Part shown: positions 1-10,030 of the stretch, in pieces
Layout of the letters: each line of letters starts with the position of its first letter
Position numbering within the stretch: position 1 is the first letter of the stretch
Source of the DNA: a virus
Taxonomy: Duplodnaviria > Heunggongvirae > Uroviricota > Caudoviricetes
IMG/VR virus record: IMGVR_UViG_2711768072_000012
Length of the DNA stretch: 10,030 bases
Reading direction: 5' to 3' (one strand)
Program-made: the position numbers and the translations under genes
Notes under the pieces: model-generated
Told to the model about the DNA's origin: nothing
Databases searched by the model: none
The model's input: the letters and a program-made list of their open reading frames with translations, nothing else

Positions 1-229
1 CCATTTCGCGGATTGCCACAACCGGAAGCGCACGGTCGACGAAAATTTAACGACAGGCTATCTATGAACCAGCTACCTCGCCGTGCGCTTTCGCGTTATG
101 GTCTGACTTTTCAGGGAAATATCCTTTCAGTAAACTGTCAGTGCCGGATTCTTATCCGTGTCCGGCGCACGACCACACGCTGTCACGAGAGGTCTCCATT
201 CTCAACCAGTAACCTCAATGGAGGATAAA

Positions 230-424
230 ATGTCAGAGCAGGAGTTAAAACTTGGTGCATGTTATTGTGTTCTCAAGGAGCTGGTACACATGCTTCCATC
301 TACTCAGTATCAACAGTTAGTTGGCAATTTAAATCAGCGAATCGAAGCTATGTTAAAATCTGATGGTTTTAATAACGTAGAAACGCTGATGCTAAAAAGA
401 TATCTTGATGGATTAATCAGATAA
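230..424 (+). CDS. hypothetical small protein (~65 aa)
   Basis: In-frame ATG at 230 preceded by GGAGGA (221-225); the ORF track's 158..424 start is probably too far upstream. No motif recognised. Converges with the minus-strand gene ending at 413. Confidence 0.45.
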   Translation: MSEQELKLGACYCVLKELVHMLPSTQYQQLVGNLNQRIEAMLKSDGFNNVETLMLKRYLDGLIR

Positions 425-763
425 CATTTTTTTACGGCGTTCATATTCGTTAATATTTATGAAGCCTGTTGCCAGAAGCAGTTCGTTAATTTCATGGTTG
501 TTTGGCTGTTTCTGGCTCTTTGAGCTGGGATCTTCCACTTCTTTTTCTGCAAATTGTTTTGCTGTATCCTCTGTGCCATGGATATTTAAAGCTGTATCTG
601 AAAACAGCCCAGTAAACGCATCGCGCACATTACGAGCCATATTATCAGTGTCTTTTTTTGTTACCGATTCCAATTCAAGTTCGTTCAGACGATGACGAAG
701 TGTGTGTGCTGCAATCTCCTGGATTGAAGGAGGTAAATCTTTAAATTCCATCGTCAACCTCAT
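413..763 (-). CDS. hypothetical acidic protein (112-116 aa), second gene of leftward operon
   Basis: ORF coupled to the upstream 81-aa ORF. An alternative ATG at 751 has a better SD (GAGG, 6-nt spacer), giving MEFKDL... No motif recognised. Confidence 0.4.
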   Translation of the reverse strand: MRLTMEFKDLPPSIQEIAAHTLRHRLNELELESVTKKDTDNMARNVRDAFTGLFSDTALNIHGTEDTAKQFAEKEVEDPSSKSQKQPNNHEINELLLATGFININEYERRKKMLSD

Positions 764-1008
764 CAGTCAGTGTTTCTTGCTAACCAGCGATGCGCGCCAG
801 CTGCGGTTTTAAACGTTTTACTTTTGGTATACGTCATCGCGGTGAAGGTGCCGTCCTGGTTAGGGAACACACCGCATACCAGAGATTCGTTGTTGCCAAG
901 ATCGATAGTATCCATGCTGACCTCATTTCCCCTTAACGCCGGGGTAGCGGAACAAAAACCTGCTGCATAGTTATTAAAGTTGAACCCTGCCGTCATGTTC
1001 TTACGCAT
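763..1008 (-). CDS. hypothetical protein (81 aa), first gene of leftward operon
   Basis: ORF lies downstream of the predicted leftward promoter (~1097-1125). Its stop overlaps the start of the next minus-strand ORF (TGATG at 761-765), suggesting translational coupling. Weak SD, no motif recognised. Confidence 0.35.
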   Translation of the reverse strand: MRKNMTAGFNFNNYAAGFCSATPALRGNEVSMDTIDLGNNESLVCGVFPNQDGTFTAMTYTKSKTFKTAAGAHRWLARNTD

Positions 1009-1096
1009 CGGGCTGGCTACTTAACCCCTGACCACTGCCTGGTAACTCGAGGTATTGCCCTGTATTGTGTGGGACGGGATGGGTTGGTATGGGAAA

Positions 1097-1138
1097 ACTA
1101 TAGGAAATGCCTAATTACTTGTCAATAGGCTATGCCTA
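1097..1138 (-). promoter_or_regulatory. PL-like leftward promoter with two repressor operator palindromes
   Basis: Minus strand reads TTGACA (plus 1120-1125), a 17-nt spacer, then TATAGT (plus 1097-1102). Palindrome TAGGC-TAT-GCCTA at 1126-1138 and degenerate TAGG-N5-CCTA at 1101-1113. The minus strand of this segment nearly matches the plus strand of 1761-1795. Confidence 0.45.
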
Positions 1139-1197
1139 ATAATTTGGGCGCGACCTAATAGGTGATGGTTTGTGGGAGAGGTAGTAGGAGTTAACTA

Positions 1198-1219
1198 ACG
1201 GGAACTAGGAATTTCCCGT
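1198..1219 (-). other. hairpin just downstream of racR stop (possible weak terminator)
   Basis: Inverted repeat ACGGGAA (1198-1204) / TTCCCGT (1213-1219) with an 8-nt loop, 14 nt past the racR stop. No U-tract follows. Confidence 0.2.
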
Positions 1220-1233
1220 CGGACCATATAAGT

Positions 1234-1710
1234 TTAAGTTCCTGTCTTGGTGATGTTCTGGCTTTTCCGTTTTGATTCTTGATTTTTCAGATAGTTAGCT
1301 ACCTTCATTTCCATTGCGGCAATGTAGGCGCGAACGTCATGATCAACCCAACTAGGCTCCGTAGCATTTCCAGATAAGAGGAAAGCCACAATTGCTCTTT
1401 TTTCATCAGAGGCGGCTTGATAAAGGCTGTTTATGTCTAAAAGTTCACTTTTTGTATCTGAAGTGGATGGGGTTGGTATGGGGTATTCGTTAAGCCCCCA
1501 ATGCTCTGGACCAACCACATCAGAAAAGAAACGCCATAGTTCTGGAAGTTTGTCTTTACTTATCGAACCTTTCTTAATCCAGTCATGGATTGATGGTGGT
1601 TGGACTTTGAAATGACGTGCGATTTCCGCCTTTGATTTGACGGCTCCTGATGCAATTTTTTTGTTAATGGCCTGCTCTATCGCTCGGCCTAAGTCTTTAC
1701 CACTAAGCAT
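1234..1710 (-). CDS. racR: Rac prophage repressor RacR-like (CI-like HTH repressor, 158 aa)
   Basis: 158-aa ORF divergent from a Cro-like gene. The N-terminal part (DLGRAIEQAINKKIASGAVKSKAEIARHFKVQPPSIHDWIKKGSI) looks like an HTH. Length and sequence match my recollection of E. coli RacR, and the gene sits in the immunity position between mirrored operator/promoter sets. Confidence 0.8.
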   Translation of the reverse strand: MLSGKDLGRAIEQAINKKIASGAVKSKAEIARHFKVQPPSIHDWIKKGSISKDKLPELWRFFSDVVGPEHWGLNEYPIPTPSTSDTKSELLDINSLYQAASDEKRAIVAFLLSGNATEPSWVDHDVRAYIAAMEMKVANYLKNQESKRKSQNITKTGT

Positions 1711-1739
1711 TGCTTAATAGTCTCCTATGCGCATCGCGT

Positions 1740-1807
1740 TAGGCAATCCCTACTCTCGATGTATTAGGCATAGCCTATTGACAATTGTATTAGGCTAAGC
1801 CTAATAT
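1740..1807 (+). promoter_or_regulatory. OR/PR-like region: three operator palindromes plus rightward promoter for ydaS
   Basis: TAGGC-N3-GCCTA palindromes at 1765-1777 and 1791-1803, and a degenerate copy TAGGC-AAT-CCCTA at 1740-1752, spaced about 25 bp apart. TTGACA at 1778-1783 with TAATAT at 1802-1807 (18-nt spacer). The racR promoter presumably lies here on the minus strand. Confidence 0.5.
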
Positions 1808-1834
1808 TGTTGCGTGTTTTTTGGAGTTCATTCG

Positions 1835-2158
1835 ATGAAAAAAGATAACTATTCATTCAAACGAGCTTGTGCTGTTGTCGGTGGGCAATCAGCAATGGCT
1901 AGGCTTTTAGGTGTATCTCCTCCAAGCGTAAATCAATGGATCAAAGGTGTACGTCAGTTGCCTGCTGAGAGATGTCCTGCGATTGAACGAGCAACAAAAG
2001 GTGGTGTCCTGTGTGAAGAACTTCGTCCTGATGTTGATTGGACATACTTACGACGCTCGTCATGTTATTCGCAGAATATGTCGATGAAGCAACCAAATGA
2101 CGAAAACGATCATACCCGAAGCATCAAGAGGCAAATGATTCATGAAAATCAAACATGA
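1835..2158 (+). CDS. ydaS: YdaS-like Cro-type HTH protein
   Basis: ATG at 1835 with GGAG at 1823-1826; the track's upstream start at 1814 is GTG. HTH-like segment SAMARLLGVSPPSVNQWIKGVRQLP. First gene rightward of the repressor, as in Rac racR/ydaS. Confidence 0.75.
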   Translation: MKKDNYSFKRACAVVGGQSAMARLLGVSPPSVNQWIKGVRQLPAERCPAIERATKGGVLCEELRPDVDWTYLRRSSCYSQNMSMKQPNDENDHTRSIKRQMIHENQT

Positions 2159-2567
2159 GCACATCCGCATGGCGATGAATGCTTGGGCATACCCTGATGG
2201 TGAGAAAGTTCCTGCAGCTGAAATAGCCCGGACTTATTTCGAACTGGGGATGACGTTCCCTGAACTGTACGACGACAGCCATCCGGAAGCCCTGGCCCGT
2301 AATACACAGAAAATTTTCCGTTGGCTGGATAAAGACACCCCTGATGCTGTTGAAAAAATTCAGGCTCTGTTACCGGCGATCGAAAAGGCAATGCCGCCTC
2401 TGCTGGTGGCCCGTATGCGCAGTCACAGCTCTGAGTATTACCGGGAGATTGTCGAACGGCGGGATCGGCTGGTGAAGGATGTCGACGATTTTGTTGCGTC
2501 AGCGGTTGTTTTGTATGACCAGATGAATCGCGGCGGCCCGGCAGGGAATGCTGTGGTGATGCACTAA
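2142..2567 (+). CDS. ydaT: YdaT-like protein (141 aa)
   Basis: ORF overlaps the ydaS 3' end by 17 nt, indicating a coupled operon. Position and size match the Rac ydaT slot. No catalytic motif recognised. Confidence 0.7.
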   Translation: MKIKHEHIRMAMNAWAYPDGEKVPAAEIARTYFELGMTFPELYDDSHPEALARNTQKIFRWLDKDTPDAVEKIQALLPAIEKAMPPLLVARMRSHSSEYYREIVERRDRLVKDVDDFVASAVVLYDQMNRGGPAGNAVVMH

Positions 2568-2589
2568 AAGCACGGTGTTCGGGGGTTTT

Positions 2590-3552
2590 ATGAGCAGCAA
2601 GCTTCATGGTCTTGTCTGGGAAGGGTGCGCCTTCACCGGCATGATCTTATCCAGGGTGGCGGTTATGGCCCGTCTTGCAGACTACAGCAATGACGAGGGC
2701 GTGTCATGGCCTGCCATTGAAACTATCCGGCGTCAGATCGGTGCAAGAAGTGAATCCACAGTGAAATCGGCTATTGCAGAACTGGCGAAAGAGGGCTGGC
2801 TGACGAAGGAAGAGCGTAAGGTCGGTGGGCGTAATGTAAGCAATATCTATCGACTTAATGTGGAAAAACTCGAAGCAGCTGCGGCGGCGGCGCGTGAGTC
2901 ATATAAACCGAAAAGAAAAATTAGCCCGGCAAAAAATGACCCGTTAACAGTTGACCCGTCAAATATTGACCCCTCAACGGTTGACCCGTCAAATTTTGAT
3001 GGATCAACTGTTGATAAAAAACTGCCGATTAGGGGGGCGATGATTGACCCCGATCCGTCAGTATTAAAACCTGATCCGTCAGATAAAAGATCTTCTTGTC
3101 CGGACGCTTCGCAACCGGACCCGCAGACGGCTGAACAGGATTTTTTAACCCGACACCCTGACGCGGTTGTGTTCAGTGCGAAAAAACGCCAGTGGGGAAG
3201 TCAGGAAGATTTGGTGTGCGCACAGTGGATCTGGGGACGAATCGTGAGTCTTTACGAGCAGGCGGCCAGCTATGATGGCGAGATCACTAGACCGAAAGAA
3301 CCCAACTGGACAGCATGGGCCAATGACGTTCGCACAATGCGGATGCTGGATGGCAGAACTCACAGACAAATTTGTGAAATGTTTGGGCGTCTCCAGCGGG
3401 ATTCGTTCTGGGTAAAAAACATCATGAGTCCGGCAAAACTCCGGGAAAAATGGGATGAACTGGTTATCCGCCTGGGGCGTTCGCCTGCGCAGCGTTGCGT
3501 GAATCACATTTCTGAACCGGACACTGAAATACCGCCGGGATTCAGGGGGTGA
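2590..3552 (+). CDS. ydaU: YdaU-like replication initiator (lambda O-like replisome organiser) carrying internal iterons
   Basis: N-terminal winged-helix-like region, then a repetitive DPxxx linker encoded by tandem 15-bp DNA repeats. Sits immediately upstream of a DnaC-like loader gene. ATG 2590 chosen over the track's GTG at 2575. Confidence 0.75.
   Translation: MSSKLHGLVWEGCAFTGMILSRVAVMARLADYSNDEGVSWPAIETIRRQIGARSESTVKSAIAELAKEGWLTKEERKVGGRNVSNIYRLNVEKLEAAAAAARESYKPKRKISPAKNDPLTVDPSNIDPSTVDPSNFDGSTVDKKLPIRGAMIDPDPSVLKPDPSDKRSSCPDASQPDPQTAEQDFLTRHPDAVVFSAKKRQWGSQEDLVCAQWIWGRIVSLYEQAASYDGEITRPKEPNWTAWANDVRTMRMLDGRTHRQICEMFGRLQRDSFWVKNIMSPAKLREKWDELVIRLGRSPAQRCVNHISEPDTEIPPGFRG
2936..3025. 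repeat. Six tandem 15-bp iterons (consensus tTGACCCGTCAAnnn): probable prophage origin of replication inside ydaU
   Basis: Units start at 2936, 2951, 2966, 2981, 2996 and 3011; the last two are degenerate. An A-rich tract and four GATC sites (3002, 3052, 3073, 3089) follow. This is analogous to lambda ori inside gene O. Confidence 0.6.
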
Positions 3553-3558
3553 CGTGTC

Positions 3559-4305
3559 ATGAAAAACATTGCGGCAGTTGGGGTTCTTGAACGTATTCGC
3601 AGACTTGCACCACAGGGGTCGGTTCCACCGTACCGGACGGTGGAGGAGTGGCGGGAATGGCAACTTGCTGAAGGACGAAAACGCAGCGAGGAGATTAACC
3701 GCCAGAATCGCCAGTTGCGGGTGGAAAAAATCCTGAATCGTTCGGGCATCCAGCCTCTGCACAGCAAATGCTCGTTTGCAAATTATCAGGTGCAGAACGA
3801 CGGGCAAAAATACGCGCTGAGCCAGGCCAAATCCATAGCTGACGAACTGATGACCGGGTGCACGAATTTTGTGTTCAGCAGTAAAACCGGCACCGGGAAA
3901 AATCACCTTGCAGCGGCGATGGGCAACCGGCTGATGGTGAAGGGGCGCAGCGTGATTATCGTCACCGTGTCTGACGTCATGAGCGTGTTGCATGACAGCT
4001 ACGACAACGGCAAATCCGGGGAAAAATTTTTACAGGAGCTTTGCGGGGTTGATTTGCTGGTCCTGGATGAAATAGGCGTTCAGCGGGAGACGAAAAACGA
4101 GCAGGTGGTATTGCACCAGATAATTGATCGCCGGACAGCATCACTGTGCAGTGTCGGGATGTTAACAAACCTGAATCATGCCGCAATGAGTACGCTTCTT
4201 GGTGAGAGGATTATGGACCGCATGACCATGAACGGTGGTCGATGGGTGACATTTAACTGGGATAGCTGGCGTCCAAATGTCAGCAATATGAGGGTTGTGA
4301 AGTAA
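3559..4305 (+). CDS. ydaV: DnaC-like helicase loader (YdaV-like AAA+ ATPase)
   Basis: FSSKTGTGKNHLAAA and DLLVLDEIGVQRETKNEQVVLHQIIDRR align with the E. coli DnaC Walker A/B region as I recall it (FSGKPGTGKNHLAAA ... DLLVIDEIGVQ). ATG 3559 lies 6 nt after the ydaU stop. Confidence 0.85.
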   Translation: MKNIAAVGVLERIRRLAPQGSVPPYRTVEEWREWQLAEGRKRSEEINRQNRQLRVEKILNRSGIQPLHSKCSFANYQVQNDGQKYALSQAKSIADELMTGCTNFVFSSKTGTGKNHLAAAMGNRLMVKGRSVIIVTVSDVMSVLHDSYDNGKSGEKFLQELCGVDLLVLDEIGVQRETKNEQVVLHQIIDRRTASLCSVGMLTNLNHAAMSTLLGERIMDRMTMNGGRWVTFNWDSWRPNVSNMRVVK

Positions 4306-4326
4306 TTTTGTCCGGAGGAAATTTTA

Positions 4327-5097
4327 ATGGAAACCGTATCTGACGCACTGAAAGCACTGAAAAAAGCCTCTTCACATGTGGTGGCAGCTCGCCTTGGAAT
4401 CAGTCGTGAAGAGGCTGTCAACGAGCTGTGGGAACTCAAAAGAAATGGCGTCGTTGATAAAACTGGTCACACCTGGTTTCTGGCTGGCGAAGGTGAATCC
4501 CGGGTAACCGAAGAGCGGCCAGTAAAATCTGAAGCACAGGATATGCTGACCGGGGAGGTCGAACAAAAAGTTACCGCCGACATGATGATTGAGTTTATCG
4601 GTCAGGATGGGGCTAAAACGTGTGAGGAACTGGCGGGTAAGTTCGGTGTCAGTACTCGCAAGGTTGCTTCCACGCTGGCGGTGGTAACCGCAACGGGGCG
4701 GCTGGCACGCGTTAATCAGAACGGTAAATTTCGTTACTGCATGCCGGGCGATAATTTACCAGCAGAGCCGAAAGCCGCGCTGGTAACGGAAAGTGATGGT
4801 AAGGCCTTTCCTCAGCCAGCAGGTGCTGCGTTACCAGTCCGGGAAGCCGCAACACAGGAAAAAATTAAAACAGAAACTGTGGCGGACATTGTGCAGCCGT
4901 TGCCATCGTTTACCGAAACGCAAGCAGATGAGCTGATTTTTCCGTCCCTTCGCAGGGCAAACTTGGCGCTGCGCAGGGCGAAAAGTGATGTTCAGAAGTG
5001 GGAGCGAGTCTGCGCCGCGCTGCGGGAGCTGAACAAGCACCGGGATATTGTTCGACAGATTACTGATTCTTCCCGCCGTGTTGTATCGGAAAAGTGA
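4327..5097 (+). CDS. ydaW: YdaW-like prophage protein (256 aa)
   Basis: ORF follows ydaV in the Rac gene order. N-terminus METVSDALKALKKASSHVVAARLGISREEAVNELWELKRNG looks like a small winged-helix domain. Function unknown. Confidence 0.65.
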   Translation: METVSDALKALKKASSHVVAARLGISREEAVNELWELKRNGVVDKTGHTWFLAGEGESRVTEERPVKSEAQDMLTGEVEQKVTADMMIEFIGQDGAKTCEELAGKFGVSTRKVASTLAVVTATGRLARVNQNGKFRYCMPGDNLPAEPKAALVTESDGKAFPQPAGAALPVREAATQEKIKTETVADIVQPLPSFTETQADELIFPSLRRANLALRRAKSDVQKWERVCAALRELNKHRDIVRQITDSSRRVVSEK

Positions 5098-5112
5098 TTG
5101 CCGGAGGCGCTT

Positions 5113-5538
5113 ATGGCAAAAGTATTTACACAAGAAGAGCGGGAAAAAATTAAAGGGCAGGTTGTTGAACTTGTACGTCTGAGCGGTCGCGAGACGTTGC
5201 GGCAACTGGAAGCCAAGACAGGTGCGACAAGATATCTGATGAGTGTTCTCGCCAGAGAGCTGGTTGCCAGTGGCGATGTATACAACTCTGGTTACGGGTT
5301 ATTCCCGTCTGAACAGGCGCGTAAGGACTGGCAAAACGCCCGCAAAAAACTCTCAAGGGCAAATCTGAAGAAACCATCTGTGGTTGATCCGGACCTTATC
5401 TGGTCGTTACCAGACGGCGAAATACGCCGCTACGACAGGCGCCTGAATATAATCTGTCGCGAGTGCCGGAAGAGCGAAGCTATGCAGCGTGTACTGGCAT
5501 TTTATCAAGGAAATGTTAGGTATTTTAGACGTTACTAG
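5113..5538 (+). CDS. hypothetical prophage protein (141 aa)
   Basis: ATG at 5113 with GGAGG at 5102-5106 (6-nt spacer), 13 nt after the ydaW stop. Basic protein, no motif recognised. Confidence 0.55.
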   Translation: MAKVFTQEEREKIKGQVVELVRLSGRETLRQLEAKTGATRYLMSVLARELVASGDVYNSGYGLFPSEQARKDWQNARKKLSRANLKKPSVVDPDLIWSLPDGEIRRYDRRLNIICRECRKSEAMQRVLAFYQGNVRYFRRY

Positions 5539-5602
5539 ATTAAAGAGCATTAGTTCAGATGTGAATTGACATTTTCATGGCGCAGGGTAGAGCCAGCGTG
5601 GT

Positions 5603-5628
5603 TGTCCGCTTTGTGCCAGAAGCGGACA
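5603..5628. repeat. Hairpin (arms GTCCGCTT / AAGCGGAC) upstream of the NUDIX-HAD pair
   Basis: Perfect 8-9 bp inverted repeat at 5604-5611 / 5620-5627 with an 8-nt loop. The same arm sequence recurs at 7070-7093. Confidence 0.5.
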
Positions 5629-5702
5629 TAGCAGGTGCCAGATGCATTTGTTATTCTTCATTGAATTGAGCAGTATCCTTAACAGGAACTCTAAATACAT
5701 AA

Positions 5703-6341
5703 ATGAAGATGAAAAACATGTCTGAAGTGTTGACCCAAGAAAAGCTTATTTTTGTTGCCCAGAGACTAAAGGCCCTCGCGCAGTCAGGCCTGACCTATTC
5801 AAAAGACGTCTTTGACAAGGAACGCTATGAAGCCTTGCGTGAAATTGCCGCTGGACTGCTGAGTTCGCAGTTTGATATTAGCCGCAATGATTTGTTTCAT
5901 GTATCGGAAACGGGTTACGCGACGCCCAAAACAGATGTGCGTGCGTTTATCCTGCGTAATAATCGTATTCTGATGGTGAAAGAGGCTGCAGATGGATTAT
6001 GGAGTCTTCCTGGCGGATGGGCAGATGTTGGAGATACACCTTCTGAAGCTGTGCGTCGAGAGGTCGAAGAAGAAACCGGATTAAAAGTCAGAGTGACTAA
6101 ACTATTGGGAGTTTGGGATCGTAATCTTCACGGCCATCCGCCTTTACCCTGGCATGTTTACAAGCTGATTTTTCTCTGTGAAGAAGTAGGTGGCAGCCTG
6201 TCAATCAGCCATGAGTCACTCGATGCTGATTTTTTTGATGTCAACGACCTGCCTGAATTGTCGCTTTCAAGAATTGTGCCTGAGCAGATTGCTGTCAGCC
6301 TGAGAGTAGCGAAAGGTGATGAAAAAACATGGTTTGATTAA
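5703..6341 (+). CDS. NUDIX hydrolase with N-terminal extension
   Basis: Nudix box GGWADVGDTPSEAVRREVEEETGL fits Gx5[E/D]x7REUxEExGU with D at the first acidic position. An ~80-aa N-terminal domain precedes it. Start is ambiguous between ATG 5703, 5709 and 5718; SD is weak and the upstream region is AT-rich. Confidence 0.8.
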   Translation: MKMKNMSEVLTQEKLIFVAQRLKALAQSGLTYSKDVFDKERYEALREIAAGLLSSQFDISRNDLFHVSETGYATPKTDVRAFILRNNRILMVKEAADGLWSLPGGWADVGDTPSEAVRREVEEETGLKVRVTKLLGVWDRNLHGHPPLPWHVYKLIFLCEEVGGSLSISHESLDADFFDVNDLPELSLSRIVPEQIAVSLRVAKGDEKTWFD

Positions 6342-6370
6342 CTTTCTTCTGCAACCATTAAGGAATGGCA

Positions 6371-7009
6371 ATGATATTCAACGCTAAGGGTTTTTTATTC
6401 GATATGGACGGTACGCTGGTTGATTCAACAGCCGTAGTGGAAAGCGTCTGGAGAGATTTTTGTGCAGAATACGGTCTTGATACTCAGGCTGTGATTGCTT
6501 ACGCACACGGGCGGCAAACGATTGATACACTGACGCATTTTATTGGTGCAGGTGAGAAAACCAATAAAATCGCGGCCTCACTCGAAGAGGTTGAAATCAA
6601 CACGACAGAAGGCGTTACTGAAGTAAAGGGGGCCGCTGCACTCTTATCAAAACTGCCACCGGATAGCTGGGCACTTGTCACTTCTGCAGGCAGAATGCTT
6701 GCCGAAAACAGGATGAAAGCGGCTAATCTCCCCTTACCCATAGTAATGGTGTGTGCAGAAGATGTAATGACGGGAAAACCAAGTCCCGAGGGTTACATCA
6801 AAGCAGCTTTGGCTTTGGGCCTTGAGCCTGGTGAATGCGTGGTATTTGAGGATGCATCTGCGGGTATAAAAGCAGGGCTGGCAAGTGGAGCTTCGGTAAT
6901 AGCTGTTCAGCCTGACGCTCTGGGATCATCTGAAGCCCATGCCGTCAGCGAACTGTCTGACATTATGGTCAAGATTTCCGGAGAACGTTTCAATATCATC
7001 TGTGGTTAA
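6371..7009 (+). CDS. HAD-superfamily hydrolase (beta-phosphoglucomutase/phosphatase-like)
   Basis: HAD motifs: FDMDGTLVDS (motif I), VTSAG, TGKPSPEGY (Lys motif) and FEDASAGIKAGLASGA. ATG 6371 is preferred because AAGGA at 6360-6364 gives a 6-nt spacer; the track start is 6365. Lies 23-29 nt after the NUDIX stop. Confidence 0.8.
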   Translation: MIFNAKGFLFDMDGTLVDSTAVVESVWRDFCAEYGLDTQAVIAYAHGRQTIDTLTHFIGAGEKTNKIAASLEEVEINTTEGVTEVKGAAALLSKLPPDSWALVTSAGRMLAENRMKAANLPLPIVMVCAEDVMTGKPSPEGYIKAALALGLEPGECVVFEDASAGIKAGLASGASVIAVQPDALGSSEAHAVSELSDIMVKISGERFNIICG

Positions 7010-7069
7010 TCACGTTACACAATACGCATCAATGGACGCTGAGTAGCTCGCGAGTTTTAAACTTCCAAC

Positions 7070-7093
7070 GTCCGCTTTTCGCTCAAAGCGGAC
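7070..7093. repeat. Hairpin (arms GTCCGCTTT / AAAGCGGAC) downstream of the HAD gene
   Basis: Perfect 9-bp inverted repeat with a 6-nt loop, and no U-tract. Shares its arm sequence with the hairpin at 5604-5627, and both are followed by a similar (A)TAG.AGGT tail. Confidence 0.5.
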
Positions 7094-7272
7094 TAGAAGG
7101 TTAGCTTGCGTCGGACTTGGCGTATTTAAAGAAGTGCTGGTGGTGACTGGTTGTTGTGTTCCATTTCTACAGAACAAAATCACAGAAACTATACCCAATA
7201 GTTGTATTGAATCACTGACGAGACAGCCTCATATTTATCAGGACTGGTGTACGTCCAATACAGGAGGTTGTG

Positions 7273-7362
7273 GTGCTGGTTCTCAAATGTGCGCTGGCTA
7301 TTGCTGCTGTAATGGCAATTTATTGCCTTGCTGTTGTTCTTATGGATCGCCTTTCTGATTGA
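7273..7362 (+). CDS. possible small hydrophobic peptide (~29 aa, GTG start)
   Basis: AGGAGG at 7263-7268 followed by GTG at 7270/7273. Encodes VLVLKCALAIAAVMAIYCLAVVLMDRLSD, a single predicted TM helix. The frame choice is uncertain. Confidence 0.2.
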   Translation: MLVLKCALAIAAVMAIYCLAVVLMDRLSD

Positions 7363-7369
7363 TTTCATA

Positions 7370-7398
7370 TTGGCGAGGTGACGGGAGTTAAGTAGAAT
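7370..7398 (+). promoter_or_regulatory. candidate hok mRNA promoter
   Basis: TTGGCG (7370-7375), a 17-nt spacer, then TAGAAT (7393-7398). The predicted 5' end near 7405 (GGGTGCTTGAGGC) resembles the hok mRNA 5' tac region and is complementary to the 3' segment at 7780-7792. Confidence 0.4.
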
Positions 7399-7439
7399 GG
7401 CTGCGGGTGCTTGAGGCTATCTGTCTCAGGCATGAACAC

Positions 7440-7530
7440 CAAAGGCAGATAGAGAAAAGCCCCAGTTAACATTACGCGTCCTGCAAGACGCTTAACATTA
7501 ATCTGAGGCCATATCTATGCTCTACACACG
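7440..7530 (-). ncRNA. sok: predicted Sok-like antisense RNA region (approximate bounds)
   Basis: Inferred only from hok/sok locus architecture: the antisense RNA is normally complementary to the mok leader and start. Minus strand around 7530-7560 has a weak TTGCCT-17-TAACCT promoter-like pair. Ends are not determined. Confidence 0.3.
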
Positions 7531-7729
7531 TAGGTTAGCCTCTTACGTGCCGAAAGGCAAGGAGAAGCAGGCTATGAAGCAGCAAAAGGCGATGCTAATC
7601 GCCCTGATCGTCATCTGTTTAACCGTCATTGTGACGGCACTGGTAACGAGGAAAGACCTCTGCGAGGTACGAATCCGAACCGGCCAGACGGAGGTCGCTG
7701 TCTTCACAGCTTACGAACCTGAGGAGTAA
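7517..7729 (+). CDS. mok: mok-like upstream reading frame, here in frame with hok
   Basis: ATG at 7517 opens a 70-codon frame that runs into and through hok in the same frame. The leader resembles the mok leader of hok/sok loci. Confidence 0.35.
   Translation: MLYTRRLASYVPKGKEKQAMKQQKAMLIALIVICLTVIVTALVTRKDLCEVRIRTGQTEVAVFTAYEPEE
7574..7729 (+). CDS. hok: Hok/Gef family type I toxin (51 aa)
   Basis: MKQQKAMLIALIVICLTVIVTALVTRKDLCEVRIRTGQTEVAVFTAYEPEE has the Hok TM segment and the conserved TRKxLCE...R.G..EVA.F.AYE pattern. By recollection it is closest to HokD/RelF. SD AAGGAG at 7559-7564 with a 9-nt spacer. Confidence 0.85.
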   Translation: MKQQKAMLIALIVICLTVIVTALVTRKDLCEVRIRTGQTEVAVFTAYEPEE

Positions 7730-7797
7730 GAGACCAGGCGAGGGAGAAATCCCTCGCCACCTCTGATGTGTCAGGCATCCTCAACGCACCCGCACTT

Positions 7798-7820
7798 AAC
7801 CCGCTTCGGCGGGTTTTTTA
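7798..7820 (+). terminator. intrinsic terminator (UUCG tetraloop hairpin + T6) ending the hok transcript
   Basis: TAACCCGCTTCGGCGGGTTTTTT: stem CCCGC/GCGGG, extendable to 7 bp, with a TTCG loop and six Ts. Confidence 0.7.
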
Positions 7821-7867
7821 TTGGTTGACAAAATTATGAATATGCACCAATATCTTGGTTGACAAAA
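7821..7867 (+). promoter_or_regulatory. Two direct copies of TTGGTTGACAAAA (each containing a TTGACA -35 hexamer): candidate promoter/operator of the downstream cassette
   Basis: Identical 13-mers at 7821-7833 and 7855-7867, 34 bp apart, between the hok terminator and the first cassette gene. Confidence 0.4.
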
Positions 7868-7902
7868 GTCGTTTTTTGCACGGATTAGGCGGAGAAGTGT
7901 CT

Positions 7903-8496
7903 ATGCAGAACCATCCATTCCCTTGGGAGTTCTTTCCTGAGTTAACAGAGGAGCGTTTAACCATTATAGCTGAGGAGTTGCTCAGGATACAGGATATTAC
8001 TCATGAGTTATTGTCATCGCCCTATGATGATAATTACACTCGTGGTGGTTGTACATTTGGGCGTCAGCGGCAGGCGTTGCTACAAATGTGCGTACGAAAG
8101 ACATATGACTGGTTAAGACTACTTAATCCTGGCATGGATCTTACGTTTTCAATTGGGAATGTCCCTATTCGTTTCTTTACTGATGACGCAGATAACCCCA
8201 AGAAACGCGGTTTTTTCAAAAGAAATGATGCTGATCGACTCTTTGAGTCAGAGGAGACTACTCCAACTATGCATCGCTTTGTGGTTGAAAAGCCTGAATT
8301 TGAAGGCGAGGGTGGTAGAGTCATTTTTAATGGCTATAACGTGTTTGGTGAGATCGTGTCAACTTGGACATATGGTGCGGACCGTGTTGTTATGCTGAAC
8401 TCTGTCGATGATGTACCTCCAGCACCGGTACCTATCGAACTAGAACCTATCAGTGCGTCTAAGACTGAGAAGGAAAAGAAACAAAATAGCAAATAG
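7903..8496 (+). CDS. uncharacterised protein (~197 aa), upstream partner of the HTH-peptidase; candidate effector/toxin
   Basis: ATG at 7903 with GGAG at 7891-7894 (8-nt spacer); the track's 7855 start is TTG inside the repeat. Acidic, no TM segment, no catalytic motif recognised, with a Pro/Lys-rich tail. Stop lies 10 nt before the next gene. Confidence 0.65.
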   Translation: MQNHPFPWEFFPELTEERLTIIAEELLRIQDITHELLSSPYDDNYTRGGCTFGRQRQALLQMCVRKTYDWLRLLNPGMDLTFSIGNVPIRFFTDDADNPKKRGFFKRNDADRLFESEETTPTMHRFVVEKPEFEGEGGRVIFNGYNVFGEIVSTWTYGADRVVMLNSVDDVPPAPVPIELEPISASKTEKEKKQNSK

Positions 8497-8506
8497 TGGG
8501 TGAAAT

Positions 8507-9628
8507 GTGTTTAACGGTACTAATTTAAGACTTGCTCGTCTGTATCACGAGCTATCTCTGGAGCAGGTTGCTGAGAAGGTTGAAAAAACACGCCAGTATG
8601 TACAGCGACTGGAGTCTGGTTCAGCTACTCCATCCCCAGAGCTTATAAATAAATTAGCCGAGGTTTTGCGCGTGAAGCCCGCCTTTTTCGAAGGGCAGGA
8701 ACATTCTCCTGTTAATGAAGAGATTGTACATTTTCGTAAACGCGCCTCGACAAGGATGTCAACGAAGCTATCAACACTCGCTAAGGCTGAGTTTTATCGT
8801 CGTTTTATTGATGTATTTGAAGATAACCTTAATTTGTCACCTGTTCGATTTCCTGAATTTCGTGTCCATACACAAGAAGATATCGAGCGAGCGGCAGAAA
8901 AATGTCGTATTGAGTGGGGCTTAGGCTTTGGCCCAATTGAAAATATGACTCGCCTTGCCGAGAAACTTGGGGCGTTTGTTACTTCATTTGACTCCGTTTC
9001 GGATGAAGTAGATGCACTGTCTGTTCCTCTGCGAAGGCCTTTTATTGTTCGAAATACAGCTAAAAATTCACCTTGTAGGCAACGCTTTGATATTGCTCAT
9101 GAGGTTGCCCATTTGATTCTTCATGAAGGAATTTCTACTGGGGATAGATTAACTGAATCCCAGGCAAACCGTTTTGCCTCTGCTCTGTTGCTTCCCAGAA
9201 CGTCGATGGCGAAATATTTTCCAAGACCTGTGGGGGGGAGGATAAATTGGCAGGGACTAAGCCAATTTAAGTTGACATGGAAAGTAAGTAAGGCTGCCAT
9301 TGTTTACAGGGCTCATCAATTAGGACTTTTGACTGATGAGCAGTACAGAACTGCATTTATGGGGTTGAAACGGAAAGGGGAAGCTATTGATGAAAAAGAA
9401 GATTATCTAATCCCTCATGAGCGTCCTGAGTTATTCCGTCGGGCTTTATCGTTTTTATTTGAAGAGTTAGGATACGACCCACAGCGTATAGCTGATGAAA
9501 TGGATATAGAAGTGGACATTTTTTATGAGTTAGTAGGAGATGATCTTCCTGCGGTTCATGAACTGCCAGGAAGTGGTGATGTTGTTTCACTACAATCTTA
9601 CCGAACTCTTAGAGGCAAAATTCACTAG
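8507..9628 (+). CDS. XRE-family HTH fused to ImmA/IrrE-type (M78, COG2856-like) zinc metallopeptidase (373 aa)
   Basis: N-terminal HTH (LSLEQVAEKVEKTRQYVQRLESGSATPSPELINKLAEVL). Zinc-binding HEVAH in IAHEVAHLILHE followed by ESQANRFASALLLP, the typical ImmA/IrrE signature. GTG start at 8507 with GGGTG upstream. Confidence 0.85.
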   Translation: MFNGTNLRLARLYHELSLEQVAEKVEKTRQYVQRLESGSATPSPELINKLAEVLRVKPAFFEGQEHSPVNEEIVHFRKRASTRMSTKLSTLAKAEFYRRFIDVFEDNLNLSPVRFPEFRVHTQEDIERAAEKCRIEWGLGFGPIENMTRLAEKLGAFVTSFDSVSDEVDALSVPLRRPFIVRNTAKNSPCRQRFDIAHEVAHLILHEGISTGDRLTESQANRFASALLLPRTSMAKYFPRPVGGRINWQGLSQFKLTWKVSKAAIVYRAHQLGLLTDEQYRTAFMGLKRKGEAIDEKEDYLIPHERPELFRRALSFLFEELGYDPQRIADEMDIEVDIFYELVGDDLPAVHELPGSGDVVSLQSYRTLRGKIH

Positions 9629-9631
9629 GCA

Positions 9632-9654
9632 TAACCCGCTTCGGCGGGTTTTTT
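9632..9654 (+). terminator. intrinsic terminator identical to the one at 7798-7820
   Basis: TAACCCGCTTCGGCGGGTTTTTT, a 23/23 identical copy, 3 nt after the cassette stop. Confidence 0.7.
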
Positions 9655-9729
9655 GTTTTACGTATTCTGGTTTACAATCTACAGGCCAGCCTGAACAACT
9701 GGCACCTGCTGCGCCAGCAGAGAAAGACG

Positions 9730-10008
9730 ATGGCGCACAATACCAAATCACACAATTCTGATAATTCAGCTGTCTTTGCCAGCAGGCACGGGCGGCGTTC
9801 CCGCACATTCAAATCTGATTGGTACCAGCATCCCCCATGTACTGAAGAACAAGCTGAATGGCTAATTCAGTGCTACCGCAGACACGGATACGAGATTAAG
9901 AAAGCCCTCAGCCTCGATTATCGTCACTGGATAATCTCCGTCAGGCTTCCTTACTCTGAACGCCCACCGCGTCCGTCCCGCACATTCCAGCAACGCATCT
10001 GGAGGTAA
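9730..10008 (+). CDS. hypothetical basic protein (92 aa)
   Basis: ORF after the second terminator with a weak SD. Contains an internal repeat (RRSRTF / RPSRTF). Its stop overlaps GGAGG (10001-10005) followed by GTG at 10010, which may start the next gene running off the window. Confidence 0.35.
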   Translation: MAHNTKSHNSDNSAVFASRHGRRSRTFKSDWYQHPPCTEEQAEWLIQCYRRHGYEIKKALSLDYRHWIISVRLPYSERPPRPSRTFQQRIWR

Positions 10009-10030
10009 CGTGCGGGTATTACTTCGACCT

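Follow-up and report, generated by a model that had tools for sequence, protein, structure and literature searches.

E. coli K-12 cannot do without RacR, the repressor that keeps toxic prophage genes silent, and publications on the K-12 Rac prophage describe a single cluster of sites for this repressor, in the intergenic region to the right of its gene. The stretch of viral DNA analysed here (the window, 10,030 nt in length) raises the question of what lies on the other side of racR. An initial annotation, made from the sequence itself, had proposed that the gene is flanked by mirrored operator and promoter modules, one directed leftward and one rightward, in a lambda-like OL/OR arrangement.

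The racR locus and the published right half of the switch

The locus belongs to a Rac-type lambdoid prophage of E. coli and forms its immunity region. Positions 1000-2200 of the window are 99.8% identical to many E. coli chromosomes in which racR, an HTH protein and a YdaT-family protein are annotated, and this identity bears out the initial assignment of the gene between the two modules as racR. The genes around the switch are the following:

763..1008, minus strand: first ORF downstream of the predicted leftward promoter PL, ydaF/ydaG-like (Pfam DUF1391, 9.4e-29; RefSeq annotation 763-915)
1234..1710, minus strand: racR, repressor gene, 158 aa (annotated racR loci at 99.8% identity; homologs named RacR)
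1835..2158, plus strand: ydaS-like cro analogue, gene 1 of the rightward operon (Pfam YdaS_toxin, 3.8e-30; P22_Cro, 1e-8)
2142..2567, plus strand: ydaT, cII analogue (Pfam YdaT_toxin)

A Pfam search of RacR returns no hit and no S24 domain. Downstream of ydaT lie replication-type genes with HTH_36 and IstB/DnaC-like domains. The ydaT start codon is spanned by a YdaT box, ATGATTCATGAAAATCAA at 2135-2152, identical to the box footprinted in K-12 (PMC11879457). Further right, the early region carries cargo-like genes, a NUDIX hydrolase (5703-6341) and a HAD hydrolase (6365-7009), followed by a hok/sok type I toxin-antitoxin module at 7405-7729, in which the sok RNA (Rfam, 7405-7579, 114.7 bits) overlaps a Hok/Gef ORF (7517-7729). 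A protein combining HTH_3 and Peptidase_M78 domains (ImmA/IrrE-like) is encoded at 8507-9628 and could be a second regulatory module.

The right half of the RacR switch has been characterised in K-12. RacR binds the 123-bp racR-ydaS intergenic region in EMSA, where three complexes form, and in ChIP-qPCR, and three repeats have been remarked on in this region (Krishnamurthi et al. 2017, PMC5700373). DNase I footprinting of the intergenic region led to the half-site ATTAGGC and the operator (T/A)TAGGC-n3-GCCTA(T/A), with O1 assigned to the ydaST promoter and O3 to the racR ATG, which it overlies (Wisniewska et al. 2022, PMC9638921). In the same study, O1 is protected at the lowest RacR concentration, the promoter PydaS (TTGACA/TAATAT) is established by primer extension and mutagenesis of the -10, and the racR mRNA is found to be mainly leaderless; YdaS is reported not to repress racR. 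A follow-up of 2023 counts four inverted repeats, reports a RacR octamer by size-exclusion chromatography, a measurement made without DNA, and proposes that one RacR dimer occupies each intergenic repeat; YdaS is reported to compete with RacR for the intergenic operators, and the RacR regulon, including the ydaFG operon, is called uncharacterised (PMC11014345). The right-hand RacR sites and the rightward promoter are already published for K-12 and are not new.

On the left, the published evidence concerns expression. Depletion of RacR raises ydaG, ydaF, kilR, ydaE, racC, recET and xis/int 40- to >100-fold (PMC6765115; PMC11014345; preprint 10.64898/2026.09.06.749655). Derepression of these leftward genes implies leftward transcription under RacR control. 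Conter et al. are said to have found in 1996 that kil expression is repressed in Rac lysogens, so that functional knowledge of a RacR-controlled leftward promoter may predate the present analysis. A left operator pair or promoter downstream of racR is mentioned nowhere in the Rac/RacR literature accessible to the analysis, and the annotation of NC_000913.3 shows no regulatory feature at the K-12 pair downstream of racR. The left-hand OL/PL half (1097-1138) is apparently undescribed so far.

Operators and promoters on both sides of racR

With at most one mismatch allowed, the window contains five TAGGC-N3-GCCTA palindromes, three of them perfect and two with a single mismatch. The chance expectation is 0.17 per window (200 dinucleotide-preserving shuffles), with a maximum of two and no shuffle reaching five. 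All five had been listed in the initial annotation and are present at the positions it gave; the list omitted a degenerate site at the racR ATG and a weak candidate on the left. From left to right, the sites and promoter hexamers are:

1097..1102, minus strand: PL -10, TATAGT, its first two bases being the last two of OL1 (consensus scan)
1101-1113: OL1, TAGGAAATGCCTA, one mismatch, covering the PL spacer and running into the -10
1120..1125, minus strand: PL -35, TTGACA, directly abutting OL2 (consensus scan)
1126-1138: OL2, TAGGCTATGCCTA, perfect, within a 23-nt inverted repeat shared with 1762-1784
1145-1157: candidate weak third left site, doubtful, TGGGCGCGACCTA, two mismatches, at 19-bp spacing from OL2
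1704-1716: OR4, TAAGCATTGCTTA, two mismatches, with the racR ATG inside its N3 spacer; the published K-12 operator O3
1740-1752: OR3, TAGGCAATCCCTA, one mismatch, in the racR promoter region
1765-1777: OR2, TAGGCATAGCCTA, perfect, abutting the PR -35
1778..1783, plus strand: PR (PydaS) -35, TTGACA (consensus scan; mapped in K-12, PMC9638921)
1791-1803: OR1, TAGGCTAAGCCTA, perfect, extending across the spacer and -10 of PR; the published operator O1
1802..1807, plus strand: PR -10, TAATAT (consensus scan; PMC9638921)

Measured from start to start, the two left palindromes are 25 bp apart and the three right-hand ones 25 and 26 bp, as against an earlier estimate of about 25 bp. Their flanks are A/T (aTTAGGC...GCCTAat), fitting the published (T/A)TAGGC-n3-GCCTA(T/A): the RacR site that had been predicted from the letters matches the operator footprinted by others on the right-hand side (PMC9638921). 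The mirror symmetry is equally exact at its core. Positions 1119-1141 and 1762-1784 form an inverted repeat of 23 nt with 100% complementarity, and in a local alignment the inverted similarity reaches ~1109-1141 against 1762-1795 past an indel of 1-2 nt.

In 950-1900, a scan against the consensus picks out two sigma-70-like promoters and no others, each inside an operator module, in keeping with the earlier claim of one TTGACA promoter in each direction associated with palindromes. On the minus strand, PL (1125..1097) reads TTGACA-17-TATAGT and matches the consensus at 11 of 12 positions; on the plus strand, PR (1778..1807) reads TTGACA-18-TAATAT and matches at 10 of 12. Both have the near-consensus hexamers and the 16-18 bp spacer of sigma-70 promoters, and PR coincides with PydaS as mapped by primer extension (PMC9638921), which settles the identity of the rightward promoter that had been predicted. 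The two modules share one geometry: one palindrome immediately precedes the -35, and the other spans the spacer, its last two bases doubling as the start of the -10. Between racR and PL, neither the consensus scan nor folding of the RNA from 1140-1245 (minus strand) reveals a convincing terminator; the fold contains a single 8-bp hairpin just past the stop codon, with no U tract and a z of -0.8. Rfam gives no match in 900-1900, sok being the only match in the whole window.

OL1 is off consensus at one half-site base, which is T in the window and, at the same position, A in K-12 (where the equivalent site is TAGGTAATGCCTA), and with this imperfect half-site its affinity may be lower. The site at 1145-1157 has a two-mismatch counterpart only in E. 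ruysiae, and shows three mismatches in K-12; judged by its sequence, it could be a low-affinity OL3 restricted to Escherichia. A stretch overlapping this weak site, ACCTAATAGGT (1155-1165), is kept between the window and K-12. A perfect 13-nt direct repeat, GGGTTGGTATGGG at 1081-1093 and 1470-1482, was also considered and is probably due to chance: its alignment score of 29 compares with a shuffle maximum of 30, and it is poorly kept in K-12. One copy lies at the predicted PL start, just 3' of the -10, and the other inside the linker-coding region of racR.

Conservation of the operator layout

The same two left and four right sites recur in the Rac prophage of K-12, the former between ydaG and racR (NC_000913.3, 1,419,630-1,419,667) and the latter between racR and ydaS, and the window sites at 1704-1803 correspond one-to-one to 4236-4335 of the K-12 locus (L001). 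The two RacR proteins are 92% identical, and the consensus, the PydaS hexamers and the site over the racR ATG are the same.

Alignment of the RacR protein retrieved 28 genome loci (169 kb) from Escherichia, Mixta, Morganella, Proteus, Klebsiella, Erwinia, Achromobacter, Burkholderia, Pigmentiphaga, Herbaspirillum and others. These hold 105 sites with at most one mismatch, against ~5 expected by chance: 68 are found in the 100 bp preceding the repressor ATG, 34 belong to downstream pairs 23-27 bp apart, and three are elsewhere. Of the 27 loci scanned, 17 have a PL module 62-2484 bp past the stop codon of the repressor gene; in the remaining 10, a downstream pair was not found within ~2.3-3 kb of flank. 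Every module found carries TTGACA on the strand of the repressor, immediately past the first palindrome, and the last two bases of the second begin a -10-like (TA)ATAT, TATAGT or TACTAT. In an alignment of 15 loci, the half-sites and hexamers are near 2 bits, and the N3 spacers, the N6 between the -35 and OL1 and both flanks are variable; TTGAC of the -35 is invariant, with A as the sixth base in 13 of the 15. OL1 is kept in the relatives as the promoter-distal member of the left pair. At the level of the aligned sequences, the conservation of the left module is the phylogenetic footprint that a unit of operators and promoter classically leaves.

On the right, the sites number four in Escherichia Rac-type loci (at -93, -67, -42 and -6) and three in other genera (-66, -41 and -6). 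The Escherichia arrangement includes an insertion of ~25 bp with one operator, which separates the PR -35 from the TAGG(G/A)ATTGCCTA site. OR3 is kept in relatives as TAGGAATTGCCTA at -41, and OR4 at -6 from the ATG in nearly all. The start codon of the repressor thus lies inside an operator N3 spacer in almost every relative (the -6 site of L003-L030), so that the half-site GCTTA is spelt by the invariant Met-Leu codons together with the base that opens codon 3, and the DNA is under coding and operator constraint at once. Across the relatives, RacR residues 1-73 hardly vary; the C-terminal part is variable.

Six betaproteobacterial prophages (L013, L018, L022, L023, L026 and L030) encode a RacR-type N-terminal domain joined to a Peptidase_S24 (LexA/CI-like) C-terminus. 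These S24-type relatives keep the TAGGC-N3-GCCTA OR and OL layout, and the enterobacterial RacR C-terminal domain is unrelated to theirs. From these sequences, the DNA-binding module and its operators seem to have been exchanged as a unit between cleavable and non-cleavable repressors. A contig binned as Candidatus Nanosynbacter (L005, JARKOR010000130.1) carries an E. coli-type racR locus at 92% identity with all six operators, and a scaffold binned as Alistipes senegalensis (L019, JAMPER010000001.1, 1.3 Mb) encodes a RacR-type N-terminal domain. Mis-binning or contamination is possible in both.

In a reverse test, viral contigs were scanned with the DNA module alone, which gave 80 loci. A RacR-type N-terminal domain is encoded in a fixed layout in 74 of them. 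Site centres lie at offsets of -87, -61, -36, +578 to 581 and +603 to 606 in the Escherichia-type viral loci, and at -60, -36 and 0, with a pair 1.2-2.2 kb downstream, in the others. The six exceptions include a locus cut at the contig end (L040) and a distant homolog (L087). The latter encodes a 218-aa S24 repressor (2738-3394, minus strand), has sites at 1592/1618 and 3388-3448, and places the repressor ATG inside a TAGGC-AAT-GCCTA site; tblastn does not detect its N-terminus as RacR-like, and by eye it follows the pattern LG..I....A..F....PS......L.K..LP.L..FF. The deposited phages vB_EcoS-683R6 and Klebsiella phage KpF5 have the same operator layout. The repressor of KpF5 is followed by an inserted DUF450 gene and only then, at a distance of 1.4 kb, by the left pair; the arrangement resembles the separation of lambda cI from PL by rexAB. 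The conservation that the initial annotation had set as a test of its palindromes is therefore found: both clusters are kept across the 28 genome loci, the 80 viral contigs and the two phages.

Proposed repression from the left operators

Very probably, the locus works as a Rac-type immunity switch in which RacR silences PR from OR and PL from OL. RacR dimers would recognise the 13-bp palindrome TAGGC-N3-GCCTA. On the right, RacR bound to OR1, over the PR spacer and -10, and to OR2, at the -35, would occlude RNA polymerase and keep ydaS-ydaT and the replication genes silent; bound to OR3 and OR4, over the racR promoters and the leaderless racR start, it would regulate its own synthesis. On the left, OL2/-35/OL1, a near-mirror copy of OR2/-35/OR1 placed ~95 bp past the racR stop, would overlie the near-consensus PL, and RacR on OL1 and OL2 is predicted to silence the leftward early operon, in K-12 ydaG/ydaF, kilR, racC, recET and xis/int. 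In K-12, the work of others has shown RacR binding and footprints on the right intergenic region, the PydaS start and repression; autoregulation of leaderless racR through OR3 and OR4 is partly shown. From sequence, conservation and the published expression data, we infer that PL is active, that RacR blocks it from OL1 and OL2 and that PL is the direct cause of the leftward derepression on RacR depletion. Part of this derepression could come about by indirect routes: YdaS/YdaT, excision of the prophage, or read-through out of racR.

A defined PL/OL would explain directly how kilR, recET and xis/int come to be derepressed 40- to 100-fold when RacR falls; the left pair would add two sites to models of RacR stoichiometry and make looping a hypothesis that can be tested. 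The advance is an incremental one: both the operator sequence and the right switch are known, and a left operator is expected by lambdoid phage biologists.

The likeness to lambda lies in the layout. The repressor gene stands between two operator clusters, each over a strong early promoter pointing away from it; the repressor and cro-like genes are divergent, with several operators over PR and the repressor promoter; and at the level of sequence a second cluster lies beyond the repressor gene, over the predicted leftward promoter. Two more features are shared with lambda: a leaderless repressor mRNA and, as reported for RacR, a repressor that forms octamers. Adjacent sites are 25-26 bp apart in the Rac-type region and ~24 bp apart in lambda. 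The operator itself differs, being a 13-bp palindrome unrelated in sequence to the lambda 17-mers, and so does the number of sites: instead of three operators per cluster there are two on the left, plus the doubtful third, and on the right four in Escherichia and three elsewhere. The lambda-like OL/OR reading of the initial annotation thus holds for the layout, but not for an OR of three sites in Escherichia. YdaS, unlike lambda Cro, is reported not to repress the repressor gene (PMC9638921). The RacR C-terminal domain is not an S24 peptidase and offers no RecA-driven autocleavage, so that induction cannot follow the lambda route.

A further parallel is the PaaR2/YdaS/YdaT switch of CP-933P in E. 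coli O157:H7, which has the same gene order, repressor and then ydaS-ydaT (PMC8630535). Its promoters are PR933P, PRM933P and PL933P, and an analogous PL/OL has been demonstrated there by reporter assay (Jurenas 2021, PMC8630535), which, by analogy, is a direct precedent for the left module. CP-933P differs in its repressor, PaaR2, in its GTTTAGTAA-type operator repeats, in a toxin-antitoxin pair between the repressor and PL, and in having three OL operators.

Other explanations of the left module have to be weighed against repression of PL by RacR. It might be a non-functional relic of a recent duplication of OR or of gene conversion from it, or a chance cluster. The 23-nt perfect identity of 1119-1141 and 1762-1784, which takes in OL2 and the -35, suggests sequence exchange between the OL and OR sides, recent in this lineage, and the OR of Escherichia has one operator more than that of other genera. 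However, the position, orientation and geometry of the module are kept from Enterobacterales to Burkholderiales while its spacers and flanks have diverged freely, which is the signature of selection and not of a recent copy, and with 0.17 sites expected per window a chance cluster fares no better; this explanation is very hard to credit. It is also improbable, though less so, that the left sites serve chiefly the Cro-like YdaS, or YdaT, instead of RacR. A Cro analogue shares the repressor operators in lambda and in CP-933P (PMC8630535), and the reported competition of YdaS with RacR for the intergenic operators (PMC11014345) points the same way. Against this, the left half-site is the sequence that RacR protects on the right, and over a wide taxonomic distance the motif is found together with the nearly invariant RacR-type N-terminal domain. 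There is no YdaT box (TTGATT-N6-AATCAA type) near PL, the sole match in the window being the distant one at 2135-2152, and binding of YdaS at the left sites would add to that of RacR, not replace it.

A further reading, compatible with promoter block by RacR, makes the left pair mainly an anchor for looping: a RacR octamer would bridge OL1-OL2 and OR1-OR2 over ~640 bp, tightening PR repression and aiding autoregulation at the racR start, as with lambda CI. This may well be so, although the chances fall somewhat short of even. It is favoured by the octamer seen on size-exclusion chromatography (PMC11014345), although that protein was without DNA, and by the presence of two strong pairs, one per side, with matching 25-26 bp geometry. 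The relatives with a RacR-type C-terminus (Mixta, Morganella, Proteus, Erwinia) have only three OR and two OL sites, so the idea of one octamer on four intergenic sites cannot be general, and a 2+2 bridge between OL1-OL2 and OR1-OR2 fits the site set of every relative. The distance between OL and OR is less helpful to looping: it ranges from ~0.6 to >3 kb, and is 639-642 bp among the Escherichia loci, with no phasing signal either way. More tentatively, the left pair may complete the set of sites to which the RacR octamer binds: RacR would repress through a ~640-bp OL-OR loop, not through four adjacent intergenic sites, and the operator set would have been reused across Proteobacteria by repressors exchanging C-terminal domains of the RacR and S24 types. 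Looping, if true, would turn the locus into a long-range switch in the style of lambda, but with an oligomerisation domain that is unrelated and non-cleavable.

Follow-up and report, generated by a model that had tools for sequence, protein, structure and literature searches.

A probable replication origin within the initiator gene of a Rac-like lambdoid prophage of E. coli

The DNA analysed (referred to as the window) comprises 10,030 nucleotides of the IMG/VR record IMGVR_UViG_2711768072_000012 and represents the early-right region of an E. coli prophage of the Rac-like lambdoid type. The plus strand carries, in this order, a pR-like promoter, a ydaS/cro-like gene, ydaT, an initiator gene and ydaV. 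The putative promoter (1778-1807, plus strand) is of the sigma-70 type (TTGACA-18-TAATAT; 10 of 12 matches in a consensus scan), lies directly 5' of the ydaS/cro-like gene (1814-2158, plus strand) and heads the early-right operon, which runs through the repeat array described below. ydaT occupies positions 2142-2567 (plus strand). The initiator gene (2590-3552, plus strand) corresponds to the RefSeq coding sequence WP_000095673.1 and encodes a mosaic, O-like protein of 320 aa, which was assigned to PHROG 391 ('replication initiation O-like') at 2e-115. It was 99.9% identical to positions 626537-627514 of NZ_CP033762 and was present at 99% identity or more in 1,085 complete genomes; full-length copies (covering 80% or more of the gene) were found in 1,514. 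The ydaV-like gene (3559-4305, plus strand) encodes a DnaC/IstB-type AAA+ helicase loader, with matches to Pfam IstB_IS21 (1.3e-17) and Bac_DnaA (5.5e-07) and to PHROG 50 ('DnaC-like helicase loader', 8e-80).

The predicted domains make the initiator a mosaic related to lambda O, composed of an HTH_36 winged-helix N-domain, a linker and a lambda-O-type C-domain. The N-domain (aa 1-105; 2590-2904, plus strand), which presumably recognizes the origin, matched Pfam HTH_36 at aa 25-71 with 27.9 bits. AlphaFold2 modelled aa 1-100 with a pLDDT of ~78-93 per 10-residue block and the topology H-H-H-H-beta-beta-H. Foldseek returned MarR/PadR/ArsR/DnaD-N winged helices for this domain, and a sequence search of solved structures yielded only generic GntR/FadR/MarR winged-helix matches with E-values of 1e-3 or weaker. 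No Pfam match to PF04492 (Phage_rep_O) was obtained in the initiator N-domain, whereas lambda O matches this family at 5.7e-36. Residues 112-170, which are encoded by the array and the adjoining GATC region, were nearly all predicted to be disordered (pLDDT <50). The C-domain (aa 182-300; 3133-3489, plus strand), presumed to recruit the helicase loader, was aligned by BLASTP to aa 171-277 of lambda O with 39% identity over 119 aligned positions (E = 5e-26), and the initiator was assigned to the O-like replication initiation families PHROG 391/277.

The earlier note on this DNA had named the gene ydaU. It does hold the ydaU position, but its product shares no homology with K-12 YdaU beyond a 19-residue tail. 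K-12 YdaU (b1359) is a DUF1376 protein whose alignment to the window initiator was limited to the last 19 residues, and orthology was ruled out on the basis of this short shared C-terminus and the different domains (DUF1376 versus HTH_36). A search for the 15-bp array in K-12 ydaU (Rac prophage of NC_000913) was negative. K-12 Rac has been reported to contain an active origin, oriJ (PMC3945230), as also stated in the passage of PMC11014345 that cites Potrykus et al. 2000. The two loci are alike in genomic position, with the order racR - ydaS - ydaT - initiator - ydaV; however, oriJ lies in the DUF1376 allele of ydaU, which is non-homologous to the window initiator, and the experiments on oriJ are therefore not transferable to the window sequence.

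The array spans positions 2936-3025, corresponding to nt 347-436 of the 963 nt of the gene. It had been described as six tandem 15-bp repeats. Its existence and coordinates were recovered; however, only four units are intact, and the two that flank them are degenerate. Unit 1 (aTGACCCGTTAACAG, 2936-2950, read directly) is degenerate, with the right arm TTA. It is followed by the four intact iterons of 15 bp each (2951-3010), all of the form TTGA-N4-TCAA: unit 2 (tTGACCCGTCAAATA, starting at 2951), unit 3 (tTGACCCCTCAACGG, 2966), unit 4 (tTGACCCGTCAAATT, 2981) and unit 5 (tTGATGGATCAACTG, 2996). Unit 6 (tTGATAAAAAACTGC, 3011-3025) retains the left half only and continues into a short A-tract. 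The cores of the intact units (in order TTGACCCGTCAA, TTGACCCCTCAA, TTGACCCGTCAA and TTGATGGATCAA) are palindromes, and the best copies read TTGAC-NN-GTCAA. The palindromy of each core had been missed by the earlier reader. In the frame of the gene, the array is translated as NDPLT VDPSN IDPST VDPSN FDGST VDKKL.

Tandem Repeats Finder reported, for positions 2916-3014, both a period of 15 (~5 copies, 71-73% match) and a period of 30 (2.5-3 copies, 80-84% match), the latter exceeding the 15-bp period in identity. The motif TGA-N4-TCA occurred 11 times in the window, compared with 3.3 +/- 1.8 expected, and a count of at least 11 was reached in 0 of 200 shuffles. Five of the 11 copies fall within 2952-3081. 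An E-value scan against Rfam for known RNAs gave only a sub-threshold mir-250 match (21 bits, compared with a gathering score of 58), which is due to the palindromes of the array.

Relatives of the N-domain were collected from isolated phages (Kp4866-6, SfIV, YeP2, phiP27 and Stx2_KH16-043; 49-67% identity), from a one-genome-per-species collection (80 loci; 54-78% identity) and from IMG/VR contigs. Of 84 non-identical relatives, representing ~80 Enterobacterales species and several phages, 80 had two or more TGA-N4-TCA units spaced by 15 bp. The units were always in the same frame as in the window gene and immediately 3' of the N-domain coding region, and they conformed to the family consensus TCTGACGCRTCAAAA. 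Their number ranged from 2 to 6 per locus, in agreement with the expectation that iteron number varies between phages. The array was found in the isolated phages SfIV, YeP2, phiP27, Stx2_KH16-043 and Kp4866-6; homologs in SfIV, phiP27, YeP2 and the Klebsiella phages all carry the repeats, whose absence from functional homologs had been named as evidence against an origin. More distant relatives of the N-domain have other palindromic repeats at the same place, of 24 bp in Min27-type and of 21-24 bp in S107-type initiators. Among near-identical E. coli prophages, several have lost unit 1 through a precise deletion of 15 bp; a 21-bp loss of one GATC element (see below) and a change of TGA to TGC in unit 3 also occur. 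Either not every unit is essential or the natural copies in which unit 1 is lost or unit 3 is changed are decaying.

Such in-frame 15-bp and 21-bp indels between close relatives, together with the location of a tandem pentapeptide in a region predicted to be disordered, are what would be seen if the array were merely a slippage-prone, low-complexity (x-D-P-S-x)n linker without DNA function. Codon usage within the units argues against this reading. To avoid circularity, no criterion other than the peptide pattern x[DE]xSx was used to select units, giving 265 units from 60 species-level loci. The Ser codon of the unit was TCA in 239 of the 265 (90%), compared with 13% elsewhere in the same genes, a figure that ignores shared ancestry. 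Four-fold degenerate codons at unit position 1 ended in T in 89% of cases, compared with 25%, ignoring both shared ancestry and unit duplication. The amino acid at this position is variable (S, F, V, I, R, P or T), the third base of the spacer is free, and neither the middle codon nor the residue it specifies is constrained. In a family-wide position matrix, the six arm positions contained 1.8-2.0 bits, including two third-codon positions, whereas the spacer contained 0.3-1.0 bit. The codon bias holds over ~60 species, with P-values that ignore shared ancestry. Because synonymous sites in the arms are nearly fixed while the amino acid and the spacer vary, the comparison shows selection on the array that acts on the DNA and not on the predicted-disordered peptide. 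A peptide repeat would moreover give no reason to expect a palindromic conserved part, and in the phiP27 clade both arms have changed in concert. A purely coding repeat is thus very unlikely, and the pattern fits a putative dyad-symmetric protein-binding site overprinted on a tolerant disordered linker.

Each clade has its own arm sequence: the arms read TTGAC..GTCAA in the clade of the window gene (marked by a GA[KR]S motif), those of the SfIV clade CTGAC..GTCAA and those of the phiP27 clade CTGAA..TTCAG, with units of the latter reaching a perfect 14-bp palindrome (TCTGAACGTTCAGA). Dyad symmetry is kept while the arm sequence shifts with the N-domain clade. This association is suggestive of a match between arm sequence and N-domain, and it is confounded with phylogeny. 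The same confounding applies to the mutual information between N-domain columns and iteron bases, for which the top columns include the wing residues 73-83. These observations also bear on whether the palindromes could serve another protein as operators, for example the neighbouring YdaS/Cro-like or YdaT protein, the repressor of the prophage or a regulator of the host. Many dimeric helix-turn-helix proteins could read a dyad as short and generic as TGA-N4-TCA, and a further copy (TGACGTGTCA) is located at 3550-3559, at the junction of the initiator gene and ydaV. However, SfIV, phiP27, YeP2 and the Klebsiella phages keep the array despite different cI/cro/cII regions, and the array is inherited with the initiator N-domain, whose clade its arms follow, rather than with the upstream regulators. 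An operator function for another protein was accordingly considered highly improbable.

Two N-domain clades were each found joined to both main C-domain types. For this comparison, C-domains were typed by reference-based classification, as single-linkage clustering of the C-termini merged everything. The junction between the N-module (domain, array and GATC region) and the C-terminal module maps to ~3097-3107. Approximately 1,700 E. coli genomes matched the C-half only (query positions 511-976, corresponding to the window from 3085 onward). The variants L146, L144 and L148 diverge after ...CCGGACG, and the L172 allele joins the same sequence at the junction. L172, a C-half-only allele, has a third type of N-domain without a Pfam match and carries its own 23-25-bp dyad repeats (e.g. 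TCATCGGGTCAAAATGGCCCGATGA) and an A/T-rich 12-bp repeat directly 5' of the same junction. K-12 ydaU likewise has its own repeats, resembling CAGATGTTCAA, followed by an AT-rich tract with two GATC sites. These allele comparisons show that N-domain and array are inherited together as one exchange module, separate from the C-domain. Three unrelated N-modules are found at one prophage position, each with repeats, then an A/T-rich tract and then the domain junction, a plan that matches the lambda layout.

GATC sites are located at 3002, 3052, 3073 and 3089, confirming the reported four sites within about 90 bp (4 in 91 bp). Given the 25 GATC sites in the window, the scan probability of this cluster is ~0.027. 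Unit 5 contains one of the sites, and two others belong to a repeated element, CC(C/T)GATCCGTCAG, whose copies are 21 bp apart. These two GATC-bearing, iteron-like elements of 13 bp (CCCGATCCGTCAG, 3049-3061; CCTGATCCGTCAG, 3070-3082; together 3049-3082) resemble an iteron in which T replaces C at the inner arm position, and the second of them fits TGA-N4-TCA. In the family, GATCCGTCA was present in 64 of 80 species-level loci, and the downstream GATC sites have the context GATCC[GA]TCA. Within the 130 bp after the array, the family-wide GATC density was 16 per kb, compared with 3.9 per kb elsewhere. At least two GATC sites follow the array in 70 of 80 loci, and the first lies 40-60 bp past the array in 65 of 80. 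Adjacent sites were spaced by 24 bp in 62 of 90 pairs, and by 21 bp in the clade of the window gene. Asp codons preceding a C were GAT in 61% of cases downstream of the array, in 48% in the rest of the gene and in 2% inside arrays; the array therefore avoids GATC, and a moderate preference for it is seen immediately past the array. The conserved GATC pair makes a role of Dam or SeqA at the putative origin plausible. A link to a phage Dam methylase, prompted by SfII/SfV and YeP2, was rejected after a crude DPPY/F scan, which returned a candidate within 2.6 kb downstream in only 4 of 77 loci.

The A-rich segment that had been reported to follow the repeats was found to be weak. The A content is 32% over 3011-3095, compared with 26% in the whole window, and duplex stability is reduced in two 30-bp pockets, one at 2991-3020 that ranks at the 98th percentile of the window and one at 3061-3090 (dG -34.8, window mean -40.3). 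These pockets are modest and far weaker than the lambda tract. On a 100-bp scale, the array region is unremarkable in stability. In the family as a whole, the 30-bp stretch of lowest stability is found ~67 bp past the array, with a median percentile of 98.6, compared with 92.2 for random segments. Positions 3056-3095 (...GTATTAAAACC...GATAAAAGATCTTC), which contain the GATC sites at 3073 and 3089, represent a modest pocket and a candidate unwinding region. A strong unwinding element was not found; the stability scan revealed only modest 30-bp pockets. DnaA boxes (TTATNCACA, at most one mismatch) were not enriched in the whole window (11 compared with 9.2 expected); one such box with one mismatch (TTATCAACA, minus strand) at 3009-3017 is without significance.

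The arrangement was compared with known origins. The principle of an intragenic origin has been established for lambda, P22, phage L and Stx phages (PMC8022706; PMC7466680), where distantly related ori-binding initiators have their own iterons, in variable number, within their own coding regions (PMC8022706; PMC7466680). The lambda origin consists of four iterons and an AT-rich tract, and O is composed of an N-terminal ori-binding and a C-terminal P-binding domain. Its iterons lie at nt 349-433 of the 900 nt of gene O, compared with nt 347-436 of 963 for the window array. In both systems, repeats with dyad symmetry precede an A/T-richer stretch of linker-coding sequence, after which the domain junction is reached, the C-domains are homologous, the site is transcribed from a pR-like promoter (a putative one in the window), and the N-domain and the origin (likewise putative in the window) form one exchangeable module. 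By contrast, the N-domain belongs to Phage_rep_O in lambda O and to HTH_36 in the window initiator, and the lambda sites are 18 bp long with a spacing of 20-24 bp, whereas the window units of 15 bp follow each other at a strict 15-bp spacing. The lambda AT-rich tract is much stronger, its least stable 30 bp having -30.3 kcal/mol (100th percentile, top of the locus), compared with -33.6 to -34.8 here. The window family further differs in its conserved GATC pair and in its partner gene, which encodes a DnaC-like loader and not lambda P. Gene 18 of P22, gene 18 of phage L and the six-iteron Stx phages (933W, P27) share with the window the location of iterons, variable in number, inside the initiator gene, but their repeats differ from the window array in sequence, length and spacing.

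Iteron plasmids with winged-helix Rep proteins likewise pair a winged-helix initiator with tandem repeats, and clustered GATC sites adjoin the repeats in the Dam-dependent origins oriC and P1 oriR. Unlike in these plasmid iteron origins, oriC and P1 oriR, the putative origin in the window is located within the reading frame of its own initiator. Its repeats also differ from those of plasmid iteron origins in being palindromic, which suggests binding of a dimer.

The region 2936-3095 is probably the replication origin of this Rac-like lambdoid prophage, placed within the section of the initiator gene coding for the disordered linker. The view that an iteron array in the initiator gene mirrors the lambda origin in gene O is strongly supported at the level of sequence comparison by the position of the array, the homology of the C-domains, the conservation at synonymous sites and the co-inheritance of the module. 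A different and clearly unlikely reading is that the sites bind the initiator for autoregulation, titration, copy control or as a roadblock, while unwinding and helicase loading take place elsewhere in the prophage. DNA-level selection and co-inheritance with the N-domain would fit any cognate binding function, and this reading is further favoured by the weak neighbouring AT-rich element, the lack of DnaA box enrichment and the location of the least stable 100-bp stretches of the window (365-464, 1762-1861 and 5652-5751) outside the initiator gene. It is opposed by the equivalence of the array position to that of the lambda origin, by the low-stability pocket at a fixed distance across the family and by the module boundary, which in three unrelated N-module types comes right after the array, the GATC pair and the A/T pocket. 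Known iteron systems, moreover, use the same or adjacent repeats for both control and origin function (PMC7466680).

If the region acts as an origin, N-domain dimers would bind the palindromic (T)TGA-N4-TCA(A) cores of the four intact iterons and probably also the two GATC-bearing, iteron-like sites ~45-65 bp further on. The bound initiators would assemble into an O-some-like complex, whereupon the modestly unstable stretch at ~3056-3095 would melt and the lambda-O-like C-domain would recruit DnaB via the adjacent DnaC-like YdaV. As in lambda, transcription from the pR-like promoter would traverse the site. The GATC pair, whose members are about two helical turns apart, could couple firing to Dam methylation and SeqA, which is the weakest step of this scheme. 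A broader proposal, regarded as unlikely, is that the phage initiators of the HTH_36 type define an undescribed class of origins, with 15-bp-spaced palindromic iterons written over a disordered linker and a conserved pair of GATC-bearing, iteron-like sites, about two helical turns apart, serving as a Dam/SeqA-sensitive licensing switch for replication of the prophage. If such a switch existed, methylation state would directly control either the binding of the initiator to its own sites or the melting of the DNA there.

The concept of such an origin is not new and extends the paradigm of lambda, P22 and phage L. No description of the iteron family or its motifs was found in the literature searched, where the motif strings gave only chance matches to primers, and no mention of an origin was found in the genome papers of SfIV, of the Shigella serotype-converting phages and of the Stx phage phiP27. 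At a single prophage position, the labels 'ydaU' and 'oriJ' are shared by no fewer than three initiator/origin modules that are not homologous to each other. The array offers a quantifiable case in which a DNA signal is superimposed on the coding sequence of a disordered linker, and the origin sequence may be used for mini-replicons or for tracking prophage induction. Finally, a probable origin is placed for a very common prophage module of E. coli and for related phages, among them Shigella serotype-converting phages and phiP27.

The ydaU allele of K-12 Rac (L002, NC_000913.3), which encodes an initiator of the DUF1376 type, carries repeats of its own, with four AAGCAGATGTTCAA-like copies at L002 4472-4563 that are followed by an AT-rich stretch containing two GATC sites (…aataaagatacagataaagatctaaaaacagatcc…). 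Repeats and AT-rich stretch together lie inside the gene (L002 4472-4640, corresponding to positions 1421471-1421639 of the NC_000913.3 record) and, at the sequence level, represent a plausible candidate for oriJ, the reported active origin of this prophage. The plan of this region is the same as that of the iteron array in the window initiator gene, whereas the sequences are unrelated. A third initiator allele occupies the ydaU position in L172 (NZ_LR890349.1), with a C-terminal half as in the window and an N-terminal half for which no Pfam match was obtained. Its repeat region (1344-1500) is composed of dyad repeats of 23-25 bp (e.g. TCATCGGGTCAAAATGGCCCGATGA) and, subsequently, a 12-bp A/T-rich repeat (ACAGAGAATACA, 2.8 copies), which stops exactly at the shared junction of the N- and C-terminal modules. 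Different palindromic arrays, placed as in the window, are also present in two more distant relatives of the N-terminal domain (~40% identity), Salmonella phage S107 (21-24-bp repeats of the GCACCCCTGTGC type, L009 1719-1826) and phage Min27 (24-bp repeats of the GGGCAGGAGCTGCCC type, L010 1738-1801). In both of them, the initiator gene is followed by a primase/helicase or P-like gene rather than by a DnaC-type gene.

The arrays of the window (2925-3014), SfIV (L004 1810-1873) and YeP2 (L011 1797-1867) score higher at a period of 30 bp (84%, 88% and 80%, respectively) than at 15 bp (71-73%, 81% and 72%), and two unit flavours alternate. Given this periodicity and alternation, the functional or duplicating unit may be an iteron pair, about three helical turns in length.

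An isolated iteron-like palindrome (TGACGTGTCA, window 3550-3559) overlaps the initiator stop codon, and the ydaV start codon begins at its last base (3559); since 3.3 matches of this kind are expected per window, it could have arisen by chance. A DnaA box with one mismatch (TTATCAACA, 3009-3017, minus strand) is located at the array's distal edge, and boxes of this kind are not enriched across the window (11 found vs 9.2 expected).

Very many database copies of the initiator (protein matches P0001-P0055) are labelled 'partial' and reside on short contigs, and up to five places per E. coli genome match it. Assemblies probably often break at this gene, as several prophages of a single genome have parts of it in common. 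To the right of the replication module (window 5703-9628), the gene content differs from that of the otherwise near-identical locus L001, with the differing genes including those for a NUDIX hydrolase (5703-6341), a HAD hydrolase (6365-7009), a hok/gef toxin (7517-7729) and an HTH-plus-M78 peptidase (ImmA/IrrE-like) protein (8507-9628).

Some replication modules of this initiator family contain a DNA adenine methylase gene, as in YeP2 (gene at L011 2977-3282) and, according to PMC3851460, in SfII/SfV. In a crude motif scan reaching up to 2.6 kb downstream, just 4 of the 77 loci yielded a methylase candidate. The presence of such a gene in the module is of interest in view of the conserved GATC pair.

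Follow-up and report, generated by a model that had tools for sequence, protein, structure and literature searches.

Within the window, by which we mean the whole stretch of 10,030 nucleotides that was analyzed, a gene pair encoding a NUDIX hydrolase and a HAD-family phosphatase occupies a slot of a Rac-like prophage between DUF977/lygF and hok (Table 1). As the preliminary description had proposed, both genes lie between two hairpins, each of which is found about 60-65 nt past a stop codon (that of lygF at 5538 and that of the HAD gene at 7009). The left hairpin, GTCCGCTT TGTGCCAG AAGCGGAC, is a perfect inverted repeat, and the right one, GTCCGCTT TTCGCTCA AAGCGGAC, strictly consists of a 9-bp stem with a 6-nt loop. 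Searching the window for GTCCGCTT-N8-AAGCGGAC returned these two sites and no others, with a chance expectation of 0 and no match in any of 200 dinucleotide shuffles. As RNA, both sites form stable folds (-16 to -20 kcal/mol with flanks, z about -3), which are stable on both strands; scans for tRNA, tmRNA and Rfam families gave no match at the hairpins. As a side observation, the NUDIX gene shows a weak match to the PADLOC candidate PDC-S07 (6.6e-10).

Table 1. Features of the cargo slot in the window, with their assignment to backbone or cargo.
Feature	Position	Strand	Details
Backbone module upstream of the left site	5556..5603	+	TGTGAAnTnACAT..ATGGCRCAGRGTARAGC..; common to Rac-like and P2-like backbones
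Left (L-type) site	5604..5627		Outer arm GTCCGCTT 5604-5611 (backbone); spacer TGTGCCAG 5612-5619; inner arm AAGCGGAC 5620-5627 (cargo)
Putative mobile cargo cassette, spacer to spacer	5612..7085	+	Upper bound of the travelling DNA
Second, cargo-borne hairpin with T-rich tail (terminator-like)	5628..5654	+	Directly inside the left site; moves with the cassette
Cargo gene 1, NUDIX hydrolase with Nudix_N domain	5703..6341	+	PF00293 (7.9e-19), PF12535 (7.6e-18)
Cargo gene 2, HAD-family phosphatase	6365..7009	+	PF13419 (5.4e-22); annotated as YfbT-like in P24C9
Right (R-type) site, inverted	7070..7093		Inner arm GTCCGCTT 7070-7077 (cargo); spacer TTCGCTCA 7078-7085; outer arm AAGCGGAC 7086-7093 (backbone)
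Rac-like backbone flank TAGAAGGTTAGCTTGCGTCGGACTT	7094..7118	+	Constant beside every cargo; absent from P2-like phages (alignment)

The left and right sites are inverted rather than direct copies of each other. Read as its reverse complement, TGAGCGAA, the right loop TTCGCTCA agrees with the left loop TGTGCCAG in 5 of 8 positions and conforms to the spacer consensus of the family (TGNGYNAR), and the right site forms a 46-nt inverted repeat with the left site (72%). Both fit a single asymmetric site of 24 bases with a 9-6-9 layout and are best written as GTCCGCTTT, then GTGCCA (left) or GAGCGA (right, inverted), then RAAGCGGAC. The earlier description of perfect inverted repeats with the same 8-bp arm and differing loops holds, but the similar (A)TAG.AGGT tail that it counted as part of the repeat does not belong to it: the left copy is cargo and the right copy is backbone. 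The left tail, ATAGCAGGTGCC, moves with the cargo, being identical in the P2-like phage P24C9 and unrelated to the left tails of other cargos, whereas the right tail, TAGAAGGTTAGC, is part of the Rac-like backbone, adjoins every other cargo and is absent in P2-like phages. The resemblance of the two tails as a shared direct repeat is thus coincidental.

The region from 5604 to 7094 recurs hairpin-to-hairpin at 99.3% identity in the P2-like phages P24C9 and 10W, where the NUDIX-HAD pair is located at the Z/fun position between the tail genes G and FI. Homology between the Rac-like and P2-like genomes starts and stops at the hairpins, and the backbones are otherwise unrelated save for the module of about 48 nt upstream of the left site. 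The sites of P24C9 match those of the window at 23/24 and 22/24 positions. In P2 itself, fun(Z) lies between the same sites, located at 15335-15358 and 17432-17455 (GTCCACTC TGTGCCAA AAGCGGAC and TTCCGCTT CTCGCTCA AAGGAAAC); its left site matches the left site of the window at 21 of 24 positions (GTCCACTCTGTGCCAAAAGCGGAC), and for its right site the spacer CTCGCTCA is shared. Exactly one pair of sites per genome was found in P2 and in Tritos, so that within these phage genomes the motif is not scattered over many unrelated intergenic positions, and the sites were not found at the other P2 hotspots, old/tin and orf30.

Inverted repeats around P2 fun(Z) were described by Nilsson, Karlsson and Haggard-Ljungquist (2004, Mol Biol Evol 21:1), who, according to a citing article (PMC8987985), proposed site-specific exchange of non-essential genes. 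As far as that account goes, the element reported here is the same sequence element already noted for P2 in 2004, and the role proposed below is the same as in that proposal; the cassette of the window sits at this very locus in P24C9. What differs from the P2 case, as it is recounted there, is the setting, namely the early-right region of a Rac-like lambdoid prophage, between DUF977/lygF and hok, with a NUDIX-HAD cargo. The hotspot literature that we examined makes no mention of the hairpins, and a literature search by sequence string returned unrelated primers only.

The sites bracket variable cargo, and the same cargo is found between the same sites in other phages, as around P2 fun(Z). The Rac-like slot, which runs from DUF977/lygF to hok, was seen with at least ~25 types of cargo and the P2-like slot with about 59; nine types are common to both, and their orientation with respect to L and R never differs. 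A search of IMG/VR for 'empty' slots with a single hairpin, in either backbone, gave 0 matches. Across the family, conservation reaches 97-100% at spacer positions 1, 2, 4, 5 and 7, L is told from R by positions 3 and 6, and variability begins at position 8; the L and R spacer types are strictly kept in both the Rac-like and the P2-like phages.

The variable positions allow the joint between backbone and cargo to be placed. The outer arm always tracks the backbone, and the last spacer base and the inner arm track the cargo, as spacer position 8 and the inner arm do in 9/9 shared cargo types. On the left, Rac-like phages have T as the last base of the outer arm, where P2-like phages have C or A. 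Over all of IMG/VR, the comparison covered at least 120 canonical sites of either kind and gave 0 Rac-like left sites with a base other than T, and 0 P2-like left sites with T, beside the TGTGCC spacer. On the right, the outer arm reads AAGCGGAC in 18/18 Rac-like cargo types and AAGCAGAC in 34/35 P2-like ones (position 5 being G and A, respectively, in these same proportions), and this marker crosses between backbones in 0-1/53 cargo types. This places the joint between outer-arm position 8 and spacer position 8, i.e., inside the hairpin. The layout of inverted arms around an asymmetric overlap of 6-8 bp (8-8-8 or 9-6-9) is that of a tyrosine-recombinase-type core.

Homology that ends at the hairpins, dozens of cargos bracketed in both families and joints inside the hairpin strongly support the recombination or cassette-boundary reading, one of those offered in the preliminary description. 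Judging from these sequence comparisons, we put at roughly 60% the probability that the hairpins are the left and right att-like (core) sites of a cargo slot undergoing site-specific cassette exchange or insertion. The outer arm would be owned by the phage backbone and the inner arm by each cassette, with strand exchange inside the spacer, and L-with-L plus R-with-R exchange between co-resident (pro)phages would swap the cassette in its entirety, as a natural version of recombinase-mediated cassette exchange (RMCE) with heterospecific sites. Such exchange may have put the NUDIX-HAD pair in both the Rac-like prophage and the P2-like phages. The exchange, we infer, is performed by a conservative, tyrosine-recombinase-like enzyme acting in trans from the host or a phage. 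No recombinase was found in the cassettes examined, and clustering of the proteins encoded next to the sites gave neither a recombinase nor a transposase as a recurrent neighbor. This counts against the proposal, as do the failure to find empty slots, the lack of resemblance to known recombination sites (see below) and the fact that a typical cassette, whose two sites are inverted and non-identical, has no way of leaving in circular form through L x R. Engineered RMCE with lox and FRT (loxP and FRT, 13-8-13) likewise uses inverted arms around an asymmetric 6-8 bp spacer, and in it differing spacers block excision, fix the orientation and permit exchange with a partner carrying the same pair; the system proposed here would be natural, and its arms are shorter.

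A different product of the same sites is represented by a 3649-nt cassette, encoding a BCCT transporter and a membrane protein and no recombinase, which sits before five different resident cassettes across both phage families. On either side it has an L site, both in direct orientation and with a duplication of the spacer, and its arms, GTCTGCTT and GAGCAGAC, form 7/8 Watson-Crick pairs plus a T·G wobble at the spacer-adjoining pair, with a matched T..A variant; in the resident cassette behind it, spacer position 8 and the inner arm are still those of that cassette. Direct sites with a duplicated spacer are what a circle should leave on integrating through exchange within TGTGCCA, and a circular cassette with one site would accordingly be able to integrate at L or R and stack before the resident cassette. 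Further stacks were seen in the arrangements L-L, R-R and R-linker-L.

Much of this comparative evidence could also be produced by recombination through short homology in the 24-bp block. The palindromes would then be kept for some other reason, and RecA, RecET or Red would cross over there with no dedicated enzyme, because the palindromes are the only sequence common to the edges of different cargos. Genes of the RecE/RecT type are present in Rac-like phages (exonuclease VIII in Tritos), the failure to find a recombinase in the cassettes or as a recurrent neighbor is as expected under this explanation, and the conserved block of 24 bp is extended on the left by about 48 nt of partial homology. 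Together, 24 bp and about 48 nt are near the minimal length for homologous exchange. However, joints driven by homology, or heteroduplex repair, should sometimes carry outer-arm markers along, and the spacer-adjoining marker never crosses backbones in all of IMG/VR, with the right-arm marker doing so in at most one cargo type. Moreover, inserting the 3649-nt cassette with a spacer duplication before five cassettes would need repeated exchanges within 7-15 nt, and the strict L and R spacer types in both phage families also argue against this explanation, which we consider unlikely.

Still less probable, in our estimate, is that the hairpins are REP-like structural elements of RNA or DNA, serving mainly as mRNA 3' stabilizers, processing sites or transcriptional insulators around morons, and that cargo boundaries fall on them because only recombinants retaining them survive. 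Stability on both strands and the spacing behind stop codons would suit such a role, as would the abundance of the identical 24-mer in Alphaproteobacteria, where it forms a high-copy, REP-like interspersed repeat that frequently occurs in tandem clusters. Pairing, however, is not kept: most P2-like sites have a C·A mismatch, and the right site of P24C9 folds at only -7.1 kcal/mol (z -1.5), whereas the sequence itself, and not the structure alone, is conserved in arms and spacer. There is no T-tract at either hairpin and no Rfam family, and the annotated V-operon terminator of P2 lies elsewhere, inside the slot and 280 nt downstream of the left site; the joints inside the hairpin and the stacked cassettes would be left unexplained. 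An intrinsic terminator was rejected, as the tails ATAGCAGG and TAGAAGGT lack a T-tract and a terminator scan reported neither site, in agreement with the earlier statement that the hairpins are not classic intrinsic terminators.

Neisseria dRS3 repeats are targets of an IS110-family recombinase. A transposon or MITE is highly improbable as an explanation; in that case, the hairpins would form the terminal inverted repeats of a non-autonomous element carrying NUDIX-HAD and mobilized by a transposase in trans (RAYT/IS200-IS605-like or IS110-like). The inversion of one copy relative to the other would agree with this, as would the 8-bp inverted ends and the apparent 7-8 bp target duplication of the 3649-nt cassette and the similar arm-N8-arm layout of dRS3 (ATTCCC-N8-GGGAAT, CGTC-1 family, PMC3733652). 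However, the outer half of each supposed terminal repeat does not leave the backbone, a direct target duplication outside the hairpins is missing (compare GCGTGGTT with TAGAAGGT), and there is one fixed slot per phage genome with no transposase nearby.

Beyond these explanations, the att-like sites were compared with known site classes. By eye, the site is unlike Xer, lox/FRT, Hin/Gin and integron attC sequences. The XerCD site dif has an 11-6-11 layout, GGTGCGCATAA-TGTATA-TTATGTTAAAT; inspected by eye, 5601-5631 of the window has about 3/11 matches to the XerC arm and no TTATG, and a dif-like site was rejected. In pdif modules, cargo is flanked by inverted XerC/XerD sites. As far as we are aware, those of Acinetobacter plasmids resemble the present system in their recombinase-free cargo, inverted arm-spacer-arm sites, unrelated backbones and unproven mobilization; the site described here differs in being unrelated to dif, in residing in phages instead of plasmids and in having two heterospecific spacer types (L and R), and no link to XerCD was seen. 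Integron cassettes are alike in their small or promoterless cargo, stacking, circle-type insertion products and imperfect hairpin-forming palindromes, but attC is 55-140 nt long with one copy per cassette, compared to 24 nt and two inverted sites per typical cassette here. An attC assignment was rejected: neither site contains GTTRRRY, there are no R''/L''/L'/R' boxes, the sites are inverted, and no integrase or intI adjoins the slot.

REP/BIME and the Neisseria dRS3/NIME elements (PMC3733652) share with the sites that they are short interspersed palindromes in inverted pairs with short conserved linkers at gene 3' ends, and dRS3, with a 6-N8-6 layout, flanks mosaic blocks (PMC3733652). In the E. 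coli phages, however, the sites form one pair per genome at a cargo slot and not hundreds of intergenic copies; for the phage genomes, to which this comparison applies, the lack of a GTAG or CGTC tag together with the single pair led us to reject a RAYT-associated REP/BIME. The element matches neither Bradyrhizobium Br-REP nor the GTAG/CGTC REP classes, and no RAYT or other recurrent neighbor gene was found in 103 loci of the alphaproteobacterial type.

The identical 24-mer GTCCGCTT TGTGCCAA AAGCGGAC and its variants (spacers TGGGTCAA and TGCGCCAA) are abundant in alphaproteobacterial chromosomes, and the 24-mer or close variants also occur in chromosomes of Pantoea, Klebsiella, Citrobacter, Mixta and Enterobacter. 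The chromosomal sites separate accessory cassettes of a single or a few genes in arrays, e.g., in Henriciella (locus L239) and Enterobacter (locus L244). We only tentatively suggest that the phage sites could be the enterobacterial tip of a far wider, undescribed cassette system, in which a conserved trans-acting recombinase or hairpin-specific enzyme would move cassettes between phages and chromosomes across the Proteobacteria; such a system, if real, would be integron-like without intI and attC.

Variable P2-like and lambdoid prophage hotspots are now mined for anti-phage defense and other accessory genes. As to how their cargo enters and exits, the shared arm-spacer-arm site offers a testable answer, namely that unrelated temperate phages may trade complete cassettes with joints in the 6-7 nt spacer, which would explain the same moron in P2-like and Rac-like phages, and the sites point to a recombinase that would act on them. 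Furthermore, cargo slots can be located by using the site as a sequence tag, and it may also be of use as a natural cassette-exchange tool.

Finally, a few elements adjoin the left site. The cargo-borne hairpin directly inside it was matched by the terminator scan and is also present in P24C9. In the upstream module, a weak sigma-70-like motif (TTGACA-16 nt-TAGAGC, about 5566-5593) was dismissed, as T6 of the -10 element is missing and the scan did not report it. The module aligns between Rac-like and P2-like backbones with a mean column identity of 81% over 74 columns and may be a decayed second hairpin plus linker. An alternative RNA pairing of an upstream TGGCRCAGRG with the arm and loop forms in the folds of P2 and Tritos but not in that of the window; it is regarded as a remnant of a decayed inverted site and not as a switch.

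In the window, GTCCGCTT-N4-12-AAGCGGAC matches only the left hairpin (GTCCGCTT-TGTGCCAG-AAGCGGAC) and the right hairpin (GTCCGCTT-TTCGCTCA-AAGCGGAC), and none of 200 dinucleotide shuffles contained a match. The two perfect inverted repeats with a common arm noted in the preliminary description are thus real and non-random; half-sites with one mismatch showed no excess over chance elsewhere in the window. Stable folding is predicted for both hairpins, whichever strand is taken (-16 to -20 kcal/mol including flanks, z about -3). They lack a T-tract and went unreported in a terminator scan of the window, in agreement with the earlier view that they are not classic terminators. Two other parts of that description had to be revised. 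The (A)TAG.AGGT tail does not belong to the repeat, as its left copy is part of the cargo (and unchanged in the P2-like phage P24C9) and its right copy part of the Rac-like backbone. Furthermore, the sites are not direct repeats but inverted copies of one asymmetric site: a repeat search revealed a 46-nt inverted repeat (72% complementary) covering both hairpins, and reading the right loop on the other strand gives TGAGCGAA.

A megablast search against phage records showed that window positions 5604-7094 are 99.3% identical in the P2-like phages Peduovirus P24C9 and 10W, with no homology to either outside this segment. The proposal that the hairpins are cassette boundaries is therefore strongly supported: homology is confined to the hairpin-to-hairpin span, and the hairpins form the precise borders of a mobile cassette. 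In P24C9 and 10W, the segment sits between G (tail-fibre assembly gene) and FI (sheath gene), the fun(Z) position of P2, and whole-genome scans found exactly one pair of sites each in P2 and in the Rac-like phage Tritos. The motif was also sought at cargo boundaries of related prophages: four other Rac-like phages or prophages carry different cargo from DUF977 to hokD, including an FRG-domain protein, an HTH-cupin regulator with a GNAT acetyltransferase, and uncharacterised proteins, with the same sites at the edges. Two further anchored scans extended the oriented set to at least 317 sites, with Rac-like slots holding at least ~25 cargo types and P2-like slots at least ~59; nine are common to both, in constant orientation relative to the left (L) and right (R) sites. 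Among 5426 E. coli genomes, the slot flanks are near-universal (5005), and the NUDIX-HAD cassette occurs in that context in only 18.

Positions of the hairpin sites, neighbouring features and related loci (window rows in 5' to 3' order)
Feature	Record	Position	Details
YdaT-like protein, replication-initiator HTH protein, DnaC-like protein, DUF1627 protein	window		early-right region, in this order
DUF977 protein ('LygF/YdaW')	window	5098-5538	precedes the slot
TGGCRCAGRG	window	5578-5587	complementary to 5609-5618 (left-site arm end and loop)
Left hairpin	window	5604-5627	L site
NUDIX hydrolase	window	5703-6341	cargo
HAD phosphatase	window	6365-7009	cargo
Right hairpin	window	7070-7093	R site
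sok of hok/sok	window	7405-7579	Rfam, 114.7 bits; follows the slot
isrK-like RNA	window	7738-7819	31 bits, under gathering score
Canonical terminator	window	7798-7815	true terminator closing the isrK-like RNA
13-nt direct repeat	window	7821 and 7855	TTGGTTGACAAAA
RmrT (RosmerTA)	window	7855-8496	PADLOC, 7.4e-93
RmrA (RosmerTA)	window	8507-9628	HTH + M78 peptidase, 4.3e-201
Sites around fun(Z)	P2	15335-15358 and 17432-17455	
TGGCRCAGRG pairing	P2 (L248)	15309-15352	
3649-nt cassette	L329, L070, L102, L383, L422		stacked before resident cassettes
Composite junctions	Enterobacter sp. BRE11 (L244)	398-7893	also L058, L073, L032, L169, L202
24-mer repeat	L146, L154, L155, L198, L200, L201, L210, L214, L233		genome contigs, among others
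Five direct sites	Henriciella sp. MAG (L239)	1261-4044	
Large serine recombinase gene	Henriciella sp. MAG (L239)	6912-8000	~3 kb from the sites
Degenerate L- and R-type sites	E. coli K-12 Qin prophage (L250)	4982-5005 and 5973-5996	around flxA
Third-backbone left-type site	L056	3070-3093	also L007, L053, L085, L111

The pattern GTCYGCTT-N8-AAGCRGAC had at least 120 matches in IMG/VR; among those listed, nearly all loops fit the oriented consensus TGNGYNAR, and cargo is mostly enclosed by sites in (+)...(-) arrangement, which accounts for 35 of 61 adjacent pairs. Pairs in (-)(+) arrangement, 16-18 nt apart, mark joins of neighbouring cassettes. Rac-like phages have T as the last base of the left outer arm, where P2-like phages have C (50), A (8), or G (1). 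On the right, all 18 Rac-like cargo types have AAGCGGAC as the outer arm, compared with AAGCAGAC for 34 of the 35 P2-like ones. The inner arm and spacer position 8 are specific to the cargo, and a given cargo has the same ones in either backbone (e.g., TGTGCCAT-TACCGGAC, TGTGCCAG-GAGCGGAA, and TGTGCCAA-CAGCGGAC). Because the Rac-like scan anchor had the T preset, the reverse patterns were searched directly in IMG/VR, which yielded neither Rac-like left sites with a non-T nor P2-like left sites with a T ahead of TGTGCC. Conservation is 97-100% in the outer arm and at spacer positions 1, 2, 4, 5, and 7; L (TGTGCCA) and R (TGAGCGA) differ at positions 3 and 6, and variability starts at position 8. 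The joint between backbone and cargo thus falls within the hairpin, and the site is most economically described as a 9-6-9 arrangement: GTCCGCTTT / GTGCCA or GAGCGA / RAAGCGGAC.

Stacked cassettes were found as well. A 3649-nt cassette, flanked by two direct L sites, precedes five different resident cassettes (984, 1582, 3042, 2195, and 1522 nt) in Rac-like and P2-like phages. The layout is backbone arm, TGTGCCA, A-GAGCAGAC ... GTCTGCTT, TGTGCCA, and the resident cassette's position 8 and inner arm, as expected for a one-site circle (GTCTGCTT-TGTGCCAA-GAGCAGAC) integrating by exchange within TGTGCCA. The two arms of the 3649-nt cassette are nearly complementary, with Watson-Crick pairing at 7 of 8 positions and a T·G wobble beside the spacer, and both have the matched T..A variant. 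Inspection of its ORFs by eye identified a 667-aa putative BCCT-type (BetT-like) transporter and a 430-aa membrane protein, with no recombinase-like ORF. Further stacks are of the L-L, R-R, and R-linker-L kinds.

We therefore favour, with a probability of roughly 0.6, conservative site-specific recombination, in which the heterospecific L and R sites would serve to exchange whole cassettes and to integrate single-site circles. Its weak point is that no enzyme was found: the cassettes examined contain no recombinase gene, and no recurrent gene adjoins the sites. To our knowledge, the site resembles no Xer, lox/FRT, invertase, or attC site. According to a review (PMC8987985), the interpretation of site-specific recombination at fun(Z) goes back to Nilsson et al. 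2004, and the element in the window is that already described for the fun(Z) flanks of P2-like phages, set here in a lambdoid slot with NUDIX-HAD cargo. Short-homology recombination as the source of the joints is unlikely, considering that the marker bases never cross between backbones and that the stacks are precise.

Even less probable is that the sites serve a REP-like RNA or structural role. C·A mismatches occur in most P2-like sites, the right site of P24C9 reaches only -7.1 kcal/mol (z -1.5), and the P2 right site is mostly unpaired. What is conserved is the sequence of arms and spacer; pairing is not preserved. Together with the location of the annotated V-operon terminator of P2 within the slot, this argues against a terminator or purely structural RNA role, which would also leave the joints unexplained. 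Transposition is highly improbable and in its simple form excluded, because the outer arms do not leave the backbone and no target site is duplicated.

Alignment of the Rac-like and P2-like backbones revealed ~48 nt in common upstream of the left site and no common sequence beyond the right site. The P2-like outer flanks AATCTGACA and TGTCAGATT lengthen the inverted repeat. In other Enterobacterales, R and L lie back to back over a conserved 16-18 nt linker (CTTTAGCTCAGTTACCTG-like), and the phage left module looks like a decayed form of such a junction. These composite hairpins join adjacent cassettes, in Enterobacter sp. BRE11 with putative ABM-like, aldo-keto reductase-like, ADH-like, MFS-like, and LysR-like metabolic cargo, judged from ORF N-terminal sequences. 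In Enterobacter and other enterics, (+)...(-) pairs surround metabolic cassettes on contigs that are not phage-looking. The upstream TGGCRCAGRG can pair with the left site (with G·U pairs included in the window), and in P2 and Tritos the minimum-energy fold takes this pairing, not the hairpin.

A species-level genome scan with GTCCGCTT-YGNRYNAR-AAGCGGAC (~1 match expected by chance) extended the family: most matches listed are from Alphaproteobacteria (Pseudolabrys, Xanthobacteraceae, Rhizobium, Agrobacterium vitis, Hyphomicrobium, Henriciella, and Azospirillum), others from Pantoea, Klebsiella, Citrobacter, Mixta, and Enterobacter. An alphaproteobacterial REP-like tandem cluster consists of ATGTCCGCTT-TGGGTCAA-AAGCGGACAT, ~19 nt, another hairpin whose loop is ACCCCCG and, ~19 nt further, the exact phage 24-mer GTCCGCTT-TGTGCCAA-AAGCGGAC. 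This 24-mer is an interspersed repeat in Pseudolabrys, Xanthobacteraceae, and other Alphaproteobacteria. No gene associated with these clusters and no Rfam family covering the wider-family sites was found. In a Henriciella sp. MAG, five direct sites 500-1000 nt apart separate three ORFs that match Pfam families (GNAT, alpha/beta hydrolase, and DUF1801), the shortest interval having no annotated gene; the layout is similar to an integron array, but without intI/attC.

Degenerate or single sites occur elsewhere. In Qin, the first site lies inside the annotated ydfV ORF, relBE lies between the flxA unit and hokD, and, in contrast to the window, the L/R order relative to hok is reversed. A third lambdoid backbone carries a left-type site (spacer TGCATCAA or TGCGTCAA; 49 loci with GTCCGCTT TGCGTCAA AACCAGAT), and, after it, a 228-aa ORF that contains a CCAPCSGE motif and that we would guess to be QueH-like; no right partner is recognisable, so that these sites are apparently decayed or single. 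GC-rich viral contigs (L010, L035, L079, L092, and L101), a different phage group whose host is probably non-enteric, carry direct pairs 1489 nt apart (spacers TCGGTCAG and CCGGCCAG) around small ORFs.

The window itself comes from an E. coli prophage of the Rac-like lambdoid type, in which the slot is followed by a type I toxin-antitoxin system (hok/sok), an isrK-like RNA, and a RosmerTA-type defence pair, and 5600-9630 is therefore a small accessory/defence island.

Follow-up and report, generated by a model that had tools for sequence, protein, structure and literature searches.

A Nudix–HAD phosphatase gene pair of chromosomal origin as palindrome-bordered cargo in P2-like and lambdoid prophages

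What does a prophage carry when a Nudix hydrolase gene is placed directly beside a HAD phosphatase gene? The window, a 10,030-nt stretch of Caudoviricetes DNA (IMG/VR record IMGVR_UViG_2711768072_000012), contains such a pair as two intact, adjacent open reading frames on the same strand (Nudix, 5703–6341; HAD, 6365–7009; both +). A replication module lies on one side of the pair and hok/sok on the other: O-like, DnaC/IstB-like, DUF1627 and DUF977 genes are located 5′ of it, and hok (Pfam HOK_GEF) and sok (Rfam, 114.7 bits) 3′ of it. A RosmerTA system found in a PADLOC search also adjoins the cassette, besides hok/sok. The features of the cassette are as follows.

5604..5627, no strand: left border palindrome GTCCGCTTtgtgccagAAGCGGAC, at the joint between lambdoid backbone and cargo (homology breakpoints)
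5703..6341, + strand: predicted Nudix hydrolase gene, CDP-Chase/UDP-Xase subfamily (Pfam, PDB matches, motifs, AF2 and Foldseek)
6365..7009, + strand: predicted HAD-IA (C1-cap) phosphatase gene, HxpA/YfbT-like (Pfam, NCBIfam, motifs, AF2 and Foldseek)
7070..7093, no strand: right border palindrome GTCCGCTTTtcgctcAAAGCGGAC, where the 'right inverted repeat' annotated in P2 Z regions starts
5604..7093, + strand: whole mobile cassette, consisting of palindrome, Nudix, 29-nt spacer, HAD and palindrome (identity to P24C9/10W)

The initial annotation had described adjacent, co-oriented Nudix and HAD genes between the replication module and hok, and this arrangement was confirmed, with the catalytic motifs of both proteins intact. 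Its description of the Shine-Dalgarno sequences as weak applies to the Nudix gene but not to the HAD gene, which is preceded by a good one (AAGGAA, 6360–6365), and the AT-richer block that it reported is only modestly so (46.6% GC in the cassette, compared with 48.7% in the left backbone and 45.5% in the right flank). Homologues and RefSeq annotation indicate that translation probably begins at ATG 5718 for Nudix, giving 207 aa, and at ATG 6371 for HAD, giving 212 aa. No sigma-70 promoter at or above the scan threshold was found in 5628–5702, and no consensus one was found upstream. An intrinsic terminator belonging to the cassette was considered and rejected, as the left palindrome has no T-tract, and a riboswitch or known RNA element upstream of or within the cassette was likewise rejected, Rfam at permissive thresholds having returned sok only. 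Downstream of the cassette, the same permissive search gave a sub-threshold isrK-like match.

The Nudix open reading frame encodes a Nudix_N domain (PF12535; residues 14–61, E 7.6e-18) followed by a NUDIX domain (PF00293; 77–184, E 7.9e-19). The catalytic motif of its Nudix box, GWADVGDTPSEAVRREVEEETGL at residues 105–127, is intact, and position 7 is D in place of the canonical E, as is usual in the CDP-Chase/UDP-Xase subfamily. The variant box of that subfamily, G-Xar-Xsm-[E/D]-U-X2-[S/T]-X2-E-X3-K-E-U-X-E-E-X-G-U, has been published together with an HLH motif, G-U-X-Xar-X2-D-X-Xar-D-X-[E/D]-R-Xar, a YXTP hinge and an LPXLS motif (Duong-Ly et al., 2013). All four are found in the window protein: GWADVGDTPSEAVRREVEEETGL fits the variant box except for a conservative K→R change at position 15, the HLH motif is GLTYSKDVFDKERY (29–42), the hinge is YATP (72–75) and the last motif is LPELS (183–187). 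The 212-aa open reading frame, or 207 aa counted from M6, also agrees with the subfamily in size (200–210 aa) and in its Nudix_N plus Nudix domains. Phmmer searches of the PDB matched CDP-Chase (3Q1P/6NCH, E 7e-50), 3O8S (E 4e-42) and UDP-Xase (4HFQ, E 2e-37). The AF2 model has three N-terminal helices and a Nudix fold, and Foldseek ranks 1–6 are CDP-Chase and UDP-Xase structures aligned over full length (201–205 columns). We conclude, on the strength of profile, motif and predicted-structure matches, that the Nudix protein is a member of the CDP-Chase/UDP-Xase subfamily.

Identity to the window protein is ∼50% for Bacillus cereus CDP-Chase (3Q1P, 3Q4I, 6NCH, 6NCI) and 36–40% for the Streptococcus pneumoniae UDP-X diphosphatase SP_1669 (4HFQ), and the two-domain architecture, the length of ∼207 aa and the signature motifs are common to all three. 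The window protein differs from both in having R instead of K at box position 15 and in its HAD phosphatase partner. It also belongs to a Gram-negative host or its phage, whereas the family was described as Gram-positive only (Duong-Ly et al., 2013). Characterized members form asymmetric homodimers with CDP-choline or UDP-X pyrophosphatase activity and 3′→5′ RNA exonuclease activity (Duong-Ly et al., 2013). UDP-Xase cleaves UDP-glucose and Mur-pathway intermediates, and ADP-ribose is merely a 'suboptimal' substrate of CDP-Chase; the activities measured in the subfamily are all weak (kcat/Km ≤ about 3×10^3 M-1 s-1).

The HAD open reading frame matches Pfam HAD_2 (E 5.4e-22). The features that define HAD-IA enzymes (motifs I DxDGT, II S/T, III K and IV E/D-D, and a C1 helical cap) are all present: the catalytic motifs are intact as DMDGT (11–15), LVTS (102–105), GKPSP (135–139) and FEDA (159–162), numbered such that D11 is D13 of the 214-aa open reading frame, and the AF2 model (pLDDT 94) has a helical cap at residues 20–77. 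The top Foldseek match was yeast glycerol-3-phosphatase (2QLT, TM 0.85), and the matches are HAD-IA enzymes of polyol/sugar-phosphate types. The best NCBIfam model was the YfbT sugar phosphatase, and E. coli K-12 HxpA (YfbT) is 49% identical over 183 residues. Both HxpA and yeast Gpp1/Rhr2 (2QLT) have the HAD-IA fold, the C1 cap and the four motifs in common with the window protein, but its C-terminal 30 residues differ. Because it scores 189.3 bits against the HxpA/YfbT equivalog NF008610, below the curated cutoff of 282, the window protein is an HxpA paralogue or xenologue. These comparisons identify it as an HxpA-like HAD-IA phosphatase, related to HxpA but a distinct enzyme. Profile and structure searches, which the initial annotation had proposed, thus placed both proteins in subfamilies.

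The borders of the cassette are two 24-nt palindromes of the pattern GTCCGCTT-N6-8-AAGCGGAC, of which the window contains two copies where none is expected. At the left palindrome, homology to P2 and chromosomal copies begins and homology to cassette-less lambdoid backbones stops. In the P2 Z-region annotation, the same palindrome forms the inner end of the 'left inverted repeat'. Nilsson and colleagues are said to have described, in 2004, P2 Z-region (Z/fun) cargo located between left and right inverted repeats. Such repeats are annotated in GenBank AJ512676-82, and the palindromes match their inner ends in AJ512676, AJ512681 and AJ512682. Peduovirus P24C9 and phage 10W carry exactly the span 5604–7093, at 99.3% identity, between genes G and FI and with inverted-repeat borders, as is characteristic of P2 Z-region cargo. 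An E. coli prophage remnant also has this span, as does an integrase island. The cassette occupies slots in two unrelated E. coli prophage types, the P2 Z region and the lambdoid DUF977|hok interval, and sequence comparison indicates that it is delimited by the palindromes and has moved between phage slots. Its place in these variable slots bears out the earlier description of the pair as accessory prophage cargo.

Compared with P2 Z-region cargo as described, the cargo here is a metabolic-type enzyme pair, and the Z-region palindromes are found as well at the edges of the DUF977|hok slot in Rac/Qin-type lambdoid prophages and around a chromosomal Nudix gene; in the latter (L095/L096, enterobacterial chromosome) they surround Nudix alone. 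The palindromes were also considered as private ends of a Nudix–HAD transposable unit; this was rejected, as lambdoid and P2 backbones without the cassette already bear them. The validated defence gene PD-T7-3 and the defence candidate PDC-S39 occupy the same repeat-bounded slots, and in our sample the lambdoid slot is most often occupied by the tRNA-modification enzyme QueH. No NUDIX+HAD arrangement appears in the examined parts of the hotspot tables of Rousset et al. (2022), which cover the other P2 hotspot (A-Q) and P4. A class of palindromes found at 1513-bp spacing in viral contigs was rejected as unrelated GC-rich DNA.

A search of 5,426 E. coli genomes gave 19 full copies of the cassette and three partial ones, in about 20 genomes, although its DUF977 flank is present in 4,105 of the 5,426. 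Among 50,697 phage records, three carry the cassette, all in one P2-like lineage; it was found in none of the virulent phages in that set and in no plasmid. A lone Nudix homologue is present on a Pantoea plasmid. The reading frames are intact and 97–100% identical in several different mobile elements. Other copies have decayed: the cassette is pseudogenised in phage 11W, HAD is truncated in copies H20 and H21, and Nudix has been removed by IS3 in H22. The cassette is a real, rare and ordinary piece of moron cargo.

Nudix followed by HAD, with spacers of 26–29 nt, occurs in the phages and in four non-phage contexts (L100, L219, L220 and L097/098), five in all. Divergence is matched between the genes (Nudix 90/80% vs HAD 85/72%), their dS values rise and fall together from one locus pair to the next, and dN/dS across the five contexts is 0.05–0.17 in both genes, as under purifying selection. 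The chromosomal pairs are surrounded by AraC/LysR regulators, GGACT, MFS transporters, dehydrogenases and an epimerase, and no defence neighbourhoods were found there. One independent HAD–Nudix adjacency was found in a Bacteroidota genome (L074). The coupling is not obligatory, because relatives of either gene mostly lack the partner: none of 21 Enterobacterales Nudix loci has a HAD partner, and HAD relatives with 69% identity or less are without Nudix. No donor species emerged from flank synteny, none being shared with 21 representative Enterobacterales loci. Taken together, these data show co-inheritance of the pair under purifying selection and a chromosomal enterobacterial origin that predates its residence in phages. 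The initial annotation had named a lack of co-conservation, or resemblance to ordinary chromosomal paralogs, as grounds for abandoning its reading, and these grounds were half borne out: the two genes are kept together, but only within a narrow clade, and both proteins are xenologues of ordinary chromosomal enzymes (HAD, 49% identical to HxpA; Nudix, 60–72% identical to chromosomal genes in many Enterobacterales).

We consider it somewhat more probable than its negation that the cassette is a chromosomal enterobacterial operon carried as moron cargo, which would break down an NDP-linked compound in two steps and be exchanged between slots via the palindromes. The Nudix enzyme would cleave the compound (NDP-X) to NMP and X-phosphate, the most plausible NDP-X being an alcohol, polyol or sugar activated by a pyrimidine nucleotide, and the HAD enzyme, as a polyol/sugar-phosphate phosphatase, would strip the phosphate to leave X and make the breakdown irreversible. 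The cassette would shift slot by recombination at the short REP-like palindromes that border P2-like and Rac/Qin-type lambdoid cargo slots. Since the genes diverge as a unit, in the same order and at 26–29 nt spacing, with dS of one tracking that of the other, NDP-X → X-P → X is the likeliest reading, and the two reactions are probably coupled in sequence. The same logic, by analogy, operates in the folate pathway, in which NudB acts before a phosphatase, and in the conversion of prenyl diphosphates to alcohols: Nudix leaves a monophosphate ester and a separate phosphatase removes the phosphate. The resemblance does not extend to membership at the sequence level, as the window proteins score far under the NCBIfam cutoffs for NudB and the other families. 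The likely substrate class, NDP-polyol/sugar, is an extrapolation because the substrates of the subfamily lack convincing kinetics. In the phage, the pair is probably a passenger that is seldom retained and whose effect is of a housekeeping type (metabolite clean-up or salvage), with no dedicated conflict function. The two-step degradation suggested by the initial annotation thus remains the natural reading of a pair that behaves as a unit; ADP-ribose as its substrate finds no support, given that the nearest characterized enzymes are CDP-choline and UDP-X pyrophosphatases. A role specific to phages is likewise unsupported, as the pair predates phage residence and lies in ordinary chromosomal neighbourhoods; it is also absent from virulent phages and from almost all phage records, and has decayed copies.

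An alternative is that the enzymes share no pathway and were co-transferred as unrelated neighbours between two recombination-prone palindromes. Each gene usually occurs without the other, the L095/L096 palindromes flank Nudix only, and the Nudix subfamily has no informative conserved neighbour in 85 loci, where the top cluster is generic LysR regulators (8/85). We nevertheless regard this as unlikely in view of the fixed order and spacer in five genomic contexts, the matched dS and purifying selection on both genes, and the independent adjacency in Bacteroidota. It is also conceivable that the prophage pair serves in conflict, irreversibly destroying a nucleotide-linked molecule and so altering infection by other phages or host defence; the target could be either a pyrophosphate-containing immune messenger derived from ADPR, or an NDP-sugar or NDP-polyol that a phage receptor or phage DNA modification requires. 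The intact frames in several elements, together with PD-T7-3 and PDC-S39 in the same slots, mean that the pair may confer a conflict-related benefit, although we hold such a module to be distinctly improbable.

Exclusion or lysogenic conversion would have the lysogen's pair drain a nucleotide-activated sugar or polyol (e.g., UDP-glucose, UDP-GlcNAc/MurNAc or CDP-polyol), such that surface receptors are altered or incoming phages are starved of a precursor, for example for T-even DNA glucosylation. The cassette does lie in the P2 Z region, home of P2's own exclusion gene Z/fun, its slots also take PD-T7-3 and PDC-S39, hok/sok and RosmerTA adjoin it in the window, and the related UDP-Xase acts on suitable compounds. 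In PADLOC-DB 2.0, Nudix weakly matches the candidate PDC-S07, but the match is a generic domain-level one (36.8 bits) that falls short of a defence model, and HAD has no match. With QueH, no defence gene, as the commonest lambdoid occupant, non-defence neighbourhoods around the chromosomal copies, and a cassette that is rare and at times decayed, we judge exclusion or conversion distinctly improbable. Counter-defence, in which the pair would destroy an ADP-ribose-derived or pyrophosphate immune messenger (Thoeris-type) during lytic growth or clear ADPR made by NADases, appears very improbable. CDP-Chase can hydrolyse ADP-ribose, though suboptimally, HxpA-type HADs could plausibly dephosphorylate ribose-5-phosphate, and the genes run in the same direction as the early rightward operon in the lambdoid setting. 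However, the pair arose in non-phage chromosomal contexts, virulent phages lack it, with one P2-like lineage alone carrying it among the 50,697 records, and a Nudix enzyme would find no pyrophosphate bond to cleave in cyclic oligonucleotide signals. We found no literature link between the pair and immune signalling, and the interference with such signalling raised by the initial annotation gains no support from the generic Nudix match, the only one in defence models. The known route NARP3 consists of a PnuC transporter and a NadR-like enzyme, unrelated to the pair, and NARP-type NAD+ reconstitution was rejected: Pfam and NCBIfam give NUDIX and HAD families only, with no homology to NARP1–3 (Adps/Namat; Nampt/Nmnat; PnuC/NadR-like), and the NARP1 and NARP2 enzymes, as judged from their descriptions, are neither Nudix_N nor HAD-IA.

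As it stands, the finding is of little import, adding one more enzyme-type moron to temperate-phage slots already known as variable, with both protein families described. The favoured reading as an NDP-X degradation operon would supply a natural partner for CDP-Chase/UDP-Xase Nudix enzymes; the phosphatase narrows the substrate search to NDP-linked polyols and sugars and offers a coupled assay. Were the pair a conflict module, prophage-encoded exclusion or counter-defence would gain a new enzymatic class, one that travels between P2-like and lambdoid phages via shared palindromic borders. The palindromes are common to cargo borders in P2-like phages, Rac/Qin-type lambdoid prophages and a chromosome, and breakpoints lie at or within them; this points to a shared cargo-swapping route between unrelated phage families, including for validated defence genes such as PD-T7-3.

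The cassette consists of two adjacent genes enclosed by border palindromes, and it is followed by a toxin-antitoxin locus and a defence system:

5604-5627: left border palindrome, 24 nt, start of the shared unit
5703-6341 (+): ORF1, Nudix hydrolase gene, Pfam Nudix_N (PF12535) and NUDIX
6365-7009 (+): ORF2, HAD phosphatase gene, Pfam HAD_2/Hydrolase
7070-7093: right border palindrome, related to the left one, end of the shared unit
7405-7729: complete hok/sok locus (sok, Rfam 114.7 bits at 7405-7579; hok ORF 7517-7729, Pfam HOK_GEF)
7855-8496 and 8507-9628 (+): RosmerTA, a toxin-antitoxin-type defence system, directly downstream of hok

Motif inspection found the catalytic motifs complete in both ORFs: the Nudix box of ORF1 is GWADVGDTPSEAVRREVEEETGL, and ORF2 contains the HAD motifs DMDGT, LVTS, GKPSP, and FEDA. 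The likely starts are ATG 5718 for the Nudix gene and ATG 6371 for the HAD gene. Genes for an O-like replication protein, a DnaC/IstB-like ATPase, DUF1627, and DUF977 lie 5' of the pair and hok/sok lies 3', bearing out the initial annotation, which had recognized co-oriented Nudix and HAD genes by their motifs and placed them between the replication module and hok. The AT-richer block it described is present, though modest (46.6% GC vs flanks of 48.7% and 45.5%), and the weak Shine-Dalgarno (SD) sequences it assigned to the pair do not extend to the HAD gene, whose SD is good (AAGGAA). Upstream of the Nudix gene, the SD GAAGGTGA of the chromosomal locus L100 (455-475) is GAAGATGA in the phage copy (window 5700-5720), a change that weakens the SD and supplies additional in-frame upstream ATGs (5703, 5709).

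The Nudix and HAD genes form a unit that is restricted to a narrow clade. Closer metagenome relatives with the pair have the same gene order and spacers of 26-29 nt. In L100 and L219 (Nudix ∼90%, HAD 84-85% identity) the pair is preceded by genes for GGACT and an AraC regulator, an epimerase and a dehydrogenase adjoin it in L220 (HAD 90%), and L097/L098 (Nudix 80%, HAD 72%) carry it in an integrase island. Ordinary chromosomal neighbourhoods indicate that the pair is older than its phage residence. At the loci with both genes, Nudix has a dN/dS of 0.05-0.16 and HAD one of 0.07-0.17, and dS in one gene follows dS in the other from locus to locus. Fixed order and spacing, matched dS, and low dN/dS argue for a co-inherited operon under selection. 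Co-conservation ends outside the clade: HAD relatives at ≤69% identity are without Nudix, and a survey of 6 kb around the Nudix homologues (43-72% identity) of 80 chromosomal loci encountered no HAD at any of the 21 Enterobacterales loci included. Nudix genes at L095/L096 and L099 (81-83%) also stand without HAD. The sole adjacency in that survey was in an Adhaeribacter sp. MAG (Bacteroidota; L074 4762-6071), where a HAD gene of an unrelated lineage (28% identity to the window's) lies 81 nt upstream of Nudix (46%); this HAD-then-Nudix arrangement may represent a separate, second origin of the same pairing.

The Nudix protein belongs to the CDP-Chase/UDP-Xase subfamily, on which sequence, motifs, and structure agree. 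Its best full-length solved relative is Bacillus cereus CDP-Chase (3Q1P/6NCH, E 7e-50, ∼50% identity), followed by Streptococcus suis 3O8S (E 4e-42) and the S. pneumoniae UDP-X diphosphatase 4HFQ (E 2e-37), and the top Foldseek matches of its AlphaFold model (pLDDT 79.6) are the same structures over ∼205 columns. The features that define the subfamily (200-210 aa, HLH motif, YXTP hinge, LPXLS, and a variant Nudix box; Duong-Ly et al., 2013) are all found, with a single conservative K-to-R change. Known activities are weak and promiscuous: CDP-choline is a substrate, ADP-ribose is 'suboptimal', UDP-MurNAc(-Ala) and UDP-glucose are cleaved with mM Km and kcat/Km ≤2.9x10^3 (Duong-Ly et al., 2013), and values for Np5N are <3x10^3, in a study whose authors were themselves unsure that the true substrate had been found. 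Relatives in Enterobacterales, Nostoc (cyanobacteria), Chloroflexi, Planctomycetes, Bacteroidota, Acidobacteria, and Legionella (L024-L082) show that the restriction to Gram-positive bacteria stated in 2013 (Duong-Ly et al., 2013) is wrong.

The best NCBIfam model for the HAD protein is the YfbT/HxpA sugar phosphatase (189 bits, under the equivalog cutoff of 282), and identity to Escherichia coli K-12 HxpA is 49%. Its structural model (pLDDT 94) is nearest to yeast glycerol-3-phosphatase Gpp1/Rhr2 (TM 0.85), with mannitol-1-phosphate phosphatase, beta-phosphoglucomutase, and HxpB-type enzymes next. The HxpA similarity and the Gpp1/Rhr2-like fold place it among the C1-cap HAD-IA phosphatases of the polyol/sugar-phosphate type and make it the xenologue of a housekeeping enzyme.

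The proposal that the pair is prophage cargo agrees with its distribution. The full cassette occurs in 19 of 5,426 E. coli genomes and partially in 3 more; the DUF977 flank is found in 4,105 of them, at 6,581 places. Copies reside between DUF977 and hokD of Rac/Qin-type lambdoid prophages and in a prophage remnant adjoining pao; a copy in an integrase island has a truncated HAD gene, and one copy lost its Nudix gene to IS3. Identical copies are present on 12 IMG/VR contigs. Peduovirus P24C9 and phage 10W carry the 1.49-kb cassette, 99.3% identical, between tail genes G and FI, the P2 Z region, which is one of three loci for acquired genes in P2-like phages. At the same locus, the P2-like Escherichia phage 11W (L234 2501-3841), from E. 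coli lysogens, contains a pseudogenised cassette (fragments of 53-60% protein identity with frame changes), implying that the cargo is dispensable for the phage. A protein-level search found this Nudix in 3 of 50,697 phage records, and a plasmid search found no plasmid carrying the pair.

The palindromes share the pattern GTCCGCTT-N6-8-AAGCGGAC, with two matches in the window vs zero expected by chance; loci with this palindrome are the window, L238, L235, L001, L095, and L241-L243. Homology between contexts breaks at palindrome edges or mid-palindrome. The palindromes are not private to the cassette: lambdoid backbones without it retain the left one whole (L238) or half (L235), and P2-like phages generally match after gene G only up to or through it. 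In GenBank AJ512676/81/82 ('proviral Z-region'), the annotated 'left inverted repeat' terminates with the cassette's left palindrome and the 'right inverted repeat' opens with the right-hand one. These records appear to stem from Nilsson et al. (2004). Together, the homology breaks and the match to Z-region repeats identify the palindromes as recombination joints of cargo slots. This role appears to be already known in P2; the present analysis adds the same palindromes at the lambdoid slot and around a Nudix gene on a chromosome (L095/L096). Breakpoints at or within a common palindrome suggest a cargo-swapping route shared by unrelated phage families. An unrelated viral contig contains tandem arrays of similar palindromes, a REP-like behaviour.

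Other slot occupants are mixed. Six sampled lambdoid prophages carry QueH (four), a DUF4209 protein (one), or an alpha/beta-hydrolase (one) between DUF977 and hokD; QueH, an epoxyqueuosine reductase of tRNA modification, is thus the commonest cargo in this sample (L235, L236, L237, L239). The DUF4209 protein (L238 4624-6411, -) matches the PADLOC candidate PDC-S39 (E 4e-102), and Z-region ORF1 of P2-EC30 (L243 364-1779) matches the validated defence gene PD-T7-3 (E 3.5e-168), both bounded by the same repeats as the cassette; the remaining slot cargo had no PADLOC match.

We somewhat favor a two-step NDP-X breakdown operon of chromosomal origin that occupies repeat-bounded phage slots as a rare passenger. 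The Nudix enzyme would cleave NDP-X to NMP and X-phosphate, and the HAD enzyme would then dephosphorylate X-phosphate to X and Pi. Co-inheritance of the genes under selection supports such sequential action, as the initial annotation had supposed. That Nudix and HAD are mere neighbours with no common pathway is unlikely, since their dS values co-track, order and spacing are fixed, and dN/dS is low. Prophage exclusion through draining of an NDP-sugar or polyol is a rather improbable alternative; PD-T7-3 and PDC-S39 occupy like slots, and with cargo this mixed, position by itself is no proof that the pair is a defence system. Least probable is degradation of ADPR-type immune signals, and the suggested link to immune signalling gained no support. 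Against defence-system models the pair gave nothing except a generic 36.8-bit Nudix-domain match, and searches of the literature turned up no work on the pair, nor any on a role of Nudix_N-type Nudix proteins in defence against phages or in counter-defence. NARP3 was considered as a related system and rejected as unrelated.

Downstream of the cassette, PADLOC identified RmrT (E 7e-93) and RmrA (HTH and M78 peptidase, E 4e-201) of RosmerTA. Related prophages (e.g., L002, L228) have rem, a hypothetical gene, or DUF968 at this position, so RosmerTA is a second piece of cargo inserted into the prophage arm that holds the cassette. A sub-threshold Rfam match to the Hfq-binding sRNA isrK (7738-7819, +; 31.2 bits vs gathering score 50, E 2.7e-4) has its end at a hairpin (7798-7815) that, with the T-run after it, resembles a strong terminator. 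An unannotated cysteine-rich 74-aa ORF (7134-7358, +; …CAGYCCCNGNLLPCCCSYGSPF) in the interval from the cassette to hok is probably spurious.

Follow-up and report, generated by a model that had tools for sequence, protein, structure and literature searches.

The open reading frame at positions 7273..7362 on the + strand of the window, as we term the 10,030 nt stretch of viral DNA analysed here, is probably a genuine gene, encoding an optional, prophage-borne, single-pass membrane microprotein that is not a lethal toxin; we would assign this reading a probability of around 0.7. That the sequence constitutes a gene is fairly secure, whilst the function proposed for its product below is a guess. 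The ORF comprises 29 codons followed by a TGA stop codon (7360-7362) and encodes MLVLKCALAIAAVMAIYCLAVVLMDRLSD, a predicted single-pass membrane microprotein; read from the frame, the peptide is M(V)LVLKCALAIAAVMAIYCLAVVLMDRLSD. It usually adjoins a hok/sok locus, yet it is unrelated to hok and is not a required element of the hok system.

The window is 93-99% identical to the E. coli chromosomes that it matches, and represents a lambdoid E. coli prophage. In the matching genomes, the annotated neighbours are a LexA-family repressor, Cro/CI, YdaT, replication genes, DUF1627, DUF977, NUDIX, HAD and hokD, with DUF968, RusA and an antiterminator found further downstream, past hokD. The accessory region is arranged in the order NUDIX, HAD, microprotein ORF, hok/mok/sok and RmrTA, with all of the genes there on the + strand, and the ORF lies in the stretch of variable cargo that separates the replication genes from Q. 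The hok promoter detected by a promoter scan, which neighbours the ORF rather than forming part of it, consists of TTGGCG (7370-7375) and TAGAAT (7393-7398) on the + strand, separated by a 17 nt spacer. Beyond it, also on the + strand, are the hok mRNA leader and sok region (7405-7579; Rfam RF01794, 114.7 bits), mok (7517-7729) and hokD (7574-7729), the latter two taken from the list of ORFs and hokD being annotated by PGAP as 'type I toxin-antitoxin system toxin HokD' in the matching genomes. A strong intrinsic terminator follows hok at 7798-7815 (+), found by a scan as a 7 bp stem with five GC pairs and then TTTTATT; the two ORFs after hok are RmrT and RmrA (PADLOC, E values of 7e-93 and 4e-201 respectively). 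At the microprotein ORF itself, PGAP and RefSeq have no annotation in any E. coli record inspected.

The ORF is preceded by a Shine-Dalgarno sequence, AGGAGG, at 7262-7267 (+), within the left edge of a conserved module at 7250..7272 (TACGTCmA...GGAGr...). A preliminary description of this region had recognised the motif, but placed it one nucleotide too far downstream, at 7263-7268, and had proposed that it serves a GTG-initiated frame of around 29 codons. Such a frame does exist, although two in-frame GTG codons, at 7270 and 7273, follow the TT that comes after AGGAGG, spaced 2 nt and 5 nt from it respectively. The first (7270-7272) is kept in 44 of the 73 full-length loci described below, the codon being TAT, ATC, GTC, ATG or GCC in the others, and GTG 7273, not 7270, is the sole conserved start. 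As only GTG 7273 is conserved, and 7270 is so close to the Shine-Dalgarno sequence, the product is 29 residues long; AGGAGG at 7262-7267 would direct translation of this peptide from GTG 7273. The frame had also been said to end 8 nt before the -35 of hok, and it does stop just short of that hexamer, with a gap of 7 nt between the stop codon at 7360-7362 and the -35 at 7370-7375. Judged from the window alone, this arrangement is statistically unremarkable: 20 ORFs with a length of 20 aa or more overlap the 1 kb around it (positions 6900-7900), and AGGAGG is found twice in the window against 3.6 occurrences expected, hence is not enriched. It is the comparison between loci that lifts the ORF above chance.

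A BLASTN search for distant matches to positions 7200-7404 was positive for 3,057 of the 5,426 complete E. coli genomes, at least 80% of the query being covered in 1,846 of them, and for only four phage records. Seven loci were aligned in which the upstream gene is HAD, QueH, DUF977 or an unrelated hypothetical, four kinds with no relationship to one another. Homology in this alignment starts around 20 nt 5' of GTG 7273, taking in the Shine-Dalgarno sequence, and from there runs without a gap through the ORF and into the hok promoter. The preceding 7066..7249 (+) is a variable, indel-rich spacer outside the conserved core, containing a hairpin at 7070-7093; it accompanies the ORF in some loci, being common to KFu019, L042 and others, and is replaced in the HannyBb, BL21 and AVS0193 classes.

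An earlier pattern scan constrains codons 5-19 and was hence not used for the test of selection, which was applied instead to viral contigs anchored solely on a 26-mer from the -10 and 5' end of hok, a sample blind to the ORF. Enough upstream sequence was present at 126 loci, with full-length homology to the ORF at 73. In all 73 of these the start, frame and stop are intact and GGAG is kept, and over 85 distinct 545 nt haplotypes the ORF contains no gap columns, as against 102 of 237 in the upstream spacer. This is the check on frame conservation in homologous loci that the preliminary description had proposed, and the indels that would be expected to break a coincidental frame in a T/G-rich spacer, another of its suggestions, were not seen; the comparison of loci leads us to reject that suggestion. 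The ORF also has the lowest fraction of variable columns among these haplotypes, at 0.37, and of the 23 nt around the Shine-Dalgarno sequence and start, 65% of columns vary whilst the Shine-Dalgarno sequence and start are themselves conserved.

The ORF-blind set contains 25 distinct point differences within the frame, none of which creates a stop codon. Twelve are synonymous, whereas redistributing these base changes along the ORF, with the mutation spectrum preserved, gives an expectation of 7.5 (P=0.026). The remaining 13 are all conservative replacements (A/T/V, I/V, V/L, D/N/E, R/H, L/F and S/T), with a mean BLOSUM62 score of +1.08 where -0.32 is expected (P=1e-4), giving a joint P of about 1e-4. 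The synonymous excess alone is modest (P of about 0.03), the 25 differences being few and drawn from sequences that are closely related and recombine. Taken together, these patterns suggest purifying selection at the protein level, with a signal that is moderate rather than overwhelming.

None of the other five frames has coding support, the antisense frame that shares wobble positions alone coming close (11 synonymous to 14 non-synonymous, P=0.029), and this frame is not open. The preliminary description had mentioned an overlapping Cys-rich frame as a less plausible alternative, and rightly so: the frame exists, at 7134-7358 (+), but the differences within it are 4 synonymous against 21 non-synonymous, and its upstream part bears indels or is replaced in other loci. 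A 59 aa ORF on the minus strand (7189-7368), annotated in phage HannyBb, was likewise rejected, with a ratio of 7:18 plus a stop-affecting change.

Conservation might nonetheless act on the DNA, the region serving as a recombination linker between lambdoid modules or contributing to the hok promoter from upstream, with an open frame that is incidental and not usefully translated. Short conserved sequences are indeed found at the junctions of lambdoid mosaics; moreover, the sequences compared here are young and similar, such that an intact frame is partly inherited, and PGAP makes no call. Truncated copies of the locus bear on this explanation in both directions. The intact ORF is absent from 53 of the 126 hok-anchored loci (42%), through at least four independent truncations: in class B (38 loci) the stop codon of QueH directly abuts the final six codons of the ORF, whilst classes C, D and E retain 8-13 codons, and in O157-type prophages (L201 and L162) there is a remnant with an insertion in which TGA has become CGA. 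In all the truncated classes, it is the 3' end of the ORF that is kept upstream of hok, which counts in favour of a DNA-level role. However, the remnants in L201 and L162 have gained indels and lost the stop whilst lying beside an intact hok promoter, therefore the conservation of the full-length copies is not explained by a requirement of that promoter. The strictly conservative replacements and synonymous excess, the constancy of the Shine-Dalgarno sequence and start amid variable columns, the intact ORFs found beside a non-hok module and the published initiation and footprint signals (both detailed below) also argue against it, and we regard a purely DNA-level explanation as quite improbable.

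As around 42% of such hok loci (classes B-E and others) have lost it, the ORF is dispensable. The converse arrangement also exists. When 140 loci were instead anchored on the ORF, the 5' end of hok was next in 124, but 12 (around 9%) have an intact ORF without hok, a DUF1971 gene on the minus strand and DUF1367 coming next instead; one of these 12 is in a Shigella flexneri chromosome. Hence the microprotein ORF and hok are usual neighbours that are genetically separable in both directions.

This separability argues against the ORF being a functional component of hok/sok, whether through a peptide that modulates Hok, or through transcription or translation of the ORF that tunes the hok promoter or makes 5'-extended mRNAs. 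The adjacency of the two is tight and recurrent, with the stop codon 7 nt from the -35 and no terminator between them, and one locus (L134) has an unrelated 27 aa ORF with a TM segment in the same slot upstream of hok, all of which could be taken to indicate a functional association. Yet besides the hok loci that lack an intact ORF and the ORFs that lack hok, published accounts of hok loci on plasmids and chromosomes have them functioning with hok, mok and sok alone (PMC9841398; bioRxiv 10.1101/2025.08.07.668861). We therefore consider such a role very unlikely, and hold as highly doubtful the more specific idea that the peptide is an overlooked third component of hok/sok, which would either gate or counteract Hok as its partner in the membrane, or act independently as an abortive-infection effector cotranscribed into hok. 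Were this idea true, lambdoid hok modules would differ from the paradigm of plasmid R1, and the small TM-encoding ORF at L134 would represent a recurring design rather than a coincidence. The R1 hok system is not known to have components other than hok, mok and sok.

Nor does the ORF appear to be related to hok by descent. The preliminary description had raised the possibility of a decayed hok paralogue, such as might arise from an old duplication. Comparison of the peptide with the HokD of the window using BLASTP gave no alignment even at E ≤ 100, and a Pfam scan of the peptide at E ≤ 1 returned no families, hence not Hok/Gef (PF01848); at 29 aa, the peptide is also much shorter than the 51 aa of Hok. 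No mok-like overlapping frame or sok-like element was found at the ORF, nor any sign of the folded leader with tac/fbi elements that typifies hok loci, with the Rfam sok model covering only 7405-7579. The resemblance is confined to a Cys-containing hydrophobic helix of a general kind and the position beside hok, and the frame appears to be under purifying selection rather than decaying, so this suggestion is almost certainly wrong. Better supported is the small membrane peptide that the same description proposed, in favour of which are the conservation of the frame, the synonymous excess, the conservative replacements, the conserved Shine-Dalgarno sequence and start, and start-site profiling in BL21.

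Such a peptide could still be a second membrane toxin of the type I style, held in check by an antisense or trans-acting RNA or by very low expression. At 29 aa, hydrophobic and with a predicted TM helix, it falls within the generic definition of type I toxins (hydrophobic, less than 60 aa, predicted TM helix). TisB and ZorO, which are type I toxins of about 29 aa, match it in size and hydrophobicity, and like these and Hok/Gef, Ibs and ShoB it is a small and hydrophobic product of a mobile element. The ORF furthermore has a strong Shine-Dalgarno sequence, and has a genuine type I system as its immediate neighbour, within a prophage hotspot holding both hok/sok and RmrTA. Unlike type I toxins, however, the microprotein has no similarity to Hok, no antisense RNA gene or promoter, no structured leader and no amphipathic helix, its helix being instead rich in Ala, Val and Ile. 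No promoter-like site facing the ORF was found on the minus strand across 6950-7850, and Rfam detected no family in 6990-7420 besides the edge of sok. Folding of 7240-7404 relative to shuffled sequences gave z scores of -0.45 (plus strand) and -0.88 (minus strand), hence no structural signal, and with neither an Rfam match nor a z score far from zero on either strand, a structured RNA was discarded as a reading of the region. Accordingly, these promoter, Rfam and folding scans revealed no cis-antisense or adjacent small RNA antitoxin for the microprotein, although one encoded in trans is conceivable. PasA, a prophage sRNA reported near Sok, was considered as a lead, but lies in the esterase-holin region, not here. 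The conserved block, moreover, comprises only the Shine-Dalgarno sequence and the ORF, leaving no room for a conserved antitoxin gene. The microprotein also appears, unlike type I toxins, to be translated in growing cells: the initiation and footprint signals recorded from growing BL21 argue against strong toxicity at the native level of expression. Given that there is no antisense promoter, RNA family or structure at the ORF, and given this apparent translation in BL21, a toxin role looks unlikely.

The translation signals come from a survey of microproteins that includes the copy in BL21 (NC_012971.2 1591437-1591524(-), sequence VLVLKCTLAIVAVMAIYCLVIVLMDHLSD; Fesenko et al., PMC11188072 Table S4), where it is assigned to class Entero67K and cluster Escherichia_98807 (389) ('The Cryptic Bacterial Microproteome', PMC11188072). 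The same source reports predicted coding potential for it, gives a dN of 0.074, a dS of 0.161 and a dN/dS of 0.46, and in the RET dataset lists TIS counts of 13, a TIS fraction of 1, RPF counts of 38 and an RPF coverage of 0.90. The retapamulin start-site (Ribo-RET) signal is thus a weak one, of 13 reads from a re-analysis (PMC11188072), and these published values constitute weak, though independent, evidence that translation initiates at that same GTG and that the frame is under coding selection. The BL21 copy (L006) aligns without gaps to the ORF of the window and occupies the same place upstream of hokD, with 25 of 29 residues identical; the differences are A7T, A11V, the A20V/V21I region and R26H. 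The paper and database entries for Escherichia_98807 assign it no function, and do not mention the link to hok/sok or the prophage hotspot.

Identical peptides are present in public protein collections under the names 'membrane protein [Escherichia coli]' or hypothetical protein, and GenBank entries that include ACT39199.1 and ACT43394.1, from REL606 and BL21(DE3), are labelled 'conserved hypothetical protein' or 'membrane protein'; the longer members of the cluster are mere alternative upstream start calls. A HMMER search against 1.84 billion representative sequences returned only nine hits, all at least 86% identical, with no distant relatives detectable. When one genome per species was scanned with a degenerate codon pattern, matches were limited to E. 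albertii, E. ruysiae, Shigella flexneri and three MAG contigs, all three of which carry the same phage DNA. The family therefore has a narrow distribution, in Escherichia and Shigella. Searches of the peptide sequence against Pfam, NCBIfam, PHROGs, PADLOC and PDB produced no meaningful match, the best of the weak ones being a TM segment of ATP synthase c (E=0.0098) and phrog_19319 (E=0.74), and a full-text search of the literature for the peptide string returned nothing relevant.

The peptide is predicted to contain one TM helix, as the preliminary description had noted: mean Kyte-Doolittle hydropathy over residues 6-24, a 19-residue window, is 2.70, which fits a transmembrane segment. This single hydrophobic helix, extending from approximately C6 to M24, would lie between the invariant K5 and a polar, acidic tail with the pattern D/N/E-R/H-L-S-D; in addition to K5, the residues C6, Y17, C18 and D29 do not change among the variants sampled. 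By the positive-inside rule, the peptide would be expected to insert into the inner membrane as a single pass with its N-terminus inside. A7, A11, A15 and C18 are on one face of the helix, and this surface of small residues suggests packing against another transmembrane helix. Our best guess is that the microprotein would be present at low abundance and would bind a membrane protein of the host or of the phage, or modulate it, through helix-helix contacts, rather than forming a lethal pore.

A promoter scan and the comparison of loci identified no conserved promoter for the microprotein ORF. A weak promoter-like pair on the + strand, TTGAAT (7207-7212) and CATATT (7230-7235) with a 17 nt spacer, scored 8/12; this is below the threshold of the scan, and as its -35 is lost in the common TCTCAT variants, it was rejected as a promoter for the ORF. 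Since the conserved block has no promoter and the upstream modules differ between loci, transcription is likely to enter it from upstream, with the same orientation as the early-right operon; in BL21, the DUF977 CDS extends 40 nt into the microprotein ORF. A terminator scan found none between the ORF and hok, the first downstream being that at 7798-7815. Two weak hairpins within the ORF that resemble terminators (7297-7316 and 7314-7327) were taken to be by-products of T-rich codons. Transcripts crossing the ORF therefore probably run on through hok and end at 7798-7815. Hence the ORF would be expressed by read-through from the early-right operon, or from whichever module happens to lie upstream of it.

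In E. coli, several small single-pass proteins of the inner membrane, such as KdpF (29 aa), AcrZ (49 aa), MgtS (31 aa) and CydX (37 aa), bind larger membrane proteins using a helix surface of small residues. The microprotein would be analogous to these in size, in having one hydrophobic helix with a few charged residues at its flanks and a face of small residues, and in having its own Shine-Dalgarno sequence. However, it has no sequence similarity to them, as reflected in the absence of an NCBIfam or Pfam match, and it is borne by prophages, found in only around a third of E. coli genomes and outside the core genome.

In its genetic setting, the ORF resembles the morons and accessory genes of lambdoid phages found in the nin region or between the replication genes and Q: it is part of a variable cargo that includes NUDIX/HAD, QueH, hok/sok, RmrTA and DUF1971, and it comes and goes as a single block at whose edges homology ends abruptly, as seen in classes A-E and the four upstream genes. 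Classic morons carry their own promoter and terminator, whereas no conserved promoter was found at the microprotein ORF and the nearest terminator is after hok. The gene may hence best be viewed as an optional, 'moron-like' accessory module of lambdoid Escherichia and Shigella prophages.

The existence of the ORF is not new, the family having already been catalogued among GenBank hypotheticals and in Entero67K, and nothing known of hok/sok is overturned; the value of the present analysis is incremental, and it should hold no surprise for the specialist. What it adds is the correct start codon, the boundaries of the module, a test of selection blind to the ORF and the controls provided by natural decay, together with the finding that the ORF and hok can each occur without the other, the restricted host range and the placement in a hotspot of hok and RmrTA cargo. 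The case also illustrates how a gene of 30 codons can escape annotation pipelines. Should the peptide be produced, about a third of complete E. coli genomes (1,846 of 5,426) carry a translated membrane microprotein that is unannotated in RefSeq, in a prophage hotspot dense with toxin and defence genes (hok/sok, RmrTA), and it would be a well-defined and inexpensive candidate for work on phage microproteins, in which modulation of the host membrane, superinfection exclusion and interplay with Hok may all be considered.

Upstream of the small ORF (window 7273-7362), the window carries a cargo pair formed by a NUDIX hydrolase (5703-6341) and an HAD hydrolase (6365-7009). In other prophages this slot is taken by QueH, or by a pair of uncharacterised proteins of 415 aa and 227 aa; in some it is empty, and DUF977 then adjoins directly. 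The variable spacer module between the cargo pair and the small ORF is common to the window and loci of the KFu019 type, with homology between them beginning near 7066. At its left edge lies a hairpin with a perfect 9-bp stem, GTCCGCTTT-TCGCTC-AAAGCGGAC (7070-7093), which has no T-run.

The junction 5' of the small ORF has also been remodelled by deletion. In the BL21 locus (L006), the copy carrying the Ribo-RET signal, a shortened annotated DUF977 CDS (1204-1563) extends 40 nt past the start of the small ORF at 1524, in a different frame; the overlap arose through a deletion by which the two modules became fused. A truncation of the small ORF, class B, accounts for 38 of the 126 viral-contig loci collected with the 26-mer at the hok -10 and 5' end. 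Here a deletion has left only the six 3'-terminal codons of the small ORF, fused to the QueH stop (about 2736-2763 in L128, where the junction reads AAGGAG-N7-ATG GAT CAC CTT TCT GAT TGA), such that a mini-ORF encoding MDHLSD, with a good SD, lies immediately 5' of the hok -35. A remnant of the small ORF's 3' end is likewise found upstream of hok in an O157-type prophage of E. coli E2865 (L201, 1195-1245) and in L162; both have an insertion and a change of the TGA stop to CGA, and PGAP annotates a partial pseudogene just 5' of the remnant.

In one viral contig (L134, IMGVR_UViG_2802429219_000011), the position of the small ORF, just 5' of the hok -10, is filled by a 27-residue hydrophobic ORF of different sequence, MTWPEAFTTVGIALAVALVVYSICRWG (3048-3131, minus strand of the locus). 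It has its own AGGAGG SD, and the gene preceding it, which ends in WMPLPEPPQEVNQ, has its stop in an ATGA overlap with the start of this ORF; a Pfam search with this ORF returned no match. It may be a positional analogue of the small ORF, or a coincidence. In phage HannyBb (L004, PP925841.1), two minus-strand CDSs annotated as 'hypothetical protein' (1454-1743) cover the small ORF together with the promoter of hok. These are probably mis-calls, as the substitution pattern, with 7 synonymous versus 18 non-synonymous differences and one stop-affecting change, lends the minus-strand frame no support.

The sequence 3' of the small ORF is also variable. Twelve loci, among them L042 (5144-5811) and L200 of Shigella flexneri (CP182557.1), have a convergent DUF1971 gene, with DUF1367 beyond it, in the place of hok after an intact small ORF; homology to the hok promoter region stops around 20 nt past the small ORF stop. 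In Escherichia albertii NBRC 107761 the small ORF is retained along with the hok leader, but the sequence around the hok start diverges (…GGTCAAGGAGATGTATGGGT); hence the same upstream module is joined to a different hok allele. In the window, the first two genes past the hok terminator encode RmrT (7855-8496; PADLOC, E 7e-93) and RmrA (8507-9628; PADLOC, E 4e-201), the latter containing HTH and Peptidase_M78 domains. Hence this prophage has a second toxin-antitoxin/defence pair directly 3' of hok/sok.

Follow-up and report, generated by a model that had tools for sequence, protein, structure and literature searches.

A very probably intact hok/mok/sok toxin-antitoxin locus with mok and hok in one frame in the early region of a lambdoid Escherichia prophage

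The window analysed here, a 10,030-nt stretch of a Caudoviricetes record (IMGVR_UViG_2711768072_000012), carries a Hok-family toxin gene behind a leader with the look of a hok mRNA, and it raises the question of whether a hokD-like gene can form a complete hok/sok locus of its own, free of relBE, and whether the placing of mok in the frame of hok makes it a special case. A reading made from the letters before any search (the original prediction) had proposed such a complete-looking locus at positions 7370-7820. [quoted passage not shown] The locus is an ordinary, already known prophage module.

To establish the identity of the locus, the whole window was scanned with Rfam, and RF01794 was found to match 7405-7579 of the plus strand with 114.7 bits against a gathering score of 59 (E = 3.6e-26). 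The match covered the full model (1-157 of 157) and was the sole one above threshold in the window. RF01794 is titled 'sok' but in fact models the leader strand of the hok mRNA, so that the match reports leader homology and not antisense expression. Below threshold, isrK, rsmX and ceN48 also matched the locus; we put these matches down to chance or to a general likeness among two-hairpin RNAs. The toxin frame matched Pfam HOK_GEF at 2.9e-23 (81.6 bits against a cut-off of 22) and PHROG 251, a family named 'MokW-like host killing' in PHROGs, at 7.8e-33; its 51-aa product was identical to HokD (RelF) of E. coli K-12. As the original prediction had it, the locus looked complete: tac, ucb, the Sok target hairpin, the mok Shine-Dalgarno (SD) sequence with dcb, fbi, a terminator and a promoter candidate of its own were all present (Table 1). 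Comparison with R1-type and chromosomal hok loci confirmed the mok frame, tac and fbi, and the leader was free of truncation. Automated annotation calls just the 51-aa 'HokD' CDS and omits mok, sok and the RNA elements; the coordinates given here make the annotation of this prophage segment complete.

Table 1. Coordinates of the observed and predicted features of the hok/mok/sok locus in the window
Feature	Position	Strand	Composition and remarks
hok/mok mRNA promoter candidate	7370..7398	+	-35 TTGGCG (7370-7375), 17-nt spacer, -10 TAGAAT (7393-7398)
Full-length hok/mok mRNA (predicted), ~415 nt	7405..7819	+	Bounds from Rfam model start and intrinsic terminator
tac (translational activator) element	7405..7416	+	GGGTGCTTGAGG, as RNA GGGUGCUUGAGG; pairs with fbi in full-length mRNA
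Sok antisense RNA candidate, ~71 nt	7455..7525	-	~15-nt single-stranded 5' tail, long hairpin, U tract
ucb, anti-SD box	7457..7465	+	AAGCCCCAG; predicted to sequester mok SD in full-length form and to join tac stem when processed
mok Shine-Dalgarno	7505..7508	+	GAGG, 8 nt before mok ATG (GAGG-N8-ATG, 7505-7519)
mok ORF, 70 codons	7517..7729	+	In frame with hok, common stop codon
sok promoter candidate	7532..7560	-	-35 TTGCCT (7560-7555), 17-nt spacer, -10 TAACCT (7537-7532)
dcb (downstream complementary box)	7537..7542	+	AGCCUC; predicted to pair with mok SD region in processed mRNA; third Rfam hairpin
hok toxin ORF, 51 aa	7574..7729	+	ATG 57 nt downstream of mok ATG; SD GGAG 7561-7564
3'-UTR hairpin	7737..7758	+	GGCGAGGGA-GAAA-UCCCUCGCC; predicted in both folds
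fbi (fold-back inhibition) element	7779..7791	+	CCTCAACGCACCC, as RNA CCUCAACGCACCC; complementary to tac
Intrinsic terminator	7798..7819	+	AACCCGC-TTCG-GCGGGTT and T run; 7-bp stem, UUCG loop; also in folds

The predicted mRNA was then considered from its 5' end. The promoter candidate, obtained in a consensus scan, is sigma-70-like with 9 of 12 consensus matches, its -10 hexamer is kept in the hokW locus of E. coli Sakai, and transcription is predicted to start at about G7405, the base that corresponds to position 1 in RF01794. Folding of the full-length 415-nt RNA gave a minimum free energy (MFE) of -171.8 kcal/mol (z = -7.6 against shuffles) with the 5' and 3' ends paired; in this MFE fold the first 12 nt of the RNA pair with 7779-7791. 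The tac/fbi duplex comprises 12 pairs with one bulged base, an arrangement expected 0.01 times by chance in the window as judged from shuffles, and its energy is -21.5 kcal/mol. It is conserved across loci and, in almost all of those compared, was found some 345-375 nt further downstream than tac. One pair covaries, being U-A in Escherichia and C-G in Photorhabdus, Pantoea and R100; the corresponding stems read GGGUGC/GCACCC in Escherichia, GGGCGC/GCGCCC in Photorhabdus and Pantoea, and GGCGC/GCGCC in R100. The near-complementary ends resembling tac/fbi that had been noticed earlier are thus real as to their pairing and the 5' element at 7405-7416, but the 3' element had been placed one base too far downstream, at 7780-7792 instead of 7779-7791. 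The UUCG-loop terminator that was said to end the transcript was recovered as such.

Further pairings were found between these ends, the names of ucb and related elements following Le Rhun et al., 2022 (PMC9841398). When the RNA is full-length, its MFE fold joins GCCCCAG of ucb to CUGAGGC (7503-7509), a stretch with the mok SD in it. The arrangement of the processed form is seen in the structure line of the Rfam match, where GGG(U)GCUU pairs with AAGCCCC at 7457-7463 as the tac stem and the Sok-target hairpin spans 7464-7502, while in the third Rfam hairpin GAGGC (7505-7509) with the mok SD pairs with GCCUC (7538-7542) of dcb. The hairpin in the 3' UTR shows a compensatory change from A-U to G-C relative to Sakai hokW, and by its likeness to the R1 locus (PMC9841398) it is likely the stem that would protect the 3' end of the processed mRNA.

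On the opposite strand, a candidate for the antisense RNA was delimited. The -10 hexamer of its promoter candidate agrees with the consensus at 3 of 6 positions, and the candidate fell below the threshold of a simple promoter scan. The region is nevertheless identical at 29 of 29 positions to the sokW promoter of Sakai, mutation of which abolished antitoxin activity (PMC8621323). Both ends of the Sok candidate are set by homology: the 5' end by analogy with annotated K-12 sokC, which starts opposite the 9th base of mokC, and the length from the 71-nt sokW (PMC8621323). The candidate RNA folds with -30.8 kcal/mol (z = -4.8), and its hairpin is extended by a GC-rich stretch of 16 nt in comparison with the Rfam consensus and hokC. 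At the level of sequence, these features make up a putative cis-encoded Sok gene with its promoter inside mok.

The frame of mok was examined next to that of hok. The ATG at 7517 lies in frame with hok, as originally read, with an offset of 57 nt and a shared stop codon, and the 70-codon ORF contains all 51 hok codons. An N-extended Hok from the mok start, which had been envisaged, is therefore encoded, and the predicted mok product would be Hok with 19 additional residues (MLYTRRLASYVPKGKEKQA) in front. A sequencing error as the source of the in-frame reading was ruled out, since the 57-nt spacing occurs in dozens of independent genomes. The arrangement GAGG-N5-10-ATG is found in nearly all related loci, and when its distance to the hok ATG was taken as the offset in a scan with one genome per species, the offset was 57 nt in most Escherichia, Shigella, Photorhabdus, Pantoea and Erwinia loci and 58 or 56 nt elsewhere. 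Among relatives the mok-to-hok distance was 56, 57 or 58 nt even where the Hok protein is identical.

A 262-nt query segment that we take to be R1-type hok/sok was used for comparison with plasmid loci. R100 (NC_002134) and over 2600 plasmids contain this segment with 100% identity; the mok ATG of the segment lies 58 nt upstream of the hok ATG and opens 70 codons in another frame. This agrees with the original prediction, by which mok and hok of R1 are read in different frames, the frame being established here from the sequence; Le Rhun et al., 2022 reported R1 mok to have 70 aa (PMC9841398). The R1/R100 locus shares with that of the window the tac/fbi end pairing, ucb, the mok SD GAGG, dcb and a cis-antisense Sok transcribed from a promoter within mok (PMC9841398). 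It differs in being plasmid-borne and acting in post-segregational killing, and in its Hok, which is about 44% identical (the figure as reported for HokW versus Hok). In an IncFII plasmid variant with a Hok identical to that of R100, mok is in frame. As the mok of R1 runs past the hok start, where a stop codon placed in it had no effect (PMC9841398), and as offsets vary from 56 to 58 nt, the frame of mok is mechanistically irrelevant to coupling; where it is in frame, a 70-aa N-extended Hok results as a by-product. Nor does the frame define the wider hok family, because in K-12 mokB is out of frame, unlike mokC and mokA.

We also compared the locus with those on the K-12 chromosome. K-12 hokD (relF), which belongs to the Qin prophage, encodes the identical Hok, has a homologous hok SD, 3' UTR, fbi and terminator, and lies like the window locus upstream of a DUF968/Q region in a lambdoid prophage. 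However, it lacks tac, ucb, sokT, the mok start and the sok promoter and has relBE in their stead, whereas the window has a complete leader. In the alignment, homology ran from the hok SD (AGGAGAAGCAGGCTATG) to the terminator only, with the 3' end of relE upstream; this bears out the earlier description of K-12 hokD as sitting behind relBE without regulatory elements of its own. The window itself was correctly described as free of relBE, as no RelB or RelE homologue was found in it by tblastn. The hokC/mokC/sokC (gef) locus of K-12 has a homologous leader and an identical tac sequence; mokC lies 57 nt upstream of hokC, in frame and with the same stop, and sokC is antisense to it as described above. 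It differs by another Hok protein, by a Sok hairpin without the 16-nt extension and by being disrupted by an IS186 just past hokC. Of the remaining pairs, mokA and hokA share a stop codon and are in frame, while mokB and hokB are 58 nt apart and out of frame.

The distribution of the locus was determined in genomes and phages. Window positions 7300-7900 were matched in 4943 of 5426 complete E. coli genomes, and 2116 of the 5426 hold at least 80% of that segment. In IMG/VR, at least 576 viral loci encode a relative of this Hok. The best 80 of these all encode the identical Hok; 77 have a full leader with tac, two a K-12-like relE junction and one other upstream sequence. Among the hokD-type loci with full leader (n = 75, including the window), the in-frame spacing of 57 nt was found in 64 and that of 56 nt in 11. 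The oddity that the original prediction had implied for an in-frame mok and an autonomous context is refuted by these counts and by the in-frame mokC and mokA. It is the relBE-hokD arrangement of K-12 that is the exception, not the present locus. The comparison thereby corrects a textbook impression, in that the relBE-hokD fusion of K-12 and the out-of-frame mok of R1 are particular cases, and a complete locus with in-frame mok is the common form in Escherichia prophages. Beyond the correct annotation of a prophage segment, the significance of this is small.

The closest characterised relative was hokW-sokW of the Sakai prophage Sp5 and phage 933W, with 93.1% nucleotide identity to the window locus over the mRNA. 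The published hokW-sokW primers match the Sakai ECs_1245 locus. There a 213-nt CDS, annotated 'regulatory protein MokC for HokC', is a 70-aa in-frame Mok-Hok ORF. In both loci the Sok hairpin is extended by 16 nt, for a Sok of about 71 nt, and both are set in a lambdoid prophage. Besides the identical sok promoter, the Sok body is 98.2% identical, but the Sok 5' tail only 62.5%, with 6 of 16 positions of the Sok 5' tail/sokT differing between the window and SokW. As Sok is cis-encoded, its target in the window changes along with the tail. The C-terminus of Hok reads FTAYEPEE in the window and FVDYESEK in Sakai, and Sp5 diverges immediately past fbi and is without the UUCG terminator found in the window. 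hokW lies near the right end of Sp5, whereas the window locus is in the early/nin region; when hokW was sought in the early region of Sakai Sp5 by local blast, there was no match.

This relative has been shown experimentally by Takada et al., 2021 (PMC8621323) to be a type I toxin-antitoxin system. Toxicity of HokW and its location in the inner membrane were demonstrated, as was its counteraction by sokW expressed from the own promoter of sokW. Northern blots revealed both RNAs, and contributions of RNase III and Hfq were also shown. RecA is needed for the response to mitomycin C, in which sokW is depleted and HokW induced, with faster lysis and phage release as the result (PMC8621323).

A mechanism can be proposed for the window locus on the pattern of these systems. 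Toxicity of Hok, repression by Sok and activation through 3' processing of the mRNA are known from hokW-sokW (PMC8621323) and R1 (PMC9841398), and the promoters, RNA ends, 3' processing, toxicity and Sok activity assumed here are modelled on such homologues. A constitutive promoter would give a stable mRNA of about 415 nt, in which tac would pair with fbi and ucb would sequester the mok SD; by analogy with R1, and with the pairings taken from sequence and fold, this full-length RNA should be neither translated nor bound by Sok. Slow trimming from the 3' end, again as in R1, would remove the terminator and fbi, and the 5' end would then refold to the tac stem, exposing the mok SD and the Sok target. 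At this stage the unstable Sok of about 71 nt would pair with the mok initiation region, a step we infer here and one demonstrated for the 93%-identical hokW-sokW, so that mok translation would be blocked and the duplex marked for RNase III. Ribosomes on the first 19 mok codons would, if coupling works as in R1, open the hok start site, and Hok, presumably a 51-aa inner-membrane toxin, would be made only when Sok is depleted. In Sp5, DNA damage depletes SokW, and HokW then hastens lysis and phage release; a role of this kind most likely applies to the window locus as well.

The same recognisable elements might instead belong to a decayed, non-functional relic like the hok loci of K-12, with at least one of promoter, 3' processing and mok coupling dead and the locus carried neutrally. 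All five K-12 hok loci are indeed damaged or truncated (IS186 by hokC, IS150 in mokA/sokA, IS186 by hokE, relE replacing the hokD leader), the sok -10 hexamer of the window is weak, and, by the account in a preprint (bioRxiv 10.1101/2025.08.07.668861), the native chromosomal hokA, hokB and hokC gave no post-segregational killing in earlier tests, so that the activity of a given copy is not to be assumed. However, the window locus has no IS element, frameshift, stop codon or truncation, every element of it aligns to the full Rfam model, its Hok is identical to a known toxic protein and its sok promoter to the functional one of sokW. Moreover, its exact leader variant (MLYTRRLASYVPKGKEKQA) is the commonest among the 75 phage-borne hokD-type full-leader loci, being found in 20 of them, which argues for maintenance over decay. 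We regard decay as very improbable.

A different question is whether the in-frame 70-aa Mok-Hok could be a functional product, that is, an N-extended toxin isoform in its own right, separately targeted or regulated. The predominance of the in-frame arrangement, both among the 75 hokD-type loci and in most Escherichia, Photorhabdus, Pantoea and Erwinia loci, would suit such an isoform, as would RLASYxPKGKE, the C-terminal portion of the extension, whose amino-acid sequence is conserved out to Photorhabdus. But this conserved part overlaps dcb, the sok -10 and -35 hexamers and the hok SD, so that constraints on RNA and promoter explain its conservation. mok codons 2-5 are, on the other side, the most variable columns of the whole locus, and loci with 56-nt spacing (11 of the 75 with identical Hok) or 58-nt spacing are out of frame. 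A functional isoform accordingly deserves hardly any credence, and an intact hok/mok/sok module with the 70-aa protein as by-product is the reading we prefer.

The variability within this preferred module was mapped along the locus. Column entropy in the transcribed region peaks at 7511-7530, which comprises the Sok 5' tail, its target and mok codons 2-5. The mean entropy was 0.72 bits over mok codons 1-5 (7517-7531) against 0.10 in the tac stem and 0.11 in the sok promoter; that the CDS shows little entropy is in part an effect of choosing the sample for an identical Hok protein. At least 10 discrete variants of the stretch 7510-7530, from the mok SD to the sok -10, occur among the 75 loci. 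This variability hot spot at the Sok tail and target, in a locus that is highly conserved elsewhere, may be a new observation. It is conceivable, though on present evidence rather doubtful, that 7510-7530 is under diversifying selection by which prophage hok/sok copies in one cell avoid cross-repression. Were this the case, prophage addiction or lysis-timing modules would follow an 'incompatibility-group' logic, and such selection would incidentally account for the varying mok frame and the hypervariable N-terminus of Mok. In a look at three genomes only, one Shigella flexneri and one E. coli genome each held three different Sok-tail variants, and one IMG genome held two identical ones.

The prophage setting was finally determined. 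The window represents the early region of a Rac/Qin-like lambdoid Escherichia prophage, with its best match in E. coli strain 600029 (98.1% identity over 76% of the window). The gene order in that strain is racR, an HTH protein, ydaT, replication genes, DUF1627, DUF977, a NUDIX hydrolase, a HAD hydrolase and hokD, followed by DUF968, RusA and an antiterminator. In the window, racR/cI, cro, ydaT, replication genes and DUF977 were found upstream of the locus, and relatives have DUF968, RusA and Q downstream. A 30-aa hydrophobic ORF upstream (7270-7362), considered as a second toxin, was present in just 16 related loci; it had no family match, and its codons showed 4 synonymous and 3 non-synonymous changes among these 16. 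On the other side of the locus, the genes at 7855-8496 and 8507-9628 match PADLOC RmrT (7.4e-93) and RmrA (4.3e-201), and in phage Tritos and E. coli Z1323CEC0012 hokD is followed by the same two genes as in the window. The locus directly adjoins this candidate RmrTA (Rosmer-type) defence pair and the NUDIX/HAD pair, and the segment is therefore a typical prophage moron/defence island.

The hok/mok/sok locus, a type I toxin-antitoxin module of the hokD/hokW subtype, was found to vary most in a short region on both strands, which holds the 5′ tail of the candidate antisense RNA Sok, the Sok target and mok codons 2-5 (coordinates of all features are collected in the table). At least 10 discrete variants of this region were observed among 75 hokD-type loci with a full leader, all of which encode an identical Hok. 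When compared with sokW of the Sakai prophage Sp5, the same region showed 62.5% identity, whereas the Sok body and promoter were 98-100% identical.

Features in and around the hok locus (window positions)
Feature	Position	Strand
NUDIX hydrolase gene	5703-6341	+
HAD hydrolase gene	6365-7009	+
Segment (~330 nt) with the 30-aa ORF	7068-7404	
SD AGGAGG	7262-7267	
30-aa ORF	7270-7362	+
Variability hot spot	7510-7530	both
UACG motif	7712-7715	+
Stretch of the hok 3′ UTR with the isrK match	7738-7819	+
Direct repeat, first copy	7821-7833	+
Direct repeat, second copy	7855-7867	+
RmrT-like gene	7855-8496	+
RmrA-like gene	8507-9628	+

The hok Tyr47 codon UAC lies within a UACG motif (CUUACGAAC). According to the summary in bioRxiv 10.1101/2025.08.07.668861, UACG is the context reported for TadA A-to-I editing of hok mRNAs, which recodes Tyr to Cys. 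The Tyr47 codon has the same context and is a candidate editing site.

At the 3′ end of the locus, homology between the window and the characterised Sp5 hokW locus (L073 ~35310-35400, aligned to window 7796-7830) stopped right after fbi, and the UUCG terminator of the window was absent from the matching place in Sp5; the 3′ end of hokW mRNA must therefore differ. The hok 3′ UTR also gave a sub-threshold Rfam match to isrK, an sRNA of the Salmonella prophage Gifsy-1. This match reached 31.2 bits, where the gathering score is 50, with an E-value of 1.8e-5 on the short stretch searched, and probably reflects only the common shape of two hairpins plus a terminator.

Between the hok terminator and the start of rmrT, a 13-nt exact direct repeat (TTGGTTGACAAAA; 0.04 expected by chance) was detected; its second copy and the TTG start codon of the rmrT ORF as listed overlap. 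Since the repeat contains TTGACA, its copies are candidate promoter -35 elements or a candidate operator for the HTH protein encoded downstream. The two genes directly 3′ of the hok terminator matched RmrT (7.4e-93) and RmrA (4.3e-201) in PADLOC, and together make up a candidate anti-phage pair, RmrTA (Rosmer-type). In the RmrA protein, an HTH is combined with an ImmA/IrrE M78 peptidase domain; a further match, to the NCBIfam spr1629-family repressor/antitoxin, scored under the cut-off. The same order, hokD followed by the RmrT/RmrA gene pair, was found in E. coli Z1323CEC0012 and phage Tritos.

Just 5′ of the hok promoter, a strongly hydrophobic 30-aa ORF (MVLVLKCALAIAAVMAIYCLAVVLMDRLSD) is preceded by a strong SD and had no match in Pfam, NCBIfam or PHROG. 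It lies in a segment that is associated with hok at some of the loci only, and was intact in 16 related loci with 4 synonymous and 3 non-synonymous changes, too few to judge coding. Upstream of hok, the NUDIX and HAD hydrolase gene pair matched part of the P2-like Peduovirus P24C9 at 99.3% identity and appears to be a moron cassette common to unrelated phage types.

Follow-up and report, generated by a model that had tools for sequence, protein, structure and literature searches.

[quoted passage not shown] In T4-type phages, repeated terminator stem-loops (PeSLs) flank variable non-essential genes, and recombination between the repeats has been proposed for the gain and loss of these genes. 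The PeSL is a composite motif of a promoter and a stem-loop and is conserved over ~100 bp (PMC2839356). Hotspots for defence systems in P2/P4 prophages and satellites have been described (PMC9122126). RosmerTA is a phage defence system in which variable toxins are paired with an antitoxin that has a protease domain (PMC10440598). A limited literature search returned no description of a hotspot adjacent to hok, of a terminator-bounded architecture of this type, or of terminator-mediated moron exchange in lambdoid phages. The way in which morons and defence genes enter phages is still argued, the two views being random illegitimate joining followed by selection, and recombination at short conserved linkers.

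The locus described here has a RosmerTA cassette placed directly behind a hok/sok unit. The cargo is already known, and the architecture is a variation on a known kind. The two units are probably stacked morons that were joined, or reshuffled, by short-homology crossovers in a terminator that both of them share.

The hok/sok unit and the terminator repeat

The window, i.e., the whole stretch of 10,030 nt that was analysed, has the following features in the region of interest.

7405..7579, + strand: hok/sok leader region, with which the upstream hok module begins (Rfam sok RF01794, 114.7 bits against a gathering score of 59, E 3.6e-26)
7517..7729, + strand: mok/hok reading frame (Pfam HOK_GEF, E 2.9e-23)
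7779..7793, + strand: hok mRNA 3' fold-back element CCTCAACGCACCCGC, complementary to GCGGGTGCTTGAGG at 7404-7417 and directly upstream of the left terminator copy
7797..7819, + strand: left copy of the terminator (T), exact 23-mer with a terminator-like score; intrinsic terminator of the hok transcript
7825..7881, + strand: putative promoter/operator region, two TTGACAAA-N10-TGCAC units (7825-7847 and 7859-7881), 34 bp apart
7903..8496, + strand: rmrT, RosmerTA toxin component, 197 aa (PADLOC RmrT PDLC03929, E 5.5e-93, model positions 1-197 of 198)
8507..9628, + strand: rmrA, RosmerTA antitoxin, 373 aa (PADLOC RmrA PDLC03943, E 4.3e-201, model positions 1-368 of 370)
9632..9654, + strand: right copy of T, exact 23-mer with a terminator-like score; the cassette's own terminator, and the right-hand recombination junction
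9655..9729, + strand: backbone spacer, placed directly 3' of the terminator in empty sites, which have one copy (same sequence as in TUM1880 for 27 nt from T onwards)
9730..10008, + strand: ORF92, a conserved hypothetical gene of 92 aa and the first downstream backbone gene (from the open reading frame list)

The features of a hok/sok type I toxin-antitoxin unit are all present upstream, i.e., a Hok/Gef ORF that overlaps a mok frame, together with the sok region. The hokD-type toxin coding sequence starts at the ATG at position 7574, inside the mok/hok frame, and the orthologous 156-nt coding sequence has been named hokD by RefSeq in Ec-U5 and others. Based on established hok/sok biology, we take the 3' element at 7779..7793 to be the 'fbi' element. 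The left T is found directly 3' of it. With the hok sequences of plasmid R1 and 933W, BLAST coverage suggests that the homology does not reach beyond the start of T.

TAACCCGCTTCGGCGGGTTTTTT is a 23-mer with two exact copies in the whole window, both on the + strand and 1835 bp apart from start to start. The original prediction had two copies with 23/23 identity; the identity and the position of the right copy are correct, but the left copy is at 7797-7819, shifted left by one base from the predicted 7798-7820. No further copy with up to three mismatches is present in the window, and none of 200 dinucleotide-preserving shuffles yielded a match. The repeat extends from 23 to 26 nt if one mismatch is allowed, and beyond this point the sequences downstream of the left and right copies are unrelated. 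Each copy is scored as an intrinsic terminator: the stem is 7 bp long (AACCCGC/GCGGGTT), the loop is TTCG, and there is a T-run. The folding energy of the hairpin is approximately -14 to -15.5 kcal/mol for each copy in a 50-nt context.

The RosmerTA cassette

The 1812 bp between the two T copies consist of two promoter-like units, rmrT and rmrA and nothing else, which agrees with the content originally predicted, i.e., a two-gene cassette with promoter-like repeats. Gene rmrT is upstream of rmrA on the same strand with a gap of 10 nt. The rmrT product matched no Pfam family. The N-terminal part of RmrA is an XRE-type HTH domain (Pfam HTH_3, residues 7-61), and an ImmA/IrrE M78 metallopeptidase domain (Peptidase_M78, residues 151-269) is also present. 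An adjacent, co-oriented gene pair, an antitoxin that combines an HTH with an ImmA/IrrE domain, and full-length PADLOC matches are all as in described RosmerTA systems, and there is no structural difference. By these similarities the cassette is an ordinary member of this known anti-phage system, and it presumably acts in defence. The GC content of the cassette is ~43% (~42-45%), while hok and ORF92 have ~50-52%, which is a modest difference. A GC content below that of the neighbouring sequence and a cargo of predicted benefit to the host are properties shared with lambdoid morons.

The first TTGACAAA unit contains a perfect -35 hexamer, followed 17 nt downstream by the hexamer CAATAT. Two units at the same 34-bp spacing are present upstream of rmrT in 12 other loci, which come from Pectobacterium, Klebsiella, Yersinia, Photorhabdus, Providencia, Pantoea and Enterobacter. 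TTGACA with CAnnAT 17 nt downstream is maintained in 13 loci from several genera, although a consensus scan makes no promoter call, as the -10 matches at only 3/6 positions. The two units may represent operators for the HTH domain of RmrA. A reading of the units as part of an insertion signature was rejected, since their presence in the 12 other loci shows them to be conserved DNA of the cassette itself, with a putative regulatory role.

Empty sites and alternative cargos

Escherichia coli TUM1880 has the sequence of the window minus the 1835-bp unit. The flank allele is the same, there is one terminator copy, and the junction is identical base for base through T and the next 27 nt. Phage Evi also has a single-copy site, where hok and T are followed by the ORF92 spacer. 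Among 5426 complete E. coli genomes, a single-terminator junction is found in approximately 2100-2500, and the 103-bp empty junction in 2138. An empty site of the predicted form, with hok, one T and then the sequence from 9655 onwards, is thus found in TUM1880, in phage Evi and in more than 2000 E. coli genomes. This is similar to the lambdoid morons of the HK97/HK022 concept, which are extra DNA between genes that are adjacent in relatives.

The cassette of the window (RosA) is present in 23 of the 5426 genomes, always with at least 99% identity and always behind hok in the same slot. Copies of RosA that are 100% identical are joined to two backbone alleles. In strains UMNF18 and 401651, an occupied and an empty site are present together. 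The cassette is absent from all 50,697 deposited phage genome records, where the best coverage is 31% and consists of the flanks only.

At least four other cargos occupy the position between two T copies in other genomes: a distant RosmerTA (RosB), Phd/Doc, a 130-aa lipoprotein, and a pair that encodes an HTH protein and an ImmA-like peptidase. Such replacement of the cargo had also been predicted. Compared with the cassette of the window, RosB has 43% identity in RmrA and 24% in RmrT. The T-bounded cargos are co-oriented, and the right T is followed from the first base by sequence that elsewhere trails a lone T. Doc with its T is joined to at least seven right flanks, three of which are also found directly after a lone hok T. 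The suggestion that terminator-bounded cassettes are exchanged as units is supported by these alternative cargos and by the occurrence of the same cargo on several right flanks. The length of the repeat varies with the cargo; it is 23 nt for RosA and 20 nt for Doc, and the lipoprotein cargo has a degenerate left copy. One RosB variant has a TACG loop in the right copy and TTCG in the left.

Other cargos have no second T, e.g., rem, RelE/HTH and ParDE. These begin directly after T and end at the functional boundary GCCAGCCTGAAC. The backbone spacer at 9655..9729 includes TACAAT (9673-9678) and, upstream of the next gene, a conserved block GCCAGCCTGAACAACTGGCACCTGCTGCGCCAGCAG (9685-9720) that forms the right junction of these single-T cargos. 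The slot directly after hok is a highly variable position of the E. coli prophage, and in this it differs from classical morons, in that one site holds a whole series of alternative morons. No close copies of RosA, RosB (≥97%) or Doc (≥94%) were found away from hok; elsewhere there are only relatives with at most 93% aa identity.

Distribution of the terminator

A scan of IMG/VR for the exact 19-mer shows at least 120 loci, and among the matches listed 95 of 120 are unrelated to hok and 25 are linked to hok by BLAST. A specificity of T for the hok locus was rejected on these counts. T is a generic and common phage terminator hairpin that is not tied to one phage group, unlike the PeSL. In 44 hok-bearing loci (388 kb), T is found 40 times at hok ends, 15 times at cargo ends and once elsewhere. 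Random scattering of T within related prophages was also rejected, as 55 of 56 occurrences are at hok or cargo ends. The original prediction had named a generic terminator without correlation to cargo boundaries as the case against an insertion; the hairpin is generic in IMG/VR, but in the hok loci it correlates with the boundaries. Since the hairpin is convergently common, derivation of one T copy from the other is not proven by their identity alone.

Origin of the two copies and position of the breakpoints

RosA relatives without a hok context, from other genera, end in the core CCCGCTTCGGCGGG, as does the cassette of the window. In the non-hok relative L350 (89% aa identity) the cassette ends with GAACCCGCTTCGGCGGGTTTATG, and relatives with 75-77% identity end with aT-CCCGCTT(C/T)GGCGGG-Atttttt. 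Because non-hok relatives end in the same hairpin core, the comparison indicates that the right T is the cassette's own ancestral terminator and not a duplicate made by insertion. The reading of the two identical copies as an insertion signature is not upheld, since the right T is inherited with the cassette outside hok and the hairpin is generic. The cassette resembles lambdoid morons in having its own factor-independent terminator (hairpin and T-run, 9632-9654, with a homologous hairpin after rmrA in the non-hok relatives). It differs from classical morons in that this terminator is also that of the preceding unit, with the right junction inside the shared sequence. For annotation, identical terminators around a cassette are not necessarily an insertion scar.

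A direct repeat around the insert and a single copy in empty sites would also be produced by a target-site duplication, where a transposase or integrase placed the cassette in the hok terminator and duplicated 23 bp. This explanation is very improbable and was rejected. The cassette contains rmrT and rmrA but no recombinase or transposase gene, the right T is passed on together with the cassette in contexts other than hok, and the length of the repeat differs with the cargo, as does its sequence in the RosB variant with the TACG loop.

A three-way alignment of the window, L350 and the TUM1880 empty site shows that 19 nt, AACCCGCTTCGGCGGGTTT, are common to all three, and that the right breakpoint is inside these 19 nt. 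The left breakpoint shows no three-way homology, and upstream of the promoter in the closest non-hok relative there is no T-like hairpin. Given this lack of homology on the left side, at least one junction may be illegitimate. The proposal that the cassette inserted at, or recombined through, the hok terminator is supported in part, by presence and absence at exactly T and by the right junction within the shared 19 nt, but does not extend to the left junction.

The left junction is one reason to consider that the cassette landed by chance after the hok T with its own terminator, that the identity of the hairpins is convergent, and that the tidy edges mark survivors in which functional units were not damaged. 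Such illegitimate insertion followed by selection corresponds to the classical view of moron origin (PMC3594210). It is consistent with a hairpin that is native to the cassette family and arises convergently in many unrelated phages (the 95 of 120 listed matches without a link to hok), and with the cargos without a second T, which likewise start after T and stop at a different functional boundary. We nevertheless regard it as improbable. In every T-bounded family the backbone starts at the first base after the right T with no cargo-derived tail, and residual spacer is never present after the left T. In addition, many flanks that elsewhere trail a lone T are also found joined at T to one and the same cargo. 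Random breaks in the 75-nt spacer would rarely give such an outcome five times, although this is a rough argument and not a computed probability.

Proposed exchange through the shared terminator

In the explanation that we favour, the segment 7820-9654 would be a self-contained moron with its own putative promoter and operators, rmrT-rmrA and its own intrinsic terminator, located directly behind a second small autonomous unit, hok/sok, that has the same kind of terminator. Both units would use a very common GC-clamped UUCG hairpin. A crossover within the ~19-23 nt common to the cassette and hok terminators would have joined the cassette to the prophage backbone, and would thereby place the cassette terminator directly before the sequence that otherwise trails hok. 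Non-allelic exchange at T between collinear lambdoid genomes could add a unit (hok-T-cargo-T with hok-T) or remove one. Exchange through such short homology would lead to common empty sites and to many combinations of cargo and flank. In the lysogen, hok/sok and RosmerTA would be transcribed from their own promoters, and each terminator would shield the downstream ORF92-ydfU-rusA-Q genes from read-through.

The pathway may be of the phage Red-beta/RecT type or may involve RecA. A related prophage that bears the cassette has an annotated large 3'-5' exonuclease beside dicB, i.e., Rac-like recombination genes. The minimum for efficient pairing is 23-27 bp for Red-beta and 31-34 bp for RecA (quoted in PMC3945230). 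With 19-23 nt, the repeat does not exceed the length quoted for efficient pairing by Red-beta, and such crossovers would be rare. The relaxed recombination between lambdoid phages and defective prophages by Rad52-like recombinases is similar in that it uses short identity between collinear genomes, and the Red-beta minimum matches the length of the repeat (PMC3945230). The exchanges described there pass through hundreds of bp of diverged homology, whereas a lone terminator of ~20 bp is proposed here. The spread of the cargos could also be due largely to homologous recombination of the ordinary kind, in the long flanks formed by hok and ORF92 and not in T, because all close copies of RosA, RosB and Doc that were found are behind hok.

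The PeSL system suggests a further explanation, in which the cargo with one T loops out as a circle between the T copies and re-inserts by a single Campbell-type crossover at a compatible terminator, so that both junctions arise in one event. This fits with the observed structure, which is exactly T-cargo-T in occupied sites and a single T in empty ones, and the T-cargo-T layout is found in five unrelated cargos. A RosB-like cassette in the non-hok prophage L324 is located between T-like hairpins at positions 1774 and 3624, another phage group (L259) has two T copies ~2 kb apart, and the PeSL mini-circles of T4-type phages are a precedent (PMC2839356). Circular transfer appears unlikely here, though, in that close copies of each cassette are never found at a non-hok terminator even though the hairpin is widespread, and in the nearest RosA relative outside hok the left side lacks a hairpin. 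The likeness to PeSLs consists of stem-loop terminators around variable genes and of a lone copy where the genes are missing. At the hok slot the two copies have only a hairpin of 19-23 nt in common and are followed by different sequences, as opposed to the composite PeSL motif over ~100 bp. The setting is a temperate lambdoid prophage and not the T4 hyperplastic region, and mini-circles are a feature of the PeSL system, while the present analysis is one of sequence comparison.

A broader and more tentative form of terminator exchange is also conceivable. A hairpin of ~20 nt is common to the ends of many small units (defence, toxin-antitoxin, lipoprotein), and on this basis the common GC-clamped UUCG terminator might be a portable recombination linker in lambdoid prophages, with phage single-strand-annealing recombinases that stack, swap and excise terminator-bounded units behind hok, possibly via circles. 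If true, this would be the temperate-phage counterpart of T4 PeSL shuffling, and would give sequence-level support to the old 'linker' model of modular phage evolution. The locus represents a natural series with a conserved hok-T anchor, thousands of empty sites, at least five T-bounded cargos, and the same cargo on many flanks. To this it adds a breakpoint inside a 19-nt hairpin that is common to donor and recipient. The natural series at the hok slot makes the linker idea directly testable by simple phage crosses.

The interval from hokD to ORF92/ydfU

The P2/P4 hotspots are similar to the hok slot in that alternative defence and toxin-antitoxin cargos are found at a fixed position between conserved genes of a mobile element (PMC9122126). 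The element is different here, as the slot is in Rac/Qin-like lambdoid prophages, at the position from hokD to ORF92/ydfU. This interval is a place to seek new defence or toxin-antitoxin cargo. The 92-aa ORF matched no Pfam family, and in related prophages it is followed on the 3' side by DUF968/ydfU, rusA and Q.

Repeated terminator and gene content

The 23-mer TAACCCGCTTCGGCGGGTTTTTT is present as two exact copies in the window, both on the + strand, at positions 7797–7819 and 9632–9654. This bears out the original prediction of an identical 23-bp terminator pair; its position for the right copy is correct, and the left copy lies one base to the left of where it had been placed. A window search with up to three mismatches showed no third match, and 200 shuffles gave no matches. 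The copies are 1835 bp apart and, iteron-like repeats of a replication gene aside, represent the sole long dispersed direct repeat detected in the window by the repeat finder. Each scores as an intrinsic terminator whose AACCCGC/GCGGGTT stem encloses a TTCG loop and precedes a T-run, and each is predicted to fold stably. The following features are found around and between them:

7405–7579, sok, Rfam match
7517–7729, mok/hok frame, Pfam HOK_GEF match
between the copies, ahead of rmrT, two TTGACAAA...TGCAC units, 34 bp apart
between the copies, rmrT, 197 aa, PADLOC RmrT, E 5.5e-93
between the copies, rmrA, 373 aa, PADLOC RmrA, E 4.3e-201, Pfam HTH_3 and Peptidase_M78
early region, DUF1391, YdaT, an O-like HTH protein with iterons, a DnaC-like ATPase, DUF1627, DUF977, NUDIX and HAD

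The upstream unit is a hok/sok locus. A hok 3' segment (7779–7793) is complementary to positions 7404–7417 and abuts the left terminator, and with hok/sok upstream this terminator thus ends the hok transcript. By its protein matches the cassette (termed RosA) is an ordinary member of the RosmerTA toxin-antitoxin defence systems, an already described family (PMC10440598). The original prediction had placed promoter-like repeats, with the two genes, between the terminator copies. The same pair at the exact 34-bp spacing is also 5' of rmrT in 12 loci of other genera, and by this comparison the repeats are cassette DNA.

The window is the early region of a Rac/Qin-like lambdoid prophage. Four tandem 15-bp iteron-like repeats with a TTGACCCGT core (2916–2990), within the O-like HTH_36 gene (2575–3552), probably represent the prophage replication origin. 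Genes for a NUDIX hydrolase (5703–6341) and a HAD-family hydrolase (6365–7009) adjoin just 5' of hok; the Ec-U5 prophage, with the same cassette, has DUF551 genes there, so that positions 5703–7009 represent another variable cargo block. The cassette is followed by a 92-aa gene and, in related genomes, by DUF968/ydfU, rusA and Q. The 92-aa product matched no Pfam family; its gene has an internal 19-nt repeat (9792–9810 and 9969–9987) that encodes a repeated R-x-S-R-T-F peptide.

Filled and empty sites

The cassette is found in 23 of 5426 complete E. coli genomes, always with at least 99% identity, and both flanks are as in the window in all 23. Sites with a single terminator, to which the original prediction had pointed, are present. 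In phage Evi, as in chromosome LR883006, a single terminator separates hok from the downstream spacer. With the window sequence minus one unit as a synthetic query, E. coli TUM1880 matches the empty junction as one piece with 97.6% identity; in an alignment it is identical to the window across the terminator and for 27 nt beyond, a stretch that takes in the window-specific allele GTTTTACGTATTCTGG. At a coverage of at least 80%, a 103-bp empty junction is found in 2138 genomes and a 169-bp synthetic junction in 2501. E. coli strains UMNF18 (NZ_AGTD01000001.1) and 401651 (NZ_CM129040.1) each have one prophage filled with RosmerTA between two terminators and another that is empty, so that a single cell holds both partners for a terminator-to-terminator exchange.

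Different cargos between two terminator copies, also foreseen in the prediction, are of at least four kinds behind hok: RosB (237 genomes), Phd/Doc (125 genomes), a 130-aa lipoprotein, and an HTH gene with a separate gene for an ImmA-like peptidase. From the first base of their second terminator onward, the sequence is that which follows the single terminator elsewhere. RosB is a distantly related RosmerTA (RmrA 43% and RmrT 24% identical) without nucleotide similarity to RosA beyond promoter and terminator. The RosA unit (7797–9654) and the RosB units (L019, L137 and L138) are both exactly 1835 bp, terminator to terminator, which is probably coincidence. In the IMG/VR contig L105 the slot (178–1016) encodes the HTH protein (119 aa) and the HExxH ImmA-like peptidase (158 aa) separately, with approximately 330 bp lacking a clear gene after them; a split-gene relationship of this cargo to HTH-peptidase modules of defence or regulation is possible.

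Several cargos behind hok, among them opposite-strand HTH-RelE and ParDE, rem and short inserts, lack a second terminator and stop instead at another recurrent junction, GCCAGCCTGAACAACTGG. This mosaic junction is at window positions 9685–9720, and all such cargos (L008, L010, L018, L019 and L023) rejoin the backbone there, at GCCAGCCTGAACAACTGGCACCTGCTGCGCCAGCAG, each with its own -10-like hexamer just 5' of it (TACAAT, TATACT, TATAAT or CAATAT). E. coli O104:H4 (L133) has a stacked arrangement in which hok and a terminator-bounded Phd/Doc unit precede a reverse-oriented HTH/RelE pair. In RM10042 (compare L009) the same HTH/RelE pair comes straight after a lone hok terminator, which makes the Doc unit, too, an exact addition.

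Origin of the terminator

With up to one mismatch, the terminator is present in 44 hok-bearing loci (388 kb) at 40 hok ends, 15 cargo ends and one other position. Scatter unrelated to cargo boundaries, which the original prediction had set against itself, is not seen among these loci (55 of 56 copies at hok or cargo ends). An exact scan of IMG/VR with the 19-mer core gave at least 120 loci. Only 25 of the 120 matches listed are hok-linked; the others are in unrelated contexts from many environments, and the hairpin is for that reason regarded as a convergently common terminator.

RosA relatives of Yersinia, Klebsiella and IMG/VR (the last 75–77% aa identity) terminate in aT-CCCGCTT(C/T)GGCGGG-Atttttt, and none has hok nearby. 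Those of Enterobacter and Pectobacterium have similar GC-rich terminal hairpins with other cores, and L350, the closest non-hok relative (89% aa identity), ends in GAACCCGCTTCGGCGGGTTTATG. The full 23-mer is the terminal sequence of non-hok Doc relatives. Non-hok RosB relatives share the stem but differ in the loop, and the loop is TACG in one of the RosB variants of the hok slot. These comparisons indicate that the hairpin is native to the cargo families. The identity of the two copies as a duplication scar is rejected, the motif being generic and native to these families, and transposition with target duplication is excluded. The predicted insertion signature is supported in part, as an insertion/deletion polymorphism with terminator-bounded cassette exchange, and not as a duplication.

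Same or near-identical hairpin pairs also surround gene units in hok-less prophages (L259, 3037/5048; L324, 1774/3624; L266, 582/2999). In L324 two such hairpins enclose a RosB-like cassette, which comes after the gene of an unrelated 213-aa membrane protein. In phage records L001–L003 a short ORF on the reverse strand, which overlaps the hairpin or lies just 3' of it, is labelled 'mobile element protein', which is probably an annotation artefact and not evidence of a mobility gene.

Junctions and proposed exchange

A three-way alignment was made of the window, L350 (cassette, no hok) and TUM1880 (hok, no cassette). On the right side the window follows L350 until the hairpin and TUM1880 from the hairpin on, with AACCCGCTTCGGCGGGTTT common to all three, as is expected for a crossover in short shared homology. 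On the left the window matches TUM1880 as far as the end of the T-run and L350 from GGTTGACA onward; this alignment has no segment common to the three at the left junction, and L350 has no hairpin at this position. The left junction could be of illegitimate origin, or could derive from an unsampled donor with a similar hairpin 5' of the cassette (compare L324).

As pieced together from these comparisons, a single crossover would suffice for cassette gain, since lambdoid genomes are collinear. Pairing of the cargo's terminator in hok-T-cargo-T-X (T, terminator) with the lone hok terminator in hok-T-Y would give hok-T-cargo-T-Y, and the reciprocal pairing would delete the cargo. Doc with its terminator adjoins seven or more right flanks, and three of these also occur directly 3' of a lone hok terminator; an identical RosA cassette is on two backbone alleles, and RosB is on rem-type and ORF92-type flanks. 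Terminator crossover would account for all of these. Since every close copy of each cassette lies behind hok, much of the spread could also proceed via the long hok and ORF92 homologies. The minimal pairing segment is quoted as 23–27 bp for Red-beta and 31–34 bp for RecA (PMC3945230); the shared repeat of 19–23 nt is at the lower edge of the quoted Red-beta range. In one relative with the cassette, the annotation places a large 3'-5' exonuclease gene beside dicB, as in Rac. The recombination pathway is one that we infer.

A limited literature search, which is weak evidence of novelty, found no account of this slot or of terminator-mediated moron exchange in lambdoid prophages. Apart from a promoter that is only inferred, the unit qualifies as a moron (PMC3594210). 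The locus architecture works like PeSL shuffling in T4-type phages but fails the definition of a PeSL, a composite promoter-plus-stem-loop repeat of approximately 100 bp (PMC2839356). The cargo is already known; what is new is a variant architecture of a known type, and the locus offers a clean natural test case for linker versus illegitimate recombination.

Follow-up and report, generated by a model that had tools for sequence, protein, structure and literature searches.

A probable RosmerTA-class toxin-antitoxin cassette in a lambda-like prophage of Escherichia coli

Organization of the locus

Within the window, by which we mean the whole stretch of 10,030 nucleotides that was analyzed, two tightly linked genes lie directly downstream of a hok/mok/sok locus and, together with the predicted control elements in front of them, fill the space between two terminator copies. 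The features of this region are the following.

7405–7729 (+), hok/mok/sok type I toxin-antitoxin locus, directly 5′ of the cassette; context, outside the cassette
7797–7822 (+), left terminator copy, the same as the hok terminator; left edge of the insertion, from the repeat and the terminator scan
7825–7846 (+), operator-like element O1, TTGACA-N12-TGCA, its TTGACA predicted to be the promoter −35 of the cassette
7848–7853 (+), predicted −10 hexamer CAATAT, 17 nt past the −35, proposed from aligned loci
7859–7880 (+), operator-like element O2, the second TTGACA-N12-TGCA, 34 nt 3′ of O1, over the predicted transcription start and the 5′ UTR
7903–8496 (+), rmrT, toxin gene (gene A), 197 aa, WP_001179381.1, alpha/beta fold in the structural model
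8507–9628 (+), rmrA, antitoxin and predicted autorepressor gene (gene B), 373 aa, WP_000481765.1, from PADLOC, Pfam and an identical protein
9098–9157 (+), metal-binding and catalytic motif of RmrA, HEVAH (198–202) plus E217, invariant in homologues
9632–9657 (+), right terminator copy; end of the operon and right edge of the insertion

The initial annotation had described a linked pair of genes right after hok with a gap of 10 nt, and both the coordinates and the RefSeq annotation of UMNF18, whose DNA is identical and whose two genes have the same coordinates, agree with this layout: rmrT starts with ATG, with GGAG 8 nt 5′ of the start codon, and rmrA starts with GTG 10 nt past the rmrT stop. 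The product of rmrT was rightly taken for an acidic protein of about 197 residues (pI 5.0, 32 acidic versus 24 basic residues), and the impression that the cassette is richer in A+T than the replication genes (2575–5538) is borne out by calculation, the G+C content being 43.0% in the former and 51.8% in the latter. As for the neighboring locus, the hok/mok reading frame (7517–7729) matches Pfam HOK_GEF with an E-value of 2.9e-23, and sok is recognized by Rfam RF01794 at 7405–7579 with 114.7 bits.

A 1.8-kb insertion between two terminator copies

The cassette is placed between the hok terminator and a series made up of a 92-aa ORF and the DUF968, rusA and Q genes. Its borders had been described as identical 23-bp terminators, which is what we find in the first 23 nt of a 26-nt repeat (7797–7822 and 9632–9657) with one mismatch over its full length. 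In both copies a GC-rich hairpin of 7 bp precedes a T run; for the left copy the terminator scan gave a 7-bp stem with 5 GC pairs and a T run, and the fold energies are −13.1 kcal/mol (left) and −13.8 kcal/mol (right). Comparison with phage ON470612, which represents the empty site and holds a single terminator copy, the left one, delineates an insertion of 1.8 kb. The two-copy arrangement was seen only in E. coli loci in the hok context; in the four E. coli loci examined the cassette always follows hok and the genes further 5′ differ.

The cassette is present in 23 of 5426 complete E. coli genomes at 99.5–99.9% identity. A megablast search with the cassette DNA against 50,697 phage records matched the flanks alone, which led to the empty site, and tblastn with gene A against the same records returned a single weak match (28.8% identity, E = 4e-7) in a Salmonella genomic record. 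We take the cassette to be a self-contained 1.8-kb accessory “moron”, carried by a lambdoid prophage of E. coli in its late-early region.

Conserved upstream elements and a predicted promoter

The pattern TTGACA-N12-TGCA occurs twice in the window, as against 0.14 matches expected by chance. O1 is found at the same place 5′ of gene A in 31 of 31 related loci examined; O2, which was also recovered as a direct-repeat match, has the exact pattern in 28 of these 31 loci and is degenerate in the other three. The tandem 22-bp elements are thus conserved across loci, whereas the sequence that flanks them is not. A generic sigma-70 scan reported no promoter 5′ of gene A, since the hexamer CAATAT matches the −10 consensus at only three of six bases, and it was the comparison of loci that pointed to a promoter: when the upstream regions were aligned, the −10 showed a 70% consensus for A at position 2 and for AT at positions 5 and 6 (.A..AT). 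The TTGACA at 7859 was also considered as the −35 of a second promoter and was discarded because no conserved −10 follows it. The conserved promoter with its two tandem 22-bp operator-like elements, predicted by comparison of sequences, is, together with the empty-site comparison and the model of the toxin described below, what the present analysis adds to this system.

The RmrA antitoxin

The second gene had been read as an XRE-type HTH fused to an M78 peptidase with a HEVAH motif, and Pfam supports every part of that reading, with HTH_3 at residues 7–61 (nt 8525–8689) and Peptidase_M78 at residues 151–269 (nt 8957–9313), HEVAH occupying residues 198–202. The stretch ESQANRFASALLLP lies at residues 217–230. 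Across 31 RmrA homologues with 42–77% identity to the protein studied here, H198, E199, H202 and E217 never vary, which suggests that the zinc peptidase is active. H75-F76-R77 of RmrA is likewise invariant. The PADLOC RmrA model PDLC03943 aligns over positions 1–368 of 370 with an E-value of 4.3e-201, and 13 further PADLOC RmrA models match with E-values from 4.6e-72 to 4.1e-31. NCBIfam NF052239, the equivalog model of the spr1629 family, gives 174.3 bits (E = 4e-51) against a cut-off of 335, so RmrA is homologous to that family and is not its equivalog.

The RmrT family and its predicted fold

The initial annotation recognized no domain in the 197-aa protein and supposed that it may belong to an undescribed family. 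This view has to be abandoned: the protein matches the PADLOC RmrT model PDLC03929, the sole RmrT model matched, over positions 1–197 of 198 (E = 5.5e-93), and it is a full-length member of PHROG 5786. The RmrT family comprises more than 400 representative sequences and is without a Pfam entry. Neither Pfam nor NCBIfam returned a match for the gene A product, no Pfam family was found among 95 diverse members of the RmrT family, and a profile search of all PDB sequences with E-values up to 10 returned nothing.

The comparison by structure that the initial annotation had suggested gave a confident model, for which Foldseek found no PDB match below an E-value of 0.1. The model depicts a compact alpha/beta domain with two long helices and six strands, and bears a weak resemblance to the restriction-endonuclease fold. 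One could then suppose that RmrT is a PD-(D/E)XK nuclease that degrades DNA once released. D79, D94, D95, E129 and K130 are conserved among close RmrT relatives only; a conserved catalytic D … (D/E)-x-K constellation is absent among the 95 members, and we have rejected the classical PD-(D/E)XK assignment because this motif is not conserved. A nuclease of that type is therefore unlikely in our opinion. The polar residues conserved among the 95 members are D42, R54, R90 and R125, while T46 is found in a conserved DDNYTRG loop, beside the invariant Y45 and the nearly invariant N44 and R47. Given the lack of a conserved D … (D/E)xK, a classical nuclease seems to us less likely than a toxin that would act by binding and poisoning, or through an atypical active site centered on D42, R54, R90 and R125.

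Conservation of the pair and its assignment to RosmerTA

Linkage of the two genes, which the initial annotation had proposed to check, holds over a wide range of bacteria: in 31 of 32 genome loci from other genera (Enterobacterales, Betaproteobacteria, Xanthomonadales and Methylomonas), the homologue of gene A is followed directly 3′ and on the same strand by a homologue of RmrA with 42–77% identity. A related pair of Serratia is found in a P2-like prophage, with gpA on one side and the portal gene on the other, and one of Aeromonas is part of an integrase island beside an HNH gene, a methyltransferase gene and the gene of a 1732-aa helicase. Since the PADLOC models of both RmrT and RmrA match over their full length, the pair is assigned to the RosmerTA systems (Millman 2022). 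A RosmerTA-class toxin-antitoxin module carried by a lambda-like prophage of E. coli is, in our judgment, very probably the explanation that best accounts for the whole of the cassette.

The gene B product is identical to WP_000481765.1 and the gene A product is WP_001179381.1. In the E101 module, the antidote E101_02644 is WP_000481765.1 and the toxin E101_02645 is WP_001179380.1 (Rousset et al., bioRxiv 10.1101/2020.05.25.114553; Nat Microbiol 2021). Both modules are prophage-borne, with the toxin gene in the 5′ position and a toxin without recognizable domain; their antitoxins are identical, their toxin accessions are adjacent (WP_001179381.1 and WP_001179380.1) and T46 is present in the protein studied here. 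The adjacent accession, the identical partner and the shared T46 make it probable that the gene A toxin corresponds to that of E101. The prophage backbones may differ, the genes 5′ of the cassette being variable among carriers. When the E101 prophage module is introduced in K-12, clpP becomes essential; knock-down of clpP is partly rescued by silencing of the toxin gene, and the T46S substitution in the toxin abolishes clpP essentiality (Rousset et al., bioRxiv 10.1101/2020.05.25.114553). The initial annotation was therefore right as to the kind of system, a toxin-antitoxin-like or anti-phage pair akin to RosmerTA in which the first gene encodes the effector and the HTH-M78 protein restrains it, and wrong as to its novelty: the antitoxin is that of an experimentally characterized module, and the gene pair, its class and its toxin-antidote behavior are real, already published and not new.

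A different reading would make the HTH-peptidase a prophage regulator of the ImmA/IrrE type, in which an anti-repressor protease, upon a signal, cleaves a phage or host repressor, and the gene A product is no toxin but an accessory or sensor protein. The domain pair is indeed that of ImmA/IrrE-type regulators, the catalytic site is invariant, and the PADLOC capP and capH models produce weak matches to RmrA (E = 2.8e-17 and 5e-10), yet the full-length RmrA models score far above them. Moreover, the prophage possesses its own cI/cro-type immunity region 6 kb 5′ of the cassette, and the pair is mobile as a unit among lambdoid prophages, P2-like prophages and integrative islands, and for these two reasons we have rejected the HTH-peptidase as the prophage’s own switch. 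The relief of E101 lethality by silencing of the upstream gene, partial as it is, and the non-essentiality of clpP in K-12 with the T46S variant are also hard to reconcile with a mere accessory, and we regard this regulator reading as very improbable.

The result amounts to a correct annotation of an accessory cassette in prophages of ETEC-type and related E. coli, in which the pair is detected by standard defence-finding tools. Work on the mechanism of RosmerTA could start from the model of the toxin, which is a confident one, and from the conserved, putative double operator.

A proposed working of the module

Coming back to the toxin-antitoxin reading, the upstream protein would be toxic and normally held in check, as has been shown for the E101 module, which has the same antitoxin accession. 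Judging from conservation, a single promoter (−35 TTGACA at 7825, −10 CAATAT at 7848) would drive transcription of rmrT and then of rmrA up to the terminator at 9633. Dimers of RmrA may bind through their XRE HTH to both 22-bp TTGACA-N12-TGCA elements, which would overlap the −35 and spacer and the transcription start, about three helical turns apart, and expression would be kept low in this way. Neutralization probably needs both RmrA with an intact, invariant zinc-peptidase site and ClpXP; in the route that we think most likely, free RmrT would be eliminated or passed on to be degraded, beyond mere sequestration. By analogy with other RosmerTA systems, phage infection might break this control, whereupon RmrT would arrest the cell and abort the infection. 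Such an abortive arrest would shield the lysogen, and the prophage within it, from superinfection.

It may be asked whether the pair, without taking part in phage defence, serves purely for addiction to, and stabilization of, the prophage in the manner of hok/sok, a longer-lived toxin killing any cell in which the prophage is lost or no longer expressed. The pair does adjoin another post-segregational killing locus, the experiments on the module show conditional lethality alone (Rousset et al.), and we found in the literature no phage-defence test of the RmrT family described here. However, homologous pairs reside in an accessory slot of a P2-like prophage and in an island of the defence type; other RosmerTA systems, whose toxins are unrelated, have been shown to act against phages, and each RosmerTA system put to the test up to now gave protection from some of them (Millman et al. 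2022; Ernits et al. 2023). Addiction and defence are roles compatible with each other. Addiction as the sole role appears to us improbable.

It is tempting to bring the toxin model and the neutralization route together in one scheme, which as a whole is speculative and rather improbable: RmrT would be a restriction-endonuclease fold devoid of the catalytic triad that poisons a host protein or nucleic-acid target via the D42–G48 loop, the site of T46S, the zinc peptidase of RmrA would clip or present the toxin, ClpXP would destroy it, and the system would be triggered when a phage interferes with ClpXP or RmrA. If this were true, the proteolytic relay from RmrA to ClpXP would constitute an antitoxin mechanism distinct from simple sequestration.

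Comparison with known systems

M78 zinc peptidases and XRE HTH proteins act together in signal-responsive proteolytic control in ImmR/ImmA of ICEBs1 and in DdrO/IrrE of Deinococcus. There, HTH repressor and protease are two distinct proteins that have no toxin partner and control the excision of an element or DNA-damage genes, whereas in RmrA the HTH and M78 domains are fused and the gene is strictly paired with a 5′ toxin gene.

RmrTA of Gordonia phage Kita resembles the present module in being phage-borne and in combining an ImmA-type antitoxin with a toxin without detectable homologues, and it provides narrow-spectrum defence (Ernits et al. 2023). The Kita toxin is targeted to the membrane, which it depolarizes, whereas the RmrT studied here is predicted to be a compact alpha/beta protein, with no membrane-targeting region noted in the model.

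In Streptococcus pneumoniae, the Rosmer-family pair RipAB (Spr1630/Spr1629) is neutralized in a ClpX-dependent manner, which parallels the clpP dependence of E101; dependence on ClpX/ClpP is documented for RipAB and also by Tn-seq in Pectobacteriaceae. RipA differs in that it poisons the sliding clamp DnaN, to which nothing we observed connects RmrT.

Finally, RosmerTA of E. coli OLC-716, the verified type system, defends against phages, and its delta-rmrA derivative was unobtainable or untransformable (Millman et al. 2022). Its toxin of 239 aa is unrelated to the RmrT of 197 aa described here, with no significant alignment between them, but the two-gene layout is the same and the two RmrA proteins, both composed of an XRE HTH, an M78 peptidase and a C-terminal region, share 31% identity over 311 residues (E = 2e-38).

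Organisation of the gene pair and its surroundings

The DNA of the window comes from a lambdoid prophage and represents its early region, where a cI-like repressor gene on the minus strand is followed by cro/cII-like genes, an O-like gene, a DnaC-like replication gene, DUF1627 and DUF977 genes, a NUDIX/HAD pair and hok/mok/sok. The hok terminator is then followed by the two genes of interest, rmrT (gene A) and rmrA (gene B), which form a cassette bracketed by two terminator copies:

7797-7822: 26-nt direct repeat, first copy
7903-8496: gene A, co-oriented with gene B; ATG start, GGAG 8 nt upstream, 197 aa, pI 5.0
8507-9628: gene B, co-oriented with gene A; GTG start, 373 aa, begins 10 nt past the gene A stop
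Gene B residues 7-61: XRE HTH (HTH_3)
Gene B residues 151-269: Peptidase_M78, with HEVAH at 198-202 and ESQANRFASALLLP at 217-230
9632-9657: 26-nt direct repeat, second copy

The first 23 nt of the two repeat copies are identical, and each copy is a GC-rich hairpin followed by a T run. RefSeq annotates exactly the same two reading frames on the identical DNA of strain UMNF18, and the G+C content is 43.0% in the cassette versus 51.8% in the replication genes. Thus, what the initial annotation had read from the sequence (gene pair, domains, G+C, flanking terminator repeat) is borne out in every particular. Two near-palindromes within the coding regions, ATTACTCATGAGTTAT (7996-8011) and GCGGTTCATGAACTGC (9551-9566), probably arose by chance and suggest no function. 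Further downstream (9730-10008) lies a 92-aa ORF of PHROG 1212 (unknown function), which some phage records name 'toxin to Rem' or 'rem'. Within this ORF a DNA repeat, GCGGCGTTCCCGCACATTC / GCGTCCGTCCCGCACATTC, 177 nt apart, encodes two copies of an R-x-SRTF peptide.

A RosmerTA pair with a widespread toxin family

Both genes belong to the RosmerTA class, a system that has been described before and is found by standard tools. Gene A matches the PADLOC RmrT model PDLC03929 end to end (E 5.5e-93, positions 1-197 of 198), as gene B does the RmrA model PDLC03943 (E 4.3e-201), besides 13 other RmrA models (E 4.6e-72 to 4.1e-31). As both proteins match RosmerTA models, the toxin-antitoxin-like or anti-phage function first proposed from the sequence was essentially right. 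Gene A has no family in Pfam or NCBIfam and falls into PHROG 5786, of 'unknown function'.

A word-index search recovered 80 clusters of gene A relatives, all of ~197-200 aa and all 'hypothetical', while a profile search of 1.84 billion representatives (E <= 0.001) yielded 424 matches, nearly all single-domain proteins of ~200 aa. One 5046-aa protein (P0224) gave 12 separate matches, restricted to profile positions 4-39, the N-terminal helix; an artefact of repetitive or coiled-coil sequence is more probable here than homology. With each species represented by a single genome, 32 loci code for a gene A relative, spanning Enterobacterales, Rhodocyclaceae, Gallionella, Burkholderiaceae, Xanthomonadales and Methylomonas. 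Pairing is strict: 31 loci have an RmrA homologue (42-77% identical) that starts within a few dozen nt downstream on the same strand, and the single unpaired locus holds a truncated gene A fragment, so that the linkage across genomes which the initial annotation had proposed to verify does exist. In Serratia marcescens (L041-L043, 8001-9729) a P2-like prophage carries the pair in its variable slot, with the gpA replication gene on one side and the portal/terminase genes on the other; this is presumably one of the P2 antiviral-system hotspots of Rousset et al. 2022. In Aeromonas veronii the pair belongs to an island bounded by an integrase, where its neighbours are an HNH protein, a methyltransferase and a 1732-aa DEAD/UvrD helicase. 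Both contexts fit a defence role.

Conserved sites in antitoxin and toxin

The catalytic site of RmrA is conserved: H198, E199, H202 and E217 are invariant in the 31 homologues, so the peptidase site is under selection and probably active. Equally invariant among these homologues, which are 42-77% identical to the RmrA of the window, is H75-F76-R77 (8729-8737) in the linker between HTH and peptidase, a stretch that might serve for cleavage or recognition.

AlphaFold2 modelled the toxin with a pLDDT of 81.5 from 49 sequences, and of 91.2 (pTM 0.79) from 95 more diverse ones, as a six-stranded sheet against which two long helices (16-36, 44-64) pack, plus a tail that is less ordered. The predicted model resembles the PD-(D/E)XK fold with weak scores, and the D…(D/E)xK hallmark is unconserved among the 95 family members; for these reasons we rejected filing the toxin as a PD-(D/E)XK nuclease and keep the likeness of the model as a lead. 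Only four polar residues, D42, R54, R90 and R125, are kept in at least 75% of the 95 members. The best candidate for a functional site is the D42-G48 loop, home of the T46S suppressor site described below.

A predicted promoter with tandem operator-like elements

The motif TTGGTTGACAAAA is present twice 5' of gene A, 34 nt apart. In all loci compared upstream, the conserved cis-element is a 22-bp pattern, TTGACA-N12-(T)GCA, invariably of this exact length; two copies stand in tandem, at a spacing of 31-34 nt, amid unconserved neighbouring sequence. Within the window it occurs only at 7825-7846 (O1) and 7859-7880 (O2), 0.14 matches being expected by chance. The hexamer 17 nt past the first TTGACA, CAATAT in the window and GATTAT in several Betaproteobacteria, reaches 70% consensus at A in position 2 and at the final AT (.A..AT); no comparable hexamer follows the second TTGACA in the aligned upstream regions. 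This arrangement suggests one sigma-70 promoter, with O1 on the -35/spacer and O2, about three helical turns away, on the start region, as putative operators for the RmrA HTH. The promoter and tandem-element detail is new relative to the initial annotation, in which the repeated motif had gone unnoticed.

The cassette is an insertion next to hok

The cassette was absent from all phage records searched, and in many of them the two flanks lie next to each other. Phage vB_EcoS-640R1 (ON470612) has a single terminator copy after hok, and next comes the sequence that follows the right-hand copy of the window (…TTCTGGTTTACAAT…CAGCCTGAACAACTGGCACCTGCTGCGCCAGCAGAGA…). The window therefore carries a 1.8-kb insertion made of promoter, two genes and second terminator copy. 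Of 5426 complete E. coli genomes, 23 carry the cassette at 99.5-99.9% identity, chromosomal in every case; they include UMNF18, TW11681 and TW10598, presumably ETEC-type isolates. It follows hok at each of four loci examined, with variable genes upstream (ParA; two hypothetical genes; DUF4014-type genes; NUDIX/HAD in the window), and the duplicated terminator is confined to this E. coli hok context.

The UMNF18 cassette is otherwise identical, with a hok gene 5' of it (L034, 8806-8907) that the annotation lists as a truncated pseudogene, so the hok-RosmerTA junction persists despite hok decay; that prophage abuts a CP4-like island with cbtA/yeeU. The adjacent NUDIX (Nudix_N domain) and HAD-family hydrolase genes (5703-7009), between the replication genes and hok, occupy a position held by ParA or hypothetical genes in other carriers. 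Among 5426 complete E. coli genomes, only 18 contain at least 80% of this stretch (12 records with identity >=99%). It could represent a second 'moron' or accessory slot, one serving nucleotide metabolism.

Proposed working and comparison with known systems

We propose, as the most likely working, that RmrA would repress the operon and, together with ClpXP, keep RmrT inactive; once control is lost, RmrT would be released and growth would stop. Experimental clpP depletion can be one route to this, and phage infection, by analogy with other RosmerTA systems, may be another. Operator binding by RmrA, proteolytic neutralisation of RmrT, abortive infection by the pair and the toxin's mode of action are all putative elements of this scheme. 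The finding itself is real.

The system is already known. In E. coli E101, clpP is essential owing to a prophage-borne putative toxin-antitoxin module, E101_02645 (WP_001179380.1, 'no predicted domain') with E101_02644 (WP_000481765.1) downstream (Rousset et al., bioRxiv 10.1101/2020.05.25.114553). [quoted passage not shown] The proteins of UMNF18, identical to those of the window, are WP_001179381.1 (gene A) and WP_000481765.1 (gene B). By this shared accession the window antitoxin is the very same protein as E101_02644, whereas the toxin has a neighbouring accession and carries T46, whose neighbours in the conserved DDNYTRG loop are Y45 (invariant) and R47 (nearly invariant). Exact identity with the E101 toxin is probable, judging from the adjacent accession, the identical partner protein and T46.

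The RosmerTA system defined by Millman et al. was verified with a pair from E. coli OLC-716, whose delta-rmrA form could not be transformed. The window RmrA is 31% identical to that of OLC-716 (E 2e-38), whereas the two toxins are without similarity, consistent with a family defined by its antitoxin and having diverse toxins (Ernits et al., PMC10440598). In three Pectobacteriaceae strains, rmrA and clpX are essential only where RosmerTA is present. Finally, RipAB of S. pneumoniae, a related Rosmer pair with a toxin directed at the DnaN clamp (PMC12795458), is ClpX-dependent, like the clpP-linked E101 module.

Follow-up and report, generated by a model that had tools for sequence, protein, structure and literature searches.

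A RosmerTA cassette in the hok hotspot of an E. coli prophage

The stretch of DNA analysed here (the window, 10,030 nt) is the early-right region of a lambdoid (Rac/Qin-like) E. coli prophage, in which genes for a Cro-like YdaS and for YdaT are followed by those for a replication initiator and a DnaC-like loader, for DUF1627 and DUF977 proteins and for a NUDIX and a HAD hydrolase, and then by the sok RNA and hok. The cassette lying 3′ of the hok (hokD-type) terminator is a RosmerTA defence system: adjacent matches to RmrT and RmrA, by which PADLOC and DefenseFinder define the system, were found at full length on the same strand, 10 nt apart. Phage protection and neutralisation of the toxin by the antitoxin have been demonstrated for other RosmerTA members (Millman 2022; Ernits 2023). 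The cassette and its edges comprise the following features:

7798–7818, + strand: hok (hokD-type) mRNA intrinsic terminator, the left cassette edge (terminator scan; end of homology)
7892–7895, + strand: Shine-Dalgarno GGAG of rmrT, read from the sequence, 7 nt 5′ of the ATG at 7903
7903–8496, + strand: rmrT, RosmerTA toxin, 197 aa (PADLOC RmrT PDLC03929, E = 5.5e-93; the same CDS is annotated in RefSeq)
8507–9628, + strand: rmrA, antitoxin/regulator, 373 aa (PADLOC RmrA PDLC03943, 4.3e-201)
9634–9654, + strand: second hok terminator hairpin, the right cassette edge, 6 nt past the rmrA stop; part of a 23-nt direct duplication of 7796–7818

The hok 3′ region up to ~7818 is present in 4,524 of 5,426 complete E. 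coli genomes and the cassette in only 23; these 23 copies are identical over 7819–7905 and hence uninformative on variation. Homology to cassette-free prophages ends at ~7818–7823, and in Qin of MG1655 it is interrupted from 7818 to near 9713, so that the inserted module opens with the repeats described below. A search of the INPHARED public phage records returned no match to the cassette.

The hok terminator hairpin (TAACCCGCTTCGGCGGGTTTTTT) stands on both sides of the cassette (window 7796–7818 and 9632–9654). In another E. coli (L003, 3099–4900; NZ_CP145634.1), the same slot between hokD and DUF968 holds a strongly diverged RosmerTA (RmrT ~24% identical) with the same terminator duplication, which other species lack. 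The duplication suggests a hotspot-specific insertion or exchange through recombination at the terminator; flanking direct repeats were rejected as a general mobility signature, as they are confined to the E. coli hok hotspot. The NUDIX hydrolase and HAD phosphatase genes of the window (5703–7009) are cargo that lies after the prophage replication genes and before sok/hok, and in two prophages with the same RosmerTA cassette (L001 and L074) ParA and a truncated hok replace it. In L074 (8689–9809; E. coli O6:H16 2011EL-1370-2, ETEC), rmrA is annotated as two CDS of 738 and 357 nt, probably from a frameshift, while rmrT and the proposed operators are intact. The replication-initiator ORF of the window (2575–3552) contains direct repeats (2950–2994 and 3052–3082), with GTTGACCCGTCAAAT occurring twice, 30 nt apart, and GATCCGTCAG twice, 21 nt apart; these are probably lambda-like ori iterons.

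Two copies of a bipartite unit precede rmrT

The first-pass annotation had noted two identical 13-mers, 34 bp apart, between the terminator and the first cassette gene, and this was borne out. On the + strand, TTGGTTGACAAAA occurs exactly twice in the whole window, at 7821–7833 and 7855–7867 (starts 34 nt apart), between the hok intrinsic terminator (stem 7798–7815 plus T-run) and the ATG at 7903 of the first cassette gene; no third copy was found across the window, even with two mismatches permitted. Exact 13-mer pairs at most 60 nt apart arose in just 7 of 1,000 dinucleotide-preserving shuffles of the window. The 13-mer consists of a block A plus three flanking bases, that is, half of a larger unit. 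The annotation had overlooked a second conserved block, at a fixed distance 3′ of each copy (aTGCAC at 7842–7847 and TTGCAC at 7876–7881).

A genome scan with RmrA yielded 70 loci and a scan of viral contigs 80 more, from which 81 non-redundant rmrTA loci were analysed. Their alignment with a position weight matrix (PWM) gave a bipartite unit of 24–25 bp, GTTGACAAA-N10-TGCAC, with block A running from G1 to A9 and block B from T20 to C24. The two units of the window scored 30.9 (unit 1) and 25.3 bits (unit 2), and the next best site only 7.3 bits. The control region of the cassette is laid out as follows:

7824–7848, + strand: unit 1, proposed operator O1, with block A GTTGACAAA at 7824–7832, including the −35 TTGACA at 7825–7830, and block B TGCACC at 7843–7848
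7848–7853, + strand: −10 hexamer CAATAT, 17 nt past the unit 1 TTGACA, with the nAnnAT signature kept
7858–7882, + strand: unit 2, proposed operator O2, with block A GTTGACAAA at 7858–7866 and block B TGCACG at 7877–7882; no −10 (GGATTA)
7860–7862, + strand: predicted transcription start, from the −35/−10 geometry, 7–9 nt past the −10, a position within unit 2 block A

The element is present twice per rmrTA locus in many Proteobacteria (81 non-redundant loci). The same pair lies in the 170 nt 5′ of rmrT in Enterobacterales, Pseudomonas, Halomonas, Stenotrophomonas, Acinetobacter and Betaproteobacteria, where the flanks are unrelated. Within the units there were no indels at all, the alignment being gapless in 47 plus ~60 loci; the distance from unit to unit varies, with 31 nt in 5 loci, 32 in 2, 33 in 33, 34 in 40 and 37 in 1. 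An unbiased search for self-similarity recovered a tandem unit with a period of 31–37 in ~42 of 48 loci. In 394 kb of locus sequence, 88 of the 91 PWM matches of at least 15 bits fell within 160 nt 5′ of rmrT, and 2 more preceded a truncated rmrT. With the pair kept in more than 80 independent loci, the sequence comparison puts a chance origin out of the question.

The rmrA genes found without rmrT also lacked the element. Those of Photorhabdus (L013, L015) and Erwinia (L016), which encode homologs ~72% identical and lie beside an MFS transporter or GNAT gene, had neither rmrT nor an operator pair; they are orphan antitoxins or remnants. In the distant actinobacterial RosmerTA systems, no upstream tandem repeats above those in shuffles were detected.

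One sigma-70 promoter is embedded in the pair

The TTGACA of unit 1, a 17-nt spacer and CAATAT match the sigma-70 consensus at 9 of 12 positions, with A2 and T6 of the −10 present and the spacing inside the range of 16–18 nt. A consensus promoter scan had overlooked this promoter because its rule demanded at least 4 of 6 matches in each hexamer. Among the 81 non-redundant loci, a hexamer with A2 and T6 (nAnnAT) follows unit 1 in 69; position 5 is A in 81%, and the homologs carry CATTAT, GATTAT, AATTAT, CAACAT and similar hexamers at this place. After the TTGACA of unit 2, the 17-nt spacer leads to GGATTA, which matches the −10 consensus at none of six positions and does not make a sigma-70 promoter, and a start driven by this repeat would land at ~7894, inside the GGAG Shine-Dalgarno. 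The earlier view that obvious −10 elements are weak therefore holds for repeat 2 (GGATTA, 0/6) and fails for repeat 1, whose CAATAT carries the signature kept in 69 of 81 loci.

The loci were sorted by the unit that the −10 signature follows, and the distance from unit 2 to the ATG was recorded for each group:

After unit 1 only: 60 loci; median 41 nt
After unit 2 only: 9 loci; 62–73 nt
After both units: 9 loci, for example the Acinetobacter clade and the L119 clade; median 72 nt
After neither unit: 3 loci; median 31 nt (2 loci)

Where the −10 follows unit 2, as it does in a minority of clades, the unit 2-to-ATG distance rises from a median of 41 nt to 65–72 nt, and the 5′ UTR remains ~30–40 nt long whichever unit bears the −10. 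This covariation of −10 and 5′ UTR validates the promoter call independently and shows that no promoter lies in the other unit. On this geometry, TTGACA at 7825–7830 and CAATAT at 7848–7853 form one genuine sigma-70 promoter, with a predicted start near 7860. Two other readings of these motifs were rejected: a sigma-54 reading of GG...GC, by eye, as the spacing is 19 nt and not 10, and an extended −10 reading of TGCAC, as the TG lies at −17/−16.

Conservation and covariation point to a probable operator

Blocks A and B are as conserved in the units that carry no promoter as in the promoter units: T2, T3 and C6 are kept in 100% of them, A5 and G21 in 99% and C22 in 88%, whereas positions 25–30 hold almost no information (0–0.7 bits). 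As both blocks, unlike positions 25–30, stay conserved in units without a promoter, TTGACAAA is kept for a reason beyond its −35 function. The annotation had offered promoter and operator as alternatives; that choice does not stand for repeat 1, which would be both, its TTGACA being the −35 of a real promoter.

Block B is clade-specific and changes jointly in both units of a locus, with forms including TGCACC, TGCACA, TGCATA, TGCAAG, TGCCAG, AGCAAT, AGTCCT, xCGAA, GGAAC and GAAAT. Identity between unit 1 and unit 2 of the same locus at positions 20 and 22–25 exceeded that of all 2,000 shuffled pairings; the intra-unit spacer showed no such excess (p = 0.2). Block B thus evolves in concert, and the excess in block B with none in the intra-unit spacer argues against simple homogenisation or gene conversion.

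Each class of RmrA recognition helix pairs with one class of block B:

Helix QRLE: block B GCACC
Helix VTRQYAHKLE or VSRQYAHKLE: block B GCACA or GCATA
Helix HKLE: block B GCAAG or GCCAG
Helix CTRQYVHKVE: block B AGTCC
Helix K[ST]KQ..SKLE: block B CGAA
Helix SQLE: block B GGAAC

This correlation is confounded by shared descent, yet it holds inside E. coli and inside Pseudomonas. Two classes share the same E. coli hotspot, the window with KTRQYVQRLE and TGCACC versus L003 with KTKQFVSKLE and GCGAA, and two occur in Pseudomonas, VTRQ with GCACA and VSRQ with GCATA. In L003, block A of unit 2 is also altered (TTTACG), and together with the window this locus forms a natural specificity-swap pair.

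The unit is a palindrome in its CAAA-N8-TTTG core alone (C6–A9 and T18–G21). Its flanks lack symmetry, and variation is confined to the 3′ one; a dyad extending over the whole unit was rejected, the symmetry being limited to a 4-bp core. A near-invariant block A combined with a variable block B is at odds with a simple two-fold symmetric site for an HTH dimer.

The units cover −35 to −12 and ~−2 to +22, so that repeated conserved sites overlap the operon's own promoter, as in antitoxin operators. The reading favoured by the annotation, that the repeats are sites for the HTH domain of the cassette itself and serve autoregulation, gains support from the conservation of the pair with rmrTA, the conservation of unit 2 and the way block B tracks the recognition helix, which together suggest RmrA as the likely binder.

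RmrA combines an XRE HTH with an M78 peptidase

RmrA carries an XRE HTH at aa 7–61 (Pfam HTH_3, 1.5e-12; recognition helix KTRQYVQRLE) and a Peptidase_M78 domain of the ImmA/IrrE type at aa 151–269 (Pfam, 8.4e-17) with HEVAH at aa 198–202, in which H198, E199 and H202 are invariant among 50 homologs. This make-up is the one expected of a RosmerTA antitoxin, in which the Zn-peptidase (M78, HEXXH) usually comes with an N-terminal HTH. The two partners of the known repressor-peptidase switches, an XRE HTH and an M78/COG2856 peptidase, are thus encoded together, fused within one protein. The AF2 model of RmrA has a pLDDT of 91. In Foldseek searches the peptidase was closest to CapP (7t5t) and the HTH superposed on the DNA-binding domains of CapH, DdrO, SinR and C.AhdI, the match to the CapH N-terminal domain being 1.3 Å at 34% identity. 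The linker between HTH and peptidase (aa 62–83) is modelled with lower confidence and contains an invariant H75-F76-R77, for which a short strand is predicted; it is a candidate self-cleavage or autoinhibitory segment. For RmrT, the predicted fold contained no HTH and showed a weak likeness to restriction endonucleases, with no Foldseek match below E = 0.1.

Unit pairs on phage contigs without rmrTA

A motif-first scan of viral contigs returned 93 stretches, against ~3 chance matches expected. Forty have rmrA 675–725 nt downstream, 5 have rmrT and are truncated or decayed, ~9 are look-alikes and ~39 are orphan pairs. The last are phage or prophage contigs with a complete pair, both blocks and a period of 33–34, and with no rmrT, rmrA or related HTH or peptidase gene in up to 15 kb.

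The orphan pairs (on contigs within L155–L247, for example L155, L172 at 6071–6136 and L210 at 7178–7243; most of them GC-rich, with block B TGCAAG) precede diverse phage genes or sit inside an open frame, and those in GC-rich contigs have no −10. Some lie inside an ORF whose translation contains VDKSPxLQ twice and whose GC3 falls locally. On one phage contig (L183, 9591–9689), three units stand in tandem at spacings of 33 and 40; each has block B TTGCACGA, and the next ~900 nt of that strand contain no ORF of at least 60 codons. No shared neighbour or regulator gene was found beside the orphan pairs; the XRE ORFs located 8–9 kb from orphan elements have unrelated helices, and no match to an orphan element with its flank was found in INPHARED. 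Trans action of RmrA-type proteins, a different binder and promoter remnants are all possible explanations of the orphan pairs.

Discussion

We propose that 7821–7882 is a self-contained control region for rmrT-rmrA, consisting of one sigma-70 promoter and two operators for autorepression by RmrA, the binder that we infer from sequence comparison; we assign this reading a probability of roughly 0.6. Two copies of a 24–25-bp bipartite operator would be embedded in the promoter, O1 from −35 to −12 and O2 from ~−2 to +22. Their ligand is most likely the N-terminal XRE HTH of RmrA, which would bind both, probably in the form of two dimers separated by about three helical turns. At O1, RmrA would compete with sigma region 4, and at O2 it would block open-complex formation or escape, so that autoregulation would keep expression of the toxin-antitoxin operon low. 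By analogy to the CapH/CapP, ImmR/ImmA and DdrO/IrrE switches, the HTH could be cut off once the fused M78 peptidase is activated, and repression would then end. Such relief of repression by RmrA's own peptidase is plausible, given that RmrA is predicted to fold like CapH fused to CapP.

A trans factor other than RmrA, whether a phage or a host regulator, might bind the units instead, with RosmerTA making use of a portable element of temperate phages. The ~39 viral loci with a complete pair and no RmrT, RmrA or RmrA-like HTH/peptidase speak for it, since they make the pair not exclusive to RosmerTA and leave room for another factor to bind. Against it, these orphan loci have no alternative regulator gene in common, and in rmrTA loci the element has no constant companions besides rmrT and rmrA; a host factor would also have to contend with a block B that differs between variants in one E. 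coli hotspot and in Pseudomonas, in step with the RmrA helix. We consider this reading unlikely. Less probable still is that RmrT, alone or in a complex with RmrA, recognises the specific sequence or is indispensable as a co-repressor, in the manner of type II conditional cooperativity: the structural matches of RmrT are weak and no HTH is predicted in it, and the recognition helix that tracks block B belongs to the canonical XRE HTH of RmrA.

Two further explanations dispense with RmrA binding to a paired operator. Tandem promoters, with one transcript from each repeat, had been raised by the annotation on account of the perfect TTGACA in both, and a −10-like hexamer does follow both units in 9 of 81 loci. 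This alternative fails in the window, where repeat 2 has no −10 and its start would hit the Shine-Dalgarno, and across the family the confinement of the A2/T6 signature to unit 1 in 60 of 81 loci and the loss of information at positions 25–30 of non-promoter units make it very unlikely. It is barely credible that the repeat plays no part in DNA binding and instead reflects a chance duplication, an insertion scar or a 5′ UTR element acting at the RNA level. The cassette is indeed an insertion flanked by a 23-nt terminator duplication, and unit 2 is probably transcribed; yet the pair is kept in more than 80 loci with unrelated flanks, and it is only in the E. coli hotspot that the duplication flanks the cassette. 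As for an RNA element, the 5′ UTR folds no better than shuffles (z = 0.05), the same blocks occur in the untranscribed unit 1, and an Rfam scan of the window matched sok only. Autorepression by RmrA through O1 and O2 thus remains our preferred reading.

The closest parallel to the proposed regulation is CapH/CapP, in which an XRE HTH repressor binds a conserved site in the promoter of a defence operon and is cleaved by a Zn-peptidase of the M78/IrrE type (Lau et al. 2022, bioRxiv 10.1101/2022.04.27.489752); 15 systems with fused capH-capP were noted in the same work. Like the CapH/CapP pairs of CBASS and other defence operons, RmrA comprises an XRE HTH and an M78 peptidase, the latter structurally closest to CapP. 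Unlike them, it is a single protein with both activities and serves at the same time as the antitoxin of a two-gene TA defence system. The sites differ as well, two 24-bp units over the −35 and the start site in RosmerTA versus a single 22-bp site upstream of the −35 for CapH, and the trigger of CapP is ssDNA. ImmR/ImmA of ICEBs1 and DdrO/IrrE of Deinococcus likewise pair an XRE repressor with a COG2856/M78 protease in a switch; in both, separate proteins control an integrase or a DNA-repair regulon, whereas RmrA is fused, and the DdrO sites (RDRM) are single palindromes as against the paired asymmetric units of RosmerTA.

Repression of their own operon by HTH antitoxins such as HipB and MqsA, through repeated operators that overlap the promoter, is textbook type II autoregulation: HipB acts on four hipBA operators of the form TATCC-N8-GGATA, and MqsA and HigA bind palindromes. 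As in the HipB type, the repeated RosmerTA operators would overlap their own −35/−10, and the CAAA-N8-TTTG core shares the N8 geometry of the HipB sites. Unlike the sites of HipB, MqsA and HigA, the RosmerTA units are mostly asymmetric, combining an invariant TTGACAAA block with a clade-specific one, and are arranged as direct repeats 33–34 bp apart; in addition, the −35 hexamer itself lies in the conserved operator half, and the toxin gene comes first. The C proteins of restriction-modification systems (structures 1y7y and 2b5a) are small XRE HTH proteins that use two adjacent sites at their own promoter, the C-boxes being two abutting palindromes within ~35 bp through which activation is followed by repression. 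RosmerTA resembles them in the fold of the RmrA HTH and in having two sites at its own promoter, and differs in that the unit centres are 33–34 bp apart and signs of activation are absent.

For Rosmer-like systems, regulation by HTH cleavage was merely suggested by Ernits et al. 2023, and we found no description of a RosmerTA promoter or operator in the literature searched. Self-regulation by RmrA is probably of the ordinary kind expected of an HTH antitoxin, previously undescribed for RosmerTA. Some details are unusual, namely the −35 embedded in the operator, the possibility of a promoter in either unit and the copies on phage genomes.

RosmerTA is a validated anti-phage system whose mechanism is uncharacterised, and the present analysis supplies a precise cis element for the whole family. 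It also illustrates how such cassettes move: the insert begins with its promoter and operators, and regulation travels with the genes. The table of helices and sites predicts specificity, and the window and L003 provide a natural swap pair within one E. coli hotspot; together, the element, the table and the swap pairs make DNA binding by RmrA, autoregulation and peptidase-driven derepression directly testable. The phage copies free of rmrTA offer a lead towards the trigger of RosmerTA. We consider it a long shot that RmrA-type HTH domains read phage DNA directly, with incoming or replicating phage genomes titrating or recruiting RmrA so that RmrT is derepressed or released, or that phages carry decoy operators; the idea draws on the intact paired element in temperate phages of the same host groups, some copies of which lie in coding frames at a cost in codon bias. 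If RmrA does read phage DNA, the operator would be part of the sensing mechanism of RosmerTA.
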